In this document: in pieces, positions 1-64,000 of the stretch
How the letters are laid out: every line of letters starts with the position of its first letter
Numbering within the stretch: the first letter of the stretch is position 1
From: Iphione sp. A-MEVVRFRX5
Taxonomy: Eukaryota
Direction: 5' to 3'
Assembly: GCA_976226885.1 (NCBI GenBank)
Contig: OZ320313.1
Span: 65,596,001-65,660,000 of the forward strand
Length of the DNA stretch: 64,000 nucleotides
Program-made: the position numbers and the translations under genes
The notes under the pieces: generated by a model
Seen by the model: the letters and a program-made list of their open reading frames with translations, nothing else
Databases searched by the model: none
Told to the model about the DNA's origin: nothing

Positions 1-1409
1 ACATTTACGAAATTGAAACATATCATGCAAAAACATCCTTCAGAACTGCGATTAGACTTATCACTGACCCCATAACCCATCACTTCATGAAATGTTGAAA
101 AAATCTTTCCAAAATATCCATATCTCATCAATATATATATGCATGTATATCTATATGTATATATAGTAAAAGTAATAATAATATTCAAAACAAAATATAC
201 AACTGTATTTGGAATTCACCTGACATACTCTTGGGACTATATATATATAAAGATTGTTCTCATCAAGAAAATTACGACACGTTCTCTCCCTGGAGATAAA
301 ATGAACTGCACTGAATGCGGATGCCTCGCATCGTAGAGAACAAGCTAAAGCAATCGTGATGGTGTGTAACCTTTCATCTTGTGTGTGTGTGTGTGTGGTG
401 GTTTGTTTTTCTTTAGGGGGCGGGGGGTCCTATGTTTGGACTACGCTCGCAATTTAAGAAAAAAAGGGGGGGGGGGCTGAGAATACTATATACGTATATC
501 AATAACGGGGAGAAAGTTTCACAACATAGCATATATCTTCTACTCCATAATGTAAATTCCTACGTGCTAAATGTCCTCTCTATACAAATTGCAGGATTTG
601 TAGGGGAATATAGAACTTGGTTCCGGTCAGAGATATTACACGACACATGGTGTGCTAAGAATTCTTTTCTTTGATTACCTTAACCTTGGCATGGTGGCGT
701 GTCATGGATTTCTCAATAATAATCCATCAAGTCTCCAACCACAAAAACATGCTAACCTCGGATCCCTAATCTATTGACTAGAGATTATACCTAGATATAT
801 AAAATCTTCTCTTCCAATTTTTTCTTCTCAGCCGATACTCTTTGAGCAATAGTTATACATAATATATAAAAATATATTGAATAATAATTTGCATATAATG
901 TCATCACATAAATGGTTTGAAGTCTGACGGCTGCATGTTTGAACATTTCAGGGAAATTAAAAAAACAAAAAAAAGGAAAAGAACAAAAGGAAACAACATA
1001 TGTCAGCTGGGCGGGGACCCGCTGAGACGGTCCTCGCCCACCGTCGGGCTCTCGCCGAAGTAGTAACATGTAACAAAACGAGACTCTGCCTCAGCAATCA
1101 ACAACAGGACCTACTTCTGTCCCACGGAAACATAGCCATCGCCACGTCCCTTGCCTGGCCACGACCGACCCTTACGTCCCAGTAGAAAAACAATGTTAGC
1201 TGAGGTATTTTTGTTCATTCTCTTCGATAAGAAAAAAAGGGGACAATGTTTGTGCGGGTTTTTTTTTTCACCCTGTGATGTCCGTGGTTGGGTGACCCTT
1301 ACTGGCCGGCGTGCTCAGGCCAAAGGACTGGCGTTCTTTTTTTTCTTTCGCTCGCTCACTTAAGTATAAATGCATCAACTTGTAACGTTCAACTAACCTT
1401 GGTGTACAA
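1..1409 (-). other. Probable 3' UTR of the QKI long isoform, continuing past the window edge
   Basis: Lies directly downstream of the stop codon and has U-rich tracts on the transcript strand (e.g. about 955-1000). I saw no AATAAA, so the 3' end is not located. Confidence 0.55.
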
Positions 1410-1483
1410 CTAGGCAAGAGAGACCCGCGTGTAGGGGTGTTCTCTCATACCAACTGCGTGTCTGTTGACTTTACGGACAGCAC
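1410..1483 (-). CDS. QKI: QKI terminal coding exon (QKI-5/HOW(L)-like tail with RxHPY nuclear localisation motif)
   Basis: TTTTTAACCAG|GT acceptor. Encodes (G)AVRKVNRHAVGMREHPYTRVSLA* with TAG at 1410-1412, similar to QKI-5 GAVATKVRRHDMRVHPYQR and HOW REHPYQR. Not in the ORF track. Confidence 0.9.
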
Positions 1484-2118
1484 CTGGTTAAAAACAGCCC
1501 AGATTGTTAACACGATGTTCACAGTCACAAAGCTCCACACCTTTCGCTGCCTTGGAATAGCACCTTGTCAGCCCTGTAGACTTACTTTTTGAATCCTTCT
1601 ACATTGAGAATACAATGGGCGTGTGTCCCATGCGTCTTTTCGTTTTGTAGTGTTTACCCTGTTGCCTCGTGCTGCACTCCCTCTCAGTGGTGAACAGAGT
1701 CGCCTGGCCACATAAGTATAGAGGTGCAGCCTCATCACAGTTTACTTGTCCCCAGAAAGTGCAAGGCCTGAAGAGTTGTCTACATCTCCTTTCTGTACAT
1801 TCCAGGTTTCTGACACAAGTTCCAAACACAGTACCAGTTCTTCCGTCTGCGACATTTTTTTTGCTTTTGGTCAACACACATCGAGTTTCAGTTTAGCAGC
1901 CGCATCGCATGGGTTTACAGCTTGACGGCTTTGAGCTTACAGCATGATGACGGCACGCAGGCCTCGGCTGCCCCACAGGACAACCCATTATGACCACGAA
2001 AAAGTACAAAAATATTACATTACAGTGGACTGAGTGTCCCGACACAAATGATCAAAATGTTTTAAAAATAACTGTAGGTTGTTTTGATTGTAAAAAGTAA
2101 GACACTTTTCAACTAAAG

Positions 2119-2136
2119 GTTAGTAATTTTTGTTAG
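2119..2136 (-). promoter_or_regulatory. Bipartite QKI response element
   Basis: Transcript strand reads CTAACAAAAATTACTAAC: a UAAC half-site plus a UACUAAC core, fitting the ACUAAY + UAAY consensus. Confidence 0.45.
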
Positions 2137-3541
2137 ACCTGTGCAAAATCTGTAATATTGCAAGTATGTGCACCAATGTAAGCAAGGAACTCGATAAGAA
2201 ACTATGTGAGTGTCGCTGACAGGACATATGGGGATTGGATAAAGGTTTCATTGTGTCAGAAAGCTGCCAATGCACACTGCTAATATCTTTTTTTCCGATC
2301 AGATATGAGATAGTTGTTATGATCATACGTAGTAGAATTGTATACAGGGCTGACAGGATGGATTAGACAGGATGGCTAAGTGTGGTAATAATCCTTCGGA
2401 TGCTCGAGCTAGGATTATCATTGATTATGAACAACAAAACAAATCAATTTAAAGCCAGGTGTCATTTGTTATGGTCGTTGTATCATCCAGTATGTTACTT
2501 CAATCTAGTACATTCAAATGAGGTCATTCATTCAAAATCTGACATTCACAGCTATAAACACTTAAATCACAGGCAGTTGTGGAGCAATGAAATATGGCAG
2601 TCACGATGAGTATGCTCTGGAGAAGTTATCAGATATCAGCAAGGATCTCCGGGTTAGAAAATACAAATTAAACTTCAGTTCCGAAACGTTAAAGTCCATC
2701 AACAGGGTTGTTAAGCCCAACTGTAATAATTAATGTAGCGTGGTGTATTTGATGGCCTCCTTAACAAACTTAAGGCCCGAGCTGCCTGAACTTTTTGTTT
2801 TCTTTTTAGTATGCCACCTGGCTTTTAATTGGTCATCACAGAGCATTGGGTCGCAGAAAGTTAGCTGACCGTGGTCAGAGCGTTGGCACCCTACTCCTAC
2901 CTGCATTAAAAGAAAAGCGAAGATCACCATGAACACAAACTTGCTCGTCTATAAATCTAATCAGCCTGAATAACTAATGTTCTAAAAGGAAAAGAAGCGA
3001 CTACATGTTACTAAAGTTGTGATTACAGGTACTAAGCATATGCATTTTTTTCCAATTCTTAAATTTAACATAGCTTGCCCCTCGGCATCTATGTCTTTCT
3101 ACATTGTTTCCTTAAGGATCAATCGTGTTTCAGTTGCCAATATTATTAGGGGAAATATTACCAAAACAGTTACGACGAATGTAACCTTAGCCGCACTGGA
3201 GCAATGGTTATACTAATAAAAATGGACGTGGTGCAACACTTTTTTCTTAAGATTTCTGCGGAGTCACTCTTTCACACCATCCAACACCTCTGTACTGTTC
3301 TCACCGAGGCTCTTCACTGCACGTGGCCGACAGCATTCACAATCGAAACGGCACGTTTGAGGCACAGACATAGAATGAGACAGTATGGAGATTCTAACCC
3401 TCTTTTTTTTTTTTTTTTTTTCAAGTCGCCTACTCCTTTGCTACACCACTGAGCTCCTGCATGTTGCCACGTGGCAGCTGTGTGAACACCATCTGGTGGC
3501 GAACAGTACAGAGTATCGGTTTTACCGGACGTAGGACGTAC

Positions 3542-3787
3542 CCGCGGCGCTATGGTCAATCCCTGTTGGGTATTCTAGCAATGTCGGGGCAATACCGTAC
3601 GGGTACTCATAAGGATAGATAAGGCCGGCCTCGGCGGGCGAGACCAAGGGTGGGGGCCCGCCATTCATCAAGCCGGGGGAGGCCAGAGACTGCATCCGTG
3701 GCGCCAAGATGATGGGCGCACCCTGGGGCGTCGGCGATCGCATGGCGGCGGACATCCCGGGAATGGTGGGCGTCATCAGGCGCGGCT
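3542..3787 (-). CDS. QKI: QKI exon 6 (Pro-rich and Tyr-rich region)
   Basis: TCTTGCAG|AG acceptor. Encodes (Q)PRLMTPTIPGMSAAMRSPTPQGAPIILAPRM...EAGLIYPYEYPYGIAPTLLEYPTGIDHSAA(G), resembling QKI EAGLIYTPYEYPY...LEYP. Donor G|GTACGT, 246 nt, phase 1-1. Read-through gives GTSYVR* (stop 3522-3524). Confidence 0.93.
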
Positions 3788-6528
3788 CTGCAAGACAGAA
3801 GGGCATCCACAAGAGTTCGACATGCCATTCATGCGACAGTTTGTTGAGAGGCGGCTGACAGAGCGAGACGAGGGAGAGTGATAGAGAGAGAGGGGGCGTG
3901 TACAAGTAGAGTACACAATACTATAATCTGCACCGCGGTAAGAGGTACACACTAACATGACCAGCCGGCAGGTGACGGCACCGCGAGGCAGGGAGGGAGT
4001 GAGCGGACTTCCATCCCTGCTGCTTATACATGTAATTACTTACGTACGGTTTACGTATAAAGGTATCGAGGGAAGGCACCGTGAAGCGACGTCCCTGAAT
4101 GCTAGTCATGCAGGTATCACTACTGTGTACTTTCATGCCGGGGAGGACAAGCTGATCAGATTTACAGTACAAGACTTATGTACGTGCACATTCATGGATA
4201 GAGGGCTTGAGACAATCATGGACCTCCAGCAGTGGATAAACCGATCACTCCCTCCGTCCAAGTCCTTGACAAAACCAGCATGATGATTCTCTTTTGACTA
4301 CAGTATATTGCGATCCAAAAAATATCAAAATAGATCGGTAGTTCTTTATTGAAAAAGATTAAGTATACTTAACTTTATTACTTGAATATCTACTCTATAG
4401 ATTAGCTACATATATAGAATAATTACTACAATACTATATACTGTGTTCATTTAATGCGTAAGCTCTTAGTAGATAAGCATAAAGGTCTTCTGGCTTTCAA
4501 CCAAAAAGTATTAAGTTAACCATACCGCATTTACAAAACGGAAAATTTAAATATAGTGGACAAAATAAGGGAAAGACCTGCAAAAGAATATTTAACTCTT
4601 TACTTTTAAGGATTTTAACGTTAACAAGTTTTAAAATAATTCACTGTTAGCCGATCAGACTTGAGTTCACTGACATTTCAAAAGGGGAAAAAAATGGCTG
4701 GGGAGCGAGAAGCCTGTTAGCTATACAGCTGATAGTTAAGGTCGAATATGCACCTAAAAACCAAAGGAATACCTACGTTCAGTAAGTAAACCTGGGTGCA
4801 TACTAGTTTGCAATGCTCTATTCAAGTACATCTCTTCTGCAAGTAGAACAAATGTAAGACATTATAGCCGGGTCAGTACACTGTCAAAAGCCGCATTTTT
4901 TTAAACAGGGGCATTCATGTGATTGCCAATCAGGTTTTGAATGATCGAGTAATACAGGCATGTGGCTAGTTAAATTTTTATGCAATGAGATCATGTGTGG
5001 AGAAAGGCTTTGGATTTTAAGTGTCCTTTCAGCAGGATATAAATGGATAAAAATACGCCAAAAAACATCTACGGAGAGGGTTGTCGCCTTTTGTTTGTGG
5101 TCCACTCCACGCATGACCAATAATCGGTTAGGATCAGAGATGTCAGTAGTAGTGGTAGTAGGACTAGCAGTAATCCACAGTCAAATGGGGGGCGCCTTGG
5201 ATGAGCCAATGAGGGTGCGACGACCACACAGTTTAATGCATATTCGACCTTGGGACCTGTGACGCTGACCTGATGCTGTACATCCTCTTGCTAGAAGAGC
5301 CGTGCCGTTCGAGGGCGCGGGAGACTGGTCATGACGACCGCCAGGGGTCGGAACCGACTTGGGGGCGGAAACGCAGGTGGGGTAGGAAAGGCGGCACTAT
5401 CGGTCTACCACTACATGTGACTCTAATAACCCACAGAACAGGCATAACATCGAAAACAACAGGTTCAAGTGCAAAAGGTACGGAGTCTGAAATGAAGCTT
5501 TTCCTCGCACTGTCCTACTTCACCGGGTCGGAGGCAAACACCGTGGAGACATCTACCAGCACGAGGCGAAAAATACAGTTTACAGGTGAGAAAGAGTACT
5601 GCAGCAGAGTGCGGTCTCCCTCTTGTGGCATGCTGGAGTACTGCAGAGACGCTGGTTGGCACATGCAGACATGCTGCAGCTACAAGGTGGTTGGGAGGGG
5701 TCCAAGCATGCTGACGGGCAGATCCGACAAGGGAGAAGGGGGTTGGAAATAAACAGATGGCGGCATGCCCGGAATTAAAAATCAACATCTATCTGAGAAA
5801 CAAGCGAAAGGGTCACAAACAAAACGGTATCAACTGTATGTCAAAATCTTGCACTAGGTGATCTATTCTTACTCGTTACCATGACTATACTATGCCCAAA
5901 AAAAACAGTATTCACGCTCAATAAAAACAGTAACCAAGTGTTAGTTCAAAAGGACACTTCTTCAGCATCATCTAGAGAGTTATTATGGCTCAGGGAGGTA
6001 GGGTCTAGAGGAAGACGGCACACGATTAGGAGGTAGGATTCGTTTTAGTCTTAACGGAAAGACAAAATTATGTTTGTATGAACAGAAGTGTGAACAAGCA
6101 ACCCCGCTGGCTGCAAAATGTCTCGCATGTAATGAAAGTGGTGAAACTGCGAAAAGCTGTATTTATTTATGAGGTGGAAAATGTGGATTTCAGTGAACTG
6201 TAAAGTATGGCCAAGTCGTGTGAGAGTTCTACGTGTGGGTCGGGGTGGGCTCGGTTGTTACCACTGTGAATCGTCAGGTGGCGTTCCATACATTCAAGGT
6301 TCACGGAAAACGCCAGATGACGCTAGTGGCAACTACCAACAGGCGGTATTAGGAAAGGTGCCGATGCTGAGCATAGGAAAAGAGGTTCGGGAGGATCAGG
6401 TAGGGAGAGGAAGGGTTTTTTAAATACAGGGGAGAGGGCAAAACCAAATCACAGCAAGACAAGTGTGAAAGAGAACAAGCAACTTATCACCACAACACGA
6501 TTCCAACTACTGCTGTCGCCTAACTTAC

Positions 6529-6646
6529 GAGTAGATGCCGCTGTAGCTGTTTGTGTGGAGGGAGAAGATTTGGTGTCGCGATATGTTCCATTAATAATGG
6601 CAAGTTCCATGAGTTGTCTTTTCTTAAGGTCATCCTCCCCTTCGGG
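6529..6646 (-). CDS. QKI: QKI exon 5b (QUA2 domain, alternative copy B, KKRQ type)
   Basis: CTTTTCAG| [39 protein letters not shown]+C |GTAAG. 118 nt, phase 0-1. Confidence 0.93.
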
Positions 6647-6728
6647 CTGAAAAGGCACAAGAAAACATGGGACGGAGTTAGCATATTGTTAACGGTGTCA
6701 GTAGGAGAGGCGGTAAAAGAAAACTTAC

Positions 6729-6831
6729 GAGCTGTTGTGCTCGCGCACCCGATTTTCGTGTCTCGGTATGTTCCATTGATGATGGCAAGTTCCATCAGCT
6801 GCATTTTCTTCAGATCGTCCTCTCCCTCAGG
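6729..6831 (-). CDS. QKI: QKI exon 5a (QUA2 domain, alternative copy A, KKMQ type)
   Basis: TTTGCAG| [34 protein letters not shown]+C |GTAAG. 103 nt, phase 0-1. Confidence 0.93.
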
Positions 6832-7250
6832 CTGCAAACAAACGAGGTTATAGATCCATCAAGTACTGTGAGTCGATTCTGAGCTAGTTACCTGAACAAA
6901 ACCGGTTGAAGTTCTACTATATCTGGCATACCTCACACAACACTGCTCTAGTTAACGTCCTGACAAGGTCCAACGTACACCGCTACGGCCATAAATGTTA
7001 ACTGAACGTGCATTCAATAACAAACATCACCAGAATGTAATGATATCATGTTCTACTAACATGACCGTCTACTTGAAATAATGTTAATTCTTTATTTCAG
7101 CTACGATGCAGTGTTTACTTTATCTAATCCTCCCACATTAATGGCCGCTGAACATTTCAGCTAGACAACTAGAACTGACGAAGTATAACACAGAGGACTG
7201 AGTGTGCACTAATGACTACAGATATTTACCACTCAGAAGAGGTGGTCAAG

Positions 7251-7282
7251 TTATTATGATTATGATTATTATATTGGTTAGT
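7251..7282 (-). promoter_or_regulatory. QKI response element with several half-sites upstream of exon 5a
   Basis: Transcript strand reads ACTAACCAATATAATAATCATAATCATAATAA: an ACUAAC core followed by several UAAU half-sites, about 420-450 nt upstream of the 5a acceptor. Confidence 0.45.
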
Positions 7283-10200
7283 GCTGGAAAGGCAATACAG
7301 ACTTGTGCCGTTTCCTGTCCGACTGGTGATTGGCATTTGTGATGGGCACCGTCTACCGTTACTGTTGATGGTTGAATCGCTAGCGTTCTTACGGGCGACG
7401 TTCCTGTGCAGTGTTTAGTAGAGCATGCAATTGTTAAATGTCTTTTCTGTACGAAATATCTAAACAATGAACTGTGGCGCTCATTCTAAGCAGGTAACTT
7501 AGCTAACAACCCAAAGGACGCGGCGTGCGTGTCAATTATACACTTACAACTGAGGCCTTTTTTTTAACCTCGAGTTTTTGTAACCTAGTAATAAAACGGG
7601 GGACGACCAACTTGGACGGTGTGGTGGCACATATTGACGACATTAGCTGGGCCAGGTCACGGACGGTGCAAAGCCTGAGTGCTGGACGGCCACCACCACG
7701 GAGCGTGACGACGTCATGACGTAGGCCACACCAGTGGACGCGTTATCTACGCTCGGCCGCGCACCGCTCTGGCTGTACCGTCATAATGAAGACAGCACAC
7801 CGCCCTCTTTATAAGGTCTGCGTACTTAAAGCCAACCGCCCACAACTGATCACATTACTTCAACAAAGTGCAATGGATCTGTCATTGTCAACCGCCTCGT
7901 CCTCCTGCAGGGTACGGGTGCCAAGTGCCAAGTACATAATGTACACCAACTCTCAGGAAAACTGGCTGTTGGGGTCGGGATCGGGCCCGAACCTGCATCC
8001 GCGGCCAAGTCCGTTCGGGGAGCACCAAAGGGGCACTAGGGTTTTCTCATGCTTACCTTGATCCGCCAATATTGACGTACTACGTAAGGATACAGGTGGA
8101 GTGGGAGGGCGAGCGGTGGAGAGGAGGGGCAGGGCGTTTGCCGACGGGTGCGCTGGAATGCGACCAACAGCCGGCTACCCGCCGATCGAGCTCGGCAAAC
8201 ACCTTCAGTCAACAGGGGCCGAGCATCGGTGGCGTCACCTGCGACTCATCCACCGCATTCTCCCCGCTCCGTAAACGGAGAGACACGGCCCAGTGAGCAC
8301 GACCCCAGACCTCCTCCTCCTAGTCCTACTCCTCCATCGGGCGAAGCAGGCGGCGCGGGGCCCAACCACAACGTCCCGCCGCCCCACCTGGCCACAGGCC
8401 CCAGTCTCATGCAGGTCACAGCCACATACTACAACCTGTGGGAAATCGCAATCTCTCGCACCGCATCGCAACGCACTATTTAGTATGCATTAAGGCACTG
8501 CCGGTCCCAGTGGTTGGTGTCTTCTGATGTTAACCACACTAATGAACACACCCACAGATCATTTAATAATTCACTCTAGCACTGAAAGGGTGGGGTGAGG
8601 GCGTCCTACTGTGGGAATGAATATCAGCCTTCCAAGAGGCGCCACCTATGTCGGATTGATCTCATCCTTCTTTCCTACTAGATTTCTAGTTATGATCAGA
8701 TTCTTCTTCAAAGGACACACATTCTCGCGGACTTATTGGATTCAGCCCGTTTCCTCTAGTGCGGTGGGCGGGCAGGTGGGTGGAGGTTGAGGGTGCGGCG
8801 ACCCGGGGTCTGTCAAGAATGCGGATTCGGGCTGCTGGGACATAGCGTGAGCGTCTGTTCCTAGTCCTACTGCAGTCACCGCCTCATATTATCCCAACAC
8901 TGAAGTAATGCTAACCACCCCTTTGGCCCCGGTGGAGAGGCAGAGGGGCGGGGTTGCGGGGTGCGCATACAGAGCACTGGTCGCCGTGTGGAAGGAGGAC
9001 TGCTGCTTCAAAAGGGGGTGGTGGACTCCCTACTACCTGGCGTGCAGTGATAGGCGCTGCTTCCTGAGCCATGTCCAGGTTAACTACCACCTTCGGCAGG
9101 GAGCGGCCAGGGGCGCCAAGTGATGCTCTGATTCCCGGGTAAACTATCTTACGCTTTTCCCGTTTTCACCGTCTCTTCGATCATAATTTTTGTAACTACC
9201 TAACGCCACACGGCCTGCATCTTCCGCCGCCAATTGGACAGATTTCGTGACCAAAAACAGTCACGGGCCTATGTTCAACTGTTAAATTGATCACTTTTTT
9301 TTATTAATGTGTCGCTGTATTGCAGTGGGCGCCCCGACCCGACCCGATCACTTCAATGAAATTCGCTCATAAGCCGCAGAGTCGGTTCACTTAAACATGC
9401 CCTACTGCGCAGGTGGCAGTACTACAGACAGGGCGCCGCCTGGCGGTCACGGTGGAAGATCCACGGTCAGAGACCTGCGCGCTCATGTCGTCGTCATGTC
9501 GCCATGTGACGGTACGTTGTATGCACTCGCGAGGAGGGCGGGGGACGGGGATGTGGGGGGGTGTGGGGGGTGGGGGGCACGGGGGCACTCCGTCCTGGTG
9601 ACATTACGAGCGTGAACAATGACAACTAATGGCAGCCTGTCAAGACGGTGGCGGCGGTGGCGTCCGCGGCCTACGCGTTGCTCTGCGTCCTGAGTGTTAG
9701 CGACCTGCTGGTAGACGTTTTGTTAGCAGCGCTCCAAGCCATTCCGGCCTGACCGGCGACCTGTTGAGTCGTGTCGCGGCCAATATGGTGCAGGAGAAGA
9801 GATCACCCTGGCGGGAGGGTGAGTCTTAGGTCTCTCTAACTCGGCGCCGGGAAGGGGGGGGGGGCAATACTGCCTGCTGGCGCGTAATAACAATCGCACG
9901 CCCTCGGCTACACCGCCCCAGCCAAGCCGATCCGACTTGATCCGCGTGGTTTTAATCCCCCACCGGTTATAGACGTACATGGTATGTAGCACAATAACCG
10001 CCCTCTGATTTGACAGGGGTTGGGGGGGGGGGGGTGAGATCTCGGCGCCATGACAGCATATCTCTAAATGGACCGCCGATCTAAACAAACGGGAGCTTAA
10101 CAAACGGGATACGTTCCTATGAGAGCACCTTAAACCTGGGATCGAGGGAAGTTCAGCAGTCGATGTTGAGGTTCTTCGGTAATGGCCATTGGGCATTTTC

Positions 10201-13200
10201 CATAAAGGTAGGCTTTTATGTTAAGAGAAAGGATAAACAATTTCTAAAATGCCCTTGTGTATATCGAATTACACGAGAATGGCTAGGATGCAAACAGTGC
10301 GAGACGGGAAGTTGTGAATAAAGACAACAATCTCCCAACTCGTGTACAAATAAAAGGATAAAGGTACATATTCAGATACAGATTCTTCAAACGAAAAAAG
10401 AAAAGCAACGCGTCGTTTCATTGCCCATATTATCACTAACAAAACTGCACTGCCCGACTCCATAATAACAGTTCGTTCCCACTTTGCTACCGGAAGATGG
10501 AAGGATGGGGTTTTTGGAGCGGTACATACATCAAACATTGCTGAACATTTTTCCTTTTCTCAATAGTTATGGATTCATCTGCACATCAATAGCATGATAG
10601 ACTGTAACTCTTCCCCGTCATAACATTAATAGGACGGCGCCAACACTGATTCGTTGTCATTCTTTTTTTTCTTTTTTTTTGTCAAGCGTCTCAAAACTGT
10701 TCAACAGCCTTCGGTTCATCACTTGCTTCACTGGTGAGTGCTCAAAATGTTATTTCACGGCCCAGCAACCGGTCATGAATGGCGAGTGGCCGCTACACCT
10801 CCAACCGGGCTGATTTGATTCGGTCCCACTGCCTCAACGACACCAGTTAAAAGAGGCGACGGGCGATTCTAAAGGCTGGCGAGCGAGTTGCACCATGTAA
10901 GGTCCGCCCTCCAGGTGAGCTCTTAAGTCAGCAGCAACCAGTCCCCAACCGGTTTAGCACACGGTTAAGTAGCCCGGGCTGAGACGTACGTACAATAGTC
11001 CAGCAGGTTATTGCCGAGAGGGCTTGCGTTCCTTTTCATTGATTCTGTATAATCATGTAGACCGAGACATATTAGCTCAAGTTAAGGGACTCCTATGCGA
11101 GCCGCGTGTAACTGCCAGATGGTAAGCAGGAGGTAAAAGTACACCCCAAAATCAAAGGGTGAAGTTTTAATCAAGTACACAGGTCAATGGGTTACCACAG
11201 AAATGCTACCTAGAAAGCTGTCCGCGGTCCTGAAAGCGCCAATACATTATAAGCTGTATCAACGGTGCAAAATGAGGATCTCTTGGTGTAAACGCATAAC
11301 ATCGAGTCAGCAACCCATGACTTGGGTCAAGCCTACCGCCACTCAAGAACGCGGGCAAACACAAAACCCTCAGTTCGTGGCCAGTGGCTTACGGATATAA
11401 TTTGCCGAGCACCTTGTATGACTGGGTCTCAGGTCGAATGGGGTGAAAGCTGACTGATGGCGCAGGCCATTGCCAATGGACAGCTAGATAGCAGCGAGCA
11501 TGTGGACACTCAGGTGTTTTTCATCTGCTCCGAACACCTGCGAGTTCGTTAAAGGGCAAACTAGCAGTCGGCAGCTCCCATTACTCGTAGGCGATCTGGA
11601 CGAAGGTCAATGACATATATATCAGCTCCTATAACCGTCAGGAATGATGCATCTGTGCGGGCAATCCCATACACTTTGAGTAAAGGGCACCCCAGAGATC
11701 TGACTGAAGTGGCTGCACGTTATTTACGCAAAGAAGAGCAGAGGCTTTGAAGTGTCACGGCTAGCTAGCTATCATTACTTCTACGCATAACCATCAGCTA
11801 CTAATGACCTGTTCGTCCTTTAATCGCCCTCCTACAGTCTCTGTGGCTGCCAAGCCTCAAACGGCAGGACCAGCTAACCTAGTAGCGGGGAGGGCTGTGC
11901 TAGTTAGGCAGCCAACCGTCCCACGCAAGTCCCAGCCGGCCGGTTCAACAGGCGCCTCGGTTCGTAGAGTCTACGGAAACAAACCACTGCGCACTACCTA
12001 TGATCTATCGGCCGCCCAAAACTTGGGGAATGCGCGGCTGAGGTAAGACTTTGCGTACGACGAAATCAGTCCACATCGCATGCTACATGCGTGCTGGCAT
12101 CGGTAAGCGGTGGTTAGGATACATATCGCCGGAGGGCGCCCCTGCATTACACGCACAGACGCAGCCGCGTCGGAGGCCCGTGGTTTTGACCGACTTGGAC
12201 AACCCTTTGCAGTCTCAGTGACCTAGGTGGGCCCATCGCAGACCTTGTGCCATTCCTTCTCAGATTCCAATTTTGTGGAATATTCCATAGAGGCAGATTG
12301 TCGAATTGAAAAGTCGTGCCTAGTTAATAAGGTGTTTTGTCTAACGAGGCTTCCTTAGCATATGGCTCTAGAGCTAGTTTTGGCCTATTAGAAGGAAACA
12401 AGACTGCCGTGGCTTAGGTGGGTGGATGTTTTGGTTTAATGTCAGACGGACTGCTCATGCCGTATTAAGTGGAATAATTCAATGATCTGCCACTTCCATT
12501 GATCATCATCAAGGCGAGCCAACGCTTTTTTTTCACCCTATTCACATCAACTAACATTCACAAATACAAAGACACGCAGTCTACAGACACGCAAAACCGG
12601 GCCCGACGCCACAATGGCCACGCATGACTACGACGATCTTCTGCATCTGCCCTGTCAATCATAAACAGTATCATTTTCTGCCCCTTTGGAGTTCACATTC
12701 TATCCAGCGCGATAGTTAGTTCTCACGGTAGTGAATACTGGAAAAACAGGAGAGGTCTTTGGAGGCCACACTCGGCAAATCATCGCCAGATGATTCTCTT
12801 CCCTCCAGCCTACTGGCTCCCTCGGAGGGATCATGAATCAACAGGCAAAACAATGGACTGTGGCTACGAGCGGACCTGGCAGACGTGGCTGGATTGAGGC
12901 GCATGCCCAATAACGGCACTCCTGGACAACTGAACAACTTCTGTGCAGTTTCAAAACGAGGGACATTCAAAAGGAGACGTAATCAATACTTAATCAAAAG
13001 ACCTTCTCTGGTTGCAGTTGGAGGCCCTTTCTTAATACTTAAGACAGGGAATCGGCTGCTTTCGTTTTCATTCACATGATACGTGAAGAAGTGGTTAAAT
13101 TCCTGAATTAAAAGAAGCGGAGATAAAGTAAAAATGTTTGATACTTTGGTCCATCGCGTTGAGCTCGATAACGATTTGGACTTTCCGAAATTTCACTTAA

Positions 13201-14153
13201 TTGATAAGAGTTAGAAGTACTAATGGCGTTTACGTTGTAATTGCTCCGCTTTGACTCGTCCAAAGTTAAAATGCACGCGTTTCCGCACTTCCTCACTACA
13301 AATGTTCCCAAGCGACCTCACACATAAACATAAACCATCAGCAGCATTATCATCTCCTTTCCCGCTGTATGGAAGACTTGGAAACAATTCAAGGTGGACC
13401 TCTTGGGAGTGTTTCGGTGAACATGGCAAAAACATGTCTCGAATCATGGAAAGGTCGAAGAGACTGTCCCATACAAACTTGCGGAGCCCCCAACCCCACC
13501 CCACCCCCATCCCTCAGCCTACGACGGTAAATACTGGGCCACAACCGGCCCCTCCTCGCCCGAGGAGGATACCAGTCAGGGTGGGCGACAAGAACCGCGT
13601 TTGTTACGGGTCGCCAACAAACCACCCTGCATATCCATCCCCACCCATAAATCCGGGCTCCCCTTCACGGGCTGGGGATATCCTCTTGCCGGCGTCCCTG
13701 TTTAAAATCTGCGGCGTTTCACCTGCGCAAATAAGCCAAGGATCCGTGCACCCTCTGTCCTATGCCTTCCGGCCATTGGTACTAGAAATAGGCTAAGATT
13801 TACGGCGAAGAAATGGAAGCAAACAAAAATTTTAAGCGATTCTAGTTAAGCAATGCACTTCATTCTTTATACTCGCTGTTATGGATTATTTAAAGCAGTC
13901 ATCCGATAACACTGGAAAGATTTGCTAGGTGGAAGTAATGCAATCATAACGGTGTTAAAAGAAAATACGTGGAAACTGCGCTACGCCGTCATTCTTTAAC
14001 AATAACAGTAATCTCCGGTTAATACCTCATCCAATTATTTCTGAACAGTTAGGATATTGTGAATATAATACATTAGAAGTTGGTTCTAGCAGTCACGTAG
14101 GTTACAAGAACATGTCTATAGGTATCGTAAGGAATGCAGCGGGGGATACTTAC

Positions 14154-14297
14154 CGCGGGTACTAGCAACCTCTTGACCTCCTCCACCGCGCGCTTCATCT
14201 TGATGTCGGCACGGTTCCGTGTGTCTTCTACTGTGATCAGAACGTGCAGGTCCTCGTTCAAGTGCTCCCAGTTGGGTTTGCCCCTATTTATCTCCTC
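14154..14297 (-). CDS. QKI: QKI coding exon 4 (C-terminal half of KH domain)
   Basis: TGTAG| [48 protein letters not shown] |GTAAG. 144 nt, phase 0-0. Confidence 0.98.
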
Positions 14298-17200
14298 CTA
14301 CAAACAGACCAACACAAAATAGAATTTTTAAAAATGCCGTTTGCTTTGGAATCAGTCGGATGGCATTGGACAGGCTTCTAACCAAAACGGGAAGGCAATA
14401 CAACATTTCGTTAAACACAAGCGCATGTACTTCAAACAGCTCTTCTGGACAGCACTGACAGCTTCTGCGGACGTTCATTTACCAGTTATAACGTTTGACA
14501 TTTACACGCAATACTTCCCTTGAAAACTACTAATGAAAGCCTATCTAAACCGAATAAAACAGCAACATGGTTTTCCAAGTGGACTCATGACCCAAAAAAA
14601 AACGATGGCTGCGCAGAGTGGATGGGGGAGACGTCCCTAGGTACCTCAGGAACAACTCCTCCCGTGTGAAGGCATTGGAATGATAGGACCACAAAACGGG
14701 AAGCCGGCAGTGACATTTTGCAGGGTAGGGAGAGGATGTATTTTTTCAGCTGTTAGATAACGGGCCGCTGCGCAGCAAACCGAGACGATTCGAACAGCTT
14801 GTTAGGTGCACGCAATGAAGTGTGTCTTGAAATGTTTGTGACTGGCGCGCTAGAGAGGAGGCCCCGACTGCCAGCGCCGCGGTCAATAAATGCTTTTCGT
14901 ACCTCACCACACAAAAGCTATGCACATGAAAGCCGCTTTCATGTTCGCTTGGCCGCGGGGTGGGGTGGTGATTGGCATCCGGTCGGGCGTGACGTGCACT
15001 GCATGGCATTTGACGAGTGGGGAGATCGTACGAGGATGACGAGCGCTTTCACGGCGCCTGCTGTGTATGGAGACAAGGCTGTCAACAACAGGGTCAATCA
15101 GGGATGGACCAATGCCGGGGCACAGATTCACCACGAATATGTCCGCCTCCCGTCTCCTGCAACAAGTCATTAGTAACTTCACTGACAATGAGATGACAGC
15201 TCGAATAACCCATCCCGGTGGAGAACATCTCACGTAAGGCGCGGGAGTGCTCCCCAATGCCGTTTAGCTGCTTCGATTATTGTTGTAATACAAACAGCAG
15301 TACACCGCGATGCCATAAAGCCGTCCAAATTGTGAGTCAAATCCCGCCAGGGAAGCTGTGACACACCGCGTCCGTTTCTGTGGGTGATCGTCCGTCGGCC
15401 TCGATGCGAGCAAGAACCGCTCCTACTCGCTCAGCCCACCCCAGCTCGACGAGCCTTTTTTTTGTTCGGCGCCGCCACCGCCGCCGCCGTCGCCGACAAT
15501 CATCATCAATATAGGACCAATTAAGCGTTAATAGCGGTGGCAAACGAACGGCCGTCATAGTTGCACTGCAGCGCCCAGGTCATCAGCAGCGTGCTACAGG
15601 AGGCATGCCAGACGGCCAAATGCATGGCGCCAAACAACATTGGCGGCTGTACTTGCCCTGAATCTTTGGAGACGGGCGGGAGTTGAAAGAGCAGCTGTAC
15701 ACGCGTTGCACAGCCGCGTGCCCTTCCGCCCCAAATCATGCCGACTACTCCGTTTCCTTTTATGTGGAGCCAGATCGTCCTACACCGCTAGATGATCCCT
15801 TCCCTTTGAATCTTCCCATATCTCGGCACCCCCACCCCCGAGGGCCTCCAAGTGATACGTGCATGTACCCGTGCCCACTGTCGCTGGACCAACGGCCAAC
15901 TAGCAGCCAAGTACTGCATTGTATTATCGACCCTGCGTGTGTATTCCATTATACAGACATTAAGAGGATCCGAATTAGGAGGAGGAGGAATGCCTCCTGC
16001 ATTTCCCGTTTTATGTGATAAGACTCCTGGGGTAAAAACACGCACATGGTATTAAGGGGTCCTGAGGCAGTCTATTTCCGCCAGCCTCCGCACACTTTTC
16101 GACGACGAGTGATAGGTACGGGCGAGGTGAACGTTTGACTGACCCATTACGAGTCGGTGGCATGTCACACTCCGATTAGGATCGTGCGGATCGCGGGGCG
16201 TATTACACACTCAACCAGCACAAATCAACCTCTCTAACACCTCACGGGGCTAAGGACCTAGCTAGCGGCAGTGGAATCACGGAGAGCCGTCAATGGCATC
16301 TTTCCAGTCGCTCATAGCCCTAACAAGGTCGACTGAATGAGGAGGCGAACGTTTAGCCAGCCCCCAGGGGAAATTCCATGCCAACGTGCAGCCCACGTCT
16401 GGTGTTTAACAAAAGATGATCGCTGCTTTATGAAGCAAGTCCTGCTCCCTCATACATGTACACCCAGAGCAAGAGCTGACACTTAGCTATCAACAATTTG
16501 ATCATCAGAAATACAAACACATTGGACGGGACAGGAACGATTCGATCGCCCAACTGTAGGAGGATAGTGTTTGTGAAAGGCACGGTGAAGAGGACAACAT
16601 TCTCATCAGTGTGGTGGCGGTACATGAGAATAGAGCAAGGTGGGACCCATGGACAATCTGTCGCGCTCTTGGTCATGAATCTGGTGCCTGAAGCAGAGGG
16701 CAACGGGGGGCTTCTGATCTTCGCTGAGTAGAGCACCGGCCTGTGTAAGCGTCCATTAGCAACTCGGACGTCACTAGGATGGCGGGTCAGCCGCCGTGCG
16801 AGATGGCTTCCATAATGCACAACTCGGGGGCGGGGGGCGTTAGCCTCCTCCGGGCTGCTTCCGTTAATCTTATCCGTTCCTTATGGGGCGGCGGGATGAG
16901 GGCTAAAATGGGGAGTGGGGTTGGGGGGGGGGGGGTCGTGCTAGCAGATTTTAAAGACGTGGTGCGCTTGTCGCTACTACTTCCCCTCCCGACGGACTGC
17001 AAACTCATACTTTATGTAACAATACTGTAGGAGGAGACGCGAGATTGATGGCCACTGACATCGCATCCCATATACGGATTTATTAAACGCAAACAGATCG
17101 CTGCACAATATACTGACGGCCCTAGACGTATCCATGTCTACTTTGTATAACGCGTGTACTCCTCTAAACGCCCGGCTCGAAGTTGGGTGTATGCGGCGGG

Positions 17201-20200
17201 GGGGGGGGGATATATATAGTAGTCATCTCGCTAGAGCAGTACTGCTGGGTGCAAGGTTATGACCTTTTCCAGCCAGTCTATATTCATCTCAGGTCTGCGT
17301 AACAGCTTTTCCAACTAAGTGCAATGGGGAGATGTGATGAATGCTAAAGGAGGTAGATAGGTTAGCGTCATGACGCTATCGCCCTGCCTGTCCGGACCCA
17401 GTCCTGATTCCAACGCCTCGATCTACCATCACCTGGCGCGGTCCCTTTGAAGACAGCCTGCCGGGCAGCCCCTAAGGGTCATATGCCGCGGACTTCAAAA
17501 GGCGAAGGCTTCTCTGCCAAGCTCCCCTTGATAATGGTGGCTACCAGCACCTGGCGTCAGTTTCAAACTGCCTCCAGTAGAGTAAATGATGCACTGACGA
17601 GAAGTGCTCATTTACATGGACGAAAGTAAAAATTAAATAGATAAATGAAATATTTCAAACTGTTGAAAAAGAGTACACCTGGGTTTTCAAAAGGCATCGG
17701 TTTCATAATCTGCAACTCGTTAGCAAACCACCTCCCAACACCCGAGACTTTTACAATAGTTTATTCAGGATCTTCAAGGGGATGTGTCAAATGTGTTATT
17801 CTTATTGTAAATGCGCTTACATCACAATCGTAAATCTCTTAAGAGGAAGAGCCTTCCGGAGGGGACAGTTAGTGGACAGGCCGCTGGTTGCTCGGCTATT
17901 ATTGCAGTAATGTTACAGCAGGGCGACTTTCTTCGAGCCGACGCTCATTTCAGTTGCTGTGCTGGAATTCTCGCGATTTACGCATGATTACGCAGCGGCC
18001 CTGTTTGGTTGACATGGCAACTGTAGTGCGGTGACATAATGTCACTGTGGACATTTCGCTCAACAATAGGCTGGTCTGCGTGGGGGGAGGGGTGTTGTGG
18101 CTTTTGTGTCATCCAGCTATGGACGAATTACCCTCATCAAGTCGCTCGGCAGCATCCAAAGCCACGCTCGGGTTTACGTTCCGCTCCACCACGCCCCGTC
18201 CCAACCTCCATCCACCGATCTGAGCTCAAAGCTTTCAAGGCAAAATAATTACTTTTTGGTGGGCGTACAACAGCGACTATGGCTACCAATTAGGCGGCGT
18301 TGTGCGCTGAACGTCCACTCCAATGGGCGTCAGAGCCGGCCGGCCATTGGCTTGAGGTAATAAGCGTTACATGGGCTCTCCCTGGACACTAACCCCATCA
18401 CGAGCTACGCTGATGGCAGCGCTGAGAGGGGGGTCGGGTGGAGGTGGAGGTGGGATGAGGGTGGGAGGTTGTCTTATAAGAAGCGTGACACATTAATAGG
18501 CATGCTGACCTGCCAGGTGAGCTATCCCATCGAGCACCAGGCACGCCTGGTACTGTGCTCGAACCCTCGAGTTTCTATCTTTTGCTGGTGGCCCTGCTGC
18601 GCCGCTAGCCTGGGAAGCTGGTGAAGGGTGCGTCTAAGTAAGAGAGCCCTGGGGAGTGTTGATCCCGCTTGCATCATCCGGGCGGACGCGCTCGTATCCA
18701 CAATGGCCGCTATGCCATCCGAGGCTACGGCTAAAATTAACCCGTCAATAGGTGCGTAACGACCCCGGCGCCGCCCGCCGCTCCTCCCGGCGGAACTGGA
18801 TGATAAACGGCGGCATCGCGCCGACGACAGGCCGTCGAATCGCAGGTAAATAGATGATCTCGCGCCTCGACGACCGGCAGTAATCAGTGACCGACGGGGA
18901 CGGAGACATCTCATGCACGGATTCACTGCAACACGCCACTGGGGTGAGAAGCAGGCCCAAGCAATAATATGGAAAACTTGTTTCTAGGGCTGCGATGTCT
19001 ACAATTGTACAGTAGGTAACCACTGGTGTCCACACTGCACCTCCTCTATTTCAACAGCTTCGACTGAACGGTAGACCGCGCTCTCATACTGCCGCGTTTG
19101 TGGGAGTGGGGCCGGGGGATGGGGATGGTTCTGATGGGTTAAGAACAGTTTGACCGAAAGACCTTGGTCAAGAAAAGTATGGGCTGTCAGCACGAAGAGG
19201 AGCGACATCATTCTACTGATACGTTAAACGCTATTCACGAACCTTGGGGAAACTAACCATGTCCATGGCGATGGCAGCAAGATAAGTCACCCCTGCCATA
19301 ATAATTGACTTTTGTGTCACGGTAAACTGTCAGACAGGGTAGACTTCGCCTCGAACGCCGGACAACAAAGCAATTAAAGCACACTAACACTTTCGGTAGC
19401 ACCAACTGTGAGAAGAGGCAGTTTTGTGTGAAAAGAATTTTCCTTGTGCCAATAACAAAGGCGTGTAGTGAGACCCCACAAGGGAAACGGGTGTTTGTAG
19501 CTTTATCAGATTTCCGTGGATTGCTTCGCACACATGCAAGGATAGCAATAGGGAGTGTGGTCACTACTAGGTACTATTCAATCCACACTCTTCTAGCTTC
19601 TGGTCGATGCTACTTAAAGCTGCCGTTGGCTTCTGGTCTAGGTAGAAAGTGCGGTGCAGGCAACCGGGATTCCATGCATAATAACACGCCCCGCGAGGTC
19701 AGCTGCAAGCGCAAGCCTTGTCTGACAAGCTCTAAAGGTCTTGCCTGCCCCTTGGTGCTTCTATGTGACCATCTACGCGTTGGTGGTTAGAATACGGGTC
19801 CGGTAGGTGGCCTTCTGATCGAGGTCACTGTAGCCAATCAACAGCCTCTGGCAAGACGGTACTCAAGGGACGTCCCGTTTGGGCTGTGTACCCACTGGAA
19901 AGGGCCTCTACAGCCTATACTAATGCATGCATCATTATCTCATACTTTCTGCCGTGTTTCACGAATTTCATCGTTTTGTCTGCTAGTGGTCGATGGCGCC
20001 GCGGGTGCGCTTGGCACAGGTTTTCTTGTTGGTATTGGGTGTCCTTGACCCTCTTGACGGCAGGAATCTTGGCAACGACTTCTGAAAATAACGAACACTG
20101 TCTGGTATGTATCACATACCACTGATGAGGCCGCCTTCAAAATGCACTGAAATGCTTCTAGAAGCAAAAACTTGCACAATTCTGTTCGCAACTTCCTATG

Positions 20201-21939
20201 GCAATAATTGAAACTTCTGCGACAGGGCACCACCACCATAGTTACACTACCTATATAAAACGTTGCCTGAAAGTAGTCCGGCCATGGGAAGAGGTCTCAT
20301 AGATGTGAGATCTGTTCAAATTAAGTATGATAATGTGCTTACTCTCACATGTTTATGTTGATATTTTTCCAAATAACATACAATGGTATATGTTTTCTCT
20401 CATGAAAAACAAAACAAAAGAAAATACAGAAAAAAATTGTCAGTTTGGACTACTTTTCAGTTTGCACTGACACACACACAGTATCACTACACCAGGGCTA
20501 TTGGTCAGCTGTGTCCAGTCAAGCAGAACCAAGGGTTGTAAAATGCTTTCCCCATGCCTCTGTAAGGGTCAAAGTACATACTGCCATTGGCACACACACA
20601 CAGTATTTCCACTGGATGACACATCTAATAGTCTCACCTCTAGAAAACAACAAAGAGAGATGTACGCCGAAGGCACTTGTATTTTATAAAAAGGGTGACT
20701 ATTTCAATGTGCCTGCACATGATACTAACAGAAGCAAAGGCCTTTTTTCATGGACATTTCCTCGAGGCTACGACCCTAAGATTATGTGCAGATACCCAGC
20801 TTTACAACTCCTCCTCCATGGGAATGTGTGTTTCTGTTTACTTTTATCCGAAGACAACACAAAGGACGGTACCGGCTTCGTGCCCATGGCGTCGTCTAGC
20901 GTCTCCATCAGTGCTGGGCCATCAATGGCCGCAAAGTCAGTGAGCCATGAAAAGCGCCTGTCCCTGACGCCTGCGGGTGGCGAGAAAACCATCGAAGTGT
21001 GACGTATTATTTTCCTTCCATTACAAAAGCTATGGGTGTTTCAGTGTTTTTATTCATGCTTAAAGGGTATCAGGCCACCACCGACGGCGCTGTGAACATG
21101 AACACTGTCAGCATCCATTGCATAACGTCGAATCCCTGGCGGAGGGTAGGGGCGGGGGTGGGGGAGGTTGGTGCGCCACTCACCCATGTACGAGAGGGGC
21201 GTCACACTTGAGTGCCGCTGTACAGGTGTGCAGACACTGCATACCTATACAACGCAGGTAAATGTAGATGTATTAGACACCATGTCCGCGCTGCCCCTGT
21301 ACACACCTGTGGTGCCCCTGAGGGGTTCTGGCCCGAGGGAAGTGCCAGCACTAGGACACACCTTTCTATAGTTTATGTAGTTTGAGCATTTTATCACATT
21401 CAAATTCAATTTTTTCCCTACTTCCAGCCAACAGTTAGCTGAAAATCGACACTGTTCCTTATTCAAGATCGCGTTTAATAAATACAGTTTATACGGCCTT
21501 CCATATAAGCTAAATCATTCCGACTTATGATAGCCGTGAAAAAAAATGTCCGTCTATTTATGTACATGTACTCCATTCTCGCTAAAATTGACAGTAACTG
21601 AAGAGTACCCTAGGATCACGTGCTACTAACAGGTGCTCATGTGTCGTGCATGTAAAGCTAGAGCCCACTATTAAGTTGTTTGGTCCTGTCACATGGTTCT
21701 TTCGGGACATCTCGTGTTATAATGATGCCTGTGCAAGATTTATCTTTGGCAGCCGAGGTATGTACCGCAAAAAAACTCTTTCTGTACCGATACAGTAAAT
21801 AAAAAAAAACCACCCTACTGTAGAGATGATTACGGTATCCTGAAGGTGCTCCACCTACATGGTCAAGATGCAATATGTAAATCAAAGGTAAATACCGGAA
21901 TAATTATCTTTAAAGTATAGAGAGAAAATAGCTTCTTAC

Positions 21940-22056
21940 CTTTTTCTTGTCCCGCATTGAACCTTTGCCTCGTACCATGATTTTACATCCCGTGTCTTGT
22001 TCTAACTGTTTGGCCGTCATACCACGAGGTCCTAATATCCTGCCTACAAAATTAAA
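21940..22056 (-). CDS. QKI: QKI coding exon 3 (KH domain with GxxG loop)
   Basis: TTCCAG| [39 protein letters not shown] |GTAAG. 117 nt, phase 0-0, near-identical to STAR KH domains. Confidence 0.98.
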
Positions 22057-25000
22057 CTGGAAAAAGAGAAAAAGAAAAGTATGAGTACAACTCGCTGATA
22101 CGAAAATCACAGAGCTAGGTAAGATATGTATCGACTAATAACCCCCTGGGCGCTCGCAGATTAATAAGCTTAACTATGTGCTAATCAGACGTTACCATGA
22201 CATGGTACCGTACTTGAACATAACTTCTAATCTAACAACAGGACACCGGCAGGAAAATGGTGTTTACACATTTTCTTCGAACCGTTTGCTCACCGTACTG
22301 AATCAATTACGCCGAAATACCAAGATAAAACTTATTATCCCTCATGAAAAAGTATAGAAACGCAACGATGTATCGGAAAGATACTTTACACGAGTGCTTG
22401 TGCTTGGAGAGGGGAAAAAGGTACTCTCTGTAAGCCGATTTCTATTAAATACGATTATTTGTGCAATGAAAAGCCACAGCTTGCGTAATCCTCAAAAGAT
22501 GATTTCCTACACGAAATTCTAAAGACATCTCCTATAGTGCTAAAGTTATAGGACTGAGAAAATGTGCCAATATACAGCTATCCCTGACAATAGCACCACT
22601 AACCAAAATAAGGTGGGAAAAAAACGTAATTACACTTATCAAAACAGTCGGCATTACCTCATCCACATCATGCAAGACATCAAAAAGACAACGGTAATAA
22701 TATATTCCTCTACCTATAGAACGGGCGATGGCCGGCCGCTTTACTTCACATTCAGCATTGTGCTGCATGCGCGTTAATAGAAATGTCTTTTACCACATTC
22801 CTGGCGCCCGTGGGTACACATCACAACTTTTTTTTTACAGTTTTTCTCGTGAGGAACTTAAACATTTTTTCCTTCTTTTGGTTTTAGAGGCAACGTTTGC
22901 CTTGGCCTAGATGGTGCAAGACCAGCGGGGAAAGGATCCAAAAATGGCTACGTCACCCAGGGACGGGAGGACAAACTGCAGGGGGCTGTGCCTGTCACCA
23001 TGGATTAGATCAGCAACGCAAAAACAATCCCCATTCCCTCTACATCCACTCAGGGACGGACTCCGGGCGACCACCTGGAGGTAGTTAACACCCAGCCAAG
23101 GTGTCTCCAGTGGATCAAAAAGATCGTGTGCTCCAACGAAATACCTAAAATGTCTTGTGAATGGTTCGAGGCATTGCTGGACGCAACGGTCAGGTCGCTA
23201 CGGACCAACGGCGGCAAGGTGGTTTTTAACATAAGGTTTACCTGTTAACAAAGCAAGTAAAAAGATTCTTTTGTGCAAGTGTACCCGCGGGCAGATGGTT
23301 TACTCTTGCTGGCCTTCTTTTAAACTTAAAAAACGTAAACAAGCCCCCTGGGTAAAGCATAGGAGCAGACGGGGCATAAAGACAGGATTCGGCCAAAGAC
23401 AAAGACTCTACAGGTAGCTTGAAATAGCCGAGTTCTTGGTAAACAATCTATCGGACTGTGCCAAAGTAAGGTTTGTTGTTCCCTCTGTGCATATTTAACA
23501 GTGACTTGGTATGGTGTTGGAATGACGTACCACTTTATGCTGATTATACACAGGTGTGGTCAAGACGAGCACTCGATAGTAATGCCATCGTCTCAAGATG
23601 AAAAAGTCGCCACAATTACTCAACATCTACTTTGCATAACAATTCCACATGCCCCTTCTGCTGCACTAAATTCACGTCCCCTCAAAATCAATGAGGGTGT
23701 CAGTCGGCACCACTGCCAGCTGAGGCCTACTTGACAAAACGAGCAAATGCAGCCGAGTGAGGAGAAAGACTGTGTGGAATATTGCGTTGCAGGCTGCCCC
23801 GAGCTCCTCTCCTGCCACTCCACCCTTCTGTGCAGCTTAAAACCCGTCTCGAGAGTAGGGGTTTCATAATAACAATGGAGCAAGACGCACATGTCGACAC
23901 GGTAAAAGGCGACCGCTGTGCTTTGTGCCTTGGCTAGGCCTTGATCAGCGTAGGCCAATGGGCGCTCAGGGTCCCGCGGGGTTAGGTGCCTGCCAAGGTC
24001 TGAACACACGCCGGCACTCACTCTAGGCTCAAGACGGTGTTGGATATTTATGACTAACCTCAGCAACTGTCTCCTTGACGCGTACCTTGGGCGGTCATTG
24101 AGACAAGATTACTCGATAGCGGCATACAGGTGCGCGTCTCAGACCTTTCTTTAAACATAACCAACTGTCCCCTGCCATGCGAAGATCCTTTCCCAAGAGG
24201 CGCAGCCGCCTTAATGACTGAGCAACTCCAAAGACAATAAGACGCACGAGTCTGCTGCTTTCGTTACAGACGGTCCGATATGAATGGTTGACGACCCCGT
24301 AAGCAGTTTTTAGCCTGGCGAGAAGGGAATATTAAGCGGGATGCGAAGCAGCCGAGCATTATGATCAATGCGACAATCGAGCGCCGTTCGAGCGGCTCGG
24401 TAAATCACGTGGCAGACCCCCACCTACTCCATTCGTCCTCATCGACATCCCTTGTCGCCCCCCCCCAACCCCCCGCCAATTTACGCCAGCTCCCACTGCC
24501 CTGTCTCCCCATCACCACCAGGATCCAGTCGAAGCACAACTGTACCTCAATACGCTCGCCCTGGGCCTTTCGATGAACTCCTCAATGCTGCACCAGTTTT
24601 ATGAGGAAATTTCTTTGGGGGTAGCTGCGAGAAAGCCCTTCAAACTTCACCTCTCGCTCAGACCCTTAATCTAAGGGCAAATTTTCAAAAAGGCAATCAA
24701 AATAGGACACAACTCGGAGGCATTTTCATTACGGATGAAAGTGTCCGGAGCGGCAAGTAGGGGAATATTGACACTGGGCCTTTGTCAAAGCCGCCGCCGC
24801 GGCCGGTCGCGTGACACCGGCGCCGATATTGAGCAGGCAGCATGCAGAGCACCCGCTCATCGCGCAGGGCGGGTATCTCCAAAAGGAGCTGGCACAATCA
24901 TGGTGTCATTATGCAATATATAAGCTATTCAAATGGCTTCACCTGGGCTCTTCAGCCGACGGTGATGAGACTGGCCAGAAAATTATACATCCACAATGAG

Positions 25001-38690: not shown

Positions 38691-41600
38691 TCCACAATGC
38701 ATTGGAACCAGGGAACATATCGCAGCAATGCCTTTTTATATAGGGTAGGTAATCAGTTCACTGCATGGTAGGTTTCAAAGTTGACTTCAATCATTACAAA
38801 GTGGAAGCGAGTAAAACTGCAACCAGTCTTAAATTTGTTTACTGATTCTGTATGGCTGTTTGTGTGCAGTGGTATGGAGGTACACTACCACATCATTATA
38901 CCTAATGGAGCTGTGCTGGATCCTGTGTGTTAGACCGTCAATCCACCGAACACATGCATCATAGGTAGGCCTACACCCTTTACGAGACAGTACCGTGTAC
39001 AACAGTTCTTACATTCATTCTCTGCTGATACTATACACTTAACTTCCAAAGTGCAGTCAAACAATGCAAGAAGGTCAGCCAATACTTCGTTAAACATGAA
39101 ATCTGAACGTATTTGAGAAGTACTGTAGCACAATATTGATTCATGTTTCAGTGCAACATGCTTCAGAACAGACAGCTACACGTTGTGATACTATATCCTG
39201 CATATGTATATTGTATAGGTATGTATCAACTTTATTTTCAGTAATGTAAACCTAAGACTGTAAACCTAAGAATTATGGACTGCAGCCACGTAGAATATTC
39301 ATCATAGTCATTCATGGCGAGTGAACTTGTGTTCACAAGTAGGCCTATGCACTACACATAGCTTTACAGGGGTTTAGTTTGATTTCAGTCTTGAATAAAT
39401 AATTGCATGAAAGCATTGTTTAAGGAGGTATCTTTAGACACCAAAGTACATTTACATGTATCTCCAAACCTCCAGAGTTCTAGACTTGCCCCTAAAGTAG
39501 CATATTCTACAACGGGACAACCAATATAAAAATAGAGGTACTGGTATGAGGATTTGATTACTACTCGGTAAATACCACATCATGTAATAAATAGTTGCAC
39601 CCAAAACAGGCATTTCAATATGCACCTACATGTGCATGTATGTATCACAGCATGTCCAACTTAAATTTGAATCGATATACCATTGGTGTTGTTGATTTTT
39701 CACTGGAATGGAATATTAAATTACAACAGACACCCTCTAATACGAATACTGGAGAAACCAACTACATGTACTTCTACTCTCAATGGATGATTGCCTCTAA
39801 CAGAGAAGTGTTTCTCTTATATACGACTATAATATGTACTGAATATTAAAGCTGTATTTGTATACAGCTGTATACGGAAATGCGTGTCAGTCTTATGTTC
39901 AAATGAAACAATGCAAATAACTGGACGCAAGTTAGGCACCTGCTTTGTAGTGCAAGCTCTGACCTGTCTTGTGCTCTGAGTTCGTGTGCCAAAAAGTACC
40001 TTTCAACTGGTCAGCGTATAAAGCGATTAGTTCAATCCAGGACGTACCTACGCTTAGCCAGCCTCCACAGAGGAACACATGTGAAGTAGAGAACAGATAT
40101 ATACATACATGTGTATATGTACATGCAAATGACGTCCGACACTATAACATGTATATATGATTACACTCTGCTGACCTAACACCTCTTCAATCAACCTCAG
40201 TGATTTGTAATGATGATATTTCTGGGCTCCCCTTACATGTACATTTGTGCACGTGCATATACGCGTACACTGTAAATCTGTTTCGAGCAGCTGGTATTCC
40301 TGAGCAACACTGTCAAAAAGAGAATTTATTCGGTAAATTTGGATCGGAGCCATTTTTGATATACATATATATGTATACATGGCTTGTATTTTTGACCAGA
40401 AAGAAATGTTTCTTTCAAGGGTTCGCCAAACGTGATATCTCAAAATAAAGTGTATAGAAAGCATTCACACACGGAGAGAAAGGTCTCTGTAAGTGTGTGC
40501 GCATGATCCTTATGCGTGAACTGATACGACAAAAATCACATAGGGTTGTCCTTTTCGGGGTTTCGGTGATCAAGAAATTTCGATTGAGGACACTATGGTT
40601 CTAACAGAAACCAGCGATTATTTGGCCGCACCCATTTTGAGATCTGGGTATCATGCCTTCCTTTGTTTCAGCCCCTACTCTTTTCGGATCTAGGAAGCAT
40701 AGACAGATCGGAGGGAGGATCTGAGAGATAGGCGCCCCATAAACTTATAGAAATGAGCCCCATTCTTTCAGGCCACAACTAGGCGCCCCCAAGATTATCT
40801 ATTTTGGTCCAGATTTGCCTTCCCTTGGACTATACCCTCTCTCAATTCGTTCCACATCCAAAATTTTTTATTTTTCTTTATACAGGTATATTTTTAATCT
40901 CTGCGCTTTCTTCTCTTTTCGTGGATAGTTTCGACTCATCTATATCTCTCCATGTTGTTATCCTTCAGCTTCTGCGTTTCAAGGGCTGCGTTCTTTTTGT
41001 TTCTCCTCTCCTGGCTATCCCTTATGGACTAATATCATCAACACAATACTCATTCCAAGAAAACACACTTGCTTTTGCTGGAGACAATTTATTTACAAAG
41101 CAGGCAAACATGACAGTGCCTTGGGCGCCGGATGATCCTATGAGGACCGGACCTGGGTGACCCCGGCCGATGCTTAGGTGTCCTCTAGAACGCGCTGGCG
41201 CTATGTGACGTCACGCGATGCTGTGCAGCAATGTCACCTTGCGTTGCTCTGCGTACATCCGTTGGCTGAACCAAGCTGAGGACGGATTACTGGGCGGTCA
41301 CCTGCACAGCTCCAGCGGCCAACAATCCGGGCAATTGACGCGGTAGGAGGTATCGACATCACACACAACAACAACAATGCATCAACCGTATAGTAATTTT
41401 CATTAATGATTACGAATAGACACGACTGGGACTAATTAAAAGCGAAAACATCGCCCCGTCGATTAGGCGGACCCTTCGAGCGTGAATCGCTGAATAGAGT
41501 CTGCGCATAAAGAGACATTTAAGCGATTAAGCTCTTTGTTGTCAAGTTTTATAGCTATCGCATGTATTTATATGCCCCTGATTTTGTTCTACATGGGCTA

Positions 41601-44600
41601 TTTGTTTTGCACCAACAGGCATATAAAAGGGTCCTTAAGTTCACGGCTTTTATGTACATTTAGGTATAAACTGGTGTCTATATATAGAGTTATCACGTTG
41701 TAGTTATGCAGGAATATTGACAAAAAGCGCCTACATGCATGCAAAAACCCAGTAAATGTACATACTGCGTATGACAATTCAGACGTAGGGCAGAAGAATA
41801 TACAAATAAAACAAGTTATACGACAGAGCTTTTTCACCTATTTACATCTGAAGAATGAAAAAGACAAAATGTCACATAAAAAAAACACGACACCCAATTT
41901 GCCATTCTTCATTAAAGATGCTTTAAGGCACTCCTGTCTTATTGGATTCAAGAATATAAAAAATCTTTGTCATTAAGGTCTTGTTCAACAATAGTGGAGA
42001 CATTTAACAAACAAAGATTCCAAGCCTATATATGAAGGGATGTACTGTTAGCGCGGTATAGATTTGTGCAGACAGCCTTCTTGATGGAAGAGCTACTATG
42101 ACTGGTTCATGTGTCTTTGGCATGCTCCTTGATGAAACATTTTGAAATGTTTCCTAAACTGTCGTCAGCAAAGTTGATGTAGCATATAGAAATTGAAGGA
42201 CCTTTGCCTATGTCGTCTCGGGGACGCTTTTCTGTGTACATTGCCTCGTGAGTATAAAATTAGGTGTGGAAGATGCTGCTGGAAGAGAAACTAAAACTCA
42301 GTGTGAAGATGAACAGGTATGTGGCAGCAAAGTGGAAAGGCATTAGGAAGAGAAAATAGCGAATAGAAGTGCAGGTGGGAGTAGGAGTGGATGGGAAGAA
42401 CCAGAATGGTAGACTATAATTTGGAGGCGGGCCGTAGGAGGAGTACAGGGCAATTTTCGTGGATGGGAGTGTGCACAGGAGAGGCACTTCTCTTACTGCC
42501 TCGCTAGATACGTTTAATGTGTACCACTAACATTTTGAAAAAAATAACGTTAGCAAACATAGGCCTACATAAAGAGGAAAACTAAAGTCAAACCACGTAA
42601 ACTTGCATGTGTGGTATTAATGTATTAACTGTTGATAGAAATGTAAATTTATCATTACTTTTTTAGACCTTGCAAACACACCAAGCAAACATGAACGTTT
42701 TCTCGTCTCCACGTCAATACGGAAATACATTAATTTGGTTGAAGGACATCCATTAACATTTTTTTTAAATCCATGGTAACAACAAGACCTTCAAAACGAG
42801 TCTGACTTTAAATATATATTTCTATAATATTGGGAATACTATGTACATTTCTGTCAAAAACCAGAGTATCTCCTCTATATGATTTGCAACAATGTCAATG
42901 TAGTTAATATATTTCCAGACCGAAGCAGACCTCAACGTCTAACTGCCTTGTCTCTTTCTGCACTCAGGTAGGAGGAGAGCCGTGTCTCATATATGGGATT
43001 ACTATAAGCAGTTTAGATCGAATACAATCATTGTAAATTTGCGTGTCCGTTTTCCCTGTTTACGAAGGCCGCACGGGATGCCTTCTAATGAAAACCTACT
43101 TGTAAACTATGATTAAGTGTCATCCTCTCTAGTGCATCACAAACCTACGCCAGACGCGCAGGCCGTTCGGGCTTCAATCTCTTTCATATCGTTATGTCAC
43201 CCATTGTCGTAGTGTACCATCACGCAATGGACCAGCATGGATGACGTAACCAAGACTACAGAGCATTTGTCTTCCGGTCGCTGTCTATCGATTGGCGGCT
43301 GGAAGGAAGAAGGAGGGGGGGGGGGTACGGCTGTGAGGGTTTCACATAATAGTATGGATAGTATTAGGCAAGACATTTACAGACTCATCTTTGGGCTTTA
43401 CACAATCCCGTGAAGGGTACCACTTTATCACAGAAGACAAGATTATAGATTATGAATAGATTTGTGGTGATGAATAAGTGCACACCTTTAAATCAGTAAG
43501 ATGACACACTGCTTGCATCGTATTGAAAACACCGTGCCTCTTCAAATGTTGTCCTCCGTCATATTATCTCTGCTGTGCAATGCTAGAAAGGGTGGATATA
43601 CCACTATGCATACATTGCACATGTATATAAGCCTATAAACCACCTCCTCCTGGTGACAAATCGACGTATGTGTTGTACATGCGTTAACACACTATTTGGC
43701 GTTATGTGTTGTTCTGTGGGCGAGTTTATTGAACGAGACTAATTGAAACAGAACTAGGCGTTATCGGTCACTGGTCTGCTCCAGAGCATGGGTTATTGAT
43801 GTTCAAGAGCCGGATGGAAAGAATGATAGGGGTTGTGGAGGGGTAGGGGTGGGGAGCCGGGGAGGAGAGAACTGACATTGGTGCATAGCGGGGCCCCGGG
43901 GATATAAGCGCCTGGTGGTGCTGGGTGTAAAGCAATGTCTATCCATGAGCCCTGTGCAACAAATGGAAGAGATGGAGCAGGCAATCCCATTTCCGATTAT
44001 GATTACCAATTTATATTTACATTCCTATTGGTTGTACCAGAATAGACGGAGGGGTATTTTCAGAGGCGCTGCACATGCCACACTACACGAGCACCATACA
44101 CACGGCGAAATTTATACGTCCCTCAAGGAACGCTGCCTCACTCAAAGAATCCGCTCAGCGATAACTGATTGCTATAAGCCAATATGTGCGTTTAACTCCT
44201 TCAGCTGCAGTACATGTATATATTCGACAGCATCAACAGAATCGTCATATTAAATAAGTACAATTTTAAAATAGTTGCATTCCTCAAGGTAATGCATTTG
44301 TACATCTTCAACTGCTAATTCACAAATTGATTTAGAGTCAAGTGACTCTCATTAAAATCAAATTGTATGTGTTCGCTCACATGTAAAGTAGAACCTCTAA
44401 TGCCGGATTTTCCAATTTGTAACCAGTCTCATTATTACGACCAGCTCAGGCACGAACCAATTTCTATAATAACAATTACTGATTTCTGACCAAATTCTCC
44501 AATACAACCACTTCAGGTGGGGCCCTATGGCTGGTCGGAAATAGAGGTTCGACTTTGTATATATATTATATGATATCCAAATACAGGGATACAGTAAGAT

Positions 44601-45153
44601 AGTTTCAGTGTACTTATGTCTAATCTCATGGCCCAACTGTGAGCCCGCTGTATCCTCTTTTCATCGTTGTAATCATTTCAGGTAGGTAGCTTTCTAAAGC
44701 ATTCACCTTATCAACAATAAAGCAGTGTCACTTAATTTGCTGGTTCATGAATATTTTCCCACACTGGTCATTGGCAATGAGAGAACGACATCCCAAGGCA
44801 TGTTATATATCATGTTTTTACCTGTGATCTTTAGGATAATTTAATAGTGGCATGTTCTAACTATTCCTCTACGCTTACATTATGCATCACTCCATAACCA
44901 AACTTACCTCATACCAGTTCCGAGGTTACAGTCTTAATCATGTTTACATCTATATATAATAACAAGTATACAGTTTTTAACGTATTTCTGGGCTTCTCAA
45001 TCTTTTAAACACTTTAAATGTGTATACAGAAAAAGATTAATGACTTCGGTATCTAGGACTGCAAATACATACACAACAATCAACACTAGCTTATTGAATG
45101 TGTAAGTAGCCTAATATAAACTTTGTATTTAATAGAACCACATTAACATGTTA

Positions 45154-45522
45154 AGGCCCCCCCCCCAAAATAGGTGTGTTTCTGGTAACCCACCCCTACC
45201 TAGAAAAACATCACCCTACCTAACATTTTTTTGGCCTCAAGGAGTTTCAAAGGCTGAATTTCCACAGATATGTGTTTTCACAAAACATATTTTCAGTAAA
45301 TTCAGTAGAAAAACAAAATCCATAGAAATTCAATAAAAAACTGTAAAACTCATGCAAATTGGTCAACATTCTTCATATTATCTTTATTATTTTTGAAAAC
45401 CAGAGGAAGAAAGTGGAAAAAAATATTTATAAAAATACCCCCCTCCCAACCTAGGTTTTTGGTTAGACATTACCAGAAACGCACCTTTTATTTATTTATT
45501 TATCTTTTTTTTGGGGGGGGCT
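45154..45522. mobile_element. MITE-like element with imperfect terminal inverted repeats (possibly TTAA-targeting)
   Basis: Left end TTAAGGCCCCCCCCCCAAAATAGGTGTGTTTCTGGTAA. Right end TTACCAGAAACGCACCTTTT...TTGGGGGGGGCT. Confidence 0.6.
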
Positions 45523-48500
45523 GAATACCCTATCAATGTTTACAGTGTTTGGATGCTTGCAAGTTACGAAAGTCATAAAACGTCTGCACAAGTTGAATAA
45601 ACGTTTTAAATACTACCCAACACAATAATTCATGAAGAACCACGCGGCATGTAACCAACTTTGAAATAAAAAATGACCCCCAAAATCAATTGAAAAATGT
45701 CAACCATAACCGTAGAACTGCACGATTGGAAATCTTTGCCCGGCAAATCCCTTTTACAAGGATAGTCGTCTGAAACAAACGTCATTCAGATAGATGCACC
45801 ATAAAGATGTTGATAACGAATATAAGTTTATCCTTCCTTTGTAATATTGTACTAAGAAACAATTTCAAGGAAATGATTGCTGATCAAGGCTAAGTGTGCG
45901 AAGATGCACATAATACAGGTCCGATGGACAGGAAGAAACGTCTGCGTTACAAACCTTTATAGAATAAAACCACCTAATCCTTTTTATTTTTAGGTACAGG
46001 TACAATCAACGAAAGCATTGATCCTGCAGGGTATTCTCACTAGTCTTTTACGATGCTCTTCCTCAGCACATGGTCGGACACAATGCTCTTCGCCTCTCTC
46101 TCCATCCAAGCCTCCTCCGGTGGCCCTTGGATGGTAGTGTTCAACTTTTTTCCCAACACTGCCTGCTGCCCCCCCATCGCCTCACGACTGACATTCCAGC
46201 AACGACTTACAGGTAAGCAATCGACGCTCGCAGCAGATGCCAAACCAGAAGGGGCCGACTAGGCATGCACACAGTTACCATTCATCTTCCGGCGGTGGTG
46301 CGTCTAGCCGCCAGCTGACAGTGCCAATCAGAAAACGGGATGCAACTTGTGGCACGTTTCGGGCTAAAACAGGCTGTCGACACCGGCCTCAAGCAACCAG
46401 CGGATATGATGCCCACCGTTCACGTTTGTATCTTTGCTGTTGGACCCATCTTACTGCATTCCCTTTTCGCGTTTTAGGCTCGGATTTTCGAGAAAAGAAT
46501 TTGCAACCGTGGTAGCATCTCTTACATGACATGTTCCTGCAGGAGAAGTTGCTAGGGGAGGGGGGGCAATTAAAGGTTCCCCAGCTTGAAGCTATAAAAC
46601 TGGTGATGAACAATCATGAGCACGATTGTGTTGATCAGGCACTAAACGTCGCCTTGAGTGCAAACTCTCGTTGGGTTTGTGCTAATAATACTTGTACATA
46701 TATACATATATACCCCTATCTAATGGGAATGCTAGCCTCTTATTCAGTCTTCAAGGATGCCAGAGGAAAGGTCTGTGGAACCATGGTTCAAATTTCAAAA
46801 GTCGACTTAGGGTGAAGGTTGCTTCTAGGCAAGCCTCTGAACATTGGAAGGTCATACTGCTGGCGCCACCAGTAGGCGGCAGTCAGAATGATAGCAGACC
46901 GAGCAGCTCGATGTTTTGTTGTTTTTTAGCTTCCGTAGAAGGAAAACAACTTCAAGCTCAAAATAAAACTTTTTTAACCAGATATGAATGTGAAACTTTT
47001 TCTTTAGGGTTGTAACTTTATCAATTAAAAACTGCATCTCCCAGAGGCATTTAGCTATATTGATCACGGATTCGGTCGTTTTTTGAATCCGTTAGAATAT
47101 GAACGGTGACGAAACTGGAAATATTATTTAGTATAATAACTACACACGAACACAGGGAACAGTCCACAACGGATTATTTCAAGCCTCCTTAATGAATATA
47201 ATGTAAATTAGGTGTGTAAATACGATTACATGCGTGGAATGTATACTTATAATCTAAATAAATATTCTTTTACATGTTGTGCGCGGCTGCTGTGAGGTGA
47301 CTCAATATAGTGGGCCATCCCTCATCTCCGTCAAATCCCTCTCTCCCTGTCCTCTAATGCCCTTGAGGGGTGATGTCGCCACCAATAATCTGCCACATGT
47401 TCTGGACATCTTGGCTGCTGTTATTTACTCGCGTGTTTGGAGCTCATGCCTTGATCGTGGGTATCTTTTCCGAGACGTTTACACAGCGTAAAAACATGAA
47501 AACAAAGCAAAGCAGTTACATGTAGGCATACATGTATACTTTTTGCACATTCCATTTCCTGTTACGAAAAGAATGGATCATATCAAGGACGTCACTCCTA
47601 TGTATCCTGTCAAGGTGTCATCAAATCTTTTTTAACGCAGATCGTGTTCCTTGAAACAAATATACAGGTTTGATCCTGCTCTGAAACCTCGAAATAATGG
47701 TTCTTCATATGCCTGCGGGATTGGTGTAAGTGCTGTTGAAGATGATAAATCACCAATTTTGGTAATATTGGCTGTCATAATTTGCTATTTAGAGTATCAC
47801 TTATAATAAACCAGAATAACCGAAGCCTAAATCGGTAAGAGTGTCGACGTAGTTATATACATTCTGCCCTTTTAACCTCCGCCAAACACATTTGACTTGC
47901 CTTCTTAGGATTTCCCAGACCTTTCCTTCTGGAGTTTCCCCATTTAGACTTCCGGCCCACCCTGTCCCTCGGCCTCAATCCAGTCAGATATAGAAACAGT
48001 AGGGACCTGTTAGAGCGCGGCGAAATTCTTTTGAACAAGGCGAAGGTCATTGTATTAAAGACGAATATGATGATCATTTTTACATCTTGTTTGATTTAGT
48101 AGTGTTTCAGTTGATACATAATTATGTGCTTACACGTGACCTCTGTCTTGGACGGTGACGTGAATGTGATGCATACAGAATATATAATATTGTACATGTA
48201 ATGGAAAACGGTGACTTAGAAAATTTTTCTTATTATTTATCTCTTTTACTCTTCTCATGATAGTTCGATACCTAAAAGAGATTTGATCTGGATGAGATTT
48301 GAGTTTAGAATGATGCATTTACAGTTTATCGTGGGTCAACATCCGGGGAGGGATGCAGTTCTTAAGAGATAAAGGTGACAATCCAGGGAGACAGATTCAT
48401 AGGGAAGTCAGTGGGGATGGTGGGGTATTATTCGTTGGGCAGCGCGATGTAACTTCAAGGAGGGCAATGCATTCATCAGCAAAAGAAAATGAACACATGC

Positions 48501-51500
48501 TGTTCTTTCTTATTGGACAACAATGTATTGATTTGTTTTGAATAAGCAGAAACAGAACTGAAGCAAGTCATTTCCCCCAGATTTTTCATATTTCTGTATT
48601 AATGGTACAGCTTAGATATCAGATAATTATGAAGCGTTGTATGATCACAAGTTTATATATCCGTTCCAAGATGAACAAAAATTAAACGAGAAAATAACTG
48701 CTGCCACCCCCATCTCCTCCCCAGCCCTCCCCCGATGGCAGGGAACGGTCGCAAGTGATTGACTCGACTTTGTCAGGCGATCATTTCATTGCCGTTGTGT
48801 GGTGAAGATAGTGGCTGGCGTGCCAGTGCGGGGATTGATACATGTTCCACGCCTGTGTGAGCACACATCTCCGCCATACCTTACATGCGGCTGGCTTACT
48901 CTACACGTCTCTGAATCCCCTTTCAATGTGAGTTCCACCGACCATCAGAACCGATAAATGCTGTCTTCCCATTTCTCAGCAGAGTCGCTGATTTCTCTGC
49001 GCCGGTCTTCTAAATGAAAACTAACTACTTACGAGAGATTTGCGTTTTGCCGCCCTGTGCCCACGTACCTCTTTACACCATTGGCAACTACACTAATGAG
49101 CATTTAGTTTGTTTCACGAGGGAAGCCACAGGAAACAACCATCCGGGCTTTTACCTCTTCTCGTAATGATGATTGCCAACCTGGATTACCACCAGTCACT
49201 TTGAAGTTTGCCCAATCCCAAACATCATCCGATGTAAAAACTCTAAGTCGGCCAGACCATTGGACTCCTACAAAGGAGATTTAGATCGAGGCGTCTCAGT
49301 ATTTGTGAGATGCTTCGCACAAAGAAACTTGGAGTGGCGAAGGCTGGGTTGTATAAGATATATATATATATAAATGTATATATATATGTGTGTATATACA
49401 TAGGTAGAAAGCTTAAATGATCAGCCCACCTTTCCGTGTTCAGAGAGATGCAGACTCGGCATTATTCTTGTATTTGATATTTCCATGCACTCTTAGAGCC
49501 TTTGAAAGCTGAGTCATGTCTATAATAGATGTTGAGCTAAAAACTATTTCAGGCAGGTTTTTACCATCCATGAGCTCACACAGGTATTTTCCTTCTCACA
49601 TGATTGCATGTGGTGACCTTTTGCATTAACACCCTCTCGAATGTCTTTTTTCCCTTCAACGTTGAAATTCACTTCTTGTTTGAACGCAATAGTCATTTTT
49701 CAACGCCCTTCCTTTTTCATCTTCCTTTTTATATTTACAAAACAGCGCGCGAAGACACAAAAATGGACCACAGTCGCCAAGCAGAAAACATAAACGGGAC
49801 CATGTTAGTGTTCTCGCTCCTCGTCTCCTTCTATTTTCTCCCAGTTACATACAGGTTCTGTCACAGGAGAAGCGAGGCAGTAAATGCAATCCTTAGTGTA
49901 TTACACAGTAGACGATGCAATATCTATGCACTGGTACAAATGGTTACCGTAGGATAGGACAACGTTTTAGAGTAAAGATAACAATGTAGCTCTCCCATCG
50001 CCAACTAGCATACGCTTGAGACGTGTCTTCTCAGGGATGCACTGCGTGAAAGGTAACACGATTAGCCTGATTCATAGGCTGAAACTGAAATACATGGTAT
50101 ATTGGGCTCGAATATTTATTTATCGGAATATTAAGAACAGCTATACAGCCATTGATACCTTATCTAAATATTGCACATCTCACATATAAACGAACCTGGG
50201 ATTAATACACTAAGAAAAACACAATTGTGACAGTCAGACACAAGGGTATAGTAATACAAGATTAGAGAAAGGGATATCGTGTTTTTCTGCCTGTATCGAC
50301 AAATTTAAGACTGCGTATTCCGATAGCGTAGCTAGTAGCCAGGAAAAAGGATATCTAGTCTGACACCTCCGATGTAATGACGTGAATATCTACGTTCGCC
50401 CTTATTGCCGTACTTCATATAACATTGTTCTTAGATGTAAATTCCCTTAAATCTCGAGACCTTCATGTTATATCCATGTAAGAATGTAGTTCGTATACTC
50501 TCAGCTAGTGCAATAACTTCATTACACTTTGTTGAATTCGCCATGTACTTACAGAGAATGGATGGTAAGAATGCTTTGCCATCCAATTTTGCTGCCTTTT
50601 CACCTTCGAATGGCGCCACGCTTTGAACAGCATGACGCATTAAACTTTCAGAGAGCCAACAATCCCTACCGTCCATCCGTCGATGTGTACCTGCAAGGCG
50701 TGTTTGTGAAAGCCAACCTGATTGCTGCTGGTGCAGCGAGGCCGTAGAAATTGTCGGGAAATATTTGGTGGTTCATACGCCATAACTATTGCTTGGGAGA
50801 GAATTCTGGCCGCCCCATCAGCGCGTTGGCGCTGGTGAAGGGGCGAGATGACAAATCACGGCCTCATATCGGTCTTCACGGCAGTACGAACATTGCCCAT
50901 CGGCCGGCGTCCATTCATTGGCTAGCCTGGCCCCGATGGCGAGCTCCTCTCGGCCTCACGACACGACGGGAACCTGGGCACCGTGTGCTGGATGACAACT
51001 GCTCGCACTTGCTCGCGCCGCCGCCCTTGCCAAAATCATATTGCTCAGCGAAGGGAAAACGTCTGCAACGGCCACTGCTGTTTAGTGTGTGTCTACAGCT
51101 ACGTGGCTCTTGCTTCAGGCAGGGTGCAATTGATTTTCAGGTAGAGAGAAATTTTATTTTCAACGTTGCACTTTTTCCCCCTCTCCAATTCCCCTGTCGC
51201 TCATTCTGTCTGGAAAAAACGTGAGGAATTATGGCAGGAGATTCACCATTTGGATTGGTTTTGGAGCAGATGATTTACAGTTTTGACTCTGCATTTGATG
51301 CGATAATTTACTGAATGTATAGGCAAACAGAATCAAGTGACTAAAGAAACCTGATGGAGATAATTTATACGAAAATGTTGAAATTTTAGTTGAAGCGAAG
51401 ACGTCTAGCTTCAAATACTTTTCCACTTTTATTCAACAAAATGTCTCAAACACCCTAATAACTGTGGTGGAGACGTTAAAGCACACAACATAAACCTGGA

Positions 51501-52328
51501 AAATTGCTATCAAGAGTTGTTGGAGATATTTTCTACCCTTTTGCAAAATTAATTTGTACATTTTTTCCATACCCTGTCTAAATTGAGAAAATGGTTGCTA
51601 CTAAAGAAATAGCAAATCGATCCATAAAAAATAGTGTACTAACCACCCCTATATGCCTGGCTGGTTGATAGAAATGCAATTACAGCATCCAAGAACGGCC
51701 AGGTTTAAATAAAATATTTTAACGATGTTTCCAAGTTCCTATGGGGCGATACCTCTTCCGTATAATTTGTGCAACAATATTAAAGGAATCTGGAGGTGAT
51801 TTCTTCTTTATAACCGAGTGTAGACCCTATAGCCATGATTTCTTACATATTGTTATAGAAAGAACCTTTTACCTGGAATCTGATGGCCTTAAATATGTGC
51901 ATTATAGCACAGAGTGTACACCACACCAGCAGGTTGGATATCAGCCTTTATTCTTCTTGTCAGCAATAGTACAGTAAGTCAGCATGTGGCAGCGTCAATG
52001 AAGGTGAGTCTGATGAGAGCATCTGAGCAACTCTTTTATATACTCATTTCCTCAAGACACAAATGTGTAACACATCACGTGAGCTGGACATACTCATTAG
52101 TTAAAGATCAACTACACAATAGGTAGTCTAAGCTTTATACCTCATGATGTCACTAGCGCCCAGTGCCCAGGGTCTCGTAAGGGCTTACTGATAATCGTTA
52201 CATTGTTCCCCTTGTCACTCTACACAAAATACAATGGCTTTACACTGTTTTACCAGAACGGTTTCCACCTAGTGCTGATTTCAAGAACACAAGTACTTTA
52301 GATCTCTCTATTAACATAATAAAGTGCA

Positions 52329-52465
52329 AAAAATGCTGAATTTGATGAGTAAGGGTCCAAAAGTGCTGAATTCGACGAGTAAGGGTCCAAAAAGTGCTGA
52401 AGTTGAAAAGTAAGAGTCCAAAAGATGCTGAATTTGATGAGTAAGGGTCCAAAAAGTGCTGAATT
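52329..52465. repeat. Minisatellite, 30-31 bp unit, about 4.5 copies
   Basis: Unit approximately AAAAGTGCTGAATTTGATGAGTAAGGGTCC. Confidence 0.9.
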
Positions 52466-52856
52466 GTGAAGTGCTTATCACTGTTTCAATAATCATCCCA
52501 AGTGTGAGGTGCATCAGAGAGGTCATGCTTCACACTCCTGGTCTGTTCTAGCCACTCATTCACTTGTTATTTTGGGTGAGAGATCAGAAATTGATAGTAA
52601 AATATACAGAACATGACTTGATATGATATGCTTGGTTATATGATGGTTTTGGTCGGAATTCAATTTGCTCGGTAATTGATAACCTATCAAATTGGTAATT
52701 TATAGATAAAATTTAGGTTCCCAGCTCAAATGGTCACAATAGCCTGTTTGGTCGGAAATCGCAGACTCTACTGTATTTCATCTTATATGCCTCTAAGATA
52801 TGTATATATGCTCAATTTAGTCCATTTGGTTTTTTGATGGCTTAAACTCTCTTTTT

Positions 52857-53218
52857 ATCTGATATTTCTCTGTTAGAAATTTGAACTGATAAGGTGTTCT
52901 CCACAGTTTTCTTTAAAAAAATCAAATGCAGAACAATGATGTCTGCTTATCCAATGAAAAGGATTTATTACAGCAATTACTCCAGAGTTCAGGCATAGTT
53001 TTTGAGTCCATTGAAAGTAAAGGATGGTCACCAACAATGTAAGGCATCTGATATTTCTCCATTAGAAATTTGAACTGATAAGGTGTCCTCCACAGTTTTC
53101 TTTAAAAATATCAAAGGCAGAACAATGACGTCTGCTTATCCAATGAAAAGGATTTATTACAGCGATTACTCCAGAGTTCAGGCATGGAGTCCATTGAATG
53201 TATAGGATGGTCACCAAC
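52857..53218. repeat. Tandem duplication, about 189-bp period (two copies)
   Basis: ATCTGATATTTCTC..TTAGAAATTTGAACTGATAAGGTGT...GGATGGTCACCAAC starts at 52857 and 53046, with high identity. Confidence 0.92.
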
Positions 53219-53799
53219 TACCATATTAGAACAACCTAAACGGGACCTACAAACGAGAACTACAAACATGGTTATTTAAGAATGCTTGGCACAAGTTGTA
53301 TCTTCATAATTTGGACAGCAAGACTCATTTCACACATTTTATAGTACAGTCACACCTAATGCAGCCACCAAGTTTGGGCTGGATGATTTTGGTTGCCCCA
53401 CCAATGTATGGTTTAATGGTTAGATGTACATTGTATTGTTCAGGTTCCAAAAGGGACATATAAGGCATATAAGGAAGACACATAGACACAAGACTGGCTA
53501 TTGTCATAGACATTTATTGGAAACAATTATTCCTTAGGGAATTGCCTTGGATAAGCACTAAAACATGAACAGAAATCAATAAGATCAGTCTCATGTCACA
53601 TAAGATCAGTCAATGTTATATATTAACAATAACTGAGCAATGGTGATGTTTATGTAAAAATGTACTTCCTTTTGAAGAACTGGTAGATTGTGGGCTGGAT
53701 AGTTATCCTCTGGGAGTGAATAGTTTCAGTCGTGGAGGTGGTGTTCATTACTGAGTTGAGGGCAGTGGCAGTGTCCTTAGACAGTCAATACACTGCTGG

Positions 53800-54990
53800 T
53801 GAGTGTGCAGCTTGTTGATATGGGATCCTCATCCTTAACTTATTCCTCTTCCTCCACTTTTCCAACAACCTTCTCCGCCTCCACTTGTCCAGCAAACTTC
53901 TCCATTGCATCTTCAATCAGGTGCTGCTACAATTCTTTGCCCCTAGGAATATGTGAGGGGATATCTGTCATCTCCTCATACTCCTCCCTGGTCAGAGCTA
54001 CTCCTGGCAACTGGAGTCCTTCATGTATCCTCATCATCCTCAACATATTCCTCAGGCTGGGGTAGGGTGAGGTCTGCAGCACTTTGATCCATACAGACAC
54101 CAGCCATCTTGAAACACTTGATGGCCTGCAGCTGCCTTGATCCAGGTCACTACCACATGGACATTGACAATCCTCATGATGGCCACAGGATTATCTCCAT
54201 GGTGTCCACCTTGGCAAGCATATGCCTGAGAGGCAACCTGTGGCAGTGGGCTGCAGCAGAGAGGAAGGTCAGCTTTACGTTGAAGAGAAAGAGGTGCTTT
54301 GGGAATTATCGAGGAGCAATGCTACCTTCTTCCTCTGTGTTGCAATCTTCCTGTTGAAGGTATGGAGCTATCCCTTAAATAGAGAAGTGACCTTCTGGGC
54401 CTTCTTGTTTGATCTCCAACCCTTTGCAGGTTATTCAGGTCCACAAGACCCTCGGCCTTGCCAATGACCAGGGGCTTCTTGAACTGTTCAGACAAGGAGA
54501 CACAGAAGCAGAAAGTCAGTCTCTCCTTGCATCTCCTGCCTCCTACAGCATCACTGCCCTGTATTGCCAGAGTCGTGTCAGGAAGCACCCTGAAGAATAC
54601 CATGGTTTCATCTATTCTATAGATATCCTAGTTTTATCCATGTTGTAGGTATCCTCTCCTGCCACTGCTCATCTGCCTCTTTAGATACACTGGCCCCTTT
54701 CACCAGAGATTTTCATGCTTGATATGCAATGCCTCTACTTAAAGCGGCAGATTCCCCCTTCGGAGGCACTGAACCTCTCCATGCCTAGCTCCTTGTTGAC
54801 TACCATGGCCCTCTCCTTGATCACTGGCTCTAAACACAGGGATTTGCCGCTGATCTTTTTGAATCATGCAGACATGTTCTTATCTGCGAGTGTTGGACAT
54901 ATAGGAGGTATACGGAAGTTTACACCATTCTAATGAAATTTGCTCTCTCCCCTGGATTGGTCTCTCCTGTGAGTTGGTCTTTAATCATGG
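53800..54990 (-). mobile_element. Degenerate Tigger/pogo (Tc1/mariner superfamily, CENP-B-like) transposase remnant
   Basis: Minus-strand fragments occur in the canonical order. HTH-CENPB: VIKERAMVVNKELGMERFSASEGGICRFK*RHCISSMKISGE. DDE start: IDETMVFFRVLPDTTLAIQGSDAVGGRRCKERLTFCFCVSLSEQFKKPLVIGK (DET 54604-54612). Then FNRKIATQRKKVALLLDN (second Asp 54308-54310), LFNVKLTFL, LQP, IKCFKMAG and an acidic tail. Contains stops and frameshifts. Confidence 0.85.
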
Positions 54991-55443
54991 TGTCGAGTGT
55001 AAATATTTAACGTTTCCTACTGATGTAATTATTTCATTTAAAATTTGTTCAATAACGGCAGAACCAAAGCAGTTGAAGAGGAAAGACACTTTATGGTGGG
55101 GAAAAAATTAAGAGAAGTGTTCCAAACTGCCCCTCTCAGCAACCATCCCCAACCTCCTCAGTATGACATTTATTTAGAAAGCTCGCTTCTTTGGTAATGA
55201 TTGTGCACGTGCCCATATCTAACAGTAGTGATGAAGAAATACATGTTCGTCCAAAACGCTTTTTCAAGAGGTATCTTTCGTTTCTCCGCCTGTTCTCGCC
55301 CAACTTAACATGGGTTTTCTTGAGCTCAGTGACCCAACAGTCAGACTGTTACAACTGAATGAATAAGCTATCACTAGTATCAAATACCGAAGACAAGCTC
55401 TTGCTTGGCCGGAATGAGACACTGGCAGACGAACATCTAAACA

Positions 55444-55463
55444 TCACGTGATGCATCACGTGA
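55444..55463. promoter_or_regulatory. Perfect 20-bp palindrome containing two E-boxes
   Basis: TCACGTGATGCATCACGTGA: CACGTG, 6-bp spacer, CACGTG. Confidence 0.5.
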
Positions 55464-58400
55464 CAGGTCATCACCTGGCGGCTGACAGAAACAAAACTGG
55501 GACAGCCGGAATGCACATTCGAGCCGAAAATAGGAAATATGAGCCGGGAAGACGGCAGACGTCGAAAAAAGTCAGGATGCAACCCCAGAACATTGTTCTT
55601 TCGAAAATAATCTCCTTTGAAAGGAATGAATCCTTCATTTTCATGAAAAGACATTGACCACAGAAATATAAAGGATACATTGCAAGTAGACGTTTATGGT
55701 ACATAGAGGTTTATCACAAAAACGTATTTTTTTATAGAGGATAGTTCGAAAATTTATATCAATTCGGAAAAAAATCTTGCAGACACTCCCCAATATCAGC
55801 ACGATATAATTTAGAAGGAAATATTAAAACATAGTATGAATAATGTTGTAGAACTAGAGACGACCTGCACCTGCCTGCAAACTGATCCGAGGCGTTTTCC
55901 CAGCAAGCAGCACTCGTGTATGTTCATTGCAATGGTGTGATTTTCCGGATCGCCGACCAACGTTGCAATTGAAAAAAACAACTTGGTTAGCATTGAATTG
56001 GTTTGTCAGTAGGAGCAATCAAGAAATGTAAGCTTATCGACTTTTACACAATGTGTGCCATGGACTGTGGCTCCAAATGATTACACGAAGGGAGCATCCA
56101 GCCACCGAAACAGAGGCTTTTTGCTTGATTAATACATCCTCTGAAGTGCAAATCTGTAGAGGGATTAACCTCAGCACCCTTTCAAGCAGAAGCAGCGAAA
56201 GTCCCGCTTCCATGAACGAATATGAAGTTTGTAATGACAGTCATTAAAATTATTCTCTCTCGCTGATTATACACGCAAGCACTATCTTCTAGAGAAACGG
56301 TTGTAATAATTATAGCCTCCTTCTTATCTTTGCTCGAGGAGAATCTTCTCCTTTGGTAGATTCCCATGGGGACAAAAAGATACGCTCATTCAGTGGTGTA
56401 TCCTCTGCAGGCAATTAAAGAATGATTAATGATTGTAGAAATTCTACGATAGTGTTCTCAAAACTGATCACTACAAATTATCGCAGAAGACCAGAAGTAA
56501 TCCCTCTGCAGCCGAAGGCATCGGTTACTACTGAAATGTGCAGTGCCTGTTTCCAAATAGGCATCTGGCTGATCTGATGGAAGCTTACTGAGTAAGAAGC
56601 CTCTTAGAAACTCGGACCATTTCAAAAACATTCATCCAGAAAGGTGTCCAATACGACTCTTGCATCGAGAGAGACAACCAACCCACTATAGTGCTTCAAT
56701 GTTGTCTCTACTAATCAATACGCAAGGGAACTGTTTGGGTCGTCTCGGTCGCTTGAAGATGTGTTGACCTCGAGTGGTCCTGACGAGCACAAATATTGCT
56801 TGCCCGAAAACTGTTCTTTGCAACTGGACCCCCTGCACCAGGAGACTCATCTGAATCCTCACGTGACATCCTCACGAGGACTGACACAATCGCCGGCGGG
56901 TTACATGACAGCATCTTGAAGGCTGGGTGCGGATCGGGGAACACCGGAAAAAAATTGCATGCCTGTTGGAGACTGGATGAATTGGGTTTTTCATGCTGTT
57001 GGGTGATGGAATCATTGTCGGTTCTATCCTGGTCCATTCGTGCTAGGACCAGATGTCGCCCTTGCCTGCATTCTCATTCAATAGTGATGGAACAGACCTT
57101 TCTTGTTGAGAGCCACACATTTCGTGGCGAACATGCATGATCAGACTGTCGTTCAAAGGAGGCTGCCAGATATTCTAAGGAAAGGGCTTGTTGGTGTTGC
57201 TTCAGCACGTTAGGAGTCGACGGCTAAGCTTGACAGATTCATTGGTACTGAATACGCGACAGCAGGGATCGCCCGCATTTCGTATTTCCCGCATGTCTAC
57301 AACTGGCCGGATCCATCAAGACTGTTGCCTGACGACAAAGATCGGCAGCGACGGCCGGCAAAGGCGTTGCTGGCTATAGCGTTCGAGTAGTGGGTGTCCA
57401 ATATGCCCTATTAAAAGTCCAACACATTATCCACCATCAATAACGGTCCCATTTGGCCTATGATATACGAGGCGCGCGTAATGGCTCCATATCTGAGCTG
57501 CTCCCATTGAGTACTCCGCCAGTCTTGGAGTCGCTCGAGCAGCCGCAGGGACCGTCGCATTACTTCGCCAACCTTGCTCCAACCCCAGTCTCGCCGCCCA
57601 TATCCTTCCTGTCATTTCTGAGGAATTGTCGCCAGATTTATAGTAGGCGACACTGTGTAGTCACACTCCACCCCTCACCTTCGTACTGGCTGCCCCACAA
57701 GAAACTCGAGTAGTAGAGGAGAGGCAGTCACCTTGCTGAGATTTACCTTGGAGGCTGACTTATTGACCGGGAATATTTACAACCATCAGGCAAGAACAAT
57801 ATGTGATGGGGCCTGTCCTGAGTCCCGTTCGCATTTAAAGTCAATACATCGTACGGTTGATACACCGTCCACAGGAAAATTCCATACGACGTGTACACTG
57901 TCAACATGCATATTGTAACATGCGATGAGGGGATAAAAGAAGTCTGGCAAATGATATCGATCCCTACTTTTATAAGTATATGATGACAGGACACATTTTA
58001 CTGAAATTCCATGGGTGTGCGTATGTGTGTATGATTCCCATGGTTTGCTAGCTGCATTATGTAGGCCCTAACTGTTGGTTGGAACCCGAAAGTATTAAGA
58101 GCATCTTGTGCAGTTCAGGGTGTGTACTTGAAAGTATTTGAACACAATACTGAAGACTGGATGATACAAATGCAGAGCCATTATATTCACTTTAGACTAA
58201 AATACCGGATGTGACTCCTATCGCTGCTTCCACGAATGTACATAATTTAAAATATCGCTGATAGAAGTATGCGTCTGGTGCCGTTATCGCCAGAAGAGAC
58301 TTGTGAATCGTACAGTTGGCAAGAATTACCCGCGCCATACACATACCAGAAATATGAAGAGCGCATGGTAAACATGCCCAGAAAGAGCCTAAGTGCACCA

Positions 58401-61400
58401 AATGACGATGATGTATGTTTTGCATTGACTCTCATCCTGATGTCTAAGGACGTTTGCATGTGAGATTAAAAGTATAAAGAAACGCTGTTAACGTGTTGTC
58501 TTCTAAAAGAAAATCTATTTAGCCTTTTAAGAACAAAAGCATTGAGCTGTTGAGCCAATTACATGAAACATCAAATATAACACGATAATGAAACAGCGTC
58601 AAGATTTGTAGAAAAAACCTTAACTGACAAAATGTAAGGAAAACTGGGCTGGTTGGTACATATTTTGCTTCTTTTGCCAGCTACTTTTTATCTTTAAGAG
58701 AGTCTACAGTTTGTGCCATGAAATGTTAGTTGCTAGTAGCTGTACTCATAGGAGCCATCTTAGAAACAAAATCTTAAAAATCACAAACATAGACAAAAAT
58801 ATATGGAACAAATCCATACCTGTCACAATATCCAGGATATCCATGATTTTAAAACAGTGCTATGATAATGTTATCTGTTTATTAGGAGGCCTTAACAATG
58901 CCCCTCAATTCGATGTAAGTATGCACGGAAGATAAGGCAGTGAGTACTTCTATTCAACTCCACACACCTGGTTTATCATATACAGACGGTTCTCGCAAAC
59001 AGCACACTCCGAAAACCGAAAAATTCAACATCCGAACAGACTGCACTCAAACGGATCGTATTTTACTATAAAAGAGCTCATATAACCAAATTTTTAAAGG
59101 TACATTCACAGTGTACTCAAAAATTAAGTGCCAATGCTAGGGTGAACATAAACAAAGCAGCTGATTGAAGTTTTTACGCATCTCCACCTCTCTGAGGTGT
59201 CCGTTTGAAACTTTTGCACGTCATCGACAGGATGAACAAAGACGAAGCATTTGATTGAAGTGTTGGCTCTTCTCGCTCTGTTCCAGAGACAGCATTAGTG
59301 TGAACAAAGAAGAAGCATCATATTGAAGGGTTCTGAAATCTGAAAAATTTGAAATCTGAACAATTTGGCATGAAACGGTAACCAGTCGGTTTTTACGTTT
59401 TATCTGTATAGTAATGGAAAGAGGACTGGGGACAAAATGGGTGTCAGGAACCCATTCCCCCCATGAAGATGAAATCATTGATGTAGGTTGGTGCAGCCTC
59501 CAGCACATGTACCAACCAACCTCAAGCATACTGTACCAACCAACCCTGATCATGCTTCTTGTGCATGTATGTTGAAACGTATACGATATTTTCCATGTAA
59601 GACAAATGTCGTTTATTTATAGTGCAATTTTACGAAAGACACAAAGATCTATTTCTGATGTCTGCAGTGCAGCCTGCATAATTGTCTCCGACTTACGACA
59701 TCCAAAGTATTTTGCGTCAAAATTTCATTTTTCACTTTCTATTTGTGATATAACATGCAGTGCCACTGAAATGTTCTCAACAGTGGCCCAAAACAAGGCA
59801 ACAATAAAGTCATCATGTACTGAAAAAGAAAGGCAAGAGAAGTTCCAGCTAGGCCATGTCATTAACCAGCCCTGGCCTCCCCTATTTTATATATTAAAAC
59901 ACATGAGCTGAAAAAGTAGATAGACAACAAGTTTAATCATGACCCACAATATATAATTACCAACATCTTATTACTAATCTTAAGAATGGACTTGGAATGT
60001 ATTCCTCATCCACCGTACTTTAAAATAATCAGAGATACATGTTTTACTTCAAATGTCACTCCTAACTTCCAAAGATGACTTTTATATCTCTCCTCAAAAC
60101 ATGTCGTCTTTTCTTATTTCATCAAAGTGTGAATCAGCCGATCACATGTGTCAGAGACTTGTTTTTTTAAAGCCAAACTTCTTTGACATGACGATAATAC
60201 CTCAACAATGCGTGCACCTTCCAACTGAATAGAGAACAACAGACGAGGGCAAAATAATGTCGATGATTGCTTGGAAATTAGGTATCAGTAACACTAATTA
60301 CGAGCCTGTGAATAGATCATTCTGGTGGATGTAATAGTACTCTTTCGTTTTATCTTCTGTCTTGGTAATCAATGCAAAACAAGACTACTTTACACGTGTG
60401 AAAATATGCCAGTAATCCTGCTGTTTGTATTCTGCAATTCCCGACGCGAATCGATCACAGTTCTTTAGTCACAAGCAATTCGTCAAGCAGACTGTTAAAA
60501 TAGTTGAGGGAATTGACAGTGAATTTAGAATGGCTTCGCAGGGTGCTGTCATGGCTAAGCGAATCGTTCAGTAGAGAATTATTTAGACGTTATGCATAAA
60601 GACGCTTTGTATTTTGATTCACATCTTTCAGGCGCTGAAGAGAATAAAGAACTTGCATGAACAGAAAGTAATTTAAGGCAAATTATTTCTTGCCTCTCCT
60701 TTGCTGTAGGAATGCTGAGCCTGAAAATGAGGCATATGTTGAGAATGTATACGTGGAGATAAAAGGTTTAAGTGCATTTGTTGGTGTTAATTTAAAGACT
60801 ACTCGCACCCTGCAAAACTTACACTAAACACGGCAAAGGAGTGGTGTCCTCAAGATGTCCTTTTGAGAAGCACGTCCTGTGACAGCTAACTTGGACATAG
60901 AAAACTAGCCGCATGGAAGTGGGTCGGTACTTTTCACGCCATTGGCCTGGGTGCACCAGGAGCGCTCCCTCCTGTGCCCTCTCTGGCACAAGCTCACAAG
61001 GTTCGCAGCAAAAGCTACAATCTGTCTGGCACTGTGAATTCATAAAGATACTTGGATCGAATACTTTATAGGTTATACATAACTGCTTGCGCGAAGACTG
61101 GTACATGTATACGTATGGTTGGCCGCGGTTTTCCGGGAAACAACATAGGCTGTAAGCAGCAGCGAATGAGCCAACTCCTTACTGCTCACTACCTGCGTGT
61201 AAGAAACACTTTGAATACACTACTTTGGATCTTTGTTGAAGGGCCCAATAACCAGTTTTCTTTGCTAAGTTTAAAAATACTTGAAATTCTGTACCGCGGA
61301 GGAAACTCTGGCTTATCGTTAGCAAATATTTAAAAGGGTGAGATCAATATCCAGATGGAAACCTTAGCGCTACCATTACGCAAAGTCACTGTCACAAATG

Positions 61401-61671
61401 TGTATTTAGGGCGGGTGGTCCATTCTTGTATGATCTGATGCTGTAGAGGCAAATGTGAATATATACATACTATAATTGAGTTCAATCTTAGTTGCTTCAT
61501 GACAGAAATGACTACGTGTAATGTTCGTAACTCAGAGAGAGGCGGAGAGAGAGGAGGGAGCTTGGTGCAGGACGAGAACAATTTGAGAGAAAGGGACAGA
61601 GATAGAGAGGAAGGGCTGTAGCTGGAAGGAATGAGGGCTGATAGGAGAAAAGCAGAGAGTTAAGGATTATT

Positions 61672-61959
61672 CACGTGCATCCGTTTTTCTTTTATGTGAA
61701 TGGATCCATATCCGTAAATACTCTCTGGTGTATCTGTATGTATCTGGTATCCATATGATTCAGGATGTCGTTTTACTATTGCTGCCTAATAAAACCAGAT
61801 ATGTAGCTTTAGAAAATCCATCTTAGATGGTTTTTTGGAGTCTGCCTAAGGATCCGTATCTGTTTTGAATGGATACATATAAAGGCTGGACTGTAATTGC
61901 TACAGAACAGATAATTTTCTACATCTACGGATCCATTTACATAAGGAAATGGATACGTG
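61672..61959. mobile_element. MITE-like foldback element
   Basis: Left CACGTGCATCCGTTTTTCTTTTATGTGAATGGATCC pairs imperfectly with right GGATCCATTTACATAAGGAAATGGATACGTG. The interior is rich in GGATAC/ATCC motifs. Confidence 0.6.
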
Positions 61960-63213
61960 TGACGTCCACCTCAAATGAGACAAAATGGGGGGACAATGAA
62001 AGAGAGTAGAGAAAAGCAGGGAAACAGAGACAAAGAGGCAGAAAGAGAGGTAGAAACCGGAAAGACAGGGATGAGGAGAGGCAGGGAACTGGGCAAACAA
62101 AAAGATTACACGGGGTCAGAAGGGAAGTGGGAAGTAAGCTGCTCATGTATCGTCAATAATGTCTATTTGATTGAGTAGCTTATTGCGTAAACCTCATTAT
62201 GTAAACATCATAACGAGTGAGACAGCTGTATTGATTTGGACCACAAGAGAGATTACAAAAGTAGCATCTGGAGTGAGTATATTGCAACTTATCACGCCTA
62301 ATTATCCAAGTTAATAATGCATAGTATACACTGTGTTTATTATCTAGATACATGTATAGAGCATCTAAGTTTAAAAGCGTTCATTAAAAGTATGATGTCA
62401 TATAAGGGTGTACGTATGTAAGTGCCATACACCGTATGAAAGGTTGAACAAATCGTATTCAAGGCTGAACAAGTCTTATCTCAGTACAGTAGTCATTGAA
62501 GTTTACGTGCTTTTCTGCAAAGAATGGAAGAGATGGAGGAAAGCAAGGTAATTCACAACATCTAAATGATGCATTTGTTCCACATGAACGCAAAGGGAAT
62601 CATGTGATGTTCATGCTATTTCCAACTTTTAAATAAACTGTTGTTACTGATACATTACAGTCATATGATTTTAGCACAGCATCCTTTATTTCTATGTTAA
62701 AAATCAAAATATCTATTTAGATATTTCCCATATATACATTAGAACATGCAGTGTTATTTCATCGGTATGTTTTAGAGCATAGCTTCAGCACTACTCATAG
62801 AGAACAGAGTTCGATACAGGTGTAGGCTCCAAATACAAGTAAACACGCGCTCTACCAACAAAGAAATAGTACTATTTATTTGAAAACGGGAAGGCCACGT
62901 CTTCAACAATCAAACAATAACATCACTGCTAGAAGTCAATTATAGCCAAATGCTTTTAGGTTGAATTAGAGGGGCAGACTGAGCCGGAATGTTCCTATTT
63001 TTTATCAGGAGTTCTATCTACATATATATTCATGTTGAAAAATTTAGTTTTCTACAAGAAAGTAAATTCATCTGATTGTGTGTCTACTATCAGAAAAAAC
63101 TGCTGTATTCTGTAAGGAGGCAACATCCAGATAATGCTTCAGATCATCGCATCTGAAATGATTTGGACGACCGCAACTCACTTTTCGTAAGCATCGCAGT
63201 ATACAGGATATAT

Positions 63214-63385
63214 GCTAGACCCGTAGCCAGGAAGTTTTCTGGGGGGCATTGGACGATACCCCTTATACCTCAGGGGTGGAACATTCTGGTGACACTGGTG
63301 ACCACCTCTATTCCAAAGTATAGGTAGAAATCTTGGACGGGGGTTATCGGACGATACCCCCGACACCCCCTTGGCTACGGGCCTG
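63214..63385. mobile_element. 172-bp non-autonomous DNA transposon (hAT-like MITE) with a 5-bp flanking duplication
   Basis: Termini are TAGACCCGTAGCCAGG and CTTGGCTACGGGCCTG (imperfect inverted repeats). TATGC flanks both sides (63209-63213 and 63386-63390). Confidence 0.7.
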
Positions 63386-63562
63386 TATGCATCACTGTAC
63401 CTTCAGACTTACACTTTAGCTGCTAGACATTATGCAAATGTAGGTTTGTCCTTAACAGTTTCTAAATTTGCCCATCTGTATTGATTGCGAAAGGATTACC
63501 TTTAACCATATATCTTTTATTAGAAATGGGAGGTGAATAGAAAAGATTGGATAATAAAGGGA

Positions 63563-63565
<3 letters not shown>

Positions 63566-63600
<35 letters not shown>
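63566..63600. repeat. (GA)n microsatellite within a purine-rich low-complexity tract
   Basis: Uninterrupted GA run. The surrounding 63540-63960 is strongly purine-biased on the + strand. Confidence 0.92.
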
Positions 63601-63603
<3 letters not shown>

Positions 63604-64000
63604 GAGGAGAAAGAAAACGGACAGAAAGCATAAGGGGGAGGTACAAAAAGAAAAAATACGCTGAGAGAAATATTAAAGGACCAGGAAGGAAGCACAGGTG
63701 ACGAGGAAAGGAAAATAGTGAAAGGAAGCAGGAAGAAAATAGTGATGTTCAGGAAGAGGAGAAAGCGACATATGGGATAACAAAATGGATAGAGAGAATA
63801 GTCTGAGAGGAAGCTGTGGGGGGAGGGGGGTGAATGAGAGACAGCTGGTAAGGAAGAATAAACAAAGTGCATGGAAAAACAAAGATGAATGATAAGAAAC
63901 AGAAGATCGAAGAAAGTGTAAAATAATCCGCAGAGAAGAGAATATCAGGCGAAAAGAGTAATTGTAATTTTACAGTTAACAGCTGAGGTTAGGATGTACG

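Follow-up and report, generated by a model that had tools for sequence, protein, structure and literature searches.

In muscle, glia and the germ line, the QKI/HOW proteins act as major regulators of splicing, translation and mRNA stability. The 64,000-nt stretch of DNA analysed here (the window) holds a gene of this type in which two neighbouring exons encode the QUA2 helix of the STAR domain, one with the Met of vertebrate QKI and the other with the Arg of fly HOW. The first-pass annotation had proposed that this lineage keeps both an ancestral Arg exon and a derived Met exon, that vertebrates retained the Met copy only, and that the isoforms could differ in RNA affinity or modification. The locus raises the question of whether both exons are used, how old the pair is, and what the match to QKI and HOW means. 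The following reading is, taken as a whole, the one we consider likely. The QUA2 helix and the linker after it would be encoded by two mutually exclusive exons, one of which is required to keep the frame; the pair would have arisen before the divergence of annelids and molluscs and kept its order since. Its products would be two STAR-domain isoforms that are predicted to differ at one residue facing away from the RNA and in a modifiable linker. The vertebrate Met/fly Arg match would be a real pattern for which repeated change at a labile site is a simpler account than a retained Met exon.

A tblastn search with full-length relatives recovered a complete QKI/HOW-type gene on the minus strand, numbered here as window exons 1–7 (all coordinates below are on that strand). 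Exon 1 (35962-35837, boundary good to about 1–2 nt) carries the start codon and the QUA1 dimerisation region, and its match to Pfam STAR_dimer (E 6.6e-16, 58 bits against a cut-off of 26.3) identifies QUA1. Exon 2 (29235-29104) completes QUA1 and supplies the linker that leads into KH, and exon 3 (22056-21940) encodes the KH core (...MRDKKK), with a single maxi-KH domain bearing the GPRG loop (KH-I_KHDC4-BBP E 9e-13, KH_1 E 2e-6). The C-terminal part of the KH domain (...LLVPA) is supplied by exon 4 (14297-14154), which ends in phase 0 and is 85-90% identical to QKI orthologues. Within intron 4, window positions 8001-10000 are GC-rich (GC 0.58 against about 0.44 around). As judged by this comparison, the window gene is the QKI/HOW orthologue of a lophotrochozoan, and it shares the QUA1-KH-QUA2 architecture of vertebrate QKI (4JVH).

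The 3' part of the gene offers two C-termini. Exon 6 (3787-3542) encodes a Pro-rich C-terminal region with the motif YPYEYPY; reading through its donor (3541-3522) gives the alternative C-terminus GTSYVR and then a stop, the counterpart of which is the GTSYMR that ends the related transcript P0285. Exon 7 (about 1483-1413) encodes the QKI-5-like tail AVRKVNRHAVGMREHPYTRVSLA, a candidate nuclear localisation signal. Its peptide shares 87% identity with the P0280 tail, P0280 being a related transcript, and matches Pfam Quaking_NLS with E 0.011 and 15.7 bits, under the curated cut-off of 22.9. The read-through GTSYVR and the spliced exon 7 ending REHPYTRVSLA form a pair of alternative C-termini as in vertebrate QKI isoforms, where an NLS tail is among the set. 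In the papers found, what is described of alternative splicing in vertebrate QKI affects the C-terminus (QKI-5/6/7; PMC9786888) and not QUA2.

Between exons 4 and 6 lie the sole two QUA2 copies of the window gene. The first, Met-type exon 5a (6831-6729, 103 nt) starts in phase 0, encodes 34 residues comprising the QUA2 helix and a short linker, and has one extra base at its end; the second, Arg-type exon 5b (6646-6529, 118 nt) has the same phases and encodes 39 residues, the helix being followed by a Ser/Thr-rich linker. Each has a polypyrimidine tract with a CAG acceptor and a GTAAGT donor, and the intron between them (6728-6647) measures 82 nt. The single QUA2 difference noted in the first-pass annotation is confirmed and both codons were located, the ATG of 5a at 6804-6802 and the AGA of 5b at 6619-6617. 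The contrast in linkers is equally borne out, with IGCASTTA in 5a and a Ser/Thr-rich linker containing an SSP site in 5b.

The reading frame dictates how the two exons can be used. Both are 3n+1 in length, and exon 6 opens with AG, so that the split codon C|AG (Gln) is completed whichever of them precedes. With both spliced in, the protein reads ...TTAPRRGG and ends at a stop five codons into 5b; with both skipped it reads ...LLVPASRA and stops three codons into exon 6. Since inclusion of both or neither breaks the frame, exactly one of 5a and 5b must be used. Adjacent, homologous, phase-matched, equipped with canonical splice sites and 82 nt apart, 5a and 5b are by their structure a mutually exclusive exon pair, and their use in the window animal is predicted from that in relatives. 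The arrangement resembles classical mutually exclusive exons such as those of the muscle myosin heavy chain clusters (PMC3912159), where a one-of-two choice between tandem homologous exons of equal phase is imposed by a short intron and by incompatible frames. In contrast to classical pairs, the swap here concerns part of the RNA-binding surface of a splicing/translation regulator, and the intron carries the regulator's own core motif.

Comparison of 5a with 5b over their 26 shared codons found 13 synonymous differences and one amino-acid change (pS 0.80, pN 0.03, pN/pS about 0.04), with synonymous sites near saturation. From 13 synonymous changes against a single amino-acid change, it follows that both exons are old and under selection. 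Chance likeness was set aside, as 25 of the 26 codons specify the same residue despite the 13 synonymous differences. The QUA2 helices of human QKI (4JVH) and GLD-1 align with both exons, 5a matching that of QKI with E 5e-9, and the QKI contact residues K190, Q193, L197 and A198 are all kept in both. The Met of 5a equals QKI M192, as the first-pass annotation had it: the chain offset of 4JVH was checked against K190/Q193 and G185/D187, the former pair being RNA-contacting residues of QKI and the latter also numbered in the same source (PMC5626755).

The same pair recurs in other lophotrochozoans. Relatives were found by HMMER search of cluster representatives and by word searches; exon boundaries in them are approximate unless fixed by isoform proteins. 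In the annelid Dimorphilus (L001) the annotated Met exon is followed about 230 nt downstream by an unannotated Arg exon, in the scallop Ylistrum (L003) a Met exon and an Arg exon lie 112 nt apart, and in the abalone Haliotis (L008) a Lys exon and an Arg exon lie 66 nt apart. The order of the exons in these three animals, non-Arg first and Arg second, and the linker types match those in the window. The annotation of Dimorphilus gyrociliatus (CAD5111200.1) uses the Met exon only, and the intact Arg-type exon extends from L001:5119 to about 5236.

Mollusc RefSeq isoforms come in two kinds, one with the Met/Lys exon and ILNGT and the other with the Arg exon, IINGT and the Ser/Thr-rich linker, and the exon swap is the sole difference within isoform pairs of the scallops Ylistrum and Argopecten and of Gigantopelta and Littorina. 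More broadly, QKI-like genes of Ylistrum, Argopecten, Mya, Littorina, Gigantopelta and Octopus have the same ordered pair, one exon being used at a time. Their first exons have further differences from the second exons, at the first two residues and in ILNGT as opposed to IINGT; gastropod first exons have Lys or Arg instead of Met, and the spacer between the exons is even shorter in some species. The combination of Met with IINGT seen in 5a is shared by Dimorphilus and absent from molluscs; in keeping with this, the window DNA is probably that of an annelid. Both exon types are also expressed among three related Logan/JGI transcripts that are about 90% identical to one another, the Met exon in P0285 and P0287 and the Arg exon in P0290.

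Across this sample, annelids, bivalves and cephalopods have Met in the first exon and most gastropods have Lys, the linker being short and Ser/Thr-poor, and the second exon carries Arg throughout, with a linker rich in Ser, Thr and Pro. In the 14 residues after RD the mean Ser/Thr fraction is 0.48 for second exons versus 0.15 for first exons, the sequences compared not being phylogenetically independent. Dimorphilus and three mollusc classes share this ordered pair together with its linker types. Its presence in annelids and molluscs places the duplication before the annelid-mollusc split.

Our full-text literature search turned up no account of alternative QUA2 exons in QKI/HOW genes; the exon-swap isoforms are already implicit in RefSeq models, and the pair as such is new to the literature searched. 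For annelids and molluscs it adds a second layer of diversity to these regulators, a splice-selected swap of the QUA2 helix and linker within the STAR domain.

Several mollusc models take in both the Met/Lys and the Arg exon, one after the other (P0281, P0289, P0293, P0310, P0371 and P0382, from pearl oyster, Pacific oyster, Saccostrea (RefSeq X6), Mytilus coruscus, Biomphalaria pfeifferi and Nucella). The exons lie only about 3-13 codons apart in the oyster and Nucella models, and in those of Mytilus and Biomphalaria pfeifferi the first exon runs straight into the second helix. Either the annotation is at fault in these models or they represent retained-spacer isoforms with a double QUA2 helix.

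We then compared the residue at the M192 position across the family. The Arg assigned to HOW was present in 177 of 177 tallied proteins, a set drawn from our first two word searches, of which the P0100 query gave almost only arthropod HOW. The set is mostly arthropod HOW and includes several Diptera, D. melanogaster itself not being named among them. Arthropod HOW is an orthologous STAR protein whose QUA2 helix core is identical to that of 5b; it has a single QUA2 exon in beetle and no Met-type isoform among the roughly 177 sampled proteins. Vertebrate QKI has Met192 as in 5a, but Leu200 where 5a has Ile, and the fish locus has one QUA2 exon.

Elsewhere the position varies. GLD-1 has Lys there, as do the tunicate and nematode sequences; C. 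elegans GLD-1/ASD-2 belong to the same subfamily (LKRKQ at this position), their solved KH-QUA2-RNA structure defines the helix residues that touch RNA, and no alternative QUA2 exon was seen in them. Among echinoderms, Lys occurs with LLNGT in a sea cucumber, and Arg is found in sea stars and feather stars. First exons of the mollusc classes have Met, Lys or Arg, and every sampled second exon has Arg. SF1/BBP (PDB 1K1G) lacks QUA1 and belongs to another subfamily, and it serves here as an outgroup for polarity only; its homologous QUA2 helix LRKMQLRELARLNGT has Met and Leu at the two variable positions. The M192-equivalent site is thus, in the sequences compared, labile and homoplastic. Given this lability and the Met and Leu of SF1, the proposed polarity of an ancestral Arg and a derived Met is unproven, with Lys occurring in gastropod first exons and in the sea cucumber, and Met in SF1.

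How deep the pair goes was approached with a maximum-likelihood tree of the 26-residue helix. The tree groups 5a with vertebrates and the first (Met/Lys) exons, and 5b with arthropods, echinoderms and the second (Arg) exons; vertebrates nest within the Met-type exons, beside the scallop first exon, with support 95/82. Removal of the Met/Arg and Ile/Leu columns leaves 5a identical to 5b and to other second exons; the grouping is therefore thin, resting as it does on two homoplastic columns. Approximately unbiased (AU) tests rejected no alternative topology: p was 0.447 for a clade of 5a with 5b, 0.13 for all lophotrochozoan exons as one clade (a Lophotrochozoa-only duplication) and 0.24 for a clade of first exons with vertebrates, all values lying between 0.13 and 0.5 in an alignment whose 26 residues hold too little signal.

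This tree speaks for a Met/Arg pair of bilaterian age, in which vertebrate QKI would descend from the Met exon and arthropod HOW from the Arg exon by reciprocal loss, an account we regard as unlikely. It would draw further on the Met, the Leu200 (the Leu of ILNGT) and the Glu at position 2 of AEGED that vertebrate QKI shares with bivalve/mollusc first exons. The features also travel as suites, Lys/LLNGT/Ala-rich in the sea cucumber and Arg/IINGT/Ser/Thr-rich in sea stars. If it were true, the QKI-versus-HOW difference at M192 would be a frozen splice-isoform difference, and the ancestor would have switched between a Met/Leu-type and an Arg/Ile-type QUA2 module.

Gene structure outside Lophotrochozoa speaks against so great an age. 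No second QUA2 exon or remnant was found at the four informative loci compared there, those of Asterias, Anneissia, Scleropages and Tribolium, each with one QUA2 exon. With sea star, feather star, fish and beetle all single-exon, a bilaterian pair would have to have been lost independently at least four times, where convergence asks for two substitutions. The Lophotrochozoa-only duplication survives the AU test (p 0.13), and the grouping of vertebrates with first exons depends on the two homoplastic columns, states that SF1 shares and that may therefore be ancestral or recurrent. Nor is the Ala-rich linker motif tied to the Met type, as it occurs beside Arg-type QUA2 in decapod HOW. Of the proposal that a two-exon lineage lies behind both QKI and HOW, the part that holds is that the pair is not young, being present in annelids and molluscs; its bilaterian age and the retention of the Met copy by vertebrates are unsupported by the single-exon loci and the AU tests. 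We accordingly keep to a pair that predates the divergence of annelids and molluscs, with repeated change as the simpler account of the vertebrate Met.

A few observations at these loci and in these proteins are recorded here in their own right. In the scorpion Centruroides (L005:79016-81856) one complete Arg-type QUA2 exon is accompanied by two partial copies flanked by gaps (15.5 kb of N), and the partial copies are most likely an assembly artefact; with these gaps the locus is uninformative on the number of QUA2 exons. The brittle star model P0154 (Amphiura filiformis quaking-B-like, 'LOW QUALITY' in RefSeq) has the whole KH region twice in tandem over a span of 184 kb, probably through mis-assembly or mis-modelling. 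Among echinoderms, QUA2 of sea cucumber (P0416, P0357) is first-exon-like, with Lys, LLNGT and an Ala-rich linker, and that of sea stars (P0353-P0355) is second-exon-like, with Arg, IINGT or MMNGT and a Ser/Thr-rich linker. Decapod HOW (for example P0360, P0363 and P0377) has an optional NAVAFFASAQ after its Arg-type QUA2, which resembles the optional ALAFSLAA(TAQ) segment of vertebrate QKI. Across these sequences the Ala-rich linker motif may be an ancestral feature that is not tied to the Met/Arg state.

Two further alternatives concern the window gene itself. One of the two exons could be a decaying or unused pseudo-exon, so that a single isoform is made, as the Met-only annotation in Dimorphilus might be taken to indicate. 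This is very improbable, for splice sites and open frame are intact and pN/pS is about 0.04 in both 5a and 5b, and both exon types occur in transcripts or RefSeq isoforms of relatives. A recent duplication in the lineage of the window species with a convergent Met, for which it can be said that the two 26-residue helices differ at Met/Arg only and that the 5a+5b clade survives the AU test (p 0.447), is hardly credible against synonymous sites near saturation (pS 0.80) and an ordered pair with the same linker types in Dimorphilus and three mollusc classes. The clustering of 5a with 5b that would mark such a duplication was not seen, the maximum-likelihood tree separating the two and the same pair being present in Dimorphilus, scallop and abalone.

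To consider what the swap may do, we turned to published structures. The RNA contacts listed for QUA2 of QKI are K190, Q193, L194, L197, A198, T203 and Y204 (PMC6847458), and the M192 position is absent from them as well as from the contacts described for GLD-1. The GLD-1 structure paper names Arg314 (QKI K191) as the sole RNA-binding residue not conserved among GLD-1, QK1 and HOW; with Arg314 the only variable contact, the next residue (K315 in GLD-1, M192 in QKI, Arg in HOW) was evidently not counted as one. On these grounds a direct RNA contact by the Met/Arg residue was rejected as the leading idea. The suggestion that the isoforms differ in RNA affinity is likewise weakened, the M192 position being excluded from the published contacts. 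Helical geometry would put residue 192 about 200 degrees round the helix from K190 and facing away from the RNA. Charge could act directly on RNA affinity, but that is not the leading expectation.

Met/Arg is the only helix difference kept between 5a and 5b despite saturated synonymous divergence. Every second exon and every sampled arthropod sequence has Arg, while the first exon tolerates Met, Lys or Arg. The retention of this one difference, together with the invariance of Arg in second exons, suggests that residue 192 or the linker attached to it is the selected difference between 5a and 5b. Phosphorylation or O-glycosylation could plausibly occur in the second-exon linker, rich as it is in Ser, Thr and Pro. 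The MAPK sites of HOW were considered as a precedent for the SP site of 5b and rejected: T59 and T64 are N-terminal and lie near QUA1, not in the post-QUA2 linker. The exon pair constitutes a natural experiment on the role of the M192 position and of the post-QUA2 linker, and a tractable case for asking whether ancestral alternative exons became fixed as differences between orthologues in other phyla.

An NCUAAC motif is present in the intervening intron in four of four species examined, as GCUAAC in the window, ACUAAC in Dimorphilus and scallop, and UCUAAC in abalone. The window GCUAAC (6682-6677) sits 36 nt before the 5b acceptor. NCUAAC is the branch-point consensus and the QKI core binding motif alike. 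Going by the motif and its position, exon choice might be self-regulated, with the protein competing against SF1 for the branch point of the Arg exon.
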